Shown: one piece after another, positions 1 to 64,000 of the stretch
Numbering within the stretch: position 1 is the stretch's first letter
Layout: every line of letters begins with the position of its first letter
Source of the DNA: an uncultured Chloroflexia bacterium
GTDB lineage: Bacteria; Chloroflexota; Limnocylindria; QHBO01
Reading direction: 5' to 3'
Length of the DNA stretch: 64,000 nucleotides
Assembly: GCA_963825525.1 (NCBI GenBank)
Contig: CAWGTN010000002.1
Location: 1,344,001-1,408,000 of the forward strand
Position numbers and translations under genes: made by a program
The notes under the pieces: model-generated
What the model was told of the DNA's origin: nothing
Database searches by the model: none
The model's input: only the letters and a program-made list of their open reading frames with translations

Positions 1-1094
1 TCAAGGTCGTCGGGCTGCACGTGGTCGAAGAGACGGAATTCGGTGTGCGCCTCGAGGCGCCCGTTCGCGTCGAGCGCAGCCGCCAGGGCACGTGACTCGA
101 CGAACGGCACGTGGTGATCCTCGGTCTCGTGCATGAGGTGGACATCGGCACGAATCGGGGCAAGATGGCGCAGCGGCGAGATGGCATCGATGAACGACAG
201 CGAGTCGGGCGGAAGCTGGCGGATCGATCGGTCGGCTCGGTCGAGCGATTCGGCGGTGAGAATGTCGTGAACGATCCGACCCGCGCGACTCGCCAGGTCC
301 GACCGCAATGCCGGGTCCGCCGTCGGGCGATCGCCCGACAGCACCGCATCGCCGAACGCACGGTCGAGCTGCCGACGGTCGTCACGGTCGGAGACCTGGT
401 CGAGCATGAACCGCAGGTAGACCTCACGCGCCAGCGGGGTGGGGGTCCACGGTATCGGCGTTCCGTCGGGGTTCCGGTAGGCATGAGCCGATACCGACGC
501 GAGGTACGACGCCGCGTCGGCGAACGCCCCGAACGCGTTCACCCAGCCGACCTGCTCCGCAATCCTCGGATCACCGGCCGCCAGCAGGGCCAGCGACCCG
601 CCGACGCTGAAGCCGACGATCCCGAGCCGCGATCGGTCGACCTCGGGTCGAGCGGCCAGGAGCTGAAAGGCACGGACCACGCCGTCGACCTCACCGACCT
701 CGAGCCGTCCCTCGAGCAGCGTCTGCGAGTCCGGCACCAGGACGGCCACGCCGGTGCGGGCCAGGCCATCGGCCACTCGCTCGATCGCCGGATGGTTGCG
801 ACCCAGGTTGTTGACCCCGAATACGAGCAACATGGCACCGGCCGGTCGCTCCGCGGACGCCCAGGCGGGGAGCCACAGCTCCGCCAGGTCCGGCTCGCCG
901 CCTGGCTCGGTGGCGCGGTACGGCACGCTGGACCGGACGGGTGTCTCACTGAACAGGTTGAGCGGCTTTGGGCCGGCGTCGAGCAGGTTCGGCAGCAGGA
1001 CGGCGGTCTGGATCCCGACCCGCGTCGGCTCCCATGCCACCGCCAGCAGGGCGACGACCAGTACCCCGATCCCGATCCGCCGCGCGCGTCGCAT
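1..1094 (-). CDS. Alpha/beta-hydrolase fold protein with N-terminal membrane anchor (runs off window edge)
   Basis: Manual translation from ATG 1094: MRRARRIGIGVLVVALLAVAW...GIVGFSVGG (G-x-S-x-G nucleophile motif)...DHHVP; not in ORF track because no stop lies in the window. Confidence 0.75.
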   Translation of the reverse strand, partial: MRRARRIGIGVLVVALLAVAWEPTRVGIQTAVLLPNLLDAGPKPLNLFSETPVRSSVPYRATEPGGEPDLAELWLPAWASAERPAGAMLLVFGVNNLGRNHPAIERVADGLARTGVAVLVPDSQTLLEGRLEVGEVDGVVRAFQLLAARPEVDRSRLGIVGFSVGGSLALLAAGDPRIAEQVGWVNAFGAFADAASYLASVSAHAYRNPDGTPIPWTPTPLAREVYLRFMLDQVSDRDDRRQLDRAFGDAVLSGDRPTADPALRSDLASRAGRIVHDILTAESLDRADRSIRQLPPDSLSFIDAISPLRHLAPIRADVHLMHETEDHHVPFVESRALAAALDANGRLEAHTEFRLFDHVQPDDL

Positions 1095-1129
1095 CCGCCC
1101 ATCCTACGCAGCGGCCGCGATTGGACCGC

Positions 1130-2149
1130 CTAGCGCGAGGCAGAACCCTTCTCTGCGGCTCGTCGTGCCACGTCGTGCTCGACCTGGAGGCGCAGCCGAT
1201 ACAGGACGTTCCACTCCTCGGTGTTCAGGCTCGCGACATCGATCTCGTCCTGCACCTCGTCGAGCTGCGTGCGAAGCCCGTCGAGGTCGCCGTTCGCCGA
1301 TCGGTGCAGCTCCTGGAGCCGATCCTCGAAGGCCTGTGCCTCCTCGTTCCAGGTCAGGTAGGTCGGCTGGAAGGCGAGCTCCCGCGCGAGCGCGGCCCGC
1401 ACCCGGTACGCATCCTCCTTGGGGCCCAGGATCGAGATGTTGGTTGCGTAGGCCAGGATCTCGAGCTCGGCGACCCGCAGGAACATCGGCCTGCCGCGCA
1501 CCGCGGCACCCAGGAGATGCTCGGAGGCGAATCCCATGGTGCGCAGCGGCCACGAGCGCGGCCCACGCGCCTCCACGGCCGAGACCTCGTCAAGGCCGAT
1601 CGTGGCGAGGGCGTCCCGCAGCGCCTCGACCAGATCGTCGTCATCGCTGCCGTCATGCATGACCAGCGGAACCTGGACGAGCTTGCGCTTGCGACGCCAG
1701 CGCTGGAACAGCAGGATCGGCGTGAAGACGACCATCTGGAGCACCGATGCGCCGAGCATGGCCGTGGCCGGGTAGCTCATCGGCAGCATCCGCGCCCAGG
1801 CGCCGAACGAGCGATCGTCGTGGAAATGCGCGTACACGGTCGCCGCTGCCACCGCGGGCGGTGTGAGGAAGATGGCCGCCACGAGGCCGATGTAGTGGAT
1901 GGCCTCGACATCGAAGTTCTCACCGATGACGCCGGTTGCCTCGAGGATCGCCCCGGTGAAGATCGGCACGGCAAAGCCGATGATGACGACAACCCATCCG
2001 GCAGCCAGCAGGCTGACGACTGACAGGATGCGACCCTGCCGGCCGGGAACCTGGCCAAAGTAGATTGACGTCGCCCAGCCGAGGGCGAACGACGCCGATT
2101 TGCTCAGCGCCTGCCAGGCGAGGAGGAGGACGAATGGAAGGAACGGCAC
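1130..2149 (-). CDS. Hypothetical membrane protein
   Basis: 339-aa ORF, several hydrophobic N-terminal helices, soluble C-terminus. Confidence 0.7.
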   Translation of the reverse strand: MPFLPFVLLLAWQALSKSASFALGWATSIYFGQVPGRQGRILSVVSLLAAGWVVVIIGFAVPIFTGAILEATGVIGENFDVEAIHYIGLVAAIFLTPPAVAAATVYAHFHDDRSFGAWARMLPMSYPATAMLGASVLQMVVFTPILLFQRWRRKRKLVQVPLVMHDGSDDDDLVEALRDALATIGLDEVSAVEARGPRSWPLRTMGFASEHLLGAAVRGRPMFLRVAELEILAYATNISILGPKEDAYRVRAALARELAFQPTYLTWNEEAQAFEDRLQELHRSANGDLDGLRTQLDEVQDEIDVASLNTEEWNVLYRLRLQVEHDVARRAAEKGSASR

Positions 2150-2182
2150 GACCGCTCACCAAGCAATCGGCGTGCCCGCGCG

Positions 2183-2626
2183 TCAGTCGATGCTGAGTGG
2201 CCGGACCGTCATGACGTCCGAGACGCGACCCTCCCATTCCTCCCGGGGCGCGTCGCAGAACAGCTCGATCTCGTTGCCGTCGGGATCGACGGTATAGAGG
2301 CTGCGGGTGACGCCATGATCCGCCGTGCCCCGCAGGAGACCGCGCTCAGCGAGCAGGCCGTGTGCCGACCGGATGGCGTCCCAATCCGCGAGCCGGAACG
2401 CCACGTGGTAGAGCCCGATCGCGTTCGGCACAGGCGACGGCGCAGAGTCGCCCACCCGCAGGAGCGCCAGGTCGTGGTGGTTCTCGCCGGTCGCAGTCAG
2501 GAAGATCATGACGTTGCTCATCTCGCTCGACACCTTGAACCCGAGGAAGTCCCGATAGAAGGCGAGCGAGCGATCCAGGTCGCGCACCTTGAGCACGACG
2601 TGACCGATGCCAAGGGGCTGGAGCAT
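2183..2626 (-). CDS. VOC/glyoxalase family protein
   Basis: HVVLKVRDL, YHVAF, DPDGNEIE motifs. Confidence 0.9.
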   Translation of the reverse strand: MLQPLGIGHVVLKVRDLDRSLAFYRDFLGFKVSSEMSNVMIFLTATGENHHDLALLRVGDSAPSPVPNAIGLYHVAFRLADWDAIRSAHGLLAERGLLRGTADHGVTRSLYTVDPDGNEIELFCDAPREEWEGRVSDVMTVRPLSID

Positions 2627-2657
2627 GGAGTGATGCTACTCCACGCGTCGGGTAAGG

Positions 2658-3251
2658 CTAGGGCAGCCCCAGCTTGGCCCGACAGGCAGGCCATGGCGCA
2701 TATCCGCGGGCGGCGTGGAGCCGCTCGGCGACGGCGATCTGCTCCTCGCGCGTGGCCTCGTGCGGATAGGCCGCGTAGGCCGTCCCGCCGTAGTCCTGCC
2801 AGGTGCCGAGGTTGAACTGCAGGCCGCCGTAGTAGCCGTTGCCGGTGTTGATCGCCCAGTTGCCGCCGGACTCGCACTTTGCGAGGTCGTCCCACACGGT
2901 CGAGCCGTTGTACGTCACTACGCGCTGCGGGGGCGGGGGTGGCGAAGGCGGCGCCGGGGTGGCGATCGGTACGATGGTCGCCTCCATCGGGGCAATGACC
3001 GGTGTCGACATCGCGTCCGCCTCGAGCGTCTCCGCGGACTGCCCGCTCGTCGAGATGACGCCCATGGCCAGTGTCCCCTGGCGCCCGGAAAGCGATCCGC
3101 GGTCCACCAGCATCACCGGAGCATCAGCCACCGGGAGCAGTCGCTCGGCCATATCGGCCGGAATCTGCGTCGCCGACCGCGCGGCAACTGGAGCCAGAAT
3201 GACGACACCCGCCATGCTGACCGCGGCCAGAAGGAGGATTCGTCGCGTCAT
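2658..3251 (-). CDS. Resuscitation-promoting factor (Rpf)-like secreted lytic transglycosylase
   Basis: Signal peptide, Pro-rich linker, C-terminal WDDLAKCESGGNWAINTGNGYYGGLQF...WPAC domain. Confidence 0.9.
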   Translation of the reverse strand: MTRRILLLAAVSMAGVVILAPVAARSATQIPADMAERLLPVADAPVMLVDRGSLSGRQGTLAMGVISTSGQSAETLEADAMSTPVIAPMEATIVPIATPAPPSPPPPPQRVVTYNGSTVWDDLAKCESGGNWAINTGNGYYGGLQFNLGTWQDYGGTAYAAYPHEATREEQIAVAERLHAARGYAPWPACRAKLGLP

Positions 3252-3464
3252 TGAAAGGCCCATCATGCGCACACCAACGGCGCCATCGGCGCGGGTCGGG
3301 TGCTGCGGATGAGGTTCGGAGCGACGGCGCGTCGCGGGAAGTCCAGCAATAGAATCCAATCCAATACGTGGTCCGGCCGGCAGGCGCCCTGAGATGCAGG
3401 ACACGTGCCGGCGAGCGGTCACCGTAGCATTCACCGCCAGACATGTCGAGCCAGCGGAGGTCCC

Positions 3465-4286
3465 ATGACGCGCCGAACAAAGCAGCCGGAACGCCGTCGC
3501 GGAGCGGTGGTCGTCCGCGGTTCGGGCAGCGCCGACCGACGGACCGAGGACCAGAAGCTGCTGCGCGCCCGGCAGTCTGCGGTCCATTCTCACGAGGGTG
3601 ATACCTGGCGGACGCTGCGGATCATGGGCGAGTTCGTCGAGGGCTTCGATGCGCTCGCGGAGGTGGGTCCAGCGGTCAGCATCTTCGGTTCGGCCCGCGT
3701 CGGTCGCCGGAATCGCTACTACGGTGCGGCCCGACACCTGGCCGCAGCCCTGGTGAAGGAGGGCTACGCAATCATCACCGGCGGAGGCCCGGGGGTGATG
3801 GAGGCGGCCAATCGCGGAGCCCAGGAGGCGGGCGGGCTCTCGATCGGCTGCAACATCGAGCTGCCCTTCGAACAGGGCCTCAACGAGTACGTCGATCTCG
3901 GGATGGAGTTCCGCTACTTCTTCGTGCGCAAGGTCATGTTCGTGAAGTACGCGGAGGCCTTCGTGATCTTTCCCGGAGGCTTCGGCACGCTCGACGAGCT
4001 GTTCGAGTCGCTGACGCTCATCCAGACGGGCAAGGTCCAGCACTTCCCGGTGGTCCTCTACGGCCGCGACTACTGGACCGGGCTGATCGACTGGATCAAG
4101 GAAAAGCCGCTGTACGAGGAGAAGATCTCGCCGCAGGACCTGGACCTCGTCACCATCACCGACAACGTCGAGGAGGCCTGCGCCGCGATCCTCCGCCACC
4201 GGGGCAAGGGGCGGGAGCGGGAAGAGGCCGGAAGCCGGGAAGCCACCAAGAAGGCCGTCCAGAAGGCCGACGCCGGAGCGCCATGA
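3465..4286 (+). CDS. LOG family (TIGR00730-type) nucleotide phosphoribohydrolase
   Basis: TGGGPGVME and PGGFGTLDE motifs; GGAGG RBS before ATG 3465. Confidence 0.9.
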   Translation: MTRRTKQPERRRGAVVVRGSGSADRRTEDQKLLRARQSAVHSHEGDTWRTLRIMGEFVEGFDALAEVGPAVSIFGSARVGRRNRYYGAARHLAAALVKEGYAIITGGGPGVMEAANRGAQEAGGLSIGCNIELPFEQGLNEYVDLGMEFRYFFVRKVMFVKYAEAFVIFPGGFGTLDELFESLTLIQTGKVQHFPVVLYGRDYWTGLIDWIKEKPLYEEKISPQDLDLVTITDNVEEACAAILRHRGKGREREEAGSREATKKAVQKADAGAP

Positions 4287-4879
4287 CCCGTCGCGCGATC
4301 CAGCTGGTGCTTGCCTGCGTGGTCCTTGGCGTCGGGGTGGCGCTGCTGCTCGACGCCGCGCTCGGCTCGGATGGCTACGCCGCCCTGGTCAACGGCCTGA
4401 GCATCGCGACCGGATCCCCGTTCTGGATCGTGAACATCGTCGTCGGCGTCACCCTGATCGCGGCCGCGTGGCTTCGCGGACGCACGCCTGGCGCAGGCAC
4501 CCTCGTGCAGCCTGTGGTGGTCGGCATCACGGTCTCGCTCGTGGCGCCCCTGCTGCCGATGCCGGCCGATCCGATCGCGCGGTGGGCCGAGCTGGCGCTC
4601 GCATTCGTGCTGTTGTCGGCCGGCGTGGCCGGCTACCTGGCAGCTGAACTCGGCGCCGGACCCTTCGAGGGCGCGGCTCTGGCGTGGGATCCGCCCGTAC
4701 CCTTTCGATGGAGCTACACCGCCGTCCAGGTGGGAGGCGCACTGATCGGATGGCTGCTCGGCGCCGCCATCGGTCCGGGCACGGTCCTGGTGGTTCTGCT
4801 CATTGGCCCGGTGGTGGATTGGTGGCGCCGCGCCGTCTTCGCGCGCGGAGCGCCTCCACCCGACGCCCTCGAGGCTTGA
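4283..4879 (+). CDS. YczE/YitT-like membrane protein
   Basis: Hydrophobic, with LGSD, LGAGP and IGPGT repeated motifs. Confidence 0.7.
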   Translation: MTRRAIQLVLACVVLGVGVALLLDAALGSDGYAALVNGLSIATGSPFWIVNIVVGVTLIAAAWLRGRTPGAGTLVQPVVVGITVSLVAPLLPMPADPIARWAELALAFVLLSAGVAGYLAAELGAGPFEGAALAWDPPVPFRWSYTAVQVGGALIGWLLGAAIGPGTVLVVLLIGPVVDWWRRAVFARGAPPPDALEA

Positions 4880-4942
4880 TGGAGCCGCTACGCGACGGCC
4901 AGCACGGGGCAGCAAGGAACACGAAAGGGTGAATCAGGGAGA

Positions 4943-5019
4943 TGGCGGGCCCGACCGGATTCGAACCGGCGATCTCCAGCGTGACAGGCTGGCATGTTGG
5001 GCCACTACACCACGGGCCC
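4943..5019 (-). tRNA. tRNA-Asp (GTC)
   Basis: GGGCCCG acceptor stem, anticodon loop CTGTCAC, TTCGAAT T-loop, encoded CCA. Confidence 0.97.
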
Positions 5020-5064
5020 GCGGGAGTGACGGTGGCGGAGCATAGCACAGGCCGCGAGGCTGCT

Positions 5065-5500
5065 TCAGGTGGCCGACCCGGACCGCATGTCGCGCATCAG
5101 CGCCACCAGCGCGACGACGTAGGCGAGACTTGCGAGGGCGGCGGCGACCGCGCCCGCACCCGAGGGCCGCGGCCTGGTCGGGCGTCCTCACCAGGCTGGC
5201 CACCGCGGCGGCCGCGGAGCCCAGGAGCGCAACCGCGAGCATGGCGCAAAGCAGGATGCCCGCACTTCGCGCTGCGCGCCAGTCATTCGAGAGTCCGACG
5301 CCGATGACCGCATGGACCACCCCGACCCCGAGCAGCACCATGCCCACCACCGTGACCGCGCCACCGAGCGCCTCGTCATCGATCTCCAGTGGAGGCAGCG
5401 CGGCGCTCAGCGTTCCAATGCCCGCCATCGCGAGACCCAGTGCCGCCACACCGGCCATCGACCACAGCGCCGCGCCGAACAGCAGGATGATCCGCGCCAT
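5065..5500 (-). CDS. Small multi-TM membrane protein (probable frameshift near 5160)
   Basis: Hydrophobic helices; the last helix (AGAVAAALASLAYVVALVALM) continues in another frame to a stop at 5065. Confidence 0.6.
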
Positions 5501-5518
5501 GCGGGCCGGCAGGTCCGG

Positions 5519-6007
5519 CTAGCGCCGCGGTCGCAGGAGGAGAATCGCCGCTGCGCCGAACACGAGCGTGGACACGGTCAGGGCTACCCCCAGCACGGGA
5601 TCGGCCGGCGGATTGGCCATTGCCACCAGCACGCCACCCGCGGACAACGCCGCGGCGACCGCCGACAGGAAGCCCGTGAAACGCCGCGCGCGCGGCGCAT
5701 CGGCAAAGACGGCGATGCCGCCCCCGGTCAGGCCGCCGCCCAGGACGATGAACGCAAGTCCGAGGAGGAGGGGCATCACAATCAGTGAGCCGACGTCAGG
5801 CGGTGCATCCCCGCCATAGCGGGCCCCGATGGTGAGGGCCATGACGACGACCGCGATTCCCGTGATCAGGAGCGCGACGCCGCCCACCACGACGCCCACC
5901 GTGGCGGCGGCGGTTGCCTCGCCCAGGTGTTCCGGGGCCAGCGTGGAGTGGGAGCGGCCCCGCGCTCCGGCGGCGGAGGCGGCGCGTGCAGGTCGTCGAG
6001 TGGTCAT
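5519..6007 (-). CDS. Small multi-TM membrane protein
   Basis: C-terminal 162 aa of the 5519..7039 ORF, about four hydrophobic helices. Confidence 0.65.
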   Translation of the reverse strand: MTTRRPARAASAAGARGRSHSTLAPEHLGEATAAATVGVVVGGVALLITGIAVVVMALTIGARYGGDAPPDVGSLIVMPLLLGLAFIVLGGGLTGGGIAVFADAPRARRFTGFLSAVAAALSAGGVLVAMANPPADPVLGVALTVSTLVFGAAAILLLRPRR

Positions 6008-6070
6008 ACGGCGACGGATTGTACGCGGTGCACCGGATGGCGCGCTCGCCGGCCGTATACTCCGGCGCGG

Positions 6071-7112
6071 ATGCCGTATGAGTTCCCGCAGGACCCGAGC
6101 ACCGCGCGACGCACCCGCCTCACCCGCTGGGTGACGTTCGCGTTCGCCGCGCTGCTCGTCGCATTGGTCGCGTATCTCGGCTACGTGGGATACGAGGGCT
6201 CCCGCCAGCTCGCCGATCCACCCGACCCGTCCAGGGACTGCCGGACACCGGCCGCCCTCGGTTGGTCCTACGAGGCCATCGGCTATGACATCGCCACCGA
6301 CGCGACGCTGCAGAGCGAGCCCGACCCGAAGGAGTGCTCCCGACAGGGCGCCGAGGCCACCGGCGACGTGACCGTCGGCGATGTTCACCTTGCGGGCTGG
6401 TACATCCCGGCAGCCAGCGGCGCCGGCCCGACCGCGCCGACCGTGGTGCTGGCCCATGGCTGGCGCGCGAATAAGAGCACCATGCTCGACCGCGCCGCGC
6501 TCCTCCACGACAACTACAACCTGCTGCTCTTCGACTTCCGCAACCACGGCCAGAGCAGCGACGCACCCACCACGCAGGGTGTGCGCGAGCGCGGCGACCT
6601 GCGGGCAATGCTCGACTGGCTGGAGGCGACGAAGGATCCGGGCGCCATTGCGGTCCTCGGGGTCTCGATGGGCGGCGCAACGGCGATCGCGGAAGCTGGC
6701 AGCGACGACAGGGTCGATGCCGTCATCGCCGAATCGACGCACGCATCGCTTGCCCATGCGGCCCAGGCCCGCCTCGAGGTGAGCGGGTACCCGCTCTCCC
6801 TTCCCGGCAGTTGGTCCATCCTCCTCGGCACCCTCGTGCGAACCGGCGTGGACGTATCGCTGGTGGACCCCGCCCAGACGATCGCACGGCCTGGACGAAC
6901 GGCCCGTCCTCATCATCACGGGGGGCGAGGACAACTCGATCGGGCCTGACGATCCGGAGACGATGCGCGCGGCGGCGGAAGAGGCGGGTTCGCCCGTGGA
7001 GCTCGAGGTATGCGCCGATGCCGGGCACGCGGAGGCCAATGAGACCTGCCCGGAGGACTACCTCGGGTGGGTGCTAGGCTTCCTCGGTCGCGCCATGGCA
7101 CCGTCCAGCTGA
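6071..7112 (+). CDS. Membrane-anchored alpha/beta hydrolase (frameshift near 6890)
   Basis: HGW, GVSMGG motifs; C-terminal GGED...AGH lies in a shifted frame ending at TGA 7112. Confidence 0.8.
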
Positions 7113-7163
7113 TGCGCGCGCGAACCCCCCGTTGACCGATCCCCGCCGGCGGCGGGGAGATTC

Positions 7164-8816
7164 ATGAGAGGTATGGAGTCAATGACCGTCGTCCCAACCG
7201 ACGTCGACGCGCGCTTCGATCGCACGATCGATCGCTGGTTCCGAGACCAGCTCGCGATGCGACCCGAGACGGCGACATTCATGGGCATCCACGACCACGA
7301 CGGCGCCCTGTCCTCCGGCTCCCGCGATGCCATCGAGGAGGAGGTCGCCTTCCATCGGCGCGCGATTGACGAGCTTTCGGTTCTCGACCCCGCCGAGCTG
7401 AGTCCGGACCGCGGCCTCGATCGGGATCTCGCCATTCACCAGGCGCGACTCGCCATCCACTGGCAGACCGAATACCGCCCGTGGGCCGGCGCGTCCGGCG
7501 GAGCCGAGCACATCGGTGAAGCGCTGTTCCCGCTCTTCACCCGCAACTTCGCGGCACTCGACGAGCGGCTCGAGCGCATTGCCGAGCGCCTTGAGGCGGC
7601 ACCACGCTACCTGGACGAGGTTCGCGAGCGGGTCACCGCCCCGGTTCGGCTGTGGACGGAGATCGACATCGAGTCGACCGAGCATCTGCCGAGCTTCCTC
7701 GACACCATCCTGGCCGCCGCCCGTGCCGAATCGGCGGATGGGAGGCTCGTCGAACGCCTCAGTCGGGCTGCGCAGGACACCAAATCAGCCCTGGACGATC
7801 ATCTCGTCTGGCTCCGGTCCGACGTCCTTCCGCGGGCGGAGGCGGATTGGAAAGCCGGACCCGAGGGCTTCGAGGAGATGATCCGGCTCCGCGAGCTCGA
7901 GGCGAACGGCGACGAGATCCTGGCGGTCGGCGAGGAGCTCCTCGCGTCCGAGAAGCAGGCGCGCGACGCGCTCGGTCCGCAGATCGCTCCGGGAGCCAGC
8001 GCGTCCGAGGTCGCCGATGTCGTCAAGGACGACCACGCGGCCACGTTCGCCGAGGCACTGGGCGAGTACCGGAGCTCGATGGATCGCGCCCGCGCATTCG
8101 TCGTCGAGCACGGGATCGCCACGCCGCCGGACGAGGACCACCTCAACGTGATCGAGACGCCGTCGTTCGTCCGTCACCTCATCCCGTTCGCCGCCTACTA
8201 CGAACCGGCGAAGTTCGACGAGACACCGGTCGGCACGTACATCGTCACCCCGGCCGCCTCGCCCGAGATGATGCGCGAGCACAACCGGGCCTCGATCAGC
8301 AACACCTCGGTCCACGAGGCGTACCCGGGCCATCATCTGCAGCTCAGCGCCGCGATCACCAACCCCAGCCTGGTCCGCCTGTTCTCGGGCGCGCCGGAGT
8401 TCAGCGAGGGCTGGGCGTTCTACTGCGAGCGGATGATGAAGGAGGCGGGCTTCGACGACACGCCGACGGGTTGGTACATCGTCCACACCGACGCCATCTG
8501 GCGCGCGGTCCGCATCATCCTGGACGTCCAGCTCCATCGCGGGCTGATCAGCGTCGAGGATGCAGTCGAGCGCATGGTGGCCGAAACCGGCTTCGAGCGG
8601 CCGGCCGCACTGGCCGAGGTCAAGCGCTACACGTCATCCCCCACGTATCAGCTCTCCTACCTCTTCGGCCGTCACATGATCCAGAAGCTCAAGGCCGAGG
8701 TGGAGGCACGCGAAGGCGCCGATTTCGACATCCGTCGCTTCCACGACACCCTCATCTACGGGGGAACGATGCCGGTGAGCTATGCACGCCGGCTCTTCGA
8801 GCGCCCGGGCCGATGA
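7164..8816 (+). CDS. DUF885 family protein (metallopeptidase-like)
   Basis: HEAYPGHHLQ and EGWAFYCE motifs. Confidence 0.9.
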   Translation: MRGMESMTVVPTDVDARFDRTIDRWFRDQLAMRPETATFMGIHDHDGALSSGSRDAIEEEVAFHRRAIDELSVLDPAELSPDRGLDRDLAIHQARLAIHWQTEYRPWAGASGGAEHIGEALFPLFTRNFAALDERLERIAERLEAAPRYLDEVRERVTAPVRLWTEIDIESTEHLPSFLDTILAAARAESADGRLVERLSRAAQDTKSALDDHLVWLRSDVLPRAEADWKAGPEGFEEMIRLRELEANGDEILAVGEELLASEKQARDALGPQIAPGASASEVADVVKDDHAATFAEALGEYRSSMDRARAFVVEHGIATPPDEDHLNVIETPSFVRHLIPFAAYYEPAKFDETPVGTYIVTPAASPEMMREHNRASISNTSVHEAYPGHHLQLSAAITNPSLVRLFSGAPEFSEGWAFYCERMMKEAGFDDTPTGWYIVHTDAIWRAVRIILDVQLHRGLISVEDAVERMVAETGFERPAALAEVKRYTSSPTYQLSYLFGRHMIQKLKAEVEAREGADFDIRRFHDTLIYGGTMPVSYARRLFERPGR

Positions 8817-9478
8817 CACGTGGGCTGCTGGTGGCCGCTGCGGCCCTCCTGCTCGCCGGCTGCGGCCAGGAACCGACGCCCGCGCCGCCGGCCTGCCCAA
8901 CCGAGCCGCCAACGACGGTCTCGGCGCAGGCGACGCTCGAGGGAGCCTCGTTTGCCATCGTCACCATTGGCGGAGCGGTCGAGGGCGAGTTCACGATCGC
9001 GCTGAACGGCTCGGCGGCGCCTACCGCGACGGCGAACTTCGTGGCGCTGGCCCGCTGCGGGTTCTACGACCAGGTCAAGTTCCACCGCGTCCTGGCCGGA
9101 TTCGTCATCCAGGCCGGCGACCCGAACACGAAGGCGTACGACGGTGACTTCAGCGGCATCGGTCGCGAGGGTGCCGGCTACCGGTACGAGATCGAGCCTC
9201 CGGCCGATGAGCTGGGTTACGACCGCTACTCGGTGGCCATGGCGAACGACACGCGAACGAACGACAGCCAGTTCTTCGTGTCGCTCGACGATCTCAACGG
9301 ACGCCTCGCCCGCACGTACACGATCTTCGGCATGGTGGTTGGCGGCACGGACGTCATCGACGCCATCGGAGCCGTTCCGGTGATGGATCCGCGGGTCGGC
9401 ATCCCGGCCACGCCGGTCTGGATCGAATCGATCCTGATCTCGGATGAGGGCGGTCCAGTGGCATCTCCGGGGTCCTGA
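8813..9478 (+). CDS. Cyclophilin-type peptidyl-prolyl isomerase, lipoprotein
   Basis: Lipobox LLAGC; FHRVLAGFVIQAGDP, SQFF, YTIFG. Confidence 0.9.
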   Translation: MTRGLLVAAAALLLAGCGQEPTPAPPACPTEPPTTVSAQATLEGASFAIVTIGGAVEGEFTIALNGSAAPTATANFVALARCGFYDQVKFHRVLAGFVIQAGDPNTKAYDGDFSGIGREGAGYRYEIEPPADELGYDRYSVAMANDTRTNDSQFFVSLDDLNGRLARTYTIFGMVVGGTDVIDAIGAVPVMDPRVGIPATPVWIESILISDEGGPVASPGS

Positions 9479-9499
9479 GAACGCCGAGACGCTTTGCTT

Positions 9500-9556
9500 T
9501 GTAAAGGAATCTCAACCTCTACAAGCCTTGTCTAAAGAGAACAGGCGATCTATCCT
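9500..9556 (+). promoter_or_regulatory. Sigma-70-like promoter with upstream inverted repeat
   Basis: TTGTCT(9528)-17 nt-TATCCT(9551); TGTAAAGG-N8-CCTCTACA at 9500-9523. Confidence 0.55.
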
Positions 9557-9562
9557 CAGGAT

Positions 9563-9710
9563 GCTGTTCGCACAGCGATTCACCACTGGTTGCAAGGCCA
9601 TGGGTAGGTTAGGGTTAGGGTAGTGCGGGAAACCGTGCGTGAAAGATGCCCTTGCGATTAGCGAATCCGGCAGCAATGAAGGCCCCCGCTTCGGCGGGGG
9701 CCTTCGTCTA
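9563..9710 (+). ncRNA. Candidate structured non-coding RNA, family unrecognised
   Basis: Hairpins GCTGT-TCGC-ACAGC, TGGTT-GCAA-GGCCA, GTGCGG-GAAA-CCGTGC inside AGGGTA/TGCCCT, GATT-AGCG-AATC; bounded by promoter and terminator. Confidence 0.6.
9678..9710 (+). terminator. Intrinsic terminator-like hairpin
   Basis: GAAGGCCCCCGC-TTCG-GCGGGGGCCTTC perfect 12-bp stem; weak T tail. Confidence 0.75.
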
Positions 9711-9787
9711 TCCGGCTCGGGTCGTGACGAGCATCGGAACCCCATGTACCATGCCCTCGGCCCCATCGGGGCCAGCCCATTGATCGC

Positions 9788-9863
9788 GCGCCGGTAGCTC
9801 AGTGGATAGAGCGTCGGCCTCCGGAGCCGAAGGTCGCAGGTTCGAATCCTGTCCGGCGCGCCA
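9788..9863 (+). tRNA. tRNA-Arg (CCG)
   Basis: GCGCCGG acceptor stem, TCGGC-CTCCGGA-GCCGA anticodon arm, TTCGAAT, CCA. Confidence 0.97.
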
Positions 9864-9882
9864 GACCCTCCCCGCACGTCCG

Positions 9883-10904
9883 CTAGCGCCAGCCGAGCTC
9901 CGGGGCCACGAACTGAGGATGCTCTCGATCGCGTGGGCGTTGTAGTCGACGCCGAGCTGGTTCGGGACCGTCAGCAGCAGGGTGTCAGCCGCCTGGATCG
10001 CCGTGTCTCCGGCGAGCTCCCTGGCGAGGACGTCGGGCTCCGCCGCGTACGAGCGTCCGAAGATCGCCTTGGTCTGCGCGTCGATGTAGCCGACCTGGTC
10101 CGATGACTGGTTGCCACGCCCGAAATACGCCCGATCGCGATCATCGACCAGCGCGAAGATGCTCCGGCTGACCGACACCCGCGGCTCGCGCTCATGCCCC
10201 GCCGCGGCCCACGCATCACGGAACAGCCGGATCTGCTCGGCCTGGAGCTCGTGGAACGGCACGCCGGCGTCCTCGGTCAGCAGTGTTGACGACATCAGAT
10301 TCATGCCCTGCTGCCCGGTCCATTCCGCCGTGGCGCGTGTTCCGGCGCCCCACCAGATCCGGTCGCGCAGCCCGGGCGAGTGCGGCTCGGGGCGGAGCAG
10401 CCCGGGCGGGTTCGGAAACATCGGGTGTGGGTTCGGCTCGGCGAACCCGACCCCGGACAGGGCGTCGAGGAAGACCTTCGTGTGCTCGCGGGCCATGTCG
10501 GCGTCCGTCCCGCCGTCCGGCGGCACGTGGCCGAAGTGTCGGAAACCGTCGATCACCTGCTCGGGCGATCCACGGCTGATCCCGAGCTGCAGGCGACCTC
10601 CTGCAATGAGGTCGGCGGCACCGGCATCTTCGACCATGTAGAGCGGGTTCTCGTAGCGCATGTCGATGACGGCCGTCCCGATCTCGATACGCTTCGTTCG
10701 CGCCCCGATCGCCGCCAGCAGTGGGAAGGGCGACGCGAGCTGCTGCGCGAAATGGTGGACGCGGAAGTACGCGCCGTCCGCACCCAGGTCCTCGACCGCC
10801 TCGGCCAGCTCGATGGACTGAATCAGCGCGTCCGATGCCGAGCGCACCTGAGAGTGGGGTGATGCCGACCAATGACCGAACGAGAGGAACCCCAGCTTCT
10901 TCAT
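9883..10904 (-). CDS. LLM-class flavin-dependent oxidoreductase (frameshift near 3' end)
   Basis: RVHHF, IEIGTAVID, LQLGISRG; natural end VAPELGWR* in a shifted frame. Confidence 0.88.
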
Positions 10905-10996
10905 CCACGGATTCTACGGGCGATCCCAGCCACCCGCCCAACGCGTGAACGCTGAATCGCGTCCGACGCGCCGGCCCGTTCGGGCATCATCGGCCC

Positions 10997-12016
10997 ATGC
11001 AGGAGATCAGCGGTCCCGCCGACCTGCGACGCCGTGATCGGCTGCTGCGCGAGGCGGACGAGGCGACCCTCAGCCCATCGGCCAGCCGATCGGCAGGGTC
11101 CCGCGGCCGCGCGCGCCCCGAGGAGCCCGACGAGTTTCGGACGGCATTCGAGCGGGATCGGGATCGGATCATCCACTCGAAGGCGTTCCGCCGGCTGAAG
11201 CACAAGACACAGGTCTTCCTCAATCCCGAGGGCGACCACTACGTCACGCGCCTGACCCACACCACGCAGGTCACGCAGGTTGCGCGAGCCCTCGCCGCCG
11301 CGCTGAGCCTGAACGAGCCCCTGGCGGAGGCCATCGCGCTCGGGCACGACGTTGGACACTCGCCGTTCGGGCACACCGGCGAGGAGGCGCTCAGCCCGTA
11401 CTTCGCACCCGCCGAGTGGCACCACGCCGCGCAGAGCGTCCGCGTCTTCGAGAGGCTCGAGGATACGAACCTGACCTGGGAGGTCCGCGACGGGATCCGG
11501 GCGCACTCCTGGAAGATCAATCCACCGCCCACGACCGCCGAGGCGTTCTGCGTCCGATTCGCCGATCGGATCGCCTACCTTGCGCACGACGCGCTCGATG
11601 CCCTGCGAGCCGGTGTGCTCCGAGGTGACGAGTTCCCGCCCTCGGTCATCGCCCGATTCGGCGAACCGGGCAGAGCCTGGGTCGGCTCGATGATCACCGC
11701 CGTCATCGACGAGTCCCTGCGCAGCGGGGCGGTCCGGATGGACGCTGCCACGCTCGAGGTCATGAACGAGCTGCGCGACTTCATGTTCGCGCGGGTCTAC
11801 CAGGCGCCCGACCAGCTCGCCCAGCAGCGCCGTGCCATCGGGATCATCCGTGACCTCATGGATTGGCACCTGCAGCATCCCGACGAGATTCCGGCCACGT
11901 ATCGCCAGGACGACGCGTCACCGGAGACGCAGGCCGCCGATTACATCGCGGGCATGACCGATCGTTTCGCGCTGGCCACCCACGAGCGACTGATCCGCCC
12001 GTCCTCGAACGGCTAG
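10997..12016 (+). CDS. dgt: dGTP triphosphohydrolase-like HD-domain protein
   Basis: FRRLKHKTQV, RLTH, HDVGHSPFGH, DYIAGMTD. Confidence 0.88.
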   Translation: MQEISGPADLRRRDRLLREADEATLSPSASRSAGSRGRARPEEPDEFRTAFERDRDRIIHSKAFRRLKHKTQVFLNPEGDHYVTRLTHTTQVTQVARALAAALSLNEPLAEAIALGHDVGHSPFGHTGEEALSPYFAPAEWHHAAQSVRVFERLEDTNLTWEVRDGIRAHSWKINPPPTTAEAFCVRFADRIAYLAHDALDALRAGVLRGDEFPPSVIARFGEPGRAWVGSMITAVIDESLRSGAVRMDAATLEVMNELRDFMFARVYQAPDQLAQQRRAIGIIRDLMDWHLQHPDEIPATYRQDDASPETQAADYIAGMTDRFALATHERLIRPSSNG

Positions 12017-12930
12017 CGGAAGACCCGCAGCGCGCGACGCCGCACCTCGAATGTCACCGGAGTAACGCCGATGCTCACGCCGTCCGCGTGCGCGGGCAGG
12101 GCCCGGCGGATGCCCTCGATGGTCACGCGCTCGGCCTGGTATTCGCGGATCCGCGGCTCGCGCCGCTCCTTGCGGCGCGCGATCGACAGAAAGTGGCGGA
12201 CGACCTCGAATCGGCTCATGCCGTGGAAGACGGCGACGTTGAAGAGCCCATCCGTCGGATCAGCGGAGGCGGAGACGGCGAATCCCATGCCGTGATACGG
12301 GCCGTTGCTGATCGTCACGTTCGGGCCGCCGGTTCGGTACGCCGTCCCGTCCAGGATGATCCTCATCGGCGTCTTGCGGGCGCGCATGGCACGCAGCAGC
12401 GAACGCCCGGCGCGGAGCCAGCCCCGGCGCTCGGCAACCTCGACCGCCAGGAAGCCGATGGCGTCGACGCCCACTCCGGCGGCCTCGAAGAACGGCCGTC
12501 CCTCGTCATCGGGACGAACCACCCAACCGGCGTCCATCAGGCGCGGCGTGCCCGCTCCAATCACGTCGAGCGCGGCGTCCAGCGTCACGGGAATGCCGAA
12601 TCCACGGGCCATGTTGTTGAAGCTGCCCATCGCCAGGATGCCGAGTGTCGCCTTCTCGTGGCCGATCATGGCCGCCGCCACACCGGAGACCGTCCCATCA
12701 CCTCCGGCCACCACCACGTCACAGCCATCGTCGGCCGCAGCACGCGCGAGCTCTCCTGCATCGTCCGCTTCCTCGAGTGCGCGGAGGCGGACCTCGACGC
12801 CCCGCTGCGCCAACGCGTCCCGCAGCGCCTCGGGTTGGAGGCGGTCAGGATCGTCATGCAGGTTCGGCCCTGAGCCGGGCTTGCCCCCGGCCACCGGATT
12901 CACTAGGAGAAGGATCGGACGTCGGGTCAC
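12013..12930 (-). CDS. Diacylglycerol kinase (YegS/DAGK) family lipid kinase
   Basis: NPVAG, GGDGT, GSFNNMA, GVGVDA, HADG. Confidence 0.9.
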   Translation of the reverse strand: MTRRPILLLVNPVAGGKPGSGPNLHDDPDRLQPEALRDALAQRGVEVRLRALEEADDAGELARAAADDGCDVVVAGGDGTVSGVAAAMIGHEKATLGILAMGSFNNMARGFGIPVTLDAALDVIGAGTPRLMDAGWVVRPDDEGRPFFEAAGVGVDAIGFLAVEVAERRGWLRAGRSLLRAMRARKTPMRIILDGTAYRTGGPNVTISNGPYHGMGFAVSASADPTDGLFNVAVFHGMSRFEVVRHFLSIARRKERREPRIREYQAERVTIEGIRRALPAHADGVSIGVTPVTFEVRRRALRVFR

Positions 12931-13268
12931 TCGATGCCTCGCTGGTATGCCTGGAAGGTTCCGTCGCCGCAACCCAGTACGATGCGTTGCGGTAGTGGCT
13001 CAGCCGATGCGGGAGCGAAGCCGGGTTCCACGTAGACGTCCCAGCGCGCGAGCCCGAATGACGTGGTGCCGGCCGCCTCCAACGGTGGCTGGATTCCGTC
13101 GAGCGCCGGCGACTCGGTCGGCGAGCCGACCGGCTCGTACGCCGACGGCTGGTACGGCAGCCTGTCCGGGCATTCGGCCGGTGCCCCTGCGCGAAGGATG
13201 CCGAAGATGCCGATGGCGACGAAGACCGCCGCGGCCAGGGTCCCACATCCGAGCGCACGCCAGTTCAT
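12927..13268 (-). CDS. Hypothetical exported/membrane protein
   Basis: 113 aa, N-terminal TM helix, overlaps both neighbours by 4 bp. Confidence 0.6.
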   Translation of the reverse strand: MNWRALGCGTLAAAVFVAIGIFGILRAGAPAECPDRLPYQPSAYEPVGSPTESPALDGIQPPLEAAGTTSFGLARWDVYVEPGFAPASAEPLPQRIVLGCGDGTFQAYQRGIE

Positions 13269-13549
13269 CGGCGCACGATCCCGAAGCGGTCGAACTCGCC
13301 ACTCGCCGGGGAACGCCTGGCATCGACCGACTCGACCCGGGCGCCCTGCGGCCCGGTGCCGATGACCCGTTCGATCTCATCGAGCGCCACGCCATCGCCC
13401 TCCGCCACCAGGTCCACGGATCGTTCGTCGTCGCCGTTCATGACCCATCCGACCAATCCGAGACGCACCGCGTGGCCGCGCAGCCACCATCGAAACCCCA
13501 CGCCCTGGACTCGCCCGGTGACGCGGGCGGTCAGCCGCGACCGGCTCAC
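13265..13549 (-). CDS. acyP: Acylphosphatase
   Basis: GRVQGVGFR and GWVMN motifs. Confidence 0.92.
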   Translation of the reverse strand: MSRSRLTARVTGRVQGVGFRWWLRGHAVRLGLVGWVMNGDDERSVDLVAEGDGVALDEIERVIGTGPQGARVESVDARRSPASGEFDRFGIVRR

Positions 13550-14652
13550 CGGGGCGAGGGTCCGTCGAGGCGGGGCCAGGCGAGCATGGCGGCCTCCAGT
13601 GCCAGCCGCGGTGCGCCGTTGTCGTCGAGACCCGCCAGCACGCCTTCCAGGCGGCTCGCCATGGCCCGCCACTGGTGCGCCCCCACTCGAGCGGCGACGA
13701 TCTCGAGATCGGGGGCCAGCTCCCGCGACGGCGCGAGCGAGGCGCGCCCCGATGCGGCGACCAGCAGGTCCCGGGTCAACGCGAGCCATGCCTCCACGAT
13801 TCGCGACGCGGCACGTCGCTGGACCGATGCGGGGGTGCGGGCCTCGGGGTCCAGCGTCTCGACCGGCAGCTGGGATGCACGGGCGGTCTCGTCCAGCAGG
13901 TCGCGGACGGAGCCGAATCGATCGGCTGGGCCGCGAGCCAGGAGTGAGAGGAGCTCTCCCTGGACGCGGCGACGCCACGTCAAGAGCTCCCCGTCGTCGG
14001 CGAATGCGATGGCGGTGCCGGCCAGACCATTCGCAATGCGAGCCATGGTGTCGGCACTGTCCGCCGAGACCCGGCGGGTGTCCACCAGGTGAGCCACCAG
14101 CTCCTCGCGCGGCACAGCGCCGATTCGCAGCGGCTGGGCGCGTGATCGGATCGTGGGCAGGACCTCGCTCGGCTCGTCGGCCACGAGGATGTAGGTGTGG
14201 CGGTCGGTCGGCTCCTCGAGGACTTTGAGCAGCGCGTTCTGGACCTGCTCTCCGGCACGGTCCACCGCTTCGATGAGCACGATGCGCCGATCGGCCACAA
14301 CGGGGGCGCCGGACGCGGCCAGCAGCCAGCGGCGGGCGGCCGCGACAATGCTCTCCCCGGACGAGCGATCCTCGCGCCAGGTCTCCGGCGAACCGATCAC
14401 GAGGTCGGGGTGGGTGCGCGCGCGGGCGTCATGGCAGCCGCGACACGCGTTGCATGGACGCTGATCCGCGGCGGGTCCGGCGCACAGCAGAAGGGCCAGC
14501 AGGTCGTCGACGAACGTGCCCTTCCCCGCGCCAACCGGACCGTGGACGAGGAGTGTCCGCCCACCCCGCCCGCCCTCCATGGCCCGTGTGGCCAGGCGCC
14601 GAGCCGTCGGCTGCCCGAGGCTCAGAAATCCGGACGGGGTCGCCTGCTGCAT
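13546..14652 (-). CDS. holB: DNA polymerase III delta' subunit
   Basis: GPVGAGKG, Zn motif C..CNACRGC, HPDL, NALLKVLEEP, PTIRSR. Confidence 0.88.
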   Translation of the reverse strand: MQQATPSGFLSLGQPTARRLATRAMEGGRGGRTLLVHGPVGAGKGTFVDDLLALLLCAGPAADQRPCNACRGCHDARARTHPDLVIGSPETWREDRSSGESIVAAARRWLLAASGAPVVADRRIVLIEAVDRAGEQVQNALLKVLEEPTDRHTYILVADEPSEVLPTIRSRAQPLRIGAVPREELVAHLVDTRRVSADSADTMARIANGLAGTAIAFADDGELLTWRRRVQGELLSLLARGPADRFGSVRDLLDETARASQLPVETLDPEARTPASVQRRAASRIVEAWLALTRDLLVAASGRASLAPSRELAPDLEIVAARVGAHQWRAMASRLEGVLAGLDDNGAPRLALEAAMLAWPRLDGPSPR

Positions 14653-14714
14653 CACCCGCCGAGTATAGATTCGTTCCCGGTGCTCTCCGCCGATTGGCCC
14701 CGACGCGGAGCGGG

Positions 14715-14730
14715 TGGCATACTTCGTGCA
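14715..14730 (+). promoter_or_regulatory. Sigma-54-like -24/-12 promoter
   Basis: TGGCATACTTCGTGCA, GG-N10-GC spacing, 30 nt before the YtxH-like gene. Confidence 0.6.
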
Positions 14731-14759
14731 CCCAATTCGGCCGAACACAGGAGGAAGCC

Positions 14760-15506
14760 ATGCCGACAGGTCCGGCGGCGACGGCCGACGATATTTCCGA
14801 TTCAATCAAGACGCTCATCGACCGCGTCGCGGACGCGAAGCTCACCCAGGAGATGGCGAAGCGCGGCCAGACCGTGGCCGGCATCCTTGCCGAACGCGGC
14901 GCCGATGTCGGCGATCGCGCGGCGGAAGCGTGGCGTGAGTCACGACCGCTGCGTCGGGACGCCACCGAAACAGTCATGAAGGTCGGCGGCGACGCTGTCG
15001 AGTGGTCCGATCGGACGTGGCGCTCGGCGCTGCGCCCGGTGCTTCGGGACCTCTGGAAGCGTCGCACGCTCGCGATCGGAGCGGCCGGGGCGGCCGTGCC
15101 GGCGGGGCGCGAGCTCATGGATTCCGCGGCCGTGCGCCTCGGCCTTCGAGAGCGAACCGAGCGACGCCATTGGGGCGTCTTCTTCCTCGGACTGCTGCTC
15201 GGAGCGGTGGGCGGCGCGGTGATCGCCATGCTGACCACCCCCAAGCGCGGCAGCGAGGTTCGACGGGAGATCGGGGCACGGGCCGACGAGGTCCGCGACG
15301 AGATCGCGTCGCGGGCCCGAGACGCCGAGTGGGTGCCGATGTTCCAGCGCGAGCCGGCCACCAACGGTGACGCTGCGTCCGAGGTGACGGACAGCATTCG
15401 CGAGGCCGCCGCTGACACGAGTGACGCGAGCGAACGCGCGGCCGATGACACCGCCGAGGCGATCAACGAGTCCTTCGACACGGTCGACCGGGAGACGGAC
15501 GCCTAG
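14760..15506 (+). CDS. YtxH domain-containing protein
   Basis: FFLGLLLGAVGGAVIAMLTTPKRGSEVR motif; GGAGG RBS. Confidence 0.8.
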   Translation: MPTGPAATADDISDSIKTLIDRVADAKLTQEMAKRGQTVAGILAERGADVGDRAAEAWRESRPLRRDATETVMKVGGDAVEWSDRTWRSALRPVLRDLWKRRTLAIGAAGAAVPAGRELMDSAAVRLGLRERTERRHWGVFFLGLLLGAVGGAVIAMLTTPKRGSEVRREIGARADEVRDEIASRARDAEWVPMFQREPATNGDAASEVTDSIREAAADTSDASERAADDTAEAINESFDTVDRETDA

Positions 15507-15527
15507 GTCTGCACTGGATTCCACGAC

Positions 15528-15556
15528 GAAGGCCGGCCCACACGGGCCGGCCTTCT
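15528..15556. terminator. Bidirectional terminator-like hairpin
   Basis: GAAGGCCGGCCC...GGGCCGGCCTTC between convergent genes. Confidence 0.65.
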
Positions 15557-15582
15557 GTCATGTTCGGACGTGATGCCGTGGC

Positions 15583-16979
15583 TCAGGCGTCGGTTCCGCG
15601 TGGCTTGCGGGCTGACCGGAATCGGCCCCAGATTCCCTGGGGCTCCCCGTCCGCATCAACCTCACCCGACGGCGCGGACGCATTGGACTGTTCGCCGTCG
15701 TCCTTCTTTGCCCGGGTCGGGCGACGGGTGGCGGGCTTGGGTGCCTCGGCGGACGCGGACTGTCTCGCCGTCGTCCTTCTTGGTCCTGGTCGACCGGCGA
15801 CGTGCCGGCTTCGGCGCCTCCTCGGTGCCTGCGGACTCGCCGTCGTCCTTCTTTGCCCGGGTCGGGCGACGGGTGGCGGGCTTGGGTGCCTCGGCGGACG
15901 CGGACTGTTCGCCGTCGTCCTTCTTGGTCCTGGTCGACCGGCGACGTGCCGGCTTCGGCGCCTCCTCGGTGTCTGCCGGCTCGCCCGGTGCCGCGGCCTG
16001 CATCGCGGCGATCTCCTCTTCGCTCAGACCCAGCTCAGCGAGCGTCGCGGCGTCGACCTCCTCGAACGTGTACTCGCGGGGCTCCGCGCTGCCGTCGAGC
16101 TGGCTGAGGTCGTCGAACTCTTCCCAGCCGACCTCGCCGGCCCCGTTCTCGGGAGCGGGGGCCGCCTCATCGTCACGACGCGTTCGGCCGCGACCGCGAC
16201 CGCCGCGCCGGCGTCGACGCTTGCGCTCCGGATCCGCATCCGCTGCCGCGTCGGCCGGAGCCGAAGCCCGAAGCGGTGGCCGTTGGCGTGGCCGCCGGCT
16301 CCTCTGCGGGTGCGGCCGCGGGTGCGCGGCGCGGAGTCGAACGACTGCGCCGCGCGCTGTCTGACGACCCTCCGCCCTTGATGGCCGCCAGGGCGGCCGC
16401 GGCGACCGAGGGCGAGGCCTCGCGGAAGCCGAACTCGGGCGTGACCTCCTTGGCCGGCATCTCGGGTGCGCTCATGCTGTCACGCAGCGCTCGCCCCTCC
16501 TTCCGGCTGATGGAGGCGATCTTCATGATGTCCATGAACTCGTCGGCCACGGCGACCAGGTCGGACGAGGTGTTCGGCTTGAAGCTGATGACTTCGCAGC
16601 GCACGCCCTTGTCCTGGAGGGCCTTGATGGCCGGGGCAAAGTCGCCGTCACCGGAGACGATGACCGCGATGTCCATCCGGTCCGCGAGACGGAACAGGTC
16701 GACGACGAGCTCGATGTCGAGGTTCGCCTTCATCCGACCGTCGCCGAACTTGCGAATGTCCTTGATCACCGGCTTGTAGCCGTTCTTGCCCAGGAAGTCG
16801 ATGAACTTGCGCTGGTTCTCGTTTTCGGGGTCGAGCCCCGTATAGGCATAGGCGCGAATGAGGTCGCGCCCCTTGGTGGCGTGCTTGAGGAGGGCGACGT
16901 AATCGACGTCGACATCCTGGCCTCGAGCCGCGTAGTACATGTTGGCGACGTCAACGAACATCGCCACGTTCTTGCTCAC
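15583..16979 (-). CDS. NYN (LabA/DUF88) domain protein with long disordered tail (frameshifted)
   Basis: FVDVANM, KANLD, VSGDGDF, ADEF; tail continues across frameshifts near 16240 and 15760. Confidence 0.8.
15685..15972. repeat. Two ~145-bp tandem copies coding the NYN tail
   Basis: EEAPKPARRRSTRTKKDDGE / EAPKPATRRPTRAKKDDGE repeated twice. Confidence 0.85.
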
Positions 16980-17034
16980 GGTTGAGCTCTTCTCCTGTAG
17001 GTATGTGATATGGCCGGCGCGGGTGGGTGTGCGC

Positions 17035-17478
17035 TCAGTCGAGCAATCGACCGAGCGTCCGACCTCGGCTCGCGAACCCCATTCGCTTCCAGAGCGACGG
17101 TTCTGCGGACGCCAGCGGTTCGGCGACTTCCACGCGCGTGCAACCTTTGTTTCGTGCCGAGGTGGCGAGGTGCTCGACGATCTCGTCGGCAACTCTCCGC
17201 CGTTCGGCGGTGTCCAGCGCCGGTTCCTGCTCGACTCCCAGCTCGTCGACAACGCCGACGAAGGGACCCGACCGCACCGATGGCCTGATGGCGAGGACCC
17301 CCACGCCCACCACGCGGCGTTCTCGCTCAGCGACGACAATCGTGGCAGAGGGAACGAAGAGCAGGTTGCGCAGGTAGTCGACGTCGTTGCGCTGCCCGGG
17401 CTCAGTGTCGACGTGCGCAAGCATGCGGACGGCGGCATCGAGATCAGTCAGACGAGCGCTGCGGACGTGTACCTCCAC
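17035..17478 (-). CDS. GNAT-family N-acetyltransferase
   Basis: VRSARLTDL start, VVDELGV, ARNKGC, WKRMGF. Confidence 0.75.
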   Translation of the reverse strand: MEVHVRSARLTDLDAAVRMLAHVDTEPGQRNDVDYLRNLLFVPSATIVVAERERRVVGVGVLAIRPSVRSGPFVGVVDELGVEQEPALDTAERRRVADEIVEHLATSARNKGCTRVEVAEPLASAEPSLWKRMGFASRGRTLGRLLD

Positions 17479-17657
17479 GAAGGCCTCATCGGGAACGGTT
17501 CGCAGTCACGAGTGCTGCGGGACGACCCTCGGGAGGATACCACGGAAAATGTCTTGCGCCGAGGAACTCCTCGCCGCTATGATGCCGCGCACCTTTGATA
17601 CGCCGGGCCGCGCATGCGCGCTCTCACCCGAGCACACCAGTGGAGGAAGAAATCCGG

Positions 17658-18947
17658 ATGCAGAAGTACATGCGATGGAGCGGCATGCTCGTCGTGCTGA
17701 TGCTCATCCTTGCCGCGTGCCAGTCCGACGGAGGATCAAGCACCGAGCCGAGCACGGACGCGAGCACGGACGCGAGCACGCCCCCCGCAAGCCAGGGAGG
17801 CGGCGGCGCCGCGGACTGCGACGCCGATGAGTTCGGATGCATCGAGCTCGCCGAGGGCGACCCGATCGTCATCGGCACGGCGCTCGTCATCACCGGCGCC
17901 AATGAGTCCCTTGGTCTCGACAGCCAGTACGGCGCCCAGGTCGCGAACTCGCTCCGACCGGAGATCGCCGGCCACGAGGTCGAGTTCAACTTCCAGGACG
18001 ACGGCTGCTCGACCGAGGGTGGCACCGCCGCTGCGCGTGCCCTCGTCTCGGAAGAGAACATCGCCGGCGTCATCGGCACCAGCTGCTCGAGCGCCGGCAT
18101 TCCGGCTGCCGAGATCCTCAGCGCCGAGGGCATCATGCTCGTCTCGGCGTCCAACACGGCACCGTCACTGACGGCCCCCGACACGCATGAGGCGTTCTAC
18201 GCGCGCACCGCGCACAACGACTCGATCCAGGGCGCGGCCATGGCCGAGTTCGTGTGCGACGTCCTGGGCCTCTCGTCCGCCGCAACCATCGACGACGGCT
18301 CGGCCTACGCCGACCAGCTCGCCGCGGTGTTCGCGGCCGAGTTCCCGTCGCAGTGCGACGGGACGATCACGGCCGAGGAGGCCATCACGGTCGGGCAGAC
18401 CGACTTCACCGGTGTTCTCGAGAACATCGCTGCCGACTCGCCCGAGTTCCTCTACTACCCGATCTTCGTTGCCGAGGGTGCTCTGATCACCCAGCAGGCT
18501 GCCGAGACCTCGGGCCTCGAGGACACCGCCCTGGGCGGTGCTGATGGCATCCTCACTCCCGACTGGCTGGCCGCTGCCGGCGGTGCCGCCGAAGGCGCGT
18601 ACCTGTCCGGTCCGGACCTGGCATTCAGCGGCGACTTCTACGCCGATGAGTTCCTGCCGGCCTACACGGAGATCTCCGGCGAAGATGCGCCGATCAGCGT
18701 GTTCCATGCACACGCGTTCGACGCCTACAACCTCCTCGCCAACGCGATCGAAGAGGCTGCCTTCACCGATGGGGGCACCACCTACATCCCGCGCAGCGCA
18801 CTGCGTGATGCCTTCTTCGCCACTTCGGGCTTCGAGGGGATCACCGGCACGCTGACGTGCGACGAGAACGGCGACTGCGCCGACGCGAAGATCAGCGTCA
18901 GCCAGGTCGTGGATGGCGCCTTCGAGCGCATCTGGCCCGAGAGCTGA
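17658..18947 (+). CDS. livK: Branched-chain amino acid ABC transporter substrate-binding lipoprotein
   Basis: Lipobox LAAC; DDGC, GTSCS, SASNT, ND..QG. Confidence 0.88.
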   Translation: MQKYMRWSGMLVVLMLILAACQSDGGSSTEPSTDASTDASTPPASQGGGGAADCDADEFGCIELAEGDPIVIGTALVITGANESLGLDSQYGAQVANSLRPEIAGHEVEFNFQDDGCSTEGGTAAARALVSEENIAGVIGTSCSSAGIPAAEILSAEGIMLVSASNTAPSLTAPDTHEAFYARTAHNDSIQGAAMAEFVCDVLGLSSAATIDDGSAYADQLAAVFAAEFPSQCDGTITAEEAITVGQTDFTGVLENIAADSPEFLYYPIFVAEGALITQQAAETSGLEDTALGGADGILTPDWLAAAGGAAEGAYLSGPDLAFSGDFYADEFLPAYTEISGEDAPISVFHAHAFDAYNLLANAIEEAAFTDGGTTYIPRSALRDAFFATSGFEGITGTLTCDENGDCADAKISVSQVVDGAFERIWPES

Positions 18948-19053
18948 AATCGGGACAGCTCTGAGCTGCACCTGATGTAAGTGGTGCGGGTGAGTCGGTC
19001 GTCCGACTCACCCGCACCCATTTTCCGGAGACATACGCCCACGGGGACCCGAG

Positions 19054-20103
19054 ATGCCCGGCCGACGAATTCGGTTCAACCTCGTCAACCTGTTTCTCTG
19101 GCTGCTCGGCGGGGGCCTGCTGGCGTTTGCCGGCTGGGGCTCCATCCTGACCCTGGTCGAAGGGCGCATTCAGCCCAACCAGTGGCAGAACCTCATCATC
19201 GCGGGGATCGCGCTGGGCAGCGTCTATGCCCTGATCGCCCTGGGCTACACCCTCGTCTACGGCATCCTGTTCATGATCAACTTCGCCCACGGCGAGGTGT
19301 TCATGTGGGGCGCGTTCACCGCGTTCTTCGCGGCCACGGCCCTCAACGACGCCGGACTCATGGTCTCGAACCCGGTCCTCGCGTTCTTCCTGGTCCTGGC
19401 CACCTCGATGCTCGTCAGCATGCTGGTGGCGATCATGCTCGAGCGAATCGCGTACCGGCCCCTGAGGGGCGCACCGCGGCTCGTACCATTGATCACGGCC
19501 ATCGGAGCGTCGCTCTTCCTCCAATACACGGCGCGCGGCTTCTACGGCTCCGGCGTGCGCGCCTACCCTGACTACACGCTCTTCGACGGCACCATCACGC
19601 TCGGCATCCTGAGCCTGAGCGTCAAGCAGGCCGTCGTCATCCTCTCGGCAATCGGCCTGATGCTGGCGCTCTACGTCTTCATCAACCGCACCCGCACCGG
19701 TCGCGCCATGCGCGCGGTGAGCGAGGACAAGGACGTTGCGGCGATGATGGGCATCAACGTCGATCGGATCATCGTCACCACGTTTGCCATCGGCGGCCTG
19801 CTGGCCGGCGCGGCCGGCATCCTCTACACCCTGATCTTCAACCAGGTCCTGTTCTTCATGGGCTTCCTGCCGGGGATCAAGGCATTCACCGCGGCGGTCC
19901 TGGGCGGCATCGGCAACGTCATCGGCGCAGCGCTCGGCGGCCTGATCCTGGGCGTCGTGGAGCAGCTCGGCCCGAACCTCTTCCTCAGCGGCTACGGGAT
20001 CCCATCGCCGAACCAGCTGAAGGACGTCATCGCGTTCTCGGTCCTCGTCCTCGTCCTCATCTTCCGACCGTCCGGTCTGCTCGGCCGCAAGGAGAACACC
20101 TGA
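19054..20103 (+). CDS. livH: Branched-chain amino acid ABC permease
   Basis: YALIALGYTLVYG..INFAHGE; GRAMRAVSED. Confidence 0.92.
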   Translation: MPGRRIRFNLVNLFLWLLGGGLLAFAGWGSILTLVEGRIQPNQWQNLIIAGIALGSVYALIALGYTLVYGILFMINFAHGEVFMWGAFTAFFAATALNDAGLMVSNPVLAFFLVLATSMLVSMLVAIMLERIAYRPLRGAPRLVPLITAIGASLFLQYTARGFYGSGVRAYPDYTLFDGTITLGILSLSVKQAVVILSAIGLMLALYVFINRTRTGRAMRAVSEDKDVAAMMGINVDRIIVTTFAIGGLLAGAAGILYTLIFNQVLFFMGFLPGIKAFTAAVLGGIGNVIGAALGGLILGVVEQLGPNLFLSGYGIPSPNQLKDVIAFSVLVLVLIFRPSGLLGRKENT

Positions 20104-21814
20104 TGAGCCCGCTCATGCGCCGCGCGCTCATGACCGGCCTGTTCGGCGGCGTCGCGGGCCTCCACGTGAGCCTGGTCGGCATCGTCAACACGTTCCAGTC
20201 ACGCGACCTGATCGCCGATATCGTCACCATCGGCACCGTCCTGCCCATGCTCATCGCCATCCTCGTGGGATGGCTGGCCGGCTCCCGGCCACGACACATC
20301 ACCGAGCCGATCAGCGCGGGCAGCACACTGTTCAACGGCGCGATCGCCGGCGCGGTCGTCGGCATCATGCTGGCGGGACTGGCGGTGCTGGTTGACACGG
20401 TGAGCCTGAACTGGGTCCTGGTCAACGCACGCCCACAGCTCGCGGCGATCCTGCAATTCGATCAGGGGCCGGCGGTGGGCTCCGCCATCCTCATCGGCGG
20501 CGGCGCGATCCTCGGCGCGGTCGGCAGTGGGCTGCACATCCTGCCGCCCACCATCGCCCGATCCACCGCCATTGCCGGTGTGGTGACGATCATCGTTGCC
20601 CTGATGGAACCGTTCATCGGGGCCGTCCTGCGCAACCTCGAGCTGCGGGCCATCGAGGGCTTCGTGTACGAGGGCGGTGGCCTGACCGTCGCCGGGTTCA
20701 TCGTCGTATTCGGGCTCATCTTCGCCGGCGTCTACGGATGGGCAACCCGTGGCGACCGGGCCAAGGCGCGGGTCGCCGCCATGCCACCCGATCGCCGACG
20801 CGCCGGCAAGCTCGTCCTCTATGCCGCGCTCTTCGGGCTTCTTCTCCTCCTGCCGCTCATCGTCGGCCAGCGCCTGTCCGAGGTCGTCGGAACGGTCGGG
20901 ATCTACGTGCTGCTCGGGTTGGGCCTGAATATCGTGGTCGGCTTCGCCGGCCTCCTCGACCTTGGCTACGTGGCGTTCTACGCCGTCGGCGCCTATACGA
21001 CGGCGCTGCTCACCTCGCCCGCCAGCCCGGCCTTCAACCCGGAGCTCCCGTTCTGGGGCGCCCTGCCATTCGTGATCCTCGCCGCCGCATTCATCGGCCT
21101 CATGGTCGGCGCGCCGGTCCTGCGGCTGCGCGGCGATTACCTTGCCATCGTGACCCTGGGATTCGGCGAGATCGCGCGCGAGATCTTCAAGTCCGCCTGG
21201 GCACAGCCGGTGACCGGCGGGGCGCAGGGCATTCTCTCGGTCCCTGAACCATTGCCGTTCACACGCGACCCTCAATCGATCTACTACCCGATCCTGTTCT
21301 TCTGCATCCTGGCTGCGATCGCGGCCACCACCCTCGCGTCGTCCAGGGTGGGGCGCGCGTGGAACGCGATGCGCGAGGATGAATCGGTCGCCGAGGCCAC
21401 CGGGATCAACACGACGAAGTACAAGCTGCTGGCCTTCGGGCTCGGCGCGGCATTCGGCTGCCTGTCGGGTGCCTTCTTCGGAGCGAAGATCGGCGTGGTG
21501 TTCCCGGACAGCTTCAACATCCTGGTGAGCATCAACGCGCTGGCGCTGATCATCCTGGGTGGAATGGGCAACATCCCCGGCGTCGTGGTCGGGGCGCTCG
21601 TCCTCGTTGGACTGCCCGAGCTCCTGCGCGAGTTCGCCGAGTATCGGCTCCTGATCTACGGCGTCGTGCTCGTGGTCATGATGCTCCTGCGGCCGGAGGG
21701 CCTCCTCCCCAGCCGAACGCGGCGAGCCGAGCTCCACGATGTGTCAGATGAGGACGACGACAAGATGTATGCCGATGAGGCCGGCGAGGAGACGGGGCGT
21801 CCGGTGGTGACCGC

Positions 21815-21818
<4 letters not shown>
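20103..21818 (+). CDS. livM: Branched-chain amino acid ABC permease with extended N-terminal TM region
   Basis: GLNIVVGFAGLLDLG; LRLRGDYLAIVTLGFGEI. Confidence 0.92.
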
Positions 21819-22632
<814 letters not shown>

Positions 22633-22636
<4 letters not shown>

Positions 22637-23388
22637 CGCAGGCAGAGACCGCGGCGCCGGCCGCGAAGACGACGGGGACGCCGCTCCTGGATCTCCGAGA
22701 CATCCACGTCTACTACGGCAACATCGAGGCGCTCAAGGGCGTGTCGATGACGGTCGAGAAGGGCGAGATCGTGACCCTCATCGGCTCGAACGGGGCCGGC
22801 AAGAGCACGACGCTGCGGGCAATCAGCGGGACGCACAAGCCGCGCACCGGCTCGATCCTGCTCGACGGTCGGGAGATCCACCACATGCCCGCCCACGAGA
22901 TCGTCACGCTGGGTATCGCTCACTCTCCGGAAGGACGCAAGGTCTTCAGCCGCATGACGGTGTACGAGAACCTGCAGATGGGAGCCTTCAGCCGCAAGGG
23001 GCAGAAGATCGACGCTGACGTCGCCCGGGTCTACGACCTCTTCCCGCGCCTCAAGGAGCGCCGCACCCAGAAGGCGGGCACGATGTCGGGTGGCGAGCAG
23101 CAGATGCTGGCCATGGGTCGCGCGCTCATGGCCCATCCCACGATCCTGCTTCTCGACGAACCATCGATGGGGCTCTCCCCGATCCTGACGGAGCAGATCT
23201 TCAAGATCATCCACGAGATCAACGAGCAGGGCACGACCGTCCTCCTCGTCGAGCAGAACGCGCTGATGGCGCTCAACGCAGCGCACCGCGGCTACGTCAT
23301 CCAGACCGGCAAGATCCTGCTGGCCGATACCGCCAAGAACCTTGCGGCCAACGAGCAGGTGCGCCAGGCATACCTGGGCGAGATCTGA
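22633..23388 (+). CDS. livF: Branched-chain amino acid ABC ATPase
   Basis: GSNGAGKST, PEGRKVF, MSGGEQQM. Confidence 0.93.
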
Positions 23389-23455
23389 GCCTGGGTGTCC
23401 GAGCAGCCGACCTCCGCCACGCGGCCCGGGCGACTACCGCCCGGACCTGCGGCCG

Positions 23456-23533
23456 ATGGCAATCCTGGGCGTCCTGCTGCTGGCCGTCGTCATCGCCTGG
23501 CTCATCCTGTCGCCGCTCATCCTCCCGGGTTGA
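23456..23533 (+). CDS. Possible 25-aa single-TM protein
   Basis: MAILGVLLLAVVIAWLILSPLILPG; GC3-rich codons. Confidence 0.4.
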   Translation: MAILGVLLLAVVIAWLILSPLILPG

Positions 23534-23559
23534 GCGCGTCTGTGCGCGTCGGGCCGCGT

Positions 23560-23795
23560 GGGCTTGTCAAACGCTCGCCACACGCGCATTAGCGGCGGGA
23601 GCGGACGCCAAACGCCGTCATTCGCGCTCAGCGCGCGCCACCAAAGGTCGCCGGACCTCGCTAACGCGAACCACGCGAGCAGTTGACAGGACGCGGGGCC
23701 GCGCCCCGCCAAACGCCTGCCGTGAGAGCAGTTGGCAGGAAGCGGCCACGCGCCCCGCCAAACGCCCGCAGCTCGAGCAGTTGACGAAAGGCGCC
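23560..23795. repeat. Intergenic repeat cluster with GAGCAGTTG(A/G)C cores
   Basis: Cores at 23680, 23729, 23778 (49-nt period) with CGCCAAACGCC between them; degenerate inverted copies near 23566 and 23617. Confidence 0.7.
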
Positions 23796-23796
23796 A

Positions 23797-24226
23797 TCAG
23801 TAGCGGCGACGGACTCCGAACCCGGTCCCGGCCCCATACAGCACCAGGGCCACGCCGACCGCGGCCAGCGCCAACCCCGGCGACTGCTGCGGCAACGGCA
23901 GGTAGCCGACCGACCACAGCTCCCATCCGCGGTACATGAGTGCGGTCGCGCCGACGAGACCCAGCGCCAGGTACACGGCCGGAGCGTCAAGCAGGAATCC
24001 CCAGCGTCCGCGCATGTAACCGATGTCGAGCAACAGCAGCGCGGCGATGGCTGCTCCGAAGATCACCAGCCCGGGACCCTCGAAGCCCGATGCCCTCCTG
24101 GGCCGGGACCGGCACCCCGGATACCGAGTCACCACCGGCCCGCCACCACGGCAGGAAGCCGGAGCCGATCATGGCCAGGCTGCCGAGGAGGATCAGGAAC
24201 CGGAAGCGACGCCCGCCTCCGTCCAT
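23797..24226 (-). CDS. Small membrane protein (frameshift near 24090)
   Basis: Two ORF halves: GSGFLPWW..., then GFEGPGLVIFG... Confidence 0.6.
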
Positions 24227-24229
24227 CGG

Positions 24230-24787
24230 TCAGCCCTCCGGCGGTGCCCCGCCGTAGACCGACGGGCGCAGCACGCCGATGTAGGGCAGGTTGCGGTAGC
24301 GCTCCTCGTAGTCGAGGCCATACCCGATCACGAAGCGGTCGGGGATCGTGAAGCCGCGGTAATCGATCGGGATCTCGGCCAGTCGTCGCGCCGGCTTGTC
24401 CAGGAGGCAGATGATCGAGATCGAGGCGGGATGCCGCTCGGCAAGGTAGCGGAGCAGGTAGTTCAGCGTCAGCCCGGTGTCGATGATGTCCTCGACCACG
24501 ATGACGTCGCGCCCCTCGATCGGCTTCGACAGGTCCTTGAGGATCCGGACCTGTCCCGACGTCTCGGTGCCGGCGTAGCTGGAGACCTCCATGAGGTCGA
24601 TGCTCGACGGAAGGTCCATCGCCCGCATGAGATCCGCGAGGAAGACGAGCGAGCCCTTCAGCACGCTGATCAGGACCGGGTCTCGGCCCGCGTAGTCGGC
24701 GGTCAGCTGGGCGCCGAGCTCCGCGACGCGAGCGTCGATGGTGGCGGCGTCGATCAGGACCTCCTCGACGTCGTCGTGGAGGCTCAT
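24230..24787 (-). CDS. hpt: Hypoxanthine phosphoribosyltransferase
   Basis: VLKGS, VEDIIDTGLT, FVIGYGLD..YRNL. Confidence 0.95.
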   Translation of the reverse strand: MSLHDDVEEVLIDAATIDARVAELGAQLTADYAGRDPVLISVLKGSLVFLADLMRAMDLPSSIDLMEVSSYAGTETSGQVRILKDLSKPIEGRDVIVVEDIIDTGLTLNYLLRYLAERHPASISIICLLDKPARRLAEIPIDYRGFTIPDRFVIGYGLDYEERYRNLPYIGVLRPSVYGGAPPEG

Positions 24788-25194
24788 CGGGCGGCGCTCC
24801 CGACGGCCGGCCCGGCGCCGGTCAGCGCGTGGGCTCCGTTCGCGGCGGTGACATCGGTGAGGAAGTCCAGGCGGCCGTACTTCAGCATGAGCGCCCGGAA
24901 GTCACGAGCGTAGAAGAGCTTCACGCGGACCTCGGGATACAGCTGCCGCATCCAGCGCAGCTTGCGGTTCTTCTTGCGCACCAGGGACTGCTTCAGGGTC
25001 GTCAGCTCGATGTAGAGGTCGATGTCGGGCAGGTAGAAATCGGGCGCGAAGGACTGAATGACCTGCCCTTCGGCGTTCCAGCAGATGGGGAAGACGTCGG
25101 GTTCGTATCGCCATGCGACACCGTAGTAGTCCAGGATCCTCGCCAGCTCCGCCTCGCTGTCGTGAGCGAAACGGGGTGGCGAGTCCGAGGTCAT
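24784..25194 (-). CDS. Conserved protein with PD-(D/E)xK-like motif, coupled to hpt
   Basis: SEAELA, YEP, F.PDFYLP...YIELTT. Confidence 0.7.
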   Translation of the reverse strand: MTSDSPPRFAHDSEAELARILDYYGVAWRYEPDVFPICWNAEGQVIQSFAPDFYLPDIDLYIELTTLKQSLVRKKNRKLRWMRQLYPEVRVKLFYARDFRALMLKYGRLDFLTDVTAANGAHALTGAGPAVGSAAR

Positions 25195-25270
25195 GTGAGC
25201 CGCCACCTGACCTCGATCGTAGCCCGCTGATCGGAACCTGACGCCATTGGCCCGAGTATATCCGCGCAGG

Positions 25271-25310
25271 TTATCCACAGATCGGCCGAGCCTGCGTGAT
25301 TGGTGGATAA
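25271..25310. promoter_or_regulatory. Pair of inverted DnaA boxes
   Basis: TTATCCACA 25271-25279 (perfect); GGTGGATAA 25302-25310 (one mismatch, opposite strand). Confidence 0.6.
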
Positions 25311-25473
25311 CTTCGCTTGTGATCCACCGGACGGCGCTGCTACGGTCGCCGTCCTGCTTCTGCGGGTGACCGAGTACGGTAACCGGTGGATGGCTCGGGG
25401 CCGATGCGAGAGCCGGCCGCGACGCCGGCCATCGCCGGGAAAACCGAAAGGGCATCCGTCAGGAGCATTTCCC

Positions 25474-26211
25474 ATGTCCGAGGGAAGCGGGATTCGGCGC
25501 GAGCTCGAGCGTCTCCTGGCCGGGGAGGCGGCTGGTCTCGCCATCGATCTGCCTCCGAGCTTCGGGGACGCGGCCGAGCGCTATGCGCTGCTGTTGCTCG
25601 AGGCAAACACGCGGATGAACCTCACCCGGATCACCAGCCCCGACGAGGTTGCGCGTCTGCACCTGCTCGACGCGCTCAGCGCCCTGCCGCTGATCGACGC
25701 TGCGGCCCCCGCCGACGCCCTGGATCTCGGGTCCGGCGGCGGCGTTCCGGGCCTGGTCCTCGCGCTGGCCCGCCCGAAGATGCGCTGGACGCTCGTCGAC
25801 TCGGTGCGCAAGAAGGCCGATGCGCTCCGCGAATTCGCCACCGCGCTCGACCTGGCGAACGTGACGGTGGTGGGCGAGCGGGCCGAGGTCCTGGGAAGGG
25901 CGGCCTCTCACCGGGGTCGCTACGGTCTCGTGACCGCCCGCGCGTGCGCCCCACTGCCCGTCCTCGCCGAGTACGCCCTGCCGTTGATCACCGAGGGCGG
26001 ACTGGCAGTGGCCTGGAAGGGATCCATGACCGAGGCAGAGACCACCGCGGGCGAAGCCGCGTCGGCACGGCTTGGTGGCAGGTTGGAGCTCCATCCACCG
26101 ACGAGCCCCGCGCTGGGTCAGCGCCGATTCGCGCTCATCCACAAGGTCGGCGCCACGCCGGAGCGCTACCCGCGACGGCCGGGCGAGGCCGCCAGGCGGC
26201 CGCTCCACTGA
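25474..26211 (+). CDS. rsmG: 16S rRNA m7G527 methyltransferase
   Basis: MNLTRI, HLLD, DLGSGGGVPG, TARA, YPRRPG. Confidence 0.93.
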   Translation: MSEGSGIRRELERLLAGEAAGLAIDLPPSFGDAAERYALLLLEANTRMNLTRITSPDEVARLHLLDALSALPLIDAAAPADALDLGSGGGVPGLVLALARPKMRWTLVDSVRKKADALREFATALDLANVTVVGERAEVLGRAASHRGRYGLVTARACAPLPVLAEYALPLITEGGLAVAWKGSMTEAETTAGEAASARLGGRLELHPPTSPALGQRRFALIHKVGATPERYPRRPGEAARRPLH

Positions 26212-26245
26212 CGCCGGCCCGAGCGTCGGTATACTCCGCCTTCGC

Positions 26246-26980
26246 ATGCGCATTGCCGTCCTGTCGGACATCCACGCCAATCTGCCCGCCCTGGAGGCGG
26301 TGCGCGCCCATTTCGGTGACGTCGACCAGGTCTGGGTGCTCGGCGACATCGTCGGGTACGGCCCGCAGCCGAACGAGGTGATCTCGGCCCTGCAGGAGAT
26401 GGGGGCGCGCAGCGTGCTCGGCAACCATGATGGCGCCGCCATCGGCACCGTCGACGCCGCCTACTTCAACCCGGACGCGCGCGCGGCGATCGAGTGGACG
26501 GCAGGGGTCCTCGACGCCAACGCGCGGTCCTACCTCGCGACGCTGCCCGAGGTCCGCCGGGACGGCGAGCTCACCGCGGTCCACGGGTCGCCCCGTGATC
26601 CGATCTGGGAGTACATCACCAGCAGTGGCATCGCGGCCGCCAACTTCGACCATTTCGACACGCGACTGTGCCTCTTCGGCCACACCCACCTTCCGGTCGC
26701 CTACCGAGTCACCGACGACGGGATCGAGGCGCAGCCCGCATTGCCCGGCGACGCCGTGCGCATCGGCCCCGCGCGGGCACTGCTCAATCCCGGAAGCGTC
26801 GGCCAGCCACGCGACGGGTTGCCCGACGCCGCCTACGCCGTCCTGGAGCTGGGCGAGACGATCGACGACGCGACGATGCGGTTCCACCGCGTTCGCTATG
26901 ACATTGACCGCACGCAACGCCAGATGCGATCCGTGGGCCTGCCGGCACGCCTGGTCGAGCGTCTGAGCTTCGGTCGCTGA
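26246..26980 (+). CDS. Metallophosphoesterase family protein
   Basis: SDIHAN, GDIVGYG, GNHD, GHTH, NPGSVGQPRD. Confidence 0.92.
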   Translation: MRIAVLSDIHANLPALEAVRAHFGDVDQVWVLGDIVGYGPQPNEVISALQEMGARSVLGNHDGAAIGTVDAAYFNPDARAAIEWTAGVLDANARSYLATLPEVRRDGELTAVHGSPRDPIWEYITSSGIAAANFDHFDTRLCLFGHTHLPVAYRVTDDGIEAQPALPGDAVRIGPARALLNPGSVGQPRDGLPDAAYAVLELGETIDDATMRFHRVRYDIDRTQRQMRSVGLPARLVERLSFGR

Positions 26981-27039
26981 TCGTCCAACGCATCCTGCAC
27001 TCGCAATCGCGGTGCGGGGCGCCGTAGGATAGCCGCGCC

Positions 27040-27531
27040 ATGGCCTTCTTTCGCCGATCAGAGAAACCCACCAATCCGTTCGAGTACGCGCGGGTCCTCG
27101 TCCCGTTGCTGGGTGTGGACGAGGTGGACGGCCCGGCCCTCAAGGTGGCCGCGCTCCTCCTGGCGGGACGCGCGGACACCGAGATCTCGCTCCTCCACGT
27201 CATCGAGGTCCCGTTCGACCAGACGCTCGATCGCGAGAACGAGGACGCGGTGGCGGCCGCCGACCAGGTCCTGTCACGAGCCGAGTCGATCCTCGTCGAG
27301 CGAGGCATCGCGGTCCGGACCAGCACGGTACAGGCGCGAGCCGCCGGCGCAGCGATCGTCGACGATGCGAATGAGCTGGGAGCGGAGCTCATCATCATGG
27401 GCCTTCGCTACAAGAAGCGATTCGGAGGACAATGGGACGCGGGACGGACTGTCCCGTACGTGATGCGCAACTCGACAGCACCGGTGTGGTGCCTGCGCGC
27501 CGAGACAAAGGAGCTGGCACACACGCCATGA
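27040..27531 (+). CDS. Universal stress protein
   Basis: VLVP, LHVIEVP, LIIMG, G.TV.YV...PV. Confidence 0.85.
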   Translation: MAFFRRSEKPTNPFEYARVLVPLLGVDEVDGPALKVAALLLAGRADTEISLLHVIEVPFDQTLDRENEDAVAAADQVLSRAESILVERGIAVRTSTVQARAAGAAIVDDANELGAELIIMGLRYKKRFGGQWDAGRTVPYVMRNSTAPVWCLRAETKELAHTP

Positions 27532-28100
27532 GGGTCATCATCATCGGCTGCGGTCGCGTCGGTGCCCGGGTCGCTGCGGAGCTCGATACCCGCGGCGAGC
27601 ACGTCACCGTCATCGACATCAGCCCGCGCGCGTTCGACCGCCTGCCCTCGACGTTCGGCGGCGAGACGGTGCGCGGCAACGGGACGGACGAGGACGTCGT
27701 CCGCAGCGCCGGAGCGGAGCAGGCGGACGTCGTCATGGCCCTGACCGAGGGCGACAACCGCAACGCGCTGGCGGCCCAGCTGGCGAAGCACACGTTCGGC
27801 GTGCCGCGCGTGATCGCGAAGATCAACGACCCGCTGCGGGGCGAGGCCTACCGGGCGCTCGGCGTTGAGACGATCTGTCGCACGATCATCCTGGGCGACG
27901 CGCTGATCACCGCCGCGCAGGAGGGAGCGGAGGCGACCAACGGCTTCGTCGAGGCGGCCACCGCCGAGCCGCGCAGGATCGCGCCGACGCTTGACACCTC
28001 GGCAGTTGAAGCCATGGATGACGTCGATGCCGCCGCATCCGACGAGGACGACGAGTCGCACGACGCAACCATCGTCCAGCCCGGCGAAGGGAGCTTCTGA
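27528..28100 (+). CDS. trkA: TrkA-N (RCK) potassium uptake regulatory protein
   Basis: IIGCGRVG, GNGTD, T.GDN.N. Confidence 0.85.
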   Translation: MRVIIIGCGRVGARVAAELDTRGEHVTVIDISPRAFDRLPSTFGGETVRGNGTDEDVVRSAGAEQADVVMALTEGDNRNALAAQLAKHTFGVPRVIAKINDPLRGEAYRALGVETICRTIILGDALITAAQEGAEATNGFVEAATAEPRRIAPTLDTSAVEAMDDVDAAASDEDDESHDATIVQPGEGSF

Positions 28101-28759
28101 TGTACGTCGTTGTCGTCGGGGGCGGGAACGTGGGGTACTACCTCACCAAGGAGCTGCTGGCCGCCGGCCACGAGGTCGTGGTGATCGAGGAGGACCAGGT
28201 CAGGGCACGCCAGATCGCGGACGAGCTCGGGAGCATCGTGGTCGCCAACGATGGCTGCGAAGGCCGATACCAGGCCGAGGCGGGCATGGCGCGCGCCGAT
28301 GTGATGGCCGCCGTGACCGGCGATGACGCGGTGAACCTGGCGGCATGCCAGATCGCAAAGATGCGGTTCAACGTCCCGCGTTCGATCGCCCGCATCAACG
28401 ACCCGAAGAACGAGAAGCTGTTCCGAGACCTGTCGATCGACGAGACGGTCAGCCCGACTCGGTCGATCCTGGGCGTCATCGAGCACGAGATCCCGATCCA
28501 CGACCTGCTCCATCTCGCCGAGCTGGAGGGCGGTGGCGTCCAGATCGTGGAGGCTCAGCTGGACGCCGACTCGCCCGCCATCGGACGCGAGCTGCGCGAG
28601 CTGAACCTGCCGGAGGGCAGCACGGTTGCCGTGCTGATCCGGGATGAGCGCGCGCAGTCGCCCCGATCGGATACCAAGCTGCGAACCGGAGACAAGGTCC
28701 TGGCCGTGACGTCGCCCGAGGGCGAGGCGGAGTTGCGGCGCCTGCTCATCGGCGAGTGA
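28100..28759 (+). CDS. trkA: TrkA family protein (RCK_N + RCK_C)
   Basis: VVGGGNVG, VTGDD..N, C-terminal RCK_C region. Confidence 0.88.
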   Translation: MYVVVVGGGNVGYYLTKELLAAGHEVVVIEEDQVRARQIADELGSIVVANDGCEGRYQAEAGMARADVMAAVTGDDAVNLAACQIAKMRFNVPRSIARINDPKNEKLFRDLSIDETVSPTRSILGVIEHEIPIHDLLHLAELEGGGVQIVEAQLDADSPAIGRELRELNLPEGSTVAVLIRDERAQSPRSDTKLRTGDKVLAVTSPEGEAELRRLLIGE

Positions 28760-29499
28760 CCGGCCCGGAGCCGGGAACGGTTCTGCGACGTGCCCTGGCC
28801 GCGTGGGGCCTCGGCCACCTGGCGCTCGGCCGCCGAGCGGCGGGCATTGCGCTTCTGGCAGCCGAGGCCGTGTCACTCGGGCTGGTGTGGTGGCTGACGG
28901 TGGAGCTGGCCGGCACCAGCGCGTATCTCGTCCCGTTCCTGGCGGGCATGGCCTTCATCGCGGCCTGGGCCTGGCAGGCGGTGGCCGCCTACCAGCTGGC
29001 GCACGTCACGCGCGTCGCCCGCCCACCGACCCCGGAGCGCTCGCCGGCGGCGGCCATCGGATGGCTGAGCCTTCCACTCCTGGTGTGGGGCAGCGGATTC
29101 TGGCTCATCGGCGAGGGCGCTGGAACGCCTGCCGCCGTCCTGGACTCGTTCGTCACCGAATGGAGCCGGGGTGAGCTCGGATCGGCATGGCCCTCGGAAG
29201 TGCGTTCGGCGGCACGGATCGCCGAACGTCGGCTCGGAAGCGAGTCCGATCGCTTCCACGATGTTCGATTCTCCGTGGAGGAGGTCGGTCCCGGACGCGC
29301 ACGGGCCGTCGCACAGTCGATCCACTACGAGCGCCGGCCCTCGACCTTCCTGGGCGTGTTCCCCGGCAGCGAGCTGGTGCCGATCACCGATGAGCGTGTG
29401 CTGGCCCTCGAATTCGAGTCAGTGCCCGTCGAGCTGCCGATCTTCGGTGATGTCGGCGCGGTGCGATGGATCCTGGTAGGCGCAGACCCGCTTCGCTGA
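28756..29499 (+). CDS. Hypothetical membrane protein
   Basis: WGLGHL motif, 3-4 TM helices, overlaps trkA stop. Confidence 0.6.
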   Translation: MTGPEPGTVLRRALAAWGLGHLALGRRAAGIALLAAEAVSLGLVWWLTVELAGTSAYLVPFLAGMAFIAAWAWQAVAAYQLAHVTRVARPPTPERSPAAAIGWLSLPLLVWGSGFWLIGEGAGTPAAVLDSFVTEWSRGELGSAWPSEVRSAARIAERRLGSESDRFHDVRFSVEEVGPGRARAVAQSIHYERRPSTFLGVFPGSELVPITDERVLALEFESVPVELPIFGDVGAVRWILVGADPLR

Positions 29500-29509
29500 A
29501 GCCCAGTGC

Positions 29510-29550
29510 TTGTCAGCAACCTTGACAACACCATTGTCAGGGTTTATGTT
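29510..29550 (+). promoter_or_regulatory. Sigma-70 promoter of heat-shock cluster overlapped by inverted repeats (candidate operator)
   Basis: TTGACA(29522)-17-TATGTT(29545); half-sites TTGTCAG 29510, CTTGACAA 29521, TTGTCAGG 29534. Confidence 0.7.
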
Positions 29551-29617
29551 GCCCTCACGTTCGCACCGATCGACGGTGCACGTGTGAAAACAAAGCGTTT
29601 TCGAGAGGGACAACACG

Positions 29618-30103
29618 ATGGCAAACATCACCAGGTTCGATCCGATCGGTGAGATGGTCTCCCTGCGCTCGGCGATGGACCGTCTCTTCGAAGACTCGGT
29701 GGTCAGCCCGACGGGCTGGCGCACGATCGGTGCCGGAGACTCGATCACGCCCCCGTTGGACGTGCACGAGACACCGGATGAGATCGTGGTCACGGCTTCC
29801 CTGCCCGGCGTGACGGCGGATGACGTCGAGATCACCATGACCGGCCAGAGCCTCACCCTTCGGGGCGAGTTCAAGGCCAGCGACAAGGTCAAGCGTGATC
29901 AGTACCTGTACCGGGAGCGCCGCTTCGGCTCGTTCAGCCGCAGCATCCAGCTTCCGGTCCGCGTCGAAAGCGAGCGGGCCGACGCCACCTTCACCGATGG
30001 CGTTCTGACCCTCCGCATCCCGAAGGCGGAAGAGGTCAAGCCGCGCCAGATCCGGATCAATGCGGGCGTCACCGAGACATCCGAAAACGGATCCCGGGCG
30101 TAG
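29618..30103 (+). CDS. Hsp20/alpha-crystallin small heat-shock protein
   Basis: PPLDV.E, LPGV, ERRFGSFSR, DGVLTLRIPK. Confidence 0.95.
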   Translation: MANITRFDPIGEMVSLRSAMDRLFEDSVVSPTGWRTIGAGDSITPPLDVHETPDEIVVTASLPGVTADDVEITMTGQSLTLRGEFKASDKVKRDQYLYRERRFGSFSRSIQLPVRVESERADATFTDGVLTLRIPKAEEVKPRQIRINAGVTETSENGSRA

Positions 30104-30110
30104 TACTGGC

Positions 30111-30515
30111 GTGGATCGTCCGCGGCGCGAGGCGCCCACACCGACCGGGGCCGCGCGGCGCAACGATCAGACCCGTCCCCGATACATCATCAGCATCGCC
30201 GCCGAGCTGGCGAGCTGCCATCCGCGGACGCTGCGGATCTACGAGGAGGAGGGACTCCTCAGTCCGCAGCGCCGCAACAACCTCCGTCTCTACAGCGAGG
30301 CGGATATCAAGCGCGTTCGTATCATTCGTTTCCTGACGCGTCGACAGCGAGTCAACCTCGCCGGCGTGCGGGTCATCCTTCAGCTCGAGTCACTCGGGAA
30401 GATCCGGGTTTACGATCTGTTCGATGAGGACGATGTAGAGCGATTTGCCGAAGACCAGGACGAGCCAGGACTCGTCGAACCATCGGCTGAAGGAGCACCC
30501 AAGCGTGGCAACTGA
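30111..30515 (+). CDS. hspR: MerR-family HspR-like heat-shock regulator
   Basis: [18 protein letters not shown]...RLYSEADI...VNLAGV, inside a chaperone cluster. Confidence 0.8.
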
Positions 30516-33036
30516 CGAGACCCAAGACATTCCCGAGGCAGCGGCCAGCGAGGAGAACGGTGCCGACCTGGAGCGAGTCCAGGTCCTGCCCCTCGTCGCC
30601 CTGCGTGACACGGTCATCTTCCCGGAGATGATCGTGCCCCTCCAGGTCGGCCGCGACCGCAGCGTCAAGGCGCTGGATCGCGCTGTTCGCACCTCGCAGC
30701 CGGTGGCCCTGGTGACCCAGCGCTCGAGTGAGCAGGAAGAGATCACCAGCGCCGACGAGCTGTATCCGATCGGCACCCTGGCCAAGATCGCCCAGGTCAT
30801 CCGCCTGCAGGACGGCACCATCCGGGCCATCGTCCAGGGACAGCGCCGGATTCGACTGCTCGACCTGGTCCAGAGCGAGCCGCATCTCGAGGCACGCGTC
30901 GAGGTGATCGACGACGTCGAGGAGAAGACCCTCGAGGTCGAGGCTCTCATGGCCTCCATCCATGCCCAGATCGAGCAGTACGTCAGCAGCGGGGCATCGG
31001 TGCCGCCCGAGGTGGCGGTCGCGGCGCGCAACATCAGCGACGGCGGCCTGCTGGCCGACATGACGGCGTACAGCCCGGACATGAGCACGGAGCAGCGGCA
31101 GGAGCTGCTGGAGACCGTCAACGTGGCCGACCGGCTTCGGCTGGCCAGCCAGTTCCTGGCCAAGCAGATCGAGGTCCTGGAGCTCAAGGGCCGTATTCAG
31201 AGCGAGGTCAAGTCCGAGATGGACAAGACCCAGCGCGAGTACATCCTGCGCGAGCAGATGAAGGCCATCCAGAAGGAGCTCGGCGAGGACGATCCCGCGG
31301 TCGCCGAAGCCAGCGAGCTGCGTGAGCGCGTCGAGCAGTCGGCGATGCCCGAGGAGGTCAAGGAGCGCGCCCTCAAGGAGGTCGACCGCCTCAGCCGGAT
31401 TCCCAGTGCCAGCCCGGAGCAGGGCGTCATTCGCACGTACGTCGACTGGCTCGTGAGCCTGCCGTGGGGCATCGAGACCGATGACAACCTGGACCTCGAG
31501 GACGCCGAGAAGATCCTCAACGAGGATCATTGGGGCCTGGAGAAGCCGAAGGAGCGGATCGTCGAGTACATGGCCGTGCGCAAGCTGGCCGAGAAGATCC
31601 GATCCCCCATCCTGCTGTTCGTCGGGCCGCCCGGCGTCGGCAAGACGAGCCTCGGCAAGAGCATCGCTCGGGCCATGGGCCGCAAGTTCGTGCGGATGAG
31701 CCTGGGCGGTATCCACGACGAGGCCGAGATCCGCGGACATCGGCGCACCTACATCGGGGCGCTGCCGGGCCGCGTGATGCAGAACATCAAGACGGCGGGA
31801 TCGGCGAATCCGGTGTTCATGCTCGACGAGATCGACAAGGTCGGCATGGACTTCCGCGGCGATCCGTCATCGGCCCTGCTCGAGGTGCTCGATCCGGAGC
31901 AGAACAACACCTTCGCGGACAACTACCTCGAGGTGCCGTTCGACCTGAGCAAGGTGCTCTTCATCGCGACAGCGAACATGCTCGACACCATTCCGGCCGC
32001 GCTGCGTGACCGGATGGAGGTCATCCAGCTTCCCGGCTACACCCAGCTGGAGCGGGTAAGGATCGCCGAGCGATTCCTGGTGCCGAAGCAGCTGGAGAAC
32101 CACGGGCTGACCGAGGACAACCTGAAGTTCGAGGAGAGCGCGCTGGTTCGCCTCATCCAGGCGTTCACGCGTGAGGCCGGGGTTCGAAATCTCGAGCGCG
32201 AGATCGCCAACGTCGCGCGCAAGGTTGCGCGTCGGGTCGCGAGCGACGCGACGACCAAGGTCGTGGTCAAGCCGGAGGATCTCGAGGAGTACCTCGGGCC
32301 GGGCCGCTTCGAATACGGCGAGCTCGAGGCCGAGGACCAGATCGGAATGGTCACCGGGCTCGTGGTCAGCGACGCGGGCGGCGACATCGTCCAGGTCGAG
32401 GCCACCCGCATGGACGGAAAGGACGACTTCCTGCTCACCGGCCAGCTGGGCGACGTGATGAAGGAGTCGGCGCGTGCCGGGATGAGCTACATCCGGGCCC
32501 GCACCAAGGAGCTCGGGATCGATCCCGGGGCCTTCGAGAAGAGCACGGTCCACATCCACGTCCCCGCGGGCGCGACGCCCAAGGATGGACCGAGTGCCGG
32601 CGTGACCATGGCGACCGCCATGGCCAGCCTGCTGACGGGCAAGCCGGTGCGGCGTGACCTGGCCATGACGGGCGAGATCACGCTTCGCGGCCGGGTCCTG
32701 CCGATCGGCGGCCTGAAGTCCAAGCTGCTCGCCGCGCACCTGGCGGGCGTGAAGACGGTGCTCATCCCGAAGCGGAACGAGAAGGACCTGGTTGACGTGC
32801 CCGACGAGGTTCGGCAGCAGCTCCGCATCGTTCCGGTCGAGAACATGGACCAGGTGCTGGCCGAGGCGCTCATCGATGCGCCGCGGTCGGCGGCCCGGAT
32901 CAAGGCGGAGCGGGACGAGCGTCAGCAGCGCGTCGCGCGACGTCCTCGACGGCCGCGCAAGCGAGCTGGAGATGCGCCGATCCCGGCCAGCGGCGACCAG
33001 CCGTCAGACCAGCCGCCGGCCGGCCAGCCCGCCTAG
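30505..33036 (+). CDS. lon: ATP-dependent protease La
   Basis: [27 protein letters not shown]. Confidence 0.97.
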
Positions 33037-33071
33037 GGTCCCGATGTCACCGGGGCGGCGCACCGCGCCCT

Positions 33072-33138
33072 GCTCGATAGATCGAGCCGGATTCACGGGA
33101 GACGTGGATCCGGCTCACTTCCCTCGATCCATCGAGCC
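33072..33138. repeat. Half-unit of the CGA-N4-TCG repeat family
   Basis: CTCGATAGATCGAG (core 33075) and CTCGATCCATCGAG (core 33125), 50 nt apart. Confidence 0.65.
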
Positions 33139-33163
33139 GCCCGATCGACCGGGACGCTGACCC

Positions 33164-34123
33164 ATGGACTACAAGGACTACTACGCGATCCTCGGCATCC
33201 CGAAGACGGCGACCCAGGCCGAGATCAAGAAGGCGTACCGCAAGCTGGCTCGTGAGCTTCACCCCGACACGAACAAGGATCCGGGGGCCGAGAAGCGGTT
33301 CAAGGAGGCGAACGAGGCACATGCCGTCCTCGCCGATCCCGAGAAGCGCAAGCAGTACGACGAGCTCGGAGCGAACTGGCAGGCCTACCAGAACACCGGG
33401 TACGGCTCGGGCGGTTCGTCCGACTGGGCCGGCTTCGGAGGCGCCCCGGGCGGCACGCGCTGGACGTATCGATCGGCGTCGCCCGATGAGATGGGCGGGT
33501 TCAGCGACTTCTTCCGCCAGTTCTTCGCCGGCGGGGCGACCGGTGCGTCCGGCGGCTCCCCGTTCGGATCGGCCGGCGGATTCGTGGACCTGGGTGGCAG
33601 CGCCCGAGCGCGATCGATTCCATCGGCACAGGCGACCGCGGAGGTGACCCTGGCCGAGGTCGTGACCGGTGCCGAACGGATGGTCAACGTGAACGGCAGG
33701 CGCCTTCACGTCAAGATTCCCGCCGGCGTCAGCGACGGCTCGAAGGTCAAGCTGAGCGGCGCCCTCGACGGCGGTGATCTCGTCATCAACGTCAAGGTCC
33801 AACCCGATGCGCGCTTCCAGCGAGACGGCACCGAGCTTCGGGTGGACGTTCCGCTGACGTTGTCCGAGGCCCTGCTCGGCGCCGAGATTCCCGTCCCGAC
33901 GCCGACCGGCAGCGTCAAGCTCCGCATCCGCCCCAACACCCAGAACGGCCAGGAGATCCGGGTCAAGAACCGCGGCCTGCCCAAGCGCGGATCGGCGCAG
34001 AAGGGCGACCTCGTGGTGACCACCCGCGTCGTCCTGCCCAAGCTCAGCGACGAGGCACGGGATCGACTCGCCGAGGTCCTGGCCACGGAGCCGCAGCCCG
34101 ACCCTCGAGGTTCACGATCGTGA
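33164..34123 (+). CDS. DnaJ-class (CbpA-like, no Zn finger) co-chaperone
   Basis: J domain with HPD, G/F region, FSDFF, DnaJ C-terminal domain. Confidence 0.93.
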
Positions 34124-34320
34124 CCGCGCTCGGACTGACTCACCACTGGGACTACCGGCCAGTTCTTGGCCGATTTCCCCGCGCTGGGGACGAACAGCGA
34201 GGCAGAAGGGCGCAACCTGGCCGTTTCTCGCTCGCCCGTGGGAAATCCGGCCACCGGGTGGCCGTTGGTCCCACCACAGGGACAGCGCTATCGGGGCGGA
34301 GGGGCAACGGTGCAAACGCC

Positions 34321-36981
<2,661 letters not shown>

Positions 36982-37011
36982 TCGGCCCGGTGGTTCCGCG
37001 CGCGATCGTGC

Positions 37012-37200
37012 GTGGCCGTCGATAGATCGCGGGAAATACGCGCGGAGCGCCCACTACGCGCGGAAGCTTCGATATATCGAGCGGCTTCGCGCGTGAGGTG
37101 CGCGGGGGCGTGACCTTCACGAGCGGGACCCATCGATAAATCGAACAAAGCGCACGCAGATCGTCGGCTGCGTGCAGTTCCCGCCGATCAATCGAGAGAT
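37012..37200. repeat. Four-palindrome repeat unit (50/64/51)
   Basis: CGA-N4-TCG cores at 37020, 37070, 37134, 37185. Confidence 0.8.
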
Positions 37201-37376
37201 CGGCGGAACAACCCCGACGAGGTGCCATCCCCGCAGCCCAGGTTGGCCGATGTGGTGCACCCACGCACTCATCTCGCCGGTTGGAGCGACCCATCAAGCG
37301 GCAGACGGGGTAGGATTTGATTCCCTCACCGGCCCGCCGGAGCGTGGCCCAATCCCCTGGCAAGGAGATTTCCTCA

Positions 37377-39185
37377 GTGACCCGATCCCCCCGTCTTCGA
37401 CGTCTCGCGGCGCTCGGGACTGCGATGGCCATGATCATGACCATGGCCGTACCCGCTGCCCTCGCGAAGAATCCGAAGCCCCCGATCGACATCCAGATCC
37501 TGGGACTCAACGACTTCCACGGTCAGCTCGAAGCCGTTCCTGCGACCTCCACCTCCGGCGCCCGCATCGGCGCGCTCCAGGGAACGTTCCCCAACCAGAC
37601 CTGCATTCCCGGCGGGACGCCGAACTGCATTCCGGCCGGTGGCGTCGAGTACCTCGCGACCCACGTGGACCAGCTTCGTGCCACGAACCCGAACACGGTG
37701 TTCGTCTCGGCCGGTGACCTGATCGGCGCGACGCCGCTGCTGTCCGCGCTCTTCCACGACGAGCCCAGCATCGAGGCCATGAACCTCATGGGCCTCGACT
37801 ACAACGGCGTGGGCAACCACGAGTTCGACGAGGGCATCTCCGAGCTGCTGCGCGTGGCCTATGGCGACGAGAGCGCCAAGGGATACACCCCGGCGCGAGC
37901 GGATGGCTGCCATCCGGTTGACGGCTGCGGCGACGGCGACGGCTACGCCGGCGCGAACTTCCCCTTCCTGGCGGCCAACGTCGTCTACAAGGCCAGTGGC
38001 AAGACCATCTTCCCGCCGTACGCCGTCCACAACTTCCCCGGTGGCGTGAAGGTCGCGTTCGTGGGTATGACCCTCGAGGGGACGCCGCTGATCGTCTCAC
38101 CCGACGGCATCTCGTCCGTGAACTTCCTCGATGAGGCCGAGTCGGTCAACGCGCTCGTCCCGCATCTTCAGCGACGCGGCGTCGAGGCCATCGTGGTCCT
38201 GCTTCACGAGGGCGGCAGCGTGGCCGCGTCCGGCAACGGAGCCGGAAGCGTCAGCACCATCAACAGCTGCACGAACCCGACCGGCGCAATCCCGGAGATC
38301 GTGCCGATGATGGATGACGCCATCGACATCGTGATCACCGGCCACACGAACTGGGCCGTGAACTGCCTCATCGACGGCAAGGTGGTGACCGGTGCTGCGT
38401 CGCAGGGTCGCCTGATCACCGACATCGACGCCAGCATCGACCGCAAGAGCGGCGACTTCGTGCCGGGCTCGATCACCGTCAACAACCGGATCGTCACCCG
38501 AGACGTGGCTCCGGCTCCCGCGCTCACCAACCTGATCGCGGAGTACAACGTCGTCGCTGCGCCGATCGCGAACGTCGTCGTTGGCGAGACCACGGCACCG
38601 TTGGACCGAACGACGGCTCCCGGCGGCGACTCGTCTCTCGGACGCCTGATTGCCGATGCACAGCTGGCATCGGCGCAGGCTGCCGGCACCGGCTCGCAGT
38701 TCGCGCTCATGAATCCGGGTGGCATCCGCGCCAACCTGGATGCGGGTGACATCACCCACGGCGAGGCGTTCAGCGTTCAGCCGTTCAGCAACATCCTCAC
38801 CACCATGACGTTGACCGGTGCGCAGATCGACACCGTGCTCGAGCAGCAGTTCACTGTGAACAGCGGATCGAGCATCGGGAATGCTCGCACCACCATCCTC
38901 CAGGTGTCCGATGGCTTCACCTACACGTGGGACGCATCGGCACCCGGCGGCAGCAAGGTGGATCCGAGCTCGATCAAGCTCAACGGTGTCACGCTGAACC
39001 CGGCATCCTCGTACACGTTCACCGTGAACAACTTCCTTGCCACCGGTGGCGATGACTTCCCGGCACTCACGCTGGGAACGAATCTCATCACCGGCGCGGA
39101 CGACCTGGTTGCCCTCGAGGCGTACCTAACGGCGAACGACCCGTACACGCCGATCGCGACGTCGAGGATCACCCGGCTGAACTGA
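37377..39185 (+). CDS. Secreted bifunctional metallophosphatase / 5'-nucleotidase
   Basis: Signal peptide; NDFHG, AGD, GNHEFD, GHT, NPGGIR, QPF.N. Confidence 0.93.
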   Translation: MTRSPRLRRLAALGTAMAMIMTMAVPAALAKNPKPPIDIQILGLNDFHGQLEAVPATSTSGARIGALQGTFPNQTCIPGGTPNCIPAGGVEYLATHVDQLRATNPNTVFVSAGDLIGATPLLSALFHDEPSIEAMNLMGLDYNGVGNHEFDEGISELLRVAYGDESAKGYTPARADGCHPVDGCGDGDGYAGANFPFLAANVVYKASGKTIFPPYAVHNFPGGVKVAFVGMTLEGTPLIVSPDGISSVNFLDEAESVNALVPHLQRRGVEAIVVLLHEGGSVAASGNGAGSVSTINSCTNPTGAIPEIVPMMDDAIDIVITGHTNWAVNCLIDGKVVTGAASQGRLITDIDASIDRKSGDFVPGSITVNNRIVTRDVAPAPALTNLIAEYNVVAAPIANVVVGETTAPLDRTTAPGGDSSLGRLIADAQLASAQAAGTGSQFALMNPGGIRANLDAGDITHGEAFSVQPFSNILTTMTLTGAQIDTVLEQQFTVNSGSSIGNARTTILQVSDGFTYTWDASAPGGSKVDPSSIKLNGVTLNPASSYTFTVNNFLATGGDDFPALTLGTNLITGADDLVALEAYLTANDPYTPIATSRITRLN

Positions 39186-39205
39186 CAACCGTCAGTCATC
39201 ACGTG

Positions 39206-39235
39206 AAGGGCCGGCCCACAGGGGCCGGCCCTTTG
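39206..39235 (+). terminator. Intrinsic terminator
   Basis: AAGGGCCGGCCC...GGGCCGGCCCTTT. Confidence 0.75.
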
Positions 39236-39269
39236 CACGTCCGTCGCCGGTCGGGCCGGGCCGCGGTTC

Positions 39270-39460
39270 CGGCCCATCGATTTGTCGAGTGGAATGCCGC
39301 GGGAACCCTCCAGCTGAGTGCTGAATCCCCGATCTATCGAGTCATCGTGAGCGTGAGGGGCCCGTGGACGTGCTGGTTACGCTCAGGGTCTGCCGATATA
39401 TCGAGGGATCGACACGCAGATCATCGGCTGCGTGAAAATCCCCGCGATATATCGAAAAGC
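39270..39460. repeat. Four-palindrome repeat unit (52/64/51)
   Basis: Cores at 39278, 39330, 39394, 39445; shares hairpin CACGCAGATC(G/A)TCGGCTGCGTG with the 37.1-kb unit. Confidence 0.8.
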
Positions 39461-39489
39461 CGCGAGAGAGCACCGACCACGCGGCCGCC

Positions 39490-39906
39490 TCAGCGATGCT
39501 TGCGGCGTCGCCCGGCGGGAGTCGGCTTGGGACGCTCACGCTCCGTCCGCCGGGGAGGCGGGACGAATCGGCGGCGCCGAATCTCGTCGTTCGCGGCCGC
39601 GATGCGCGCCGGGAATCGGACGAAGGTGGCGTGGGCCGCGAATCCCATCCCGGTCAGCACGATGATGAGCTGCAGGATGAACGGGACGCCGATGACCACG
39701 AGGAGCGGGATGACGCCCCAGGTCACGATGATCGGCCAGAAGATCCACTCGTGGAGGGCAAGCAGCTCGGGATATCGCCGATAGCGGCGCCCCGCCACGT
39801 TGTAGACCACGATGGCGCCGATGGAGATCAGGATCCCGGCCACCCACATGAGGGTGAAGAGATCGGGATACGTCGACGGAGTGAAGGGATCGGTGAGGAC
39901 GTTCAT
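39490..39906 (-). CDS. Hypothetical membrane protein
   Basis: 138 aa, three TM helices, basic tail. Confidence 0.7.
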   Translation of the reverse strand: MNVLTDPFTPSTYPDLFTLMWVAGILISIGAIVVYNVAGRRYRRYPELLALHEWIFWPIIVTWGVIPLLVVIGVPFILQLIIVLTGMGFAAHATFVRFPARIAAANDEIRRRRFVPPPRRTERERPKPTPAGRRRKHR

Positions 39907-40010
39907 CGGCCGCGGAGTCTAGCATGGCTCCGCCGTCCGACGGCCCGGGCGTCGCTATACTTCACGTCCCCCGAGCTTCTCAGACCACGCACGCACCACG
40001 AGGACGTTGA

Positions 40011-41558
40011 TTGCGCGCCCTGCTCTCCGTCAGTGACCGAGAAGGCATCGTCGAGCTCGCGAGGGGCCTGCTCGATGCCGGGACCGAATGTTTCGCCACC
40101 GATGGGACCCGGGCCCACCTCGAGGAAGCCGGCCTGGAGGGAATCCGACCCGTCTCCGAGCTGACGGAGACGAACGAGATCCTCGGCGGCCGCGTCAAGA
40201 CCCTCCATCCCAACATCTTCGCCGGCCTCCTGGCGCGCAGGGATCAGCCCGATCATCTCGCGCAGCTGGCGGAGCATGGCATCGAGCTGATCGACATCGT
40301 GGTCGTGAACCTCTACCCCTTCGCCCAGACCATTCGGCAGGCGGGGACCAGCCTGGACCAGGCGCTCGAGAAGATCGACATCGGCGGTGTCGCCCTCCTG
40401 AGGGCCGCCGCCAAGAACTTCCCTGGCGTCGCCGCCGTCAGCACGCCCACCCAGTACGCATCGGTCCTGCGCGACGTGAAGACCCAGGGCAGCGTGAGCC
40501 CGGAGACGCGGCAGAAACTGGCCGGTGAGGCGTTCGCCATGACCGCCGCCTACGACGCGCAGATCGCGAGCTATCTCAACGTCAGCGCCGGCCAGGTCTT
40601 CCCGAGCCGCTTGACCATGGTCGTCGAGAAGAAGGCCGACCTGCGCTACGGCGAGAACCCGCACCAGCTCGGCGCGTTCTACACGGACCCGGCCCACTCC
40701 GGCGGCAGTATCAGCGCCGCGCACCAGATCGCCGGCAAGGACCTCAGCTTCAACAACCTGCTGGACCTCGATGCCGCGTGGACCATCGCCAGCGACTTCA
40801 AGACGCCGGCCATCTCCATCGTCAAGCACGGGAATCCGTGCGGCCTGGCCAGCGTGGTGGACCTTGCCGAGGCATTCCGCCTGGCGCTCGAGGGTGACAG
40901 TGTGAGCGCGTACGGCGGCGTCATCGGCTCCAACCGGACGATCGACGAGGCGGCGGCCCGCGCCATCCGCCCCGGCTTCTTCGAGGCCATCGTCGCGCCC
41001 GGCTACACGCCCGAGGCGCTCGAAATCCTGCGCACCAAGCGCGGCTTCGAGATCGTCGAGGTCCCACCGGCGGAGGATGACTCCGATGAGCTTGGCATCG
41101 GCAAGTTCGACTTCAAGCGCATCGGCGGAGGCGTGCTGGTCCAGACCATCGACAACCTGGAGGAGGATCGGGACACGCTCCAGCCGGTGACCCAGCGACG
41201 CCCCACCCTCGAGGAGCTCACCGACCTGCTGTTCGCCTGGCGGGCCGTGCGCCACGTGAAGTCGAACGCGATCGTGCTGGCCAAGAAGCACGCCATGGTC
41301 GGCATGGGCGCCGGGCAGCCGAGCCGCGTCGTCAGCGTCGAGGTCGCCCTCCGCAAGGCCGGCGAGCGTGCCCCGCTCTCCGTCATGGCATCGGACGCCT
41401 ACTTCCCGTTCCCGGACGGCATCCAGATCGCGGCCCAGGCCGGCGTGACCGCCATCATCCAGCCCGGCGGATCCATCCGGGACGAGATGGCAATCGAGGT
41501 GGCCGACCGTCACCATATGGCGATGGTCTTCACCGGCCGGCGCCACTTCAAGCATTGA
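40011..41558 (+). CDS. purH: AICAR transformylase / IMP cyclohydrolase
   Basis: ALLSVSD, GRVKTLHP, IDIGG, LRYGENPHQ, KSNAI, SDAYFPF. Confidence 0.97.
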   Translation: MRALLSVSDREGIVELARGLLDAGTECFATDGTRAHLEEAGLEGIRPVSELTETNEILGGRVKTLHPNIFAGLLARRDQPDHLAQLAEHGIELIDIVVVNLYPFAQTIRQAGTSLDQALEKIDIGGVALLRAAAKNFPGVAAVSTPTQYASVLRDVKTQGSVSPETRQKLAGEAFAMTAAYDAQIASYLNVSAGQVFPSRLTMVVEKKADLRYGENPHQLGAFYTDPAHSGGSISAAHQIAGKDLSFNNLLDLDAAWTIASDFKTPAISIVKHGNPCGLASVVDLAEAFRLALEGDSVSAYGGVIGSNRTIDEAAARAIRPGFFEAIVAPGYTPEALEILRTKRGFEIVEVPPAEDDSDELGIGKFDFKRIGGGVLVQTIDNLEEDRDTLQPVTQRRPTLEELTDLLFAWRAVRHVKSNAIVLAKKHAMVGMGAGQPSRVVSVEVALRKAGERAPLSVMASDAYFPFPDGIQIAAQAGVTAIIQPGGSIRDEMAIEVADRHHMAMVFTGRRHFKH

Positions 41559-41562
41559 GCCG

Positions 41563-42558
41563 ATGAACCCGAGAGCCCCCGTCGACAAGATCATCATCGC
41601 CGAGGCGATCCGCGCCACCGAGGCCGGGGCCATCGCCGCCGCGCGCCTCATGGGCCGCGGTGACCGCGACGGCGCCGACCAGGCGGCCGTGACCGCCATG
41701 CGCAAGGCCATGGACGACGCCGACATCAGCGGCACCATCGTCATCGGCGAGGGCGAGCGCGACTCGGCGCCGATGCTCTACATCGGCGAGAAGGTCGGCA
41801 ACCCGGACGCGGCAATGTCGGTGGACATCGCGGTGGATCCGCTGGAGGGCACGAACCTGGTGGCCACCGGATCGGCCAATGCAACCGCGGTGCTGGCCGC
41901 GGCAGAGCCGGGCGGCCTGATGCACGCGCCGGACACCTACCTCCAGAAGCTCATCGTGGGGCCGATGGCTGCCGGTCACGTGGACATCAACGACCCGATC
42001 GCCACCACCCTGAACACCATCGCCGAGCGGCTGGGACGCGACGTGTGGGACCTGACCGTCGTGATCCTCGAGCGGGAGCGGCACGAGGAGCTCATCGCCG
42101 AGGTCCGCGCGGCCGGCGCCCGCATCAAGCTCATCGGCGACGGAGACCTGACCGCGGCGATCAGCGTGGCGGTGTCGGGCACCGGCGTGCACGCCGTGAT
42201 CGGCACCGGCGGCGCTCCGGAGGGCGTGCTGTCGGCGGCGGCCCTCAAGTGCCTGGGCGGCGAGATCCAGGCCAAGTTCCGATGGCGATCGGACGAGGAG
42301 AAGGAGCGCGCCCGCAAGATGGGCGTGGACGTGGACGACACGGAACGCGTGTACTGGACCGATGACCTGGCATCTGGAGATCACGTGGTCTTCTGTGCCA
42401 CCGGCGTGACCGATGGCGAGCTCCTGCGCGGCGTCCGCTTCTTCGGCGGCGGCGCGCGCACCCATTCCCTGATGCTCAGCTACCAGGGCGGCCTGGTGCG
42501 CTTCATCGACACTGTCCACATGTGGGACCCGGGCAACCCGCCGAAGGTGCGCCTTTAG
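41563..42558 (+). CDS. glpX: Class II fructose-1,6-bisphosphatase
   Basis: VIGEGERD.APML, DPLEGT, GGAPEGV, ATGVTDG. Confidence 0.96.
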   Translation: MNPRAPVDKIIIAEAIRATEAGAIAAARLMGRGDRDGADQAAVTAMRKAMDDADISGTIVIGEGERDSAPMLYIGEKVGNPDAAMSVDIAVDPLEGTNLVATGSANATAVLAAAEPGGLMHAPDTYLQKLIVGPMAAGHVDINDPIATTLNTIAERLGRDVWDLTVVILERERHEELIAEVRAAGARIKLIGDGDLTAAISVAVSGTGVHAVIGTGGAPEGVLSAAALKCLGGEIQAKFRWRSDEEKERARKMGVDVDDTERVYWTDDLASGDHVVFCATGVTDGELLRGVRFFGGGARTHSLMLSYQGGLVRFIDTVHMWDPGNPPKVRL

Positions 42559-42562
42559 CGGC

Positions 42563-43066
42563 TCATTCGGAGGTGATCCGGACGGAAGGGCCGATGGAAC
42601 TCACGTCAATCTCCAGCCTCAGACCGGCAACGACTCCCGTTGCGTCGCTCGCCAGCCGCTGGCCCATCCATTCGCGAACCGCATCGGCCTGCTCGCCGGA
42701 GCCGAGGATGTCCGGCACGGTGCCGGCGAGGAATCCCCTCGCCAGATCCAACTGACGTTCTGGGTCGTCCACATCCGAGAGGTCGGTCGATGCGAGGATC
42801 TCTCGGACGCCGGCCGCGTCTCCGGTGAACTGGACGTGATACGTGCCCTCCCCGACCTGCGACATGTCCACGGTGCATCGCACTGACTGCGCTCCGGCGG
42901 GCTCTGCCCCCGGGGAGTCGCAGGTAAAGCTGTGCTCGGCCCAGAAGGCGCCAGCCTCGTCCATTGAAAGCGGAAGGGGATCGCCTAAGGGAACGACGCT
43001 CGCGGGGGGAGGCATGGGCGCGCATGCCGCGAGTAGCAGTGCCGCGAGCGCAAAGACATATCTCAC
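42563..43066 (-). CDS. Hypothetical lipoprotein
   Basis: GTG start, signal RYVFALAALLLAAC with lipobox. Confidence 0.65.
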   Translation of the reverse strand: MRYVFALAALLLAACAPMPPPASVVPLGDPLPLSMDEAGAFWAEHSFTCDSPGAEPAGAQSVRCTVDMSQVGEGTYHVQFTGDAAGVREILASTDLSDVDDPERQLDLARGFLAGTVPDILGSGEQADAVREWMGQRLASDATGVVAGLRLEIDVSSIGPSVRITSE

Positions 43067-43107
43067 CGGATCACTCCAGTCGGCCTGCGTCCCGCGTGGT
43101 TCCGGGG

Positions 43108-43650
43108 TCAGCTCAGGCCGGCGGCCGACCTCGGGTCCGACCAGTCTGGACCGCCGACACGCAGGACTTCCTGATTCGCCACGGTGGCGAGCAGGTCGGC
43201 GACCGATACCTCGACCCGCAGGTCCGAGCAGTTCCGCCACGGAAGCAGGTTCGGATCAAGCTCGGCAATCGGCTCCAGCGCGAATCGCCGCTCGTGGAGT
43301 CGTGGGTGCGGCACGATCAGGTCGTGCTCGGTATCGGTCACGCACAGGCCGTCGAAGCTGAGGATGTCCAGGTCGATGACGCGCGGGCCCCATCGGCGAC
43401 CCTGGGGATCGCGACCCAGGGCCAGCTCGAGGCGCTTGAGCTCCCGCAGGAGTTCGATCGGCGACAGATCGGTCTGCAACTCGAGGGCGGCGTTCAGGAA
43501 TCGCGGCTGATCGAGCGAGTCTCGCGGAGCACTGTCGTAAAGCGAAGAGACACTGGCCACCAGGCCGTGTCCCCGCAGCTCGGCCACCGCGGCACGGAAT
43601 GCCACGGCAGGCTCACCCAGGTTTCCACCAAGTCCGATAAAGGCGCGCAC
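43108..43650 (-). CDS. folK: 6-hydroxymethyl-7,8-dihydropterin pyrophosphokinase
   Basis: IGLGGNLG, FLNA, RWGPRVIDLDIL, PHPRLHERRF. Confidence 0.93.
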   Translation of the reverse strand: MRAFIGLGGNLGEPAVAFRAAVAELRGHGLVASVSSLYDSAPRDSLDQPRFLNAALELQTDLSPIELLRELKRLELALGRDPQGRRWGPRVIDLDILSFDGLCVTDTEHDLIVPHPRLHERRFALEPIAELDPNLLPWRNCSDLRVEVSVADLLATVANQEVLRVGGPDWSDPRSAAGLS

Positions 43651-43784
43651 AGTGCCCGCACTCTAGCCGATTCCCGGTAATGGTCCGATAATCGCGCGGC
43701 GCTACGGTCACTCGAACACCGAGGCGCTCGCCGCGGGGGGCGCGACGACGACATCGGCATCTCTTCGCACAGGAGACCGGTGGA

Positions 43785-46700
43785 TTGTCGGATATCAAAT
43801 ACGCCTACCCGCTGATTCTCAACAAGGTCGCCTCGCCCCAGTACGCGACGCCGACGCTTCGCCGCGCGCGCCTTCTGGAGTGGCTGGACAAGGCGTCCGA
43901 CTGCCGCGCCGCCGTCATCGCGGCCGATGCGGGCTACGGCAAGACCACGCTGCTGTGGCAATGGGAGCGCGAAGCGCAGGTACCGGTGTACTGGTACAAG
44001 CTCGACCGCAACGATCGGGACTGGACGTTCCACATCAGCTACCTGATCGAGGCGATCAGCAAGCGCCATCGCGGATTCGGTCGGCGGGCGCACTCGATGC
44101 TGCAGCAGCTTGGCGGACCGGGATCGGCACGGCCGGGCGTCGCTGCGTACCTGCTGGCCGAAATGCACGAGCAACTGACGGAGCCGTGCACCTTCATCAT
44201 CGATGACTGGCAGTACGTGAACTCGGCCACGGAAGTTCGCGGGCTGTGGAACCAGATCCTCCGTGACGCTCCACCGACCTGCCGCTTCATCTTTGCCTCG
44301 CGGGCCAAGCCGGGACTTCAATTCGCACGGTTCAAGACGCACTCCGGCTACGCCGAGCTTCGAACCGATGCCCTGCGCTTCACCGAAGCCGAGATCGACG
44401 AGCTGTTCCGCGACATCTACAACGACCCGCTGGACCCGACCGAGCTCGTCGAGCTGGAGCGGCGAACGGAAGGCTGGGCCGCGTCGCTGCAGCTGGTCGA
44501 GGTCTCGCTCCGCGAGCGCACGACACCCGAGGGCCGGCGCGACTTCATCCAGTCCATCACCGCGACCACGGACAGCGACCTCTTCGACTTCCTGGCCGAG
44601 GAGGTGCTCGACCAGCAGCCCGAAGAGACGCGGAACTTCCTGCTCACCACGTCCATCCTCCAACAGATCACACCGGAGGTGGCCGAGCGGCTGGCAGGGG
44701 TGCACGACGGCCGTCGCGAGCTGACCGAGCTCGAGCACCGCGGCCTGTTCACGAGTCGCCTGGACGAGGAGCGGTTCCGATACCACAACCTGTTCCGCGA
44801 GTTCCTCGAGCGGCGGCTCATCAGCGAGCGCTCGGAGGCGGAGGTCATCGGCCTGCATATTCACGCGGCCTCCTACTTCGAGACGACGGAGCAGTGGCCC
44901 GAGGCCATCCATCACTACCTGCGAGCCGGCCTCCACCGTCAGGCCGCGCGACTCATCGCCAAGCACGGTGAGGCAGTCGCAGAAGAAGGTCGGCTTGGGC
45001 TCGTGGACGTCTGGATCCGTCAGCTCCCCGCGGAGGCAATCCGACAGAACGCGCGATTGAGCCTCCTATTTGGAGAGACGTCGGGCATGCGGGGCGACTG
45101 GGATCTCGCCCTTCAGGCGCTCACCCGAGCTCGAGCCTATTTTCAGAAGAAGGGTGACAAGCGGCTTGAGTCGCTAGCGTGCTTGAAGCTCAGTTCCGTC
45201 TATTCGAACTACGGCGACAGCGAATTGTCAGCCGGTATCGCGGAGTCGGGCGCTGCCCTCGTTCCTGCTGATGCAGTCGGAACCCGGCTACGACTCGAGG
45301 GCAACCTCGCCATCACCAAGCTGTGGTCGGCGCAACCATACGATCTCGTTGTAAGGGAGTGTCAACGCATCGCAGTGGAGGCCGCGGCTAGAGGTTTCGA
45401 TCACTTTGCTGCGATCGCCCTTCACAATGCGGGCGGCATTCAACTCAGGATGGGACGTGCCCAGGAGGCCGTGACCAACCTTGAAAAGGCTGCAAAATTT
45501 TGGTCGGGCACACCCACGAATCCATTTGCCGACAACTCCGAACTAGTCGGCGCACTGCTCGTAGCCGGACGTGCCGACCAGGCGCGGAAGATCGCAGTGG
45601 AAGCTGTAGAGAGAACACGGCCATGGCCACGACCTCACAGTGATGCGCTCTACGGGCATGCCGCTGTGTTGCTGCACGAGGGCCTGTTCGACTCCGCGGT
45701 CGCGGCGCTTAACGAGGCCGCAGCAACGCCCGCAGTCCTCGGAGCCGCTCACGGCCCAACTCATGCTCGTCTAGTTGAGGCGCTCTACCTCGCTGAGGCT
45801 GAGCCGTCAGTGATCCTCGATTGTTGTCAGTCGCTCAATGCGGGACCCGTCGATTCGCGTTACTCATCCGAGATTGCCCCCGCTGTAGGTATCGGAGTGC
45901 ACTTAGCCGGAGGCTGCGGAAAACGCTGCCAAGACGGCTTGGCCGGTCTGCACCAGTCGGCGGCTCAGGGCGGCCAGTTTCTCGCTATCACTGGAGCCGT
46001 CAAGCTGGGCGTGCTTGGCCTCGATCACGGTGGAAAACGGGATGTCATTGCAGCGTGGCAAGCGGTCGCGCTTGCCGACCAGCACGGCTACTTGCCAATC
46101 CTGAAGTGGTGGGTCAGACGCTACGTGTCGACATCGAGGGCCGCCGTTAGTCTGCCGAACGGAGCGGACCTGATTGCTCGCCTTGTCGAGGCTGACCCGG
46201 AAGGGTGGCGGATCCCGGCCGCTCAACTCCTCCCGCTCCTGTCAGGAGCCGCGCGGTCCACCGTCCTGTCCTGCGTAGCTCGGTATGCCAATCGGGAAAC
46301 GGTGGATGCCCTGAGCGATGTGCCCGGCCAGGACGTGCTCGAAATACGCCAAGCGCTTCGCACATCCCAGGCAGCTCGTCTCTTCCTGCGAACGATGGGG
46401 GGCATCAGTCTCAGGCGTGGGTCATGGGACGGTCCGGCAGTGCACATCGCGAAGCGGCGTGTTCGCGCTCTACTCGCTGTCTTGGCCGCGCATTCGCACA
46501 CCATCCTGACGCGCGACCAAGCGCTGGATCTCTTGTGGCCAGACGCGGATGCGGACTCTGCGATCAACAGTTTGAACCAGACGGTCTTCCAGCTTCGCCG
46601 ACACCTCGACCCCGGGTACAGGGGAGGGGAGAGTCCGGAATACATCATGAGTTCAGCGGAGTCGGTGGGACTGTCCTCTGACTTGATTCGAACTGACGTC

Positions 46701-47138
46701 GATGAGATCAAGCGACTTGCGCTGCGGCTCACCACAGCAAGTTGGGTTGAACGGCAGGGTGTTGCGCGCCGCCTCACTCACCTCGTTAGGGGGGAGTTTC
46801 TCGCGGACCTGCGCTACGAGTCTTGGGCATCCCGCCTCCAGGGACAGGTGCACCAGTACGTTCGATCGTGCCTGCTGCCGATCGCCAACGGAGCAGGCTC
46901 GTCATATGACAACGATGTTGCTCTTGAGGCCGCCTCGGCCCTGGTGAGCATCGATCCATTCGATGAGGCCGCGACATTAGCCTTGGCCGAATGCCTCTCT
47001 GCGGGGGGACGTCGTGTGGCGGCGCGCGACCTCCTATTGGACTTTGCAAGGCTCATACGGGACGAGCTGGACGAACCGCCGTCAGAAGCCGTCGAGCGAG
47101 CAGCCGAGCGAAACGGGACCGCTGCTATCAAGTCCTAG
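43785..47138 (+). CDS. Large MalT-like STAND ATPase / TPR regulator with C-terminal winged HTH + BTAD
   Basis: Walker A ADAGYGKT, Walker B FIIDD, TEGW, LFDFLAEEV, RYHNLF; C-terminal LLWPD...LRRHL and DPFDE. Confidence 0.85.
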   Translation: MSDIKYAYPLILNKVASPQYATPTLRRARLLEWLDKASDCRAAVIAADAGYGKTTLLWQWEREAQVPVYWYKLDRNDRDWTFHISYLIEAISKRHRGFGRRAHSMLQQLGGPGSARPGVAAYLLAEMHEQLTEPCTFIIDDWQYVNSATEVRGLWNQILRDAPPTCRFIFASRAKPGLQFARFKTHSGYAELRTDALRFTEAEIDELFRDIYNDPLDPTELVELERRTEGWAASLQLVEVSLRERTTPEGRRDFIQSITATTDSDLFDFLAEEVLDQQPEETRNFLLTTSILQQITPEVAERLAGVHDGRRELTELEHRGLFTSRLDEERFRYHNLFREFLERRLISERSEAEVIGLHIHAASYFETTEQWPEAIHHYLRAGLHRQAARLIAKHGEAVAEEGRLGLVDVWIRQLPAEAIRQNARLSLLFGETSGMRGDWDLALQALTRARAYFQKKGDKRLESLACLKLSSVYSNYGDSELSAGIAESGAALVPADAVGTRLRLEGNLAITKLWSAQPYDLVVRECQRIAVEAAARGFDHFAAIALHNAGGIQLRMGRAQEAVTNLEKAAKFWSGTPTNPFADNSELVGALLVAGRADQARKIAVEAVERTRPWPRPHSDALYGHAAVLLHEGLFDSAVAALNEAAATPAVLGAAHGPTHARLVEALYLAEAEPSVILDCCQSLNAGPVDSRYSSEIAPAVGIGVHLAGGCGKRCQDGLAGLHQSAAQGGQFLAITGAVKLGVLGLDHGGKRDVIAAWQAVALADQHGYLPILKWWVRRYVSTSRAAVSLPNGADLIARLVEADPEGWRIPAAQLLPLLSGAARSTVLSCVARYANRETVDALSDVPGQDVLEIRQALRTSQAARLFLRTMGGISLRRGSWDGPAVHIAKRRVRALLAVLAAHSHTILTRDQALDLLWPDADADSAINSLNQTVFQLRRHLDPGYRGGESPEYIMSSAESVGLSSDLIRTDVDEIKRLALRLTTASWVERQGVARRLTHLVRGEFLADLRYESWASRLQGQVHQYVRSCLLPIANGAGSSYDNDVALEAASALVSIDPFDEAATLALAECLSAGGRRVAARDLLLDFARLIRDELDEPPSEAVERAAERNGTAAIKS

Positions 47139-47171
47139 TGGACTACGGCTCAGGCACGACGCGGAAAGGGG

Positions 47172-47200
47172 TTGACTCGGATCCTAAGGCAGGATATCGT
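47172..47200 (+). promoter_or_regulatory. Sigma-70 promoter
   Basis: TTGACT-17 nt-TATCGT. Confidence 0.65.
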
Positions 47201-47237
47201 ACTGCCCATCGATAGTACTTTGGTACTTCGACAAATA

Positions 47238-47321
47238 CCGTGGGACGCCGTGATCCGCCAGCCGAATTTGGGCACTTGGGCTGTCGGGGAGCAGGTAGTG
47301 CAACCGACCGTTCCGTCACGG
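47238..47321 (+). ncRNA. c-di-GMP-II riboswitch
   Basis: GGGAC..GTGA-stem-GGGCACTT-stem-GGAG..GTAGTGCAACCGACC matches the class II consensus from memory, including the GCAC/GTGC pseudoknot; lies upstream of an HD-GYP gene. Confidence 0.85.
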
Positions 47322-47368
47322 AGTGTGTCGGTTGTTAACCAATTCCGCGCAGAAGAGGGCACCTTCTG

Positions 47369-47395
47369 ATGACCAATCTCACCAAGGGCTGGTAA
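47369..47395 (+). CDS. 8-aa micropeptide MTNLTKGW
   Basis: AGAAGAGGG purine-rich RBS candidate; ATG...TGG TAA; C-terminus resembles that of the next peptide. Confidence 0.45.
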   Translation: MTNLTKGW

Positions 47396-47418
47396 TCCAG
47401 CCGGACTAGGAGATCAGC

Positions 47419-47517
47419 ATGCGCATGTTCGCTAGACGGCTCGCGACGCTGATTCCAGCCCTACTTTCGCTCGTGGCTTTAGCTCTAGCTGGAGGCGCAG
47501 GCTTCAGGGGTTGGTAG
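47419..47517 (+). CDS. 32-aa signal-peptide-like precursor MRMFARRLATLIPALLSLVALALAGGAGFRGW
   Basis: AGGAG RBS 6 nt upstream; basic N-region, hydrophobic core, short tail ending in W. Confidence 0.75.
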   Translation: MRMFARRLATLIPALLSLVALALAGGAGFRGW

Positions 47518-47559
47518 GCGGGAATGCTAGACTGCCAAACCGCATGAAGCGGTATCGAA

Positions 47560-48999
47560 TTGGTGGATAGCGGAGTCCGTCGCCTAGTCATCGCGACCGC
47601 AACCGCCGCAATTATCACAATTGCGGCGGTTGTGTACCTATTCCCGCTGAACGACGCAATCGGCGGCCCTCCAGGACTAGTGTTCTGGGTCATCGCGACA
47701 CTTGTCGCGAGTGCGCTACCGGTCCAGTTGCCACGAGGAACCGTCGTTTCCGTTTCTGCTTCGCCGGTGGTGGCGGCTTTCATACTTGGCGGTCCCCTGG
47801 CAGGCGTCATCGTCGCAGCCATCGGTTCGACTGACACTCGTGAGCTTCGCGGCGAAGTGCCGTGGTACGGAACGCTCTATAACCACGCGTCGATCGTCCT
47901 CGCCGTGGCCACCGCAGCGATCGTGCACCAGGCTCTGCTGGAGGTCAGTCCACCGGACGCAGGCGCGGAAATCGCCTACTCACTGCTAGCGGCCCTGGTA
48001 GCAGGAGTTGTCCTCTGGCTCGTGAACTGGACCCTAAGTGTCGGTGCGGTAAGCGTCCGGACGGGGGTTCCAATCCGAACGGTGTGGGCTCAGGACGTCT
48101 CCGGCATCGCTCTCACCATGATTGGGCTCGTCCCGCTGGCGTGGCTGATGGCTCAAGTCTTCGAACTCCCTCACGGCGCGGGTTGGTGGGCAACCGCACT
48201 ATTTGCGATTCCCCTCTTCACCACTCGCTTGGCGTATGCGAGGTATGTCGAGACGCGGCTGCTGTTCGAGCAGACCATCCAGGCACTGTCGAAGGCCGTC
48301 GACGCACGCGACCGGTATACCCGTAACCATTCGAGTCGCGTGAGCCGGATCTCGGAGGCGATGGCGCGGGTGATGCGGCTGCCCGAGTCCGAGATCGAGA
48401 AGATCACGTGGGCCGGGCTGCTCCACGACATCGGGAAGATCGGCATCCGCGACAACATCCTGCTGAAGGAAGGGCCGCTCGACAAGGAGGAGCGGACGAC
48501 CATGAATCGGCACCCGCGGATCGGCGCCGAGATCGTGGCACCCGCCACCCAGCTGCGGGGCGAGGCCCCGCTCATCCTGGCCCACCACGAGTGGTTCAAC
48601 GGATCGGGCTATCCGGAAGGCACCGAGGCGCTGGACATTCCATTGGGCGCCCGAATCATGACGATCGCCGATGCCTACGAGGCGATGACGAGCTCGCGCC
48701 CCTACCGCAAGACGCCGCTCACCCACGAGCAGGCCGTGGATCAGCTGGAGAAGTTCGCCGGCATCCAGTTCGACCCGGACATCGTTCCCATCCTGATCAA
48801 CCTGGACCGCAGCATCCTCGATCGGCCGCCCGACAGCCCCGACGAGCTCCCGACCATGCTGCATGATCCCGATCCCCGCGACACCGGCACCGACGCCGAT
48901 GCGCCCGGCGACCAGGTGATCGCTGCCGCCAAGCCGCCGGCCGAGTCCCCTCCCGATCCCCGAGCGAGGCCCACGTTGGCCTCGGACGATGTTTCTTAG
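47560..48999 (+). CDS. Membrane-bound HD-GYP c-di-GMP phosphodiesterase
   Basis: Multi-TM N-terminus; HS.RV, LLHDIGK, HHEWFNGSGYP, ADAYEAMT..RPYR, QFDP. Confidence 0.92.
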   Translation: MVDSGVRRLVIATATAAIITIAAVVYLFPLNDAIGGPPGLVFWVIATLVASALPVQLPRGTVVSVSASPVVAAFILGGPLAGVIVAAIGSTDTRELRGEVPWYGTLYNHASIVLAVATAAIVHQALLEVSPPDAGAEIAYSLLAALVAGVVLWLVNWTLSVGAVSVRTGVPIRTVWAQDVSGIALTMIGLVPLAWLMAQVFELPHGAGWWATALFAIPLFTTRLAYARYVETRLLFEQTIQALSKAVDARDRYTRNHSSRVSRISEAMARVMRLPESEIEKITWAGLLHDIGKIGIRDNILLKEGPLDKEERTTMNRHPRIGAEIVAPATQLRGEAPLILAHHEWFNGSGYPEGTEALDIPLGARIMTIADAYEAMTSSRPYRKTPLTHEQAVDQLEKFAGIQFDPDIVPILINLDRSILDRPPDSPDELPTMLHDPDPRDTGTDADAPGDQVIAAAKPPAESPPDPRARPTLASDDVS

Positions 49000-50911
49000 C
49001 GCAATCGTCCTCGCGCTGATCGTCGGCGCACTTGCCGGGGGGTCATTTCCCAGGATCGCCGATCTTCGCCTCCGCTGGAGTCTCCTCCTCGCCGTCGCTC
49101 TGGGGCTGCGTCTGCTGGTCGGCGTGAGTCGCGAGATCGCGATCCTTCCCGAGATCCCCGCCGGTGCGGCGGTGCTTGCCGCCTACGGCCTCATCCTCGC
49201 CTGGCTGTGGTTCAACTGGCGCGTACCCGGGCTCCAGATCGCAGCCGTCGGCATCGGCGCCAACCTTCTCGCCGTCCTCGTCAACCAGGGACAGATGCCG
49301 ATCTGGTCGGCCGCCTACTTCTCCGCGGGGTTCACCGAGGCCGATCTCGCCAACGACGCCTTCCATTTCCTGCTGCGAACCGATTCCATCGCCGGCTTCG
49401 TCGCCGCGGGCGGCCTGTTCGGCGACGTGATTCCGCTGCCGATCCCGTACATCCGCGACGTGATCAGCATCGGCGACGTGCTCCTGGCTCTCGGGATCTT
49501 CTGGGCCATCGTGTATTCGATGACGCGAGTCGATGCACCCACCCGACGCGCGGTTGCGATCGGCTCGGTTGGACAGCGTCAGCCTGCGGCCGGCGCGTTC
49601 CAGAGCGGGCTCGTCTACGCGCAGGCATCCGCCATCCCGGCCGATGCGGGCATCCCGACGGCCGACGGTGAGGCGGCGCCGCGGTCACAGTCGCCGTACC
49701 TGAGACTGGTGCGCAACCGGAACTTCTCACTGCTGTGGGTCGGTCAGCTTGTGTCGCTGCTGGGCGATCGCATCCACGTCATTGCGCTCGGGGCACTGGT
49801 CGCGGGCCGTGGCTCGGCACTCGAGGTCGGCCTGACATTCGCCGCAACCGCGGTGCCCAGCGTGATCCTGGGTCCGCTGGCCGGCGTCCTGGTCGACCGA
49901 TGGGACCGGCGCGTGACGATGGTCGCCTGCGACGTGGTCCGCGCGGTTCTCGTGCTGGCCGTGCCGTTCGCGTTCGAGATCCACATCGGCCTGGTCTACG
50001 CCTCAGCCTTCCTCATCGCGACGGTGACACTCCTGTTCCGGCCGGCGAAGACGGCGGTCGTGCCCGCCATCGTGGACGAGAAGGACCTGGTGACCGCCAA
50101 CTCGGCGATGTCGGTGCCGGAGACGGCGGCCGACCTCATCGGCTTCCCGGTGGCCGGGCTCATCGTGACCGCGTTGAGCGGCGTGATCGGCGCCGCATTC
50201 ATCCTGGATGCCGGGACGTACGTGGTATCCGCCGTCCTCATCTGGGCGATGCTCATCCCGCGCCAGGTTGCCGAGCCGGCCGAACGGCTGTCCATCGGCG
50301 GTGTGTGGCGCGAGATGCGCGAGGGGTTTGCCTTCCTATGGGCCGAATCGGCGCTGCTCTCGAACACGTTGCTCTCCACGCTGGCCCAGGTCGCGGTCGG
50401 CGCGGAGATCGTCGTCAGCCTCCTCTACGCACGGGACGTCGTGGCTCGCGGCGCGATGAGCTTCGAGCAGATGTACGCGCTCCTGCTCACCGCCATCGCG
50501 GTCGGGAGCGTGGTGGCCGGCGTGGCGGTCGGCGCCATCGGCGATCGAATCCCCAAGGGACCGATGGTGATCGCGGGCTTCCTGGGAATGGGGCTGTCCC
50601 TTGTCGCGGCGGGGCTCGTCACCGATCCGATCCTCGCCATGATCGCGTTCTTCTTCACCGGCGCGACGAACATGCTCTTCATCATCCCCACCGTGACGCT
50701 GTTCCAGCAGCGGACGCCGCAGCGCCTGATGGGCAGGGTGGTATCGAGCCGCCAGGCGCTGGTCTTCGGGTCGATCGCAACCTCGATGGGCCTGTCCGGC
50801 TGGTTGGCCGGCATCCTCGGACCGGCCGCAGTGCTGATGATCAGTGGCGGCATGTGCGCCGCGGCCGGGGTCATCGGCATCGTGGTGCCGCCCATGCGGA
50901 ACGCCCGCTGA
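48989..50911 (+). CDS. DUF5317-like membrane domain fused to an MFS transporter
   Basis: N-terminal ANLLAVLVNQGQMP...GDVIPLP...SIGD; C-terminal RNF.LLW.GQ..S..GD, G.LVDRWDRR, P..LMGRV. Confidence 0.8.
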   Translation: MFLSAIVLALIVGALAGGSFPRIADLRLRWSLLLAVALGLRLLVGVSREIAILPEIPAGAAVLAAYGLILAWLWFNWRVPGLQIAAVGIGANLLAVLVNQGQMPIWSAAYFSAGFTEADLANDAFHFLLRTDSIAGFVAAGGLFGDVIPLPIPYIRDVISIGDVLLALGIFWAIVYSMTRVDAPTRRAVAIGSVGQRQPAAGAFQSGLVYAQASAIPADAGIPTADGEAAPRSQSPYLRLVRNRNFSLLWVGQLVSLLGDRIHVIALGALVAGRGSALEVGLTFAATAVPSVILGPLAGVLVDRWDRRVTMVACDVVRAVLVLAVPFAFEIHIGLVYASAFLIATVTLLFRPAKTAVVPAIVDEKDLVTANSAMSVPETAADLIGFPVAGLIVTALSGVIGAAFILDAGTYVVSAVLIWAMLIPRQVAEPAERLSIGGVWREMREGFAFLWAESALLSNTLLSTLAQVAVGAEIVVSLLYARDVVARGAMSFEQMYALLLTAIAVGSVVAGVAVGAIGDRIPKGPMVIAGFLGMGLSLVAAGLVTDPILAMIAFFFTGATNMLFIIPTVTLFQQRTPQRLMGRVVSSRQALVFGSIATSMGLSGWLAGILGPAAVLMISGGMCAAAGVIGIVVPPMRNAR

Positions 50912-50939
50912 ACGAGCGATCTGCTACTCTGCGCGCGCC

Positions 50940-51194
50940 GTGGGACTGATTCTCGACCTGGCGGTCGCGGCCCTCGCGCTGCTCGTCATCGCTTCGCTGG
51001 CCATGCTGGCCTGGACGCTCGGCATCAGTGCCACGAGGGCGACCCGCGAACGGCGGCGGCAGGTCGAGGAGGATCGCCGATCCATCGCGCGGACGGAAGA
51101 ACGCGTTCGGTCCGCCGCCCGACGAACGTCGGCCAAGCTGGCTGAGCTCGCGGCGCGAACAACACCGACACCTGGAGAGCGACCCGACGCATGA
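50940..51194 (+). CDS. Small membrane protein with coiled-coil tail
   Basis: One TM helix, charged helix, overlaps next start. Confidence 0.55.
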   Translation: MGLILDLAVAALALLVIASLAMLAWTLGISATRATRERRRQVEEDRRSIARTEERVRSAARRTSAKLAELAARTTPTPGERPDA

Positions 51195-51499
51195 CGAAGA
51201 GCAGCCAGACGCCGAAACCTGAGGATCGCGCCGAGCGCGGATACCGAGGGGCACTCCCCGCGCAGGATGACCACCTCGCCAAGCCGTGGATTCTGACCGT
51301 GGCCGCCATCTTCCTGCTGGTGCTTCTCCTGTCCCTCGTGGGAATTCCGTCCTCCCTGATCCCCGATCCGACACCGGTGCCTCTGCCCTCGACCCCCGCT
51401 TCCAGCTCGGTCGAGCCCTCGGCTTCGGCTTCGGGGTCGGTGTCTGCTTCGCCTTCCGCTTCGGCTTCGGCTTCGGCTTCGGCCAGTCCTTCGCCGTAG
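51191..51499 (+). CDS. Small membrane protein with Ser/Ala/Pro-rich tail
   Basis: 102 aa, one TM, SASASA tail from TCGGCT repeats. Confidence 0.6.
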   Translation: MTKSSQTPKPEDRAERGYRGALPAQDDHLAKPWILTVAAIFLLVLLLSLVGIPSSLIPDPTPVPLPSTPASSSVEPSASASGSVSASPSASASASASASPSP

Positions 51500-51504
51500 G
51501 GTCG

Positions 51505-51689
51505 GCGCGAGCCGATGTTTCGGCTGCCGCGTGGCCCTGAAGCCGTCGCCGGCGCCCCTGCGCCGATATTTCAGGCGCCCGTCCTCGTGAGACGCGCCCC
51601 GGGGCGCCCTCCACGCTCACCACCGACCGAAATATCGGCGGCACGGCGCCTGAGGAACCCGGAGGCCACCGCCCGGCCGAAATATCGGC
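51505..51689. repeat. Four-palindrome unit (51/64/50), direct repeat copy 1
   Basis: Cores at 51513, 51564 (imperfect), 51628, 51678; 51549-51689 aligns without gaps to 52544-52684. Confidence 0.88.
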
Positions 51690-51728
51690 GTCGGGCGTCT
51701 TGGCACTCCGGGGACCGACCCGGCCTGC

Positions 51729-52427
51729 TCAGCCCACGGTCTGCGGCATTCTCCGCGGACGGATCCACAGCAATCCGTCGGCTCCCAGTGGCCGACCGCC
51801 TCTGATGGCGCCCAGCACCTCTCGTGATGTCCCGGGGAGTGCGGTCCCCACGAGCCGAGCGTGGGGCTCAAGGGCTGCGCGATTCCGCCTCGTGTCCTCG
51901 ACGGCCATGACCAGACGCACCGGCCGTTCGTGGCGCGCGGCGAGGTAGTCTCGCTTCTGCACGTTGCGCCGATACTGCGCCTGGAAGTCGACCAGCCTTC
52001 GGTCGATCTCGATGTCGATGATCTCGAGCGGGCCGTAGAGCACGACATCGCATGCCTCCCCGTGCTCGCCGGCGGGCAACTCGAGCGCCACGGTCCAATG
52101 CTGGGTGGCCAAGCGTCGGATGTGTTCCGCAACGGTGAGCTGACCGCTGTCGCGGAGGCCGATCGGGCGGGCGCGGTAGGCGCGCAGAACGATGTCGATC
52201 CCCACGGCTTGCCCCACCGCGCAGATCGTGGAGATGCTGACGCCGGGCTCGCCAAACTCCACGCGGCGCTCGGTGTCGGGCGAGACACCGGCTCTCCGGC
52301 TCGCGGTCACGCGAGTCATTGCCTGCTCCACCCGAGCGAGACGAATCTCCTGGCCGATCGACCCCGCCTGCGCGCGAGCCCGGCGTGCCCCGGCCCTCCG
52401 CTGGCTGGGGCGTGTGACGTGAGCCAT
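51729..52427 (-). CDS. XRE-type HTH + restriction-endonuclease-like domain protein (paralog A)
   Basis: IRLAR..AGVS..RVE.G HTH; E...D...EID acidic motif; DFQAQYRR. Confidence 0.75.
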   Translation of the reverse strand: MAHVTRPSQRRAGARRARAQAGSIGQEIRLARVEQAMTRVTASRRAGVSPDTERRVEFGEPGVSISTICAVGQAVGIDIVLRAYRARPIGLRDSGQLTVAEHIRRLATQHWTVALELPAGEHGEACDVVLYGPLEIIDIEIDRRLVDFQAQYRRNVQKRDYLAARHERPVRLVMAVEDTRRNRAALEPHARLVGTALPGTSREVLGAIRGGRPLGADGLLWIRPRRMPQTVG

Positions 52428-52500
52428 TCGGTGATCTTGCCGATGGGGACGTATCCGCGGCTTACCGGCGGGTTGTTCGGAATGGGCTTTCGGCCGTTTC

Positions 52501-52684
52501 CGGCGCGCCGATATCTCGGCCGCTTCGTGGCCTGGGCTTGATTCCGGCGCCCCTGCGCCGATATTTCATGCGCCGGTCCTCGTGAGAGGAGCCCCGGGGC
52601 GCCCTCCACGCTCACCACCGACCGAAATATCGGCGGCACGGCGCCTGAGGAACGCTCGGGCCACCCCCCGGCCGATATATCGGC
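52501..52684. repeat. Four-palindrome unit (50/64/50), direct repeat copy 2
   Basis: Cores at 52509, 52559 (imperfect), 52623, 52673. Confidence 0.88.
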
Positions 52685-52803
52685 CCGCGGCGAAGCGCCT
52701 AACCGTCACAGTGTTGTACGGAATCCGGACAGGTGCCATACTCACGCGGCTGCTCATCCCTGCGGGTTGACGAGCGCACCCACCACTGGAGGGCGGAATT
52801 CAG

Positions 52804-54290
52804 TTGGCCGAGACTCAGCGATCCGTGCTTGTCGTCGACGATGACGCCGATATCCGCAAGCTGCTCGAGGACCTCCTGACCGAGGAGGGTTACGCGGTCC
52901 GCCTGGCACCCGACCGGCGCCGAGGCGGCCGAACAGATCACCGCGGACCTCCCGGACCTCGTGCTGATGGACGTCAAGCTCCCCGACCAGGACGGCATCA
53001 CCCTGCTTCGGCAGCTGAAGCGCGAGCACAGCGAGCTCGAGGTCATCGTGATGACCGCGTTCGGCGGCAGCTCGAGCGCCATCAAGGCCATGGAGCACGG
53101 GCGCGTATGACTACGTCACGAAGCCCTTCGAGATCGACGACCTGCTGGCCACCTTCAAGCGCGTGTTCGAGCACGCCGACATGAGCAACGAGGTCAGCGC
53201 CCTTCGCCTCGAGCTCGGCAAGCGCGAAGCCGAGCGCGAGCGGATCGTCGGCAGCAGCAAGCCGATGCTCGAGGTCTTCAAGCTCATCGGCAAGGTGGCC
53301 CCGTCGGACGCAACCGTCCTGATCACCGGGGAGTCGGGCACCGGCAAGGAGCTCATCGCCGAGGCGCTGCATCGGGCCAGCAAGCGCAACCCGCATCCGC
53401 TCGTCAAGGTGAGCTGCGCCGCGCTGCCGGAGTCGCTGCTGGAGACCGAGCTGTTCGGCCACGAGAAGGGCTCGTTCACCGGCGCCATGACCATGCGCAA
53501 GGGCCGATTCGAGAGCGCCAACAAGGGCACGATCTTCCTCGACGAGATCGGCGAGATGACGCTGGGCACCCAGACCAAGCTGCTGCGCATCCTCCAGGAG
53601 CGCGAGTTCGAGCGCATCGGCTCCAACACGCCGATCAAGATCGACATTCGCGTCATCACGGCCACGAACCGCAACCTCGCCGATGAGGTCAAGAACGGCA
53701 AGTTCCGCGAGGACCTCTACTACCGGCTGAACGTCATCCACATCCACATGCCGCCGCTGCGCGAGCGCAAGGACGACATTCCGCTGCTGGTCGAGCACTT
53801 CCTGGTGAAGTTCCGTCACGCGGCGGGTGCCATCCCCACGGCCATCAGCGAGGAGGCGCTCGAGCGGCTGGTCGACCACGACTGGCCCGGCAACGTGCGC
53901 GAGCTCGAGAACGCGATCGAGCGGGCCGTGGTGCTGTCGCGGGGCAACCCGATCACGGTTGAGCACCTGCCGTTCAGCGAGGATCGCGGGGCCCCGGAGC
54001 GTGCCACGTTCGCGGAACGGCGAACCAAGCTCGAGGGTGACGAGGCCGCGCTCTCCGGTCGGCGCGACGCCCTCGACGCGGACGAGGCCGACGCCGATGC
54101 GCGGGACGCCGCCGACACCGAATCGAACGGCGATGGTGCGTTCAAGGCGCAGGTGTCGGCGCTCGAGCGACAGCTGATCAAGGAGGCCCTGGATCGGGCC
54201 GGCGGGAACCGCTCGAAGGCCGCCGAAGACCTCGGGATCTATCGGCGCCTCCTGTACGCCAAGATCAAGGAATACGGGCTGGGCGAGTAG
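52804..54290 (+). CDS. Sigma-54-dependent NtrC-family response regulator (frameshifts near 52920 and 53100)
   Basis: Receiver VLVVDDD / DVKLP / KPF; GESGTGKE, GSFTGA, FLDEI, FREDLYYRL, WPGNVREL, Fis-type HTH. Confidence 0.9.
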
Positions 54291-54344
54291 TAGTCCGGCG
54301 TTTTCGGGCTCGGGTCCGGGGCTCGGGTCCGGGGTCGGGGCTCG

Positions 54345-54530
54345 GCGTCTTCGATATATCGCGGGAAATGCACAGGAACGGTCCGCCGCCGCGCCGTTCC
54401 CTCGATACTTCGAGCGCCTCAACGCTGGAAGGGCTCGCGGGCGCGCACTTTACGCTCCGCAGCACTCGATAGATCGCGGGTTCCGCCCTCGAACACGCCG
54501 CCAAGTGACAATCCCGCGATCTATCGAGCT
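54345..54530. repeat. Four-palindrome repeat unit (51/64/50)
   Basis: Cores at 54352, 54403, 54467, 54517. Confidence 0.8.
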
Positions 54531-54582
54531 GAGCGGAACCTGGTAAGCGGCCGAAAATTGGCGCCCGCCACACTTCCAAGGC

Positions 54583-55284
54583 ATGAGATCCCGTAGCAGC
54601 CGACGAAGAGCGCGCGTGCAGAGCGAACGCATCGGCGCAGAGATCACGCTCGCGCGGACGACGTTGGCGATGTCGGCGGAGCGGGTTGCCGCGAGAGCCG
54701 GCGTATCGTCGTCGACGGTGTGGCGGATCGAGCGCGGAGAACCGGGCCTGACGCTCACCTCCATTTCCGCCGTGGCCGAGGCCGTCGGACTCGACCTCGT
54801 GCTCCGGGTGTACCCCGGAACCCCGCCTTCACTGAGGGACACGGGACAGCTCGAGCTCGCTGAGCTCATCGTCACCCGCGCCGCGCCGACTTGGCAGCCG
54901 ACGATCGAGCTGCTGGTCGGTCAGCACGGTGAGTCCATCGACCTTGCGCTGTTCGGCTCACTCGAGGTTTGGGCCGTGGAGATCGAGCGCATGGCAACGG
55001 ACTTCCAGGCTCAGTATCGAAGGGCCGATCAGAAGCGAACGACGTTGGCGGCGGGGCATCAGCGCCAGACGCGTCTCGTGATGGTGGTCGAGGACTCGCG
55101 TCAGAATCGGCGGGTGATGGGAGCGCACCGGGATCTGATCGGACGAGCGCTTCCGGCGGGCTCGCGCGAGATCTTCCAGGCACTGGAACGCGGCGTGCCG
55201 CTGGGCCGCGACGGGCTGCTGTGGGTTCGCCGGCCTCGCAGGCCTCGCAGGGCTGGGCCAATCCCAGCGGGGTCTACTCGATAG
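54583..55284 (+). CDS. XRE-type HTH + restriction-endonuclease-like domain protein (paralog B)
   Basis: Shares LRD[ST]GQL, DFQAQYRR..QKR, RLVM.VED.R.NR and DGLLW with paralog A. Confidence 0.78.
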   Translation: MRSRSSRRRARVQSERIGAEITLARTTLAMSAERVAARAGVSSSTVWRIERGEPGLTLTSISAVAEAVGLDLVLRVYPGTPPSLRDTGQLELAELIVTRAAPTWQPTIELLVGQHGESIDLALFGSLEVWAVEIERMATDFQAQYRRADQKRTTLAAGHQRQTRLVMVVEDSRQNRRVMGAHRDLIGRALPAGSREIFQALERGVPLGRDGLLWVRRPRRPRRAGPIPAGSTR

Positions 55285-55458
55285 ATCGAGTGCAAGTGCA
55301 CGTGAGGGCCCGTCTGAGTGCCGTTCCCGCGATATATCGACTGTCGCTACGCTTAAGCCGCACTCGGACGGGCGCTGCACGCTCCCAGCCCTCCGATATA
55401 TCGAAGGAACGCCGCGCGGATCGGCCTCTATGGGAACTGCCCGCGATTTATCGAGAGA
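55274..55458. repeat. Four-palindrome repeat unit (51/64/50)
   Basis: Cores at 55279, 55330, 55394, 55444; the first core contains the stop codon of paralog B. Confidence 0.8.
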
Positions 55459-55480
55459 ATCGGGCCCAGCACAGCCCCGG

Positions 55481-55496
55481 TGGTATCCTTCTTGCC
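55481..55496 (+). promoter_or_regulatory. Sigma-54-like -24/-12 promoter
   Basis: TGGTATCCTTCTTGCC upstream of a YtxH-like gene. Confidence 0.55.
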
Positions 55497-55539
55497 ACTC
55501 CAACAGGCACGAAACACCACGAAGGGCGGAAATTTCCCC

Positions 55540-55848
55540 ATGTTCAGCCGCGTTCGAATCGCGATCAGATTCTTCTTCGTCGGGCTGGCCGTCGGAGTGC
55601 TCCTGGCCCCCCGCAGCGGCGAGGCAACTCGCCGAATGGTGCGTGAGAAGGCCGACCGCATCCTCAACGACGTCCTGGATGCTGCCTCGCTCGGCACCGT
55701 CGACACCGGAGGCGAGGGTATCGACGAAGAGGCCGATGCACCACGCCGCGCCACGCGCTCCGCGAACGGTGGCCGCACCAAGAGCCGTGCCGCCAGCACC
55801 AGCGCGAGCACCGGCGCAGGCACGAGCACCAGCGCCCCGGCGAGCTGA
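55540..55848 (+). CDS. YtxH-like small protein
   Basis: FFVGLAVGVLLAPRSGEATR motif. Confidence 0.8.
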   Translation: MFSRVRIAIRFFFVGLAVGVLLAPRSGEATRRMVREKADRILNDVLDAASLGTVDTGGEGIDEEADAPRRATRSANGGRTKSRAASTSASTGAGTSTSAPAS

Positions 55849-55876
55849 GCCACCAACCTCAGACGTGATCTGACCG

Positions 55877-56568
55877 ATGCGCTGGCCGCGTTCCCCGCGG
55901 CCTCGCAATTCGGAGGAACGTGCCGCCCGCGATCGGGAGCGGATGGTGTCGGATCAGCTCGTGGCGCCGCGGGATCACCGACCCGGAGGTGCTTGCCGCC
56001 TTCGAGCGGGTTGAGCGCCATCGGTTCGTGGACGACGGCGACCCCTACGGGGACCACGCCCTTCCGCTCGGCTCCGGCCAGACCATCTCCCAGCCGTACG
56101 TCGTCGCGCTGATGACCGCCGCGGCACGACCCGCAACGGGTTGGGCCGATGCCCCGGTCCTCGAGATCGGGACCGGCTCCGGGTACCAGGCGGCCATCCT
56201 GGCGCGAGCTCGGGGCCAGGGTCGTCAGCATCGAGCGTCACGCGGACCTGGCGGACTCGGCGCGCCGGCACCTGGCGGAGACGGGCCACGGCGAACGTGT
56301 CGCGGTCATGGTCGGTGACGGCAGCCAGGGATGGGTGACGGGCGCGCCGTATCGGGCCATTTTGGTCACCGCCGGTGGCCCTGCGGTGCCACCGCCACTG
56401 CTCGAGCAGCTTGATGAGATGGGCGGGCGGCTCGTCATGCCCGTCGGCGACCGCGAGCACCAGGTGCTGACGCTGGTCGAGCGGAACGGCGAGGAGTTCA
56501 CGACCCGAGACCTTGGCGCGGTCGTGTTCGTCCCCCTCATCGGCGAGCATGGTCACTCGGCGAGATAG
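55877..56568 (+). CDS. pcm: Protein-L-isoaspartate O-methyltransferase (two frameshifts)
   Basis: [45 protein letters not shown] across three frames. Confidence 0.88.
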
Positions 56569-56583
56569 CGGTCGTGTGGTTAC

Positions 56584-56599
56584 TGGCACACGGCGTGCA
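56584..56599 (+). promoter_or_regulatory. Sigma-54-like -24/-12 promoter
   Basis: TGGCACACGGCGTGCA upstream of a YggT-like gene. Confidence 0.6.
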
Positions 56600-56637
56600 T
56601 CGGTTAGCGTGAACGCCCAACTCCCTTCCAGGAGAAC

Positions 56638-57165
56638 GTGACCGTGACCTACGACAATCGCAACGATCCGCGCGACCCCGTGGACCCGGCTGATCCGGTG
56701 AATCCGGTGGACAGCGAGACCCGCGTGGTCGAGCGCCAGACCTACGTCGAGCGCGAGCGGCCGGTGGCCGAGCCCGTCGCCGCACAGCCGGCCGCCGCAC
56801 AGCCGGCCGGCAGCCAGGTGAACGTGAACTCCGGCCAGCCGACGTACGTGGAGCCCGTGAGCGGCGGACCGCTGTACTACGTTCGCCGCGTGCTCTCGCT
56901 GCTGTTCGGGATCCTGGCCGTCCTGCTCGGCCTGCGGATCCTGATGCTGCTCCTGGTTGCGAACCAGCAGAACAGCATCGTTGACTTCGTCTACGGCGTC
57001 ACCGAGCCGTTCGTCGCGCCGTTCCGCGGCATCTTCCAGTTCAACGAGGTTCGGGCCGGGGACGCAACGCTCGACGTCGCAGCACTCGTCGCGCTGATCG
57101 GATGGCTGCTCGTCTACCTGCTGCTCATGGCGATCCTGCGGCTGGGAGATCGCGACCGGGTCTAG
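56638..57165 (+). CDS. YggT family membrane protein
   Basis: LR..L.L..AN...FVY..TEPFVAPF.GIF; AGGAG RBS. Confidence 0.8.
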   Translation: MTVTYDNRNDPRDPVDPADPVNPVDSETRVVERQTYVERERPVAEPVAAQPAAAQPAGSQVNVNSGQPTYVEPVSGGPLYYVRRVLSLLFGILAVLLGLRILMLLLVANQQNSIVDFVYGVTEPFVAPFRGIFQFNEVRAGDATLDVAALVALIGWLLVYLLLMAILRLGDRDRV

Positions 57166-57173
57166 GACCGGGT

Positions 57174-58466
57174 CTAGAGCGGGGGCAGCTCCAGCGCGCC
57201 GCGCTGCGAGGGCCGCTGGGCGCCTACCTCGGCGGCTCGCCCGGAGCCGATGACCCCGGCCCTCGCCAGCTCCTCGTCGTAGACGGCCTGGATCCGCCGG
57301 ACCTGGGCATCGATGCTGAACCGCCCGGCCACGGTGGCATACCCCGCGCGGCCGATCCGCTCGCGCAGCGCCGGGTCGGCCAGCAACCGGCCGATGGCCG
57401 CGGCCAACGCGTCAGGATCCGAGGGCGGGACCAGCAGGCCGTCGACGCCATCGGTGATGACCTCCGGGATGCCGCCGACCGCGGAGGCCACCACCGGGCG
57501 GCATCGGGCCATGGCCTCGAGGATCGAGATGCCCTGGGCCTCGCGCAGGGACGGAATGACGGCCACGGTGAGATCCCCGGTGAGCGAGGCGATGTCCTCG
57601 CGTCGCCCGGTGAAGACGATCCGCCCCGCGACCGCGGGGCCCGAGAGCAGCGGCTCGCTCGCGCAGCGCATCGGCCTCCGAGCCCTCGCCGACGATGGCA
57701 AGCCAGGCATCGGGCGCCGCGCGAAGGATGGCCGGCATGGCGTCCACCAGGTGACGCTGCCCCTTCTCCGGCTCGAGCCGGGCGACGACGCCGACCAGCG
57801 GCGCGTCGGCCGGAATGCCGAACTCGTCACGGATCCCGCACGGCGCCGGCGCCACCGCGAAGCGCGAGAGGTCCACGCCGTTCGGAATCACCGAGAACGC
57901 GCGCCCCGACCCGCCCCTCGGCCCGGACCTTGCGCCCGATCGAGTCCGACGGGACGATCAGCCGATCCATCCGCGGCGTCAGCTGCGCGAGCAGCTCGGT
58001 ATCGGCCGCCGATCGCACCCGGGACGAATGGACGGTGGCCATGATGACCGGCGTGCCGGCCGCGACGGCCGCCTGCGTCCCGATGACCTCGGCGCGATAC
58101 ATGTGGGCGTGAACGAGGTCGACCTCGTGCCGTTTCATCCAGGCGGCAAGCTCGGGGACTGCACGTCCGTCATCGGGTTCGTAGAGGATGTCGACCGCGA
58201 CGCCCAGGCGCCCGGAGCCGCTGCACGGCCGAGCCGGCGGAGAGCGAGAGCGCGCGAACGTCGTAGCGCGAACGGTCCAGCCGCAGGAGCAGGCCGGTGT
58301 ACGACTCCTGCGCGCCGCCGTTGCCGCCGGTGGCCAGCAGCTGGAGGATCCGTGGTCGCGGATGGCTCTTTGACCGATGAATGCGACGGTGCCTGGTGTA
58401 CGTCGCCCCGGCGATGGCGCCCTCGTGATCGGGCGATCCTGCCCGCGTGGGGCGCTTGCTGTTCAC
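57174..58466 (-). CDS. GT4 family glycosyltransferase (several frameshifts)
   Basis: GGAQ, DLVHAH, NGVD, VARLEPEKG, PS.RE..G...LEAMA, GGIPEV across frames. Confidence 0.82.
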
Positions 58467-58553
58467 CGCTCGATCGTACGGACGGCCGCTCTGCCCGTCA
58501 AAGCGCTCCCCCGCGGCAGTACCAATGACTCATGGCCGCCGAGCGGGCAAGCG

Positions 58554-58952
58554 ATGTTCACTTCGCTCATGCGGTGGATCAGCGATGGCGCACCGATCGA
58601 GCGAATGATCGAGCGCTCAAGCCGATTGACGGGGGACGAGCTCCGCGCGCTCGCCGAGCGCTACGACGACCAGCTCAGCCACTCGCTGCGTGCCCCGGTC
58701 GCCGCGGATCTCAGCTTCGGCATGGCGTGGGACATGCTGCCGCCGCAGGTCCATGGCCTGTGCGACGTCGTGGCCGATGCGGCCCGCCGGGCCGGACTGC
58801 CGCCCCCGGTGGCGATGCGGGCCTGGCAGGCCATCGCCGATGCCATGACCGCGCGCCTCTTCCCCGACCTGCCCGCGCCGTCGATCGAGGCGCTCGACCG
58901 GCCGTGGCACGAAGTCGCGGACGCTCAGTCGGCCTGGTGCCAGGTGTCGTAG
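58554..58952 (+). CDS. Hypothetical protein
   Basis: 132-aa ORF with GC3-rich codons. Confidence 0.5.
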   Translation: MFTSLMRWISDGAPIERMIERSSRLTGDELRALAERYDDQLSHSLRAPVAADLSFGMAWDMLPPQVHGLCDVVADAARRAGLPPPVAMRAWQAIADAMTARLFPDLPAPSIEALDRPWHEVADAQSAWCQVS

Positions 58953-59722
58953 GCCTCGCCGACGACCGTATCGAAGCGCAGGCCCATCAGCACGATCCCG
59001 GCGAACCCCGCTTCGCGAGCACGCACCGCTGCCGCCTTCGCCGCCCGCCAGCCTTCCGCGCGTGCCTCCTTTTCGCCCAGGCCGTGAAGCCGTCGGCGCA
59101 GGTCGTCGGTGATCGGGATGGCGCCGACGGACTCCAGCCGCCGCACCCAGCGCTCGGTGAACGGCGGGGTGATCTCGAGGTAGACCGGCGGGTCCTCCGG
59201 CCGCAGCTCGAGCCGATCCGCCACTTCCTGCACGGTGTCCGGGTCCATGACCGGACCGGTGGTCAGGAACTGGGCACCAACGTCAACCCGGCGGCGGAAC
59301 ATCCATCGGCGTGATCGGGTGCTCATCCCGACCTCGAACTCGACCGGCGAGACCGACGGCTGGAGCTTGCGCAGGTACTCGACGATCTCGTAGCTGTTGC
59401 TCCAGTGCTCGACCTCGGGAAGCATGTCGCCCTGCACGACCAGGAACGAGGTCACGCCGTTCGCGATGGCGCCGCGCACCTCCGACTCGATGGCCAGGAT
59501 GTTCCGATCGCGGGTCGAGCACACGACGGTGGGCCGAACCGCCGGGACGTCATGGGTGATTCGGGCGGCAAACGAGTACGGCGAGACGCGGACCTGCTTG
59601 AACGGGTTGTCGGTGATCAGCACGTCACGCCACCGACCCCGCAGCTGGAGATGGGTCATGCTCGGGAGGCGAGGCGGGTTCACCTCCACCATCTCCACCC
59701 AGTCGCGCCCCTCGGACAGCAT
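58925..59722 (-). CDS. Methylenetetrahydrofolate reductase-like protein
   Basis: E.NPP, ITDNP, TRDRN, GD, GAQF; translationally coupled to metE. Confidence 0.75.
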   Translation of the reverse strand: MLSEGRDWVEMVEVNPPRLPSMTHLQLRGRWRDVLITDNPFKQVRVSPYSFAARITHDVPAVRPTVVCSTRDRNILAIESEVRGAIANGVTSFLVVQGDMLPEVEHWSNSYEIVEYLRKLQPSVSPVEFEVGMSTRSRRWMFRRRVDVGAQFLTTGPVMDPDTVQEVADRLELRPEDPPVYLEITPPFTERWVRRLESVGAIPITDDLRRRLHGLGEKEARAEGWRAAKAAAVRAREAGFAGIVLMGLRFDTVVGEAYDTWHQAD

Positions 59723-61899
59723 CAGTGAGCTGCGCGAAGCTCGCGCGCGGCCGACACCATGTCACCCAGCTGCTGCTCGATCTCGTCCCAGCGACGGGTC
59801 TTGAGCCCGCAGTCGGGATTCACCCACAGATCGGTCGTGTCCATGAACTCGCGGAAGTGGTGGAGCCGATCCGTCATGACCTCTCGACCCGGCGTATGCG
59901 GCGAATGGACGTCGAAGACGCCGGGGCCGATCTGGAGGTGGCCATCGGTGAAGAGGCCGTAGAACTGGCGGATGTAGCTGTCGTCCTTCGAGCGGCTGAA
60001 CTCGACCGATGCCACGTCCACGCCGGCGTCCGACCACAGCGGCACGATATCGCCGAAGTCTCCGTAGCACATGTGCGTGTGCATCTGGACGTTGGCCGGC
60101 TGGTTGAACACGTGGTTGAGCGAGGCTCGCACGCCGCGGGCGTAGACCTCGCGGAGTCGCGGGGCATCCTCGGTGGGAAGCGGCCAACGCTCGCGGACCG
60201 CGGGCTCGTCAACCTGGATCACCCGCGCGCCGGCAGCCACCAGATGGCCGACCTCTTCGGCAATGGGGTGCCCGACCGCCCAGAAGAGCCGATCATCCGG
60301 CACGCCCGGAGGTCGGAAGCTCCAGTTCACGATGGTGACCGGGCCGGTGAGCATGCCCTTGACCGGCTTGTCCGTTGCGTCCTGGGCGACGCGCCACTCG
60401 TCGACGGTCATCGGCGCCGAGATGGACGGCGGCGCGGCCAGGATCGGGGCCCGGACGCAGCGCGACCCGTACGAGAGCACCCAGCCGTTGTGGGTGGTGT
60501 GGAAGCCGTCCATCTGCTCCGCGAAGTACTCGACCATGTCGGTGCGCTCGAACTCGCCGTGGACCAGGACGTCCAGGCCCATGCGCTCCTGCCACGCGAC
60601 CGAGTCGGTGATGAGGCGCGACATGGCGGCGTTGTACCCGTCACGGTCGAGCTCGCCGCGACCAAGGCTGACCCGCAGCTGGCGGACCTCGGTGGTCTGG
60701 GGAAGCGATCCGGTGGTCGTGGTCGGATAGGGCGGCAGGTTGAGATCGGCCTGTGCCTGCCGTCGATCGTCACGCGACGACCGCGTTGCCAGCGACCCGA
60801 CCTCGGGCCACTCGACGGGCGGCGGCTGCGGAACCTGAGGAGCCGTACCGTCCGCCAGCGCCGCCGGCCATGCCGCAAGGGCGCGTGCCTTCTCGCGGGC
60901 GAACTGGAACCCGGCGGGGAGATCCTCGCCCTCCACGGTGACGGGCAGGAACATCAGGCTGGTGGATGGGACGAGATGCATCAGGCGACCGTCATCCGCC
61001 CCGTCGAGCGCGGCACGGGCGTTGTCGAAGTCATCCGGCCACACGCTGCGGCCATCCATGACGGCCACGACATGCTCCGGCTGCGCGTCCCAGGCGGCCG
61101 TCCCACGCAGCGACGCGACCGCCGAGACCGGCACCTGGACCGCCAGGCCGGCGCGGCCCAGCGCCTCGACCGTCTCCGGTGAGGCCTGGCCGAACTGCAC
61201 GGTCACGATCGGTGCGGCGGCGAGGTTGAGAAGCTCGCCGGCGGTGGCATAGGCGGCGTTGCGCAGGGCGATATCGGCGGCGTCCATGACCATGCCCAGG
61301 CACGGCTCGTCCAGCTGGAGGCGGAACGACGGATCATCGGCGGCGTGATCGCGTACCCAGGTCCAGATCGCCTCGCCAGCGGCACGGGCGAGGTCCTCGG
61401 CGTCAAGCGCCGCGTCGATCTTGCTGAGCTTGATGAGCGAGTACGGGCCCAGGATGGCCCACGTGGTGTCGGCGTCGCCGGTGGGCTCGCGCCACGGCAG
61501 CGGGCGGAGGGTGGCGATCGGGCGCTCGATCTCCGGCACGACGTAGTGGTAGTTCGTGTCGAACCACTTCGTCATCTCCCAGGCCTCGCGGTCGGGCGTG
61601 CCGCGGGCCAGGTCGGTGAGCACGTCAAAGGCGTCGGCATCCAGGCGGGCGGCCTCGTTCTCGGGAGCGATCCCGAGCATCAGCGCGGTCTCGAGGACCT
61701 CGTCATAGAGGAAGTAGTCGTCAACCGCGGAGCCGATGGCGTCGCGCTGCTCGTCGAGGTGCGCCTGCCGCAGCTCGGTGATGCGGGCGGAGAATGCATC
61801 GGCATCCATGCGTCCCGACCACGCACGCTCCAGCGTGCGCTTGAGCTCGCGATTGGGACCGATGCGTGGGTAGCCGGTGAGCCGGGCGTCAATATTCAT
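59722..61899 (-). CDS. metE: Cobalamin-independent methionine synthase
   Basis: GYPRIG..RELK, MTKWFDTNYHY, HGEFER.DMV, KGMLTGP, HTHMCY, WVNPDCGLKTR. Confidence 0.96.
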   Translation of the reverse strand: MNIDARLTGYPRIGPNRELKRTLERAWSGRMDADAFSARITELRQAHLDEQRDAIGSAVDDYFLYDEVLETALMLGIAPENEAARLDADAFDVLTDLARGTPDREAWEMTKWFDTNYHYVVPEIERPIATLRPLPWREPTGDADTTWAILGPYSLIKLSKIDAALDAEDLARAAGEAIWTWVRDHAADDPSFRLQLDEPCLGMVMDAADIALRNAAYATAGELLNLAAAPIVTVQFGQASPETVEALGRAGLAVQVPVSAVASLRGTAAWDAQPEHVVAVMDGRSVWPDDFDNARAALDGADDGRLMHLVPSTSLMFLPVTVEGEDLPAGFQFAREKARALAAWPAALADGTAPQVPQPPPVEWPEVGSLATRSSRDDRRQAQADLNLPPYPTTTTGSLPQTTEVRQLRVSLGRGELDRDGYNAAMSRLITDSVAWQERMGLDVLVHGEFERTDMVEYFAEQMDGFHTTHNGWVLSYGSRCVRAPILAAPPSISAPMTVDEWRVAQDATDKPVKGMLTGPVTIVNWSFRPPGVPDDRLFWAVGHPIAEEVGHLVAAGARVIQVDEPAVRERWPLPTEDAPRLREVYARGVRASLNHVFNQPANVQMHTHMCYGDFGDIVPLWSDAGVDVASVEFSRSKDDSYIRQFYGLFTDGHLQIGPGVFDVHSPHTPGREVMTDRLHHFREFMDTTDLWVNPDCGLKTRRWDEIEQQLGDMVSAARELRAAH

Positions 61900-61969
61900 G
61901 GGCGCACATCATGAAGGGAACGGACGAATCGAGCCACCCCCCTCGTGGCAGAGCTCGACAAGGACGATC

Positions 61970-63299
61970 ATGAAGATCGAATGGGTCAATCACGCCTCGT
62001 TCATCGTCGAGCACGACGGCGTGAGGATGATCAGCGATCCGTGGCTGGAGGGCCTGGCGTTCGACCACGGGTGGGCCCACCTGGTCCCGACGGCGATGCG
62101 CTACGACGACTTCGCCACGATCACCCACATCTGGATCTCGCACGAGCATCCGGATCACTTCGCGCCGCGCAACCTGCTGGCCATCCCGGAGGAGCATCGG
62201 CGTCGGATCACGCTCATGTTCCACGAAGGGGTGGACTTCCGCATCGGCGCCTTCTGCCGTAACGCGGGCTTCGGGAAGGTCCTCCAGCTGCGCTCGGGCA
62301 GATGGGAGCAGCTGGCGGGTGACCTGCGGGTGAAGTGCGCGGACCAGGGAGGCGACACCTGGATGGCCGTGCGATCGCGCGACACGACCCTCCTCAACCT
62401 CAACGATGCGATCTTCGCGTACCGATGGCGGATCCAGGCGCTGCGGCGCAAGGTCGGCGCACCCATCGACGTGCTCCTCTCGCAGTTCAGCTATGCGAAC
62501 TGGGTTGGCAACCCGGATGAGCCGATGCGCCACCGGGCGGAGGCGACCGAGATGCTGCGCCGCCTGCGGACCCAGATGGAGGTCCTGCGGCCGCGCTACG
62601 CCATCCCGTTCGCGAGCATGGTTCGCTTCTGCCATGCCGAGAACGCGTACCTCAACGAGGCGATGAACCGGGTCGAGACGGCGAGCGAGGCAATCGCGGC
62701 CACCGGGACCACACCTGTCGTGCTCTACCCCGGCGAGACCTGGGAGGTCGGTGCGCCGCACGACAGCGAGGCCTCGATCGCCCGCTACCGGCCGCATTAC
62801 GAGGCGGTAGCCGAGCAGGAGCTGGTCGAGTCGCCGTCGGTGCCGATCGAGGAGCTGCAGCGACTGGCCCAGCGGTTCTGGCGAATCATCCGGCGCCGCA
62901 ATCCCTCGTGGACGTTGTGGCTCGCGGCCAAGGCCGGGCGACTGGAGCCGACGCGAGATCTGGCTCTGGGATCACGATCGCGCGGTGGAGCTGTCGCCGG
63001 ACGGCACGCTCACGGAGGTGGGAATCGGCGAGGAGGCGAGCGACATCGCCATGGGATCGGGTTCGCTCGCCTACCAGCTCCGCTACCTGTGGGGCGGCTC
63101 CACGGTCCAGGTCAACGGCCGATACCGGGTGCCCCCGGGCGGGAGCCATGCCCGATGGCTGCGGCTCGTGAACCTCGCCACCCTCAACAATCGGGGCTGG
63201 ACACTCATGCGCTACGCGTGGGGAGCCGCCGGCCGCCAGCGCGACAAACTCGAGCGTCGCTTGGGCCGAGCATCGCGGTCGGAGCCTGCGGCGCCATAG
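61970..63299 (+). CDS. MBL-fold metallo-hydrolase (frameshift near 62955)
   Basis: NHAS, SDPW, ISHEHPDH, NLND, PFAS. Confidence 0.8.
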
Positions 63300-63363
63300 C
63301 GCGCCTCGCGGTTTGTGTCGCAGCGCACCGTGTCCGCCTTGACGGGCGGCGCATCATCGCCGC

Positions 63364-63546
63364 ATGAAGGCACTGCTCGTCCTGACCCTGGTCGTCCTCA
63401 TCATCGGCGGTGGCTTGAAGATGGCGGGCGTGCGGCTGCCCCTGATCGACTTCCCGCTCGGCGGCATAGGTGGACCGGGCACCGGACCCGGAATGCCGGA
63501 TGTCCAGATCGAGGCGCCCGGCTTCGGTGACTTCACGGCCCCGTAG
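63364..63546 (+). CDS. Small hypothetical membrane protein
   Basis: 60 aa, hydrophobic N-terminus. Confidence 0.5.
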   Translation: MKALLVLTLVVLIIGGGLKMAGVRLPLIDFPLGGIGGPGTGPGMPDVQIEAPGFGDFTAP

Positions 63547-63601
63547 CTGGCCGCCCGGATCTCGAGACCTCCCCCTGCGGGTCAGCGAGTGACATGCCAG
63601 G

Positions 63602-63913
63602 TCAGGAGAGGATGAGGATCGAAGCCGTGTTCGCGGCAAAGCCGATGACGCCCAGGCTGGTGGCAGAGGCGCCACCCCAGACCAACAGACGTGGGAAACG
63701 GCTCGCGCTGACGACCAACAGGCCGATGGTCAGCAGTAGCACGGATGCCTTCGCGATGAGTACGCCGCCAAGCCCAGCAGCGTGGTAGAGGACGGTCGCA
63801 ATGCCGTTGCTTTCGAGACCGATCCCAAACCGGCTCACGCCGAGCGTGAACGTGAATGCGTCCGCAAGCTGTGCGACGACAATCCCGAAGAGAATGAACC
63901 GGACGGTGAACAC
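63602..63913 (-). CDS. Small membrane protein (DUF5658-like)
   Basis: AD..T......E.N....K pattern, three TM helices. Confidence 0.55.
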   Translation of the reverse strand: MFTVRFILFGIVVAQLADAFTFTLGVSRFGIGLESNGIATVLYHAAGLGGVLIAKASVLLLTIGLLVVSASRFPRLLVWGGASATSLGVIGFAANTASILILS

Positions 63914-63924
63914 GCTAGTTCAAC

Positions 63925-63940
63925 AGCACGAATTGGGCCA
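63925..63940 (-). promoter_or_regulatory. Sigma-54-like -24/-12 promoter (near-leaderless)
   Basis: TGGCCCAATTCGTGCT on the minus strand; predicted +1 falls next to GTG 63913. Confidence 0.45.
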
Positions 63941-64000
63941 TCAGTCCCGGGTGGCAACTGGCCCATCAGGCCCATGTGCCACTGCGGGCCGAGCACCTGA

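Follow-up and report, generated by a model that had tools for sequence, protein, structure and literature searches.

Genomic context of the RNA gene

The window, the whole 64,000-nt stretch of DNA that was analyzed, comes from a genome of Limnocylindria, an uncultured class of Chloroflexota that is abundant in soil and freshwater. Between a cyclophilin-type PPIase gene and a tRNA gene it contains the lower-GC intergenic block that an earlier note, made from the sequence, had pointed out (GC 0.49-0.55 over positions 9450-9650 vs 0.63-0.80 in the flanks). The genes at the locus are as follows.

8813..9478, + strand: cyclophilin-type PPIase gene, upstream of the small RNA (Pfam PF00160, E = 2.4e-31)
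9563..9706, + strand: complete predicted small RNA (sRNA), 144 nt, near-invariant in 20 genus relatives while its flanks diverge
9788..9863, + strand: tRNA-Arg(CCG) gene, downstream of the sRNA

The segment 9563-9706 of the + strand is almost certainly a genuine RNA gene that represents a new family in Limnocylindria, and its product, a structured small RNA of ~144 nt (144-176 nt across families), is stable and transcribed on its own. The sRNA was assigned to the + strand because of its many G-U pairs and the placement of its promoter and terminator. A sigma-70-type promoter is followed by a 5' hairpin and by a long interrupted stem (P1, P2, P2b). At its far end this stem opens to an internal loop that is large and asymmetric, with the short hairpin P4 as its cap; downstream of the stem, a conserved pre-terminator segment leads into an intrinsic terminator. 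A 158-nt stretch folds better than its shuffles (z = -3.31; 2/200 shuffles equally good).

The upstream neighbor is constant, since in 13/13 loci from three families the ORF directly upstream, on the same strand, falls into one BLASTP cluster, and Pfam confirmed 3 of these 13 ORFs as cyclophilin. DUF885 was rejected as a synteny anchor, being part of the upstream cluster in only 9/13 loci. The downstream ORFs vary between loci. In f2 and f5, two of the five families of the class compared here (f1 to f5), no cyclophilin gene was found in the available DNA beside the DUF885 genes.

Promoter, terminator, and sequence conservation

The elements that delimit the sRNA gene, as placed by comparison with its relatives, are the following.

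9491..9527, + strand: promoter-upstream block GCTTTGCTTTGTAAAGGAATCT..., which starts right after the cyclophilin stop codon and is kept in 20 genus relatives
9528..9533, + strand: -35 hexamer TTGTCT, conserved in the genus alignment
9551..9556, + strand: -10 hexamer TATCCT, conserved in the genus alignment, with a 17-nt spacer from the -35 hexamer
9557..9562, + strand: discriminator, 6 nt, non-conserved
9668..9677, + strand: pre-terminator segment CGGCAGCAAU, conserved, left single-stranded or else paired with the 5' end of the RNA in a closing helix, as its 3' strand
9678..9705, + strand: terminator hairpin GAAGGCCCCCGC/TTCG/GCGGGGGCCTTC, 12/12 bp paired, TTCG loop

A promoter with its +1 at about 9563 had been proposed from the window alone. 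When the window is aligned with 20 relatives from its genus, the result agrees with this: both hexamers are conserved, and near-invariant sequence runs from 9563 on. Other genera of the family carry a TTGACC -35 hexamer and a TAnnnT hexamer separated by a freely variable spacer of 17-18 nt. Conserved hexamers combined with a variable spacer and discriminator are the pattern expected if the sRNA has its own promoter. By hand count the promoter hexamers of the window match 8/12 consensus positions, and a simple consensus promoter scan returned 0 sites. A consensus terminator scan likewise came back with 0, for want of a T run at the hairpin of the window. The 12-bp, TTCG-capped terminator that had been described in the earlier note is, nevertheless, paired at every position, and an equivalent hairpin followed by a U run is found in f3 and f4, the U run being weak in the copy of the window. 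The conserved block of the genus alignment stops sharply at this hairpin, and the comparative evidence overrides the null results of both consensus scans. The pre-terminator segment has equivalents in f3 (CCGG(G)ACAGC) and in f4 (CGGAUCGGCU).

An inverted repeat that had been placed upstream of the -35 hexamer could not be found at seed 6. A AAGGAATCT-like sequence and an A-rich sequence upstream of the promoter are also kept in other genera and families, and the 9491-9527 block may act as a UP-element-like or operator site. The region as a whole is present in 20/24 genomes of the same genus, with 85-95% identity over 205-312 nt, whereas the 3' end of the adjacent coding sequence is only 70-78% identical within the genus. 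By these values the RNA locus is more conserved than the coding DNA that flanks it.

Helices of the sRNA

The paired elements of the sRNA are listed below in 5' to 3' order.

9563..9576, + strand: P0, 5' hairpin GCUGU-UCGC-ACAGC, whose pairing is kept in f3 despite a changed sequence
9577..9581, + strand: P1 5' strand GAUUC, pairing with 9663-9667 in the constrained fold
9587..9601, + strand: 5' strands of P2 (9587-9597) and P2b (9599-9601), C9598 being mismatched
9623..9638, + strand: P4, hairpin GUGCGG-GAAA-CCGUGC
9646..9660, + strand: 3' strands of P2b (9646-9648) and P2 (9650-9660), C9649 being mismatched
9663..9667, + strand: P1 3' strand GAAUC, from the constrained fold

P2/P2b and P4 carry many compensatory changes. 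In an alignment of 35 distinct rows (A3), 93.6% of the cells are paired and 11/18 pairs change on both sides; none of 500 shuffles reaches any of the measures, and controls slid along the alignment are 28-47% paired. In a second alignment of 84 distinct rows (A4), 13/19 pairs change on both sides. Within P2/P2b, 9/13 of the pairs tested in A4 (9589-9601) change on both sides and 0/500 shuffles reach the score, the outermost P2 pairs (9587-9588 with 9659-9660) having been read by hand in family f1 only. The mismatch between P2 and P2b is occupied by a U-A pair in 12 rows of A4, and RNAalifold independently recovers both helices. The 6-bp stem of P4 is formed in 20/20 distinct P4 sequences, with compensatory changes within the family such as GUGCGG/CCGUGC vs GAGCGG/CCGCUC. 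The helices covary strongly, covariation among homologs being one of the checks that the earlier note had called for. Among the tetraloop-capped helices which that note had described, the GAAA hairpin at 9623-9638 is real and covaries, but the GCAA hairpin GGTTGCAAGGCC is absent, its bases being the 5' strand of P2, paired with 9650-9660. The minimum free energy (MFE) folds of single sequences were discarded as a model because their pairings of the G-rich loop lack covariation support.

The peripheral pairings, which are invariant within the family, are tentative, as is an extra arm in f3 and f4. P0 has equivalents in f3 (GUCGC-GCAA-GCGAC and CUCCG-UUCG-CGGAG), but its first strand (9563-9567) can alternatively pair with GGCAGC at 9669-9674, and this closing helix is the constrained MFE structure and covaries in f3. 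P1 cannot covary within the family because it is invariant there, and f3 has a 5-bp helix, CUGCC/GGCAG, at the position of P1.

An invariant internal loop framed by covarying helices

P2/P2b and P4 frame an invariant internal loop, GGGUAGGU(N0-2)GGGUNAGGGUA opposite GNSANAG, which consists of two strands.

9602..9622, + strand: J5', G-rich loop strand GGGUAGGUUAGGGUUAGGGUA, without C, 15 variants among 111 distinct cores
9639..9645, + strand: J3', the opposite strand of the loop, GUGAAAG (GNSANAG by consensus), with 7 variants in the 111 distinct cores

The loop is asymmetric, with 21-23 nt opposite 7 nt, and is made of G, U, and A only in the copy of the window. Its variation in J5' is confined to two linkers, the one that follows the GG tract, which varies in base and in length (0-2 nt), and the N of UNA. 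The G tracts GGG, GG, GGG, and GGG are kept in 111/111 distinct cores, so that four conserved G tracts with variable loops between them, the pattern sought in an RNA G-quadruplex, are present in every core. A quadruplex of four GGG runs with two TTAGGG copies had already been suggested from the window. The G runs are indeed there, but the wrong ones had been chosen: the fourth GGG run, at 9627-9629, belongs to the stem and loop of P4 and is not conserved, and the TTAGGG copies are not conserved either, their counterparts in relatives being TTTGGG, TAAGGG, and TCAGGG. The quadruplex model of ViennaRNA predicted none in five full RNAs from three families or in the loops alone. A G-quadruplex may form in this loop, but a simple one is not predicted by the energy model.

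Distribution of the sRNA

The distribution was searched with a covariance model (R1) of the 75-nt core, which found exactly one match per genome in 96/151 Limnocylindria genomes. By family, matches were obtained in 47/50 genomes of f1, 42/44 of f3, and 6/6 of f4, vs 0/49 of f2 and 0/1 of f5; when f2 was searched again with laxer filters, 0/39 genomes had a match at E<=0.01. None of 136 Chloroflexota genomes outside these families matched R1. Among the genomes searched, the sRNA family is confined to three families of Limnocylindria, and the sRNA is not essential to the class because it is missing from f2 (0/49, and 0/39 with the laxer filters) and from the single f5 genome. It is carried mainly by records and sequencing runs from soil, rhizosphere, and lake samples.

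Five records from a pattern scan bore no Chloroflexota label, four being assigned to other phyla and one to "bacterium" only. They were read as mis-binned or unclassified contigs, and not as cases of the sRNA beyond Limnocylindria, because their flanks resemble Limnocylindria loci.

RNA-library contigs at the locus

Contigs from RNA libraries map to 9565-9713 in 3/4 of the sequencing runs examined (three runs from three studies), the contigs carrying no strand information. Two contigs of run X13, of 146 and 111 nt, start at 9565, and an 86-nt contig of run X15 spans 9592-9675 with no differences; RNA-library contigs end at 9706 or 9713. In run X4 one contig already begins at 9490, on the upstream side of the predicted +1, and the contigs of run X7 cover only the tRNA and downstream DNA. 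Two stretches, 9300-9475 in the cyclophilin gene and 9718-9761, were without a contig in all four runs, but gaps in contig cover prove nothing. Since they are contigs, these data give no strand, level, or true ends, their depth figures cannot rank genes, and RNA libraries can carry DNA, so they are taken as a hint that the predicted transcript is expressed.

Known RNA families and candidate partners

A scan of the window against Rfam, which the earlier note had proposed, matched no family to the sRNA at gathering score, nor at E<=10 apart from look-alikes of the terminator hairpin; when three distant homologues were added to the window, E<=10 yielded only terminator look-alikes and tRNAs. The minus-strand matches to sodF-sRNA and 6C (26.3 and 22.7 bits vs gathering scores of 46 and 47) were set aside as hairpin noise, and a match to RsmY (21.8 bits vs a gathering score of 57) is the terminator hairpin. 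The failure to recognize a known RNA family in the first reading of the window agrees with these scans. SRP RNA and RNase P RNA were rejected as identities, as the genome of the window has both elsewhere (G000:C1:127515-127614 and G000:C1:248376-248703, respectively). A riboswitch or T-box was rejected as well, with no Rfam aptamer match and no constant class of downstream gene. The motifs of the Chloroflexi RNA-motif surveys are generally in Rfam, which has no match here, and the Limnocylindria literature, as far as it was accessible, yielded no described non-coding RNA for the class. The sRNA family is previously undescribed. Taken together, its promoter, terminator, single copy, covariation, and want of an Rfam match support the main reading of the earlier note, a stand-alone structured RNA of ~150 nt.

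Genes for known RNA-binding partners were sought in five genomes, each 92-97% complete, and Hfq (PF17209), CsrA, Ro60/TROVE (PF05731), and RRM genes were each found in 0/5. A sponge of the CsrB/RsmY type would carry GGA motifs in its hairpin loops and need CsrA as its partner; it was rejected on this basis, and so was a Y RNA, whose Ro60/TROVE partner gene is the one missing from all five.

Proposed function of the sRNA

We tentatively propose, with somewhat less than even confidence, that the invariant loop is a binding platform for a protein or a ligand, a function that is inferred only. The sRNA would act through its G/U/A-only internal loop, which the covarying helices would hold in a fixed non-Watson-Crick fold. 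The partner would most likely be a protein, the sRNA being a ribonucleoprotein partner or a protein sponge, and a small ligand would be less likely. It would work in trans in a housekeeping-type role rather than as an antisense regulator, which is disfavored because Hfq is found in 0/5 genomes and no outstanding complementary target was detected. Two points run counter to a binding platform: a single-stranded stretch that never changes could equally well be suited to pair with an invariant nucleic-acid target, and the candidate partners CsrA, Ro/TROVE, RRM, and Hfq are the very proteins that were not found in the five genomes.

The first of these points leads to a trans-acting base-pairing sRNA, a reading that we consider doubtful although it is the best of the alternatives. 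Its seed would be the G-rich loop or the pre-terminator CCGGCAGCA, pairing with C-rich or complementary mRNA sites, and the gene may be of the 3'-end-associated type, driven by an internal promoter of its own within the cyclophilin operon. A promoter and terminator of its own are typical of an sRNA gene, the position directly 3' of the cyclophilin gene on the same strand is shared by the 13 loci from three families, and the model supported by covariation leaves the conserved segments 9602-9622 and 9668-9677 unpaired. A complementarity scan of the genome of the window (8-nt exact seeds and RNAduplex with three conserved segments) gave, however, no outstanding target; in this one genome (G000), the matches besides the antisense strand of the sRNA itself were by estimate only of chance size. 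A G-rich seed cannot pair with Shine-Dalgarno sequences, Hfq is missing as noted above, and it is rare for the seed of a base-pairing sRNA to stay unchanged over 21-23 nt in different families when the helices around it change freely.

It is unlikely, but still worth weighing, that the sRNA carries a ligand- or ion-sensing aptamer whose G tracts and 7-nt strand form a G-quadruplex-like or non-canonical pocket. Invariant tracts, variable linkers, and framing helices make up the conservation pattern of aptamer cores, and the loop has four invariant G tracts joined by linkers that vary in length and sequence, is free of C in the copy of the window, and is bordered by covarying helices on both sides. 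Against this, ViennaRNA predicts no quadruplex and one tract has only two Gs, no expression platform competing with the terminator was found, the downstream gene is inconstant, and the neighbors suggest no ligand. A still more speculative version, to which we give rather little credence, makes the loop a natural G-quadruplex-like or non-Watson-Crick pocket for a metabolite or a dedicated protein, conceivably the upstream cyclophilin.

The downstream neighbor raises the question of whether the RNA belongs to tRNA-Arg(CCG), as its leader, co-transcript, or processing element, or else is a 3' UTR-terminator module of the cyclophilin operon, in either case without a function in trans. Where a downstream tRNA is present, it is always tRNA-Arg(CCG) on the same strand (60/60, in all three families), and in some genomes, e.g. 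at locus L043, the tRNA follows the terminator after only about 25-30 nt, so that a promoter of its own would hardly fit in between. These 60 cases are, nonetheless, drawn from 171 distinct loci with enough DNA, and the other 111 have no tRNA within the available downstream DNA. The genus of the window keeps a -10-like TACCAT of its own ahead of tRNA-Arg, and in f2 and f5 the same tRNA is present but the sRNA is not, the tRNA abutting a divergently oriented gene there. An invariant 21-23-nt loop and covarying helices also far exceed the needs of a terminator. Both forms of this reading are, in our estimation, highly improbable.

A highly divergent 6S-like RNA, which would bind the RNA polymerase holoenzyme through its large bubble, is judged to have at most a slim chance of being correct. 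The sRNA is single-copy, housekeeping-like, and of suitable length (144-176 nt), with a long interrupted stem opening to an asymmetric bubble, and the 6S model of Rfam is matched in 0/15 and 0/5 Limnocylindria genomes vs 34/136 genomes of other Chloroflexota. However, the arm beyond the bubble has only 6 bp in 20/20 variants, vs the long terminal stem of 6S RNA, the sRNA has its own 5' hairpin and intrinsic terminator, and the window shows no Rfam 6S match even at E<=10. The two RNAs do not complement each other, because f2 and f5 lack both the sRNA and a detectable 6S RNA.

Finally, the mRNA of a micropeptide (ATG at 9600, MGRLGLG*), raised as an alternative in the earlier note, is refuted and has virtually no remaining likelihood, since the ATG and its 7-codon frame exist in the window but length differences of 0-2 nt in the linker that follows ATGGGTAGGT shift the frame, giving 7, 5, 5, 3, or 17 residues in different relatives (3-17 codons), the ATG itself being the invariant 3' part of the P2b strand plus the first loop base, with no ribosome-binding site seen.

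Significance and comparison with known systems

A single-copy sRNA that is more conserved than the surrounding proteins and has an aptamer-grade core amounts to a ready-made new RNA family, and the annotation of hundreds of metagenome-assembled genomes would be improved by it. The sRNA is also a concrete object for biochemistry because it can be made in vitro without cultivation. Were the loop to bind a protein or a ligand, as we tentatively propose, a lineage-specific regulatory or housekeeping function would be revealed.

Among known systems, 6S RNA (RF00013) resembles the sRNA in being single-copy, of similar length, and built on an interrupted stem that opens to a large bubble; the sRNA differs in its 6-bp distal arm, its own terminator and 5' hairpin, its invariant G-rich loop, and its absence from the f2 and f5 genomes searched. 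The 3'-end sRNAs of the DapZ/MicL type likewise lie directly 3' of a conserved protein gene and have their own promoter and a terminal terminator, whereas the present sRNA has a structured core in place of a short seed, with Hfq in 0/5 genomes and a null target scan. Transcriptional riboswitches share with it the order of a conserved aptamer-like core followed by an intrinsic terminator, and are set apart by the inconstant downstream gene of the sRNA, for which neither a terminator-competing pairing nor an Rfam riboswitch match was found.

The raiA motif RNA and OLE are lineage-restricted independent genes with conserved cores and covarying helices and with no known biochemical function. The sRNA is like them an orphan, stand-alone structured RNA found by comparative genomics; unlike them, it is smaller (144-176 nt), belongs to Limnocylindria, has no Rfam match, and has a G/U/A-only, asymmetric-loop core. 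The Spinach and Mango aptamers also have an internal loop between Watson-Crick helices in which invariant G tracts are joined by variable linkers, but they are artificial, whereas this is a natural sRNA with a tract of only two Gs and with no quadruplex predicted by the energy model. Should the pocket reading prove true, the sRNA would be a natural counterpart of the Spinach and Mango type, a trans-acting, aptamer-bearing housekeeping RNA representing a new class of ribonucleoprotein or sensor.

The sRNA Gene Has Its Own Promoter and Terminator between Cyclophilin and tRNA-Arg

The predicted 144-nt structured RNA (the sRNA; 9563-9706, + strand) is located within a 309-nt spacer that leads from a cyclophilin-type PPIase gene to tRNA-Arg(CCG), and the GC content of this spacer (0.49-0.55, versus 0.63-0.80 in its surroundings) confirmed the lower-GC intergenic block described in the earlier note. 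The features considered here are the following.

4943-5019, - strand: tRNA-Asp(GTC) gene; apart from this one and those listed below, the window showed no RNA genes
8813-9478, + strand: cyclophilin-type PPIase gene (Pfam PF00160, E = 2.4e-31)
9528-9533, + strand: -35 hexamer TTGTCT
9551-9556, + strand: -10 hexamer TATCCT
9563-9576, + strand: P0, 5' hairpin
9577-9581 with 9663-9667, + strand: P1 (GAUUC with GAAUC)
9587-9597 with 9650-9660, + strand: P2
9599-9601 with 9646-9648, + strand: P2b
9623-9638, + strand: P4 hairpin, GUGCGG-GAAA-CCGUGC
9678-9705, + strand: terminator hairpin, perfect 12 bp, TTCG loop
9788-9863, + strand: tRNA-Arg(CCG) gene, downstream of the sRNA

In a draw of 40 relatives, the spacer was retained at 85-95% identity over 205-312 nt in 20 of the 24 same-genus genomes, and in one further genome of the genus a contig end left only its start; the 3' end of the adjoining cyclophilin coding sequence showed only 70-78% identity. 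The conserved block of the genus alignment begins right after the cyclophilin stop codon and comprises the two hexamers, spaced by 17 nt, six non-conserved bases after the -10, and a near-invariant run from G9563 to G9706 with immediate divergence beyond. Other genera of the window's family have TTGACC and TAnnnT as hexamers, with the sequence between them wholly changed, and such kept hexamers around a changing spacer are the signature of a promoter rather than of RNA structure. A simple consensus scan missed both the promoter and the terminator. Both therefore depend on the comparative evidence, which upheld the proposed promoter with a +1 near 9563 as well as the TTCG-capped 12-bp terminator; a U run follows the equivalent hairpin in families f3 and f4 of the class Limnocylindria. 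At seed 6, no inverted repeat was detected just ahead of the -35, where the earlier note had proposed one. A separate -10-like TACCAT (9747-9752) ahead of the tRNA is kept in the genus and may be the -10 of that gene.

All 13 loci compared, which represent three families, have the cyclophilin gene immediately upstream in the same orientation, a count based on BLASTP clusters of crude ORFs, with Pfam confirming the window and three other loci, and a DUF885 gene precedes it in nine of the 13. In f3 and f4 loci (L207, L209, L210), two or three tandem cyclophilin-cluster ORFs lie upstream of the sRNA, the adjoining one being a short form of ~155 aa. The N terminus of the window cyclophilin, MTRGLLVAAAALLLAGCG, reads as a lipoprotein-type signal. 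On the opposite strand, a luciferase-like monooxygenase ORF (9708-10904, - strand; Pfam PF00296) has its first in-frame stop at 9708-9710 and, as read, would extend antisense across the tRNA-Arg gene to the base of the sRNA terminator; either this hairpin is shared by the two strands or the monooxygenase has another C terminus than the one read here.

Two Helix Units Frame a Conserved Internal Loop

The segment 9555-9712 (158 nt) folded better than its shuffled versions (z = -3.31; 2 of 200 shuffles were as good), and two helix units, P2/P2b and P4, are firmly supported. In structural alignment A3 of the core (35 distinct rows), 93.6% of cells were paired, compared with 28-47% in slid controls, 11 of 18 pairs had changed on both sides, and none of 500 shuffles reached the score. 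In the larger alignment A4 (84 distinct rows), 84.4% of cells were paired and 13 of 19 pairs had changed on both sides; on four measures none of 500 shuffles reached its score, and for the number of pairs changed on both sides 3 of 500 did. P2 and P2b are divided by a C-C mismatch (9598 with 9649) that is U-A in 12 A4 rows, where the two become a single continuous helix, and RNAalifold predicted both unaided. Many G-U pairs in the helices, such as U-G (columns 4/73 in 19 A4 rows, columns 39/52 in 16), assign the sRNA to the + strand. The supposed GCAA tetraloop hairpin turned out to belong to P2, as its 5' strand. The GAAA-capped hairpin, in turn, corresponds to P4, whose 6-bp stem is present in all 20 distinct versions, with compensated changes within the window's family (e.g. 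GAGCGG/CCGCUC), and whose loop differs in f3 and f4; since the P4 register differs between families, alignment-based counts understate this helix. The suggested micropeptide from ATG 9600 is untenable as an explanation of the transcript, because linker indels shift the frame, giving 7, 5, 5, 3 or 17 residues across relatives, and the ATG itself is part of P2b.

Between P2b and P4 lies an asymmetric internal loop, which in the window copy contains no C. Its 5' strand (9602-9622) follows the pattern GGGUAGGU(N0-2)GGGUNAGGGUA and its 3' strand (9639-9645) the pattern GNSANAG. Among 111 distinct cores the 5' strand has 15 variants, which differ only in two linkers, one of them also by 0-2 nt in length. 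The earlier note had pointed to four GGG runs with TTAGGG copies; the tracts kept in every variant are GGG, GG, GGG and GGG, and the fourth run and TTAGGG proved not to be conserved.

The peripheral elements are less certain. P0 has covarying equivalents in f3, and P1 is invariant in the window's family and replaced in f3 by a 5-bp helix, CUGCC/GGCAG. With the core helices enforced, the minimum free energy fold of the window RNA pairs its 5' end GCUGU (9563-9567) with GGCAGC (9669-9674), at -63.6 kcal/mol versus -60.3 for the P0 model (~3 kcal/mol apart). The f3 counterpart of this closing helix (RCUG with CAGY) lends it covariation support, with A-U where others show G-C or G-U, and the minimum free energy folds of f3 and f4 RNAs likewise form it, there enclosing a three-way junction from which an additional arm, absent from the window's family, extends. 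These predicted folds suggest that P0 and the closing helix may constitute a structural switch.

In the Genomes Searched, the Family Is Confined to Part of the Limnocylindria

R1, a covariance model of the 75-nt core built from eight genus sequences and three distant ones, matched 96 of 151 class genomes, with one copy apiece: 47/50 in f1, 42/44 in f3, 6/6 in f4, 0/49 in f2 and 0/1 in f5. When f2 was searched again with laxer filters, 0 of 39 genomes matched at E<=0.01, and two matches at E 0.19 and 0.32 (21 bits) were read as noise. In a phylum sample, matches were confined to f1 (9/10), f3 (2/3) and f4 (1/1), with 0/136 genomes outside these families. A search for the exact pattern in one genome of each prokaryotic species matched at least 120 stretches; among the matches listed, 75 of 80 titles were Chloroflexi or Chloroflexota, 17 of these explicitly Limnocylindria or Limnocylindrales. 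The source organism of the window would accordingly be a member of the class Limnocylindria, and the family may also occur in other lineages. The remaining five records listed (four with other-phylum labels, one named only 'bacterium') have flanks like those of Limnocylindria loci. Loci L114, L116, L119 and L138, labelled Steroidobacteraceae (two), Polarisedimenticolia and Sulfomarinibacteraceae, all carry the sRNA, and L116 shares 95% identity over 646 nt with a locus from the same genus as the window; by sequence, these are probably mis-binned contigs. Unpublished-flagged genomes were counted in the genus alignment (G006, locus L019), the 151-genome tally (G115) and the pooled counts (G141, locus L035); they are absent from alignments A1-A4, and no claim depends on them.

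Contigs from RNA Libraries

A search of sequencing runs returned 24 runs from 18 studies with 0.30-0.47 of the sampled words, and four recorded as RNA, from four studies, were compared as contig data. Run X13 gave contigs of 146 and 111 nt that both start at 9565, and further ones over 9646-9706 and 9657-9713. X15 gave an 86-nt contig (9592-9675) with zero differences and another starting at 9573 with a 19-letter loose end, presumably sequencing adapter. The 233-nt contig of X4 (9490-9713, 16 differences) itself begins upstream of the predicted +1, and X7 had no contig on the sRNA. These contigs give a hint, weak to moderate, of a short RNA that has the predicted bounds, given that they carry no strand, level or true ends, that RNA libraries can hold DNA, and that several derive from relatives.

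Discussion

The sRNA is a single-copy, strongly conserved structured RNA gene, independently promoted and terminated, whose family is not in Rfam 15. At gathering score, Rfam 15 found only two tRNAs in the whole window, and for 9380-9800 a cutoff of E<=10 yielded nothing beyond weak matches resembling the terminator hairpin. The stand-alone RNA of ~150 nt perceived in the earlier note is conserved, covarying and without match to a known family. SRP RNA and RNase P RNA were both found elsewhere in the genome. We found no account of non-coding RNAs from Limnocylindria in the portion of the literature that our search covered. The sRNA represents a new family among the orphan structured bacterial sRNAs, of value to RNA biology and genome annotation.

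We tentatively favour a binding platform, more likely for a protein than for a ligand, because the loop strands are invariant, the helices covary freely and length variation is confined to one linker. The helices would hold the long loop strands in a specific tertiary fold that binds this partner, and the significance would be greater if the loop were a natural aptamer or a new ribonucleoprotein site. That the sRNA acts by base pairing is doubtful: a search for complementary sites in the window's own genome gave nothing above the estimated chance level, loop conservation appears unlike that of an antisense seed, and Hfq, like CsrA, Ro/TROVE and RRM genes, was found in 0/5 genomes (92-97% complete). 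A ligand or quadruplex aptamer is unlikely, since the ViennaRNA quadruplex model predicted none of the G-quadruplex formation suggested earlier. We consider a tRNA-leader or operon-terminator module improbable. Among 171 distinct loci for which the DNA sufficed, 60 continue into tRNA-Arg(CCG), in the same orientation, and no other tRNA ever takes this place; the other 111 show no downstream tRNA, within a flank of ~350 nt from the core for many. In f2 and f5, tRNA-Arg(CCG) adjoins a divergently oriented gene without the sRNA, and the short spacer between them (loci L219-L223) contains a TAnAnT-like -10.

Finally, the Rfam 6S model matched 34 of 136 other Chloroflexota and no Limnocylindria (0/5 and 0/15 genomes), so that a 6S gene is 'missing' there; the class may lack 6S RNA or possess a divergent form of it. 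This gap would suit a 6S-like RNA, but f2 and f5 have neither the sRNA nor a detectable 6S, and this identity is improbable too. The sRNA differs from 6S RNA in that its arm beyond the bubble is only 6 bp long and that it possesses its own terminator.

Follow-up and report, generated by a model that had tools for sequence, protein, structure and literature searches.

REPIN-RAYT systems, also described as REPtrons and TIRtrons, pair a low-copy enzyme gene with dispersed and diverse extragenic palindromic repeats that flank it. The accessible parts of 10.1101/2021.07.10.451892 and PMC3733652 describe paralogs that are each specific to their repeat, a gene that stays at one site and is not carried on plasmids, and repeats that decay or vanish without the gene. 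Their enzyme is an HUH tyrosine transposase, and their repeat is a REP doublet hairpin. Orphan palindromic repeat families without a known transposase have also been described (PMC3733652, accessible part). A second point of reference is CoiA and YraN. These PD-(D/E)XK nucleases are co-expressed with the transformation machinery and resolve the D-loop of transformation; the available portion of PMC13663708 presents them as structure-specific, helicase-partnered, and single-copy. Here we describe a group of uncultured soil Chloroflexota in which HTH-nuclease genes lie between ~175-base repeat copies. The system resembles REPIN-RAYT in having a low-copy enzyme gene among dispersed, diverse extragenic palindromic repeats and in the match of repeats to particular paralogs. 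It may also do so in a gene that keeps its site and stays off plasmids and in repeats that decay or vanish without it, but its enzyme is of another class and its repeat shows no hairpin covariation. The literature searched contained no account of this nuclease/repeat system, nor does the portion of the Minerva preprint (10.64898/2026.09.22.753630) available to us mention it.

We analyzed a window of 64,000 nucleotides from one such genome (G000; C1 and C2 denote its contigs, and other G numbers its relatives). Gene A (51729..52427, minus strand, 232 aa, clade A) and gene B (54583..55284, plus strand, 233 aa) encode proteins with 51% identity across 203 aa, and each is flanked by two unstranded repeat units. 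Gene A has units of the C subtype (CCGA..TCGG) downstream at 51511..51689 (cores at 51513, 51564, 51628, and 51678) and upstream at 52507..52684 (cores at 52509, 52559, 52623, and 52673). Gene B has units of the T/G subtype (TCGA/GCGA) upstream at 54350..54528 (cores at 54352, 54403, 54467, and 54517) and at 55277..55455, overlapping its stop (cores at 55279, 55330, 55394, and 55444). All 16 cores lie where the first-pass annotation had put them, two of them imperfect, at 51564 and 52559 (CGATATTTCA). The fixed 50/64/50 geometry it proposed held for the central 64 in all four units, while the first spacing is 51 in three (51/64/50, 50/64/50, 51/64/50, and 51/64/50 in coordinate order). The 141-nt direct repeat reported for the gene A units was recovered at 93% identity (51549-51689 / 52544-52684). 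The gene B flank units are just 58% alike, not above dispersed copies. In 11 of 11 measurable loci the flank repeats are direct, not inverted (median 72% vs 57%).

The alignment-based model of gene B (pLDDT 95, the fold coming from the alignment) bears out the earlier description of an XRE-HTH and restriction-like protein, with the HTH at residues 5-79, a PD-(D/E)XK fold at residues 88-218, and conserved acidic and lysine residues; it was used instead of a single-sequence model that reached a pLDDT of 42. Gene A encodes the same combination of XRE-HTH and PD-(D/E)XK fold. Structure comparison found a restriction-endonuclease core fold, with residues 88-218 closest to NucS 2vld (Z 11.0, rmsd 2.8, 101 aligned), followed by EndoMS 5gke (Z 10.0), AF1548 (Z 9.6), and XisH (Z 9.2). 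NucS/EndoMS, XisH, and Can2/Card1 (Z 8.3) are the best structural matches to residues 85-220, but the likeness is of fold only (7-16% identity), and neither this HTH fusion nor flanking repeats occur in any of the matches compared. With Foldseek alone, every match of the model was to an HTH, and PADLOC matched nothing beyond the HTH. Across aligned sequences, E109 is present in 317 of 317, D120 in 318 of 318, E or D at position 133 in 315 of 316, and K151 in 312 of 313. Position 135 is E/D rather than K, the near-invariant lysine sitting at 151; a canonical ExK at 133-135 is found in four of five far members, and the G000 paralogs x1459 and x149 have ExK as well. Given that the lysine lies outside the canonical ExK position, we infer nuclease activity from the fold and sequence, and regard A and B as putative DNA-binding restriction-type nucleases.

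The HTH of the family is nearest to HipB antitoxins and restriction-modification C-proteins, which have an N-terminal XRE-HTH with a strand-swap dimer and bind short palindromes. Unlike those proteins, A and B have a nuclease fused in one chain, and no HipA kinase or methyltransferase adjoins them. Homodimer prediction gave a score of 0.57 (best control 0.00), against a mark that 20 of 30 solved pairs and 1 of 23 single chains attained, and the model had 88% contact agreement and pLDDT of at least 84; this pass may reflect likeness to HipB dimers. A Pfam search of 89 family members found no HUH/Y1 tyrosine transposase of the IS200/605 type, no transposase domain, and no CoiA or YraN family match. 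Searches of limited sensitivity, using single-protein patterns only for viral contigs, matched no family member in plasmids or viral contigs, and a search of genome contigs gave one locus.

A genome-wide search for core quartets, as the first-pass annotation had proposed, uncovered a dispersed intergenic family of 28 units by the spacing rule and 31 once profile matches were added. The annotation had tied the units to the two genes; four are indeed there, but the remainder of the family, up to 27 units, lies elsewhere in the genome. On contig C2, 17 chains of three or more cores with unit spacing were observed, vs 0 in each of three order-6 Markov simulations, and core-to-core distances peak at 50-51, 64-65, 114-115, and 164-165. 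The core arrangement is not due to chance. By rough gene calls, divergent, tandem, and convergent gaps hold 7, 18, and 6 of the 31 units. The window has two dispersed units of the T/G subtype, one at 37020..37195 without an adjoining nuclease gene and one at 39280..39455, a site at which G084 has a pair of C-subtype units that differ in sequence, as well as a partial unit at 33051..33147 with two cores 50 apart. A unit of a second family at 34148..34274 is cognate to distant paralog C (G000:C2:2005822-2006502), and G084 and G017 lack it at this site. In total, G000 carries six HTH-nuclease genes and four repeat families. An ectopic copy of 397 bp lies on contig C1. A scan for core avoidance gave uneven spacer counts for single cores outside units. 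A 15-member intergenic family considered as a further repeat family proved on inspection by eye to be tRNA genes.

Comparison of orthologous loci, another check proposed earlier, showed units and cassettes present in some relatives and absent from others. Cassette A is absent from G017, G020, and G029 and present in G084 and G004, and cassette B is absent from G084, G017, and G004. In the rplA-rplJ gap, 4 of the 30 loci carry this unit, 2 carry other repeats, and 24 have nothing. Of 13 syntenic G084 unit sites compared with G000, 7 are empty in G000, 3 have a unit there that differs in sequence, and the remaining 3 were counted in neither class. Gene absence in G005, G013, and G022, whose assemblies are without the entire region, and in G012, which has the left part only, says little. 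No target-site duplication was seen at L093, the one clean empty site, and contigs of four DNA runs covering both cassettes gave no credible excision joint among the matches listed. An insertion sequence or MITE was rejected on the missing transposase domain, the direct flanks in 11 of 11 loci, and the lack of a duplication at L093. As intergenic insertions, the repeats are specific to lineages, and most arise through local duplication that ends at the outer cores.

All 19 genus genomes that have an intact close homolog contain units, as do 11 of the 17 without one (Fisher p 0.006 with kinship ignored, a value that overstates the association because the genomes are related), in line with the proposed co-occurrence with paralogs. 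In a further 24 close-clade loci, 20 have a unit on a flank and 4 have no recognizable unit. This unit flanks none of the 49 distant-clade loci; a repeat of their own does so in 17 of 48 (16 direct), vs 2 of the 48 mismatched controls. A genome can carry as many as nine divergent paralogs, each paired with its own repeat; the protein tree was of a quick kind and leaves out 4 fragments among 79 loci. Core subtype tracks gene subtype, as had been suggested for paralog-specific cores, with exceptions. Genomes with a B1 gene have C/T counts of 3/24, 1/21, and 0/9, and the seven clade-A genomes without B1 have 9/1, 19/0, 7/0, 3/0, 22/1, 61/0, and 5/0. The exceptions are G035, with mostly T-subtype units (3/14) and no B1 gene found, and G018, with both subtypes alongside one B2 gene.

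We found a GTAA-N7-GTAA promoter motif before nearly all family genes. The same motif in G000 precedes comEA-comEC, comF, comM-dprA, recA, radA, and radC, as well as ssb, recJ, and uvrD-like genes, so that the family genes have the promoter element of comEA, comEC, comF, dprA, comM, and recA. The matrix was trained solely on 48 family promoters of other genomes and gave 49 sites in G000, the best 28 of which include 10 DNA-uptake/recombination promoters, all six HTH-nuclease genes, and a candidate regulator. Gene A has GTAA-N7-GATA at 52449..52466 on the minus strand (14.7 bits, rank 26 of 49), and gene B has its motif at 54542..54559 on the plus strand (15.2 bits, rank 25 of 49), with a -10-like CACACT downstream of it at 54569-54574 and the start 9 nt later, from which its transcript is predicted to be leaderless. 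Scores of at least 9 bits were observed in 64 of 72 family upstream regions, vs 1 of 72 antisense regions and 53 of 2350 G000 genes, a comparison that is partly circular. Before comM-dprA the motif scores 9.6-21.9 bits in all 17 f1/f3 genomes that have sufficient upstream DNA, vs at most 6.5 bits antisense and -6.2 in one f2 genome. It is weak at ruvB, recN, recG, uvrC, and dinB, and G000 lexA lacks the GTAA motif and has a GAAC-N4-GTTC box. Of the top sites, about a third precede genes unlinked to uptake, and the regulon may accordingly be a broader stress program. This promoter motif common to DNA-uptake and recombination genes had not figured in the first-pass annotation.

The candidate regulator (43785..47138, plus strand, 1117 aa) is an AAA-TPR-Trans_reg_C-BTAD protein with its own motif at 43676..43693 on the plus strand (21.9 bits), which reaches at least 19 bits in 15 of 17 other genomes having the N-terminus. 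Judged by its domains, it is probably the SARP-type activator that switches on the GTAA regulon. SARP-type regulators have Trans_reg_C and BTAD domains, and the direct repeats of 11-bp units over the -35 region described in the accessible part of PMC10972967 fit the motif. The protein differs from them in that these domains are C-terminal, behind AAA and TPR, and its predicted targets are DNA-uptake genes rather than antibiotic clusters.

Our preferred reading, to which we give a probability of roughly 0.55, is a RAYT/REPIN-like repeat and enzyme system, built around an unrelated enzyme and integrated with the host DNA-uptake and recombination program. The analogy to RAYT/REP had been drawn before, and the fold and residues, dispersed repeats, empty sites, co-occurrence, and subtype match all agreed with it. 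Under this reading, the DNA-uptake regulon would be switched on, probably through the SARP-type regulator; HipB-like dimers would bind the four palindromic cores in double-stranded DNA; and the nuclease domains would cut at or near the unit. Hydrolytic nucleases, to our knowledge, lack integrase chemistry; unit insertion would therefore need host help, and RecA/DprA/ComM (or Ku) repair would copy or re-insert the unit. Copies retaining the cores and their spacing would go on being copied while their spacers drift; the nuclease gene would be retained at few sites with slow gain, loss, or replacement, and gene flanks would become alike through duplication or conversion. The system departs from REPIN-RAYT in its 175-bp unit, which keeps its four cores at constant distances and has no GTAG/CGTC tag, in having tens of copies vs hundreds, in units that also occupy divergent gaps, and in the promoter motif in common with DNA-uptake genes. 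Several points weigh against this reading, among them the lysine outside the canonical position and the top motif sites at genes unlinked to uptake. In G010, an assembly of 9 contigs that is 86% complete, at least 20 units occur, sites A and B have other genes, and no family gene was found; G035 and G018 break the subtype match and 4 of 24 close-clade loci lack a unit; and the gene B flanks are only 58% alike.

A more tentative possibility is a transformation-driven gene drive, in which nucleases made only during uptake would bias recombination of resident with incoming DNA toward alleles bearing the four-site pad, which would allow the pads, at times together with the gene, to spread. We consider it doubtful that the proteins are instead host-serving competence factors like CoiA and YraN, initiating or resolving the integration of incoming DNA by cutting at units; units would then be recombination hotspots or host-selected kin tags, their spread a by-product. 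The promoter motif common to close and distant clades, the plasmid and viral searches without a match, and the unit sites that in relatives often hold kilobases of other genes would fit such a role, as would the PD-(D/E)XK precedent of CoiA and YraN (PMC13663708, available portion). What sets the present proteins apart from those two is an XRE-HTH, a large number of paralogs, and repeats cognate to them. Against such a role, the well-assembled G017 and G020, which keep dprA and the motif, have neither the close clade nor its units, 30 copies is low for an uptake tag, and the multiple divergent paralog/repeat pairs per genome resemble competing elements more than one housekeeping function.

It is improbable that the unit-gene-unit cassette is itself a mobile element, with dispersed units as solo remnants of direct-repeat recombination. 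The consistently direct flanks agree with this, as do site B, occupied by three subclades, the site near C2:2006.6k, occupied by three distant clades, and the lone unit at site B in G010. Against it, 8 of the 9 clade A loci are at site A, near-identical gene-free unit pairs occur in tandem or less than 5 kb apart, and 24-27 solo units would require equally many cassette visits. We give little credence to units that are mainly operator or sink arrays for self-regulation, DNA organization, or addiction-like restraint, with cutting that does not spread them. The HTH nearest to HipB and C-proteins, a unit directly upstream of each promoter, and units in all three gap types are compatible with it, but it would not explain why units were gained at unrelated housekeeping loci in a lineage-specific way, why copies end at the outer cores, or why the catalytic residues are near-invariant, and PADLOC matched the HTH only.

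Least probable is that the units act as folded single strands, whether RNA, as the first-pass annotation had suggested as an alternative, or ssDNA as RAYT uses. Incoming transforming DNA is single-stranded, the two-fold symmetric consensus means that the invariant motifs could pair, and the folding energies of copies are slightly below those of block chimeras, a weak control (n=9; -89 vs -77 kcal/mol), but units are not excluded from divergent gaps and, with subtype fixed, complementarity within copies does not exceed that between copies (0.509 vs 0.519 in 16 copies, 0.523 vs 0.548 in 14, and 0.430 vs 0.437 in 5), RNAalifold on 24 copies gave a consensus of -3.4 kcal/mol with covariation of -0.2, and Rfam returned no family, only one chance match. 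An early whole-unit excess within copies (0.497 vs 0.469, p 0.026) vanished after subtypes were separated. With no hairpin covariation, we interpret the unit as a DNA array of fixed geometry, predicted from the sequence to be bound by the protein, rather than as an RNA.

The preferred repeat and enzyme reading would add a second, unrelated enzyme class for generating and maintaining bacterial palindromic repeats. Proteins of the A/B type are small predicted sequence-specific nucleases with retargeted HTH domains, and their specificity can be tested directly on the cognate and non-cognate pairs that occur naturally in one genome. The GTAA motif outlines a competence-like regulon and its candidate regulator in an uncultured Chloroflexota lineage. 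Natural transformation is usually regarded as a purge of mobile DNA. That family genes carry the promoter signal of DNA-uptake genes suggests that the spreading of repeats is tied to natural transformation; if the gene drive were true, pads would resist purging by transformation, and several independent nuclease/pad pairs would compete within one chromosome.

All 16 cores that the first-pass annotation had reported around genes A (window 51729..52427, minus strand) and B (54583..55284, plus strand) were found again, together with their spacings and the 141-nt repeat, and the two ORFs it called paralogs are 51% identical. The units, intergenic repeats with four CGA-N4-TCG-type cores, do bracket both genes as it claimed, but they form a wider dispersed family that is not confined to them. 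In the studied genome (G000; 2.58 Mb, 68% G+C, 4 contigs; the window is C2:1344001-1408000), 28 chains were identified by the spacing rule and 31 once profile matches were added, and chains of at least three cores numbered 17 on contig C2 vs 0 in three simulations. The units occupy gaps among ordinary genes, such as rplA-rplJ and atpA-atpG (names by eye); by rough gene calls, 18 of the 31 lie in tandem, 7 in divergent, and 6 in convergent gaps, with a background of 876/318/133. Two further arrangements were observed. A 397-bp stretch at 98.5% identity (G000:C1:17277-17671 and C2:1466401-1466797) holds a unit together with flanking sequence from the atpG and atpA sides, ~110 nt at either end. 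The C1 member is at an unrelated site and may stem from a duplication centred on the unit or from an artefact of assembly. At G000:C3:61926-66676, two units that are 95% identical and 4.6 kb apart enclose two genes, one of them for a large ATPase-type regulator; either a unit was duplicated locally or cargo entered at one.

Repeats and genes co-occur, as a check proposed with the original observation had anticipated. Among 36 genomes of the genus, units were present in 19/19 with an intact close homolog of genes A/B vs 11/17 without; three of these 11 have assemblies missing the region, and G010 is a real counter-case. In the six unit-free genomes, the close homolog is missing or frameshifted, and in the same draw 0/24 genomes of other genera carried units. 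Sources label the close homologs as Candidatus Limnocylindria or Chloroflexota. Across 79 family loci, a unit stood on the flank of 20/24 other close-clade genes vs 0/49 distant ones, and 17/48 distant loci had a flank repeat of their own vs 2/48 mismatched controls. The two flanks of a gene were direct repeats in all 11 measurable loci (median 72% direct vs 57% inverted); those of gene B are alike at just 58%. In a quick tree, clade A occupied site A in 8 of 9 loci, and site B was held by three subclades. The paralog-specific core variants also held up: the base outside the core tracks the gene, C with clade A and T/G with clade B1. Genome-wide C/T unit counts were 3/24, 1/21, and 0/9 in B1 genomes and 9/1, 19/0, 7/0, 3/0, 22/1, 61/0, and 5/0 in genomes with clade A and no B1, the exceptions being G035 (3/14; B1 not found) and G018 (14/6). 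The unpublished genome G034 contributes loci L006, L060, L148, L162, and L314, and rows in the co-occurrence, C/T subtype, and regulator surveys.

G000 has four related genes besides A and B. Paralog C (G000:C2:2005822-2006502) adjoins its own 13-member intergenic repeat family, with GGCCA..TGGCC cores 93 apart; x1459 (C2:1459813-1460529) adjoins another of 13 members, and x149 (C2:149653-150372) one of four; beside x149 lies a tandem repeat that takes in the gene's own 3' end. These latter two and a third gene, at C1:57298-57978, encode XRE-HTH plus nuclease and carry the same GTAA promoter motif; the canonical ExK was checked in x1459 and x149. The paralog C site lies upstream of a ribonucleotide reductase-like gene (by eye); in relatives, three distant clades occupy it. 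The sites at which relatives carry family genes cluster in two regions: G000:C2:1.395-1.432 Mb, which is ~100 kb away from dnaA (C2:1519855) and close to a Flp/Tad pilus cluster, and 1.98-2.007 Mb. Between cassettes A and B, window 52804-54290 holds a sigma-54-type response regulator with an apparent frameshift in its first third, likely from long-read indels.

Pfam and NCBIfam recognised XRE-HTH alone in both products, and for 89 aligned members REase_MTES_1575 was the sole nuclease family among the 25 families listed (2 members, E 0.015). In an alignment-based structure model (pLDDT 95), residues 88-218 matched NucS (Z 11.0, rmsd 2.8, 101 aligned), EndoMS (10.0), AF1548 (9.6), XisH (9.2), and Can2 (8.3), so that the nuclease fold proposed earlier is predicted here as well. 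Conservation is near complete at E109 (317/317), D120 (318/318), E133 (E or D, 315/316), and K151 (312/313), and ExK at 133-135 in 4/5 far members fixes the alignment register. Modelling supports a homodimer, with a score of 0.57 vs 0.00 for the best of three controls, a mark reached by 20/30 solved pairs and 1/23 single chains; contacts agreed at 88%, and pLDDT was 84 or higher. Because the interface is a HipB-like strand swap, the score may reflect likeness to solved dimers. The HTH-nuclease family occurs in 14/15 genomes in each of two families, with up to nine paralogs; a search of the remaining 270 genomes of the phylum, at a threshold of 1e-12, found none.

Most family genes are preceded, ~25-45 nt before the start, by a direct repeat GTAA-N7-GTAA in 2-3 copies with an 11-bp period. 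A matrix trained on 48 family promoters, all from genomes other than G000, gave 49 sites of at least 10 bits, the cut-off, in G000. The top 28 cover ssb, comF, radA, recA, radC, recJ, two uvrD-like copies, comEA-comEC, and pcrA/uvrD, as well as all six HTH-nuclease genes and a 1117-aa regulator; comM-dprA ranks 39th. The domains of these uptake and recombination genes are Pfam-confirmed, and the names radA, comF, comM, and comEA are those we presume from their domains. The HTH-nuclease genes thus have a promoter motif in common with comEA-comEC, comF, comM-dprA, and recA. Upstream regions of comM-dprA were retrieved from 20 genomes, of which one had too little sequence and another had no comM; in genome families f1 and f3 the motif was found in 17/17 with enough DNA (9.6-21.9 bits; antisense at most 6.5), and it was absent in one f2 genome. 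A partly circular reverse test recovered 64/72 family upstream regions vs 1/72 antisense and 53/2350 G000 genes. Matches to the motif are weak at ruvB, recN, recG, uvrC, and dinB (regex-labelled), and lexA has a box of its own. Strong sites also occur at G000:C2:252550, 813029, and 137969, one set ahead of rplS-rnhB and the others inside or close to two dnaE-like loci (names by eye); the regulon may therefore extend further than uptake. Since more of the high-ranking sites stand in front of genes not clearly tied to uptake, we keep to the cautious term "competence-like".

The regulator (AAA, TPR, Trans_reg_C, and BTAD domains) and its upstream motif span window 43676-47138. It is present in 19/36 f1, 9/11 f3, and 0/11 f2 genomes, with the motif upstream in 15/17 other genomes; several relatives have stops inside the match. 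SARP proteins bind direct repeats that are arranged in units of 11 bp across the -35 region (PMC10972967), and the 1117-aa protein is therefore a candidate autoregulated activator. It is also a candidate master activator of the competence-like regulon.

Architecture, conservation, gain and loss, cognate pairing, and the common promoter motif are the observed parts of the system. We favour, at a probability of roughly 0.55, a repeat/enzyme system induced with DNA uptake: family genes would be switched on together with uptake, a dimer would bind the four cores of a unit and cut at or near it, and the host's recombination or end-joining machinery would copy the unit; RecA, DprA, ComM, and two Ku genes are present in G000. 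That the system instead serves the host as a recombination aid appears unlikely, although it is the rival we take most seriously.

Unit and cassette presence varies among relatives, and empty orthologous sites, which the first-pass annotation had suggested looking for, were found. Of 30 rplA-rplJ gaps (one from the unpublished genome G083), four hold a unit, of differing sequence, two hold other repeats, and 24 are empty, including those of the two closest relatives. At L060 and L072, the other repeats are two further palindromic types in the same position behind the stop codon of rplA, a site that several families have thus reused. Cassette A is present in G084 and G004 and absent in G017, G020, and G029; G084, G017, and G004 lack cassette B, with the flanks 2, 34, and 64 nt apart, respectively, and G020 and G029 have other DNA at its position. 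Of 16 distinct G084 unit sites, two lacked synteny and one was site A; among the 13 left, the G000 counterpart was empty at seven, held a unit of different sequence at three, and gave no call at three. At the clean site L093, the 185-nt insert begins directly after a stop codon, and no target duplication was seen. Near-identical copies are mostly in tandem or less than 5 kb apart, and in three such pairs the shared stretch begins at most 3 nt from an outer core. A mobile cassette leaving solo units behind is an improbable account of these patterns.

Unit copies are ~55-60% identical, with a symmetric consensus and side motifs whose positions are fixed. The two central cores are spaced by 64 in G000, by 62 in G014, and by 63 at two loci of clade D. 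From sequence, we read the unit as a duplex binding array with fixed geometry, not a hairpin. Units acting as operators or sinks would be a quite improbable alternative. Least probable is a folded-strand role, to which the suggested structured RNAs would belong: arms complemented their own copy no better than another's (0.509 vs 0.519 in 16 copies, 0.523 vs 0.548 in 14, 0.430 vs 0.437 in 5), RNAalifold on 24 copies gave -3.4 kcal/mol and no covariation, and the one Rfam match was due to chance, although invariant motifs may pair with each other and real copies fold somewhat below block chimeras (n=9, a weak control).

The suggested analogy to RAYT/REP holds for the proposed way of working and not for enzyme class or hairpin: compared with REPIN-RAYT (10.1101/2021.07.10.451892, PMC3733652), the enzyme here is of another kind and the hairpin is lacking, so the system is not itself a REPIN-RAYT. 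With CoiA and YraN (PMC13663708), the family has fold class and a predicted regulon in common, but it belongs to neither protein family. No published description of this system was found in the literature searched, with subscription journals and supplements outside its scope. We consider the system real and, as far as searched, undescribed; it is a variant of the known kind in which a repeat is paired with an enzyme, and the tie to DNA uptake is unexpected.
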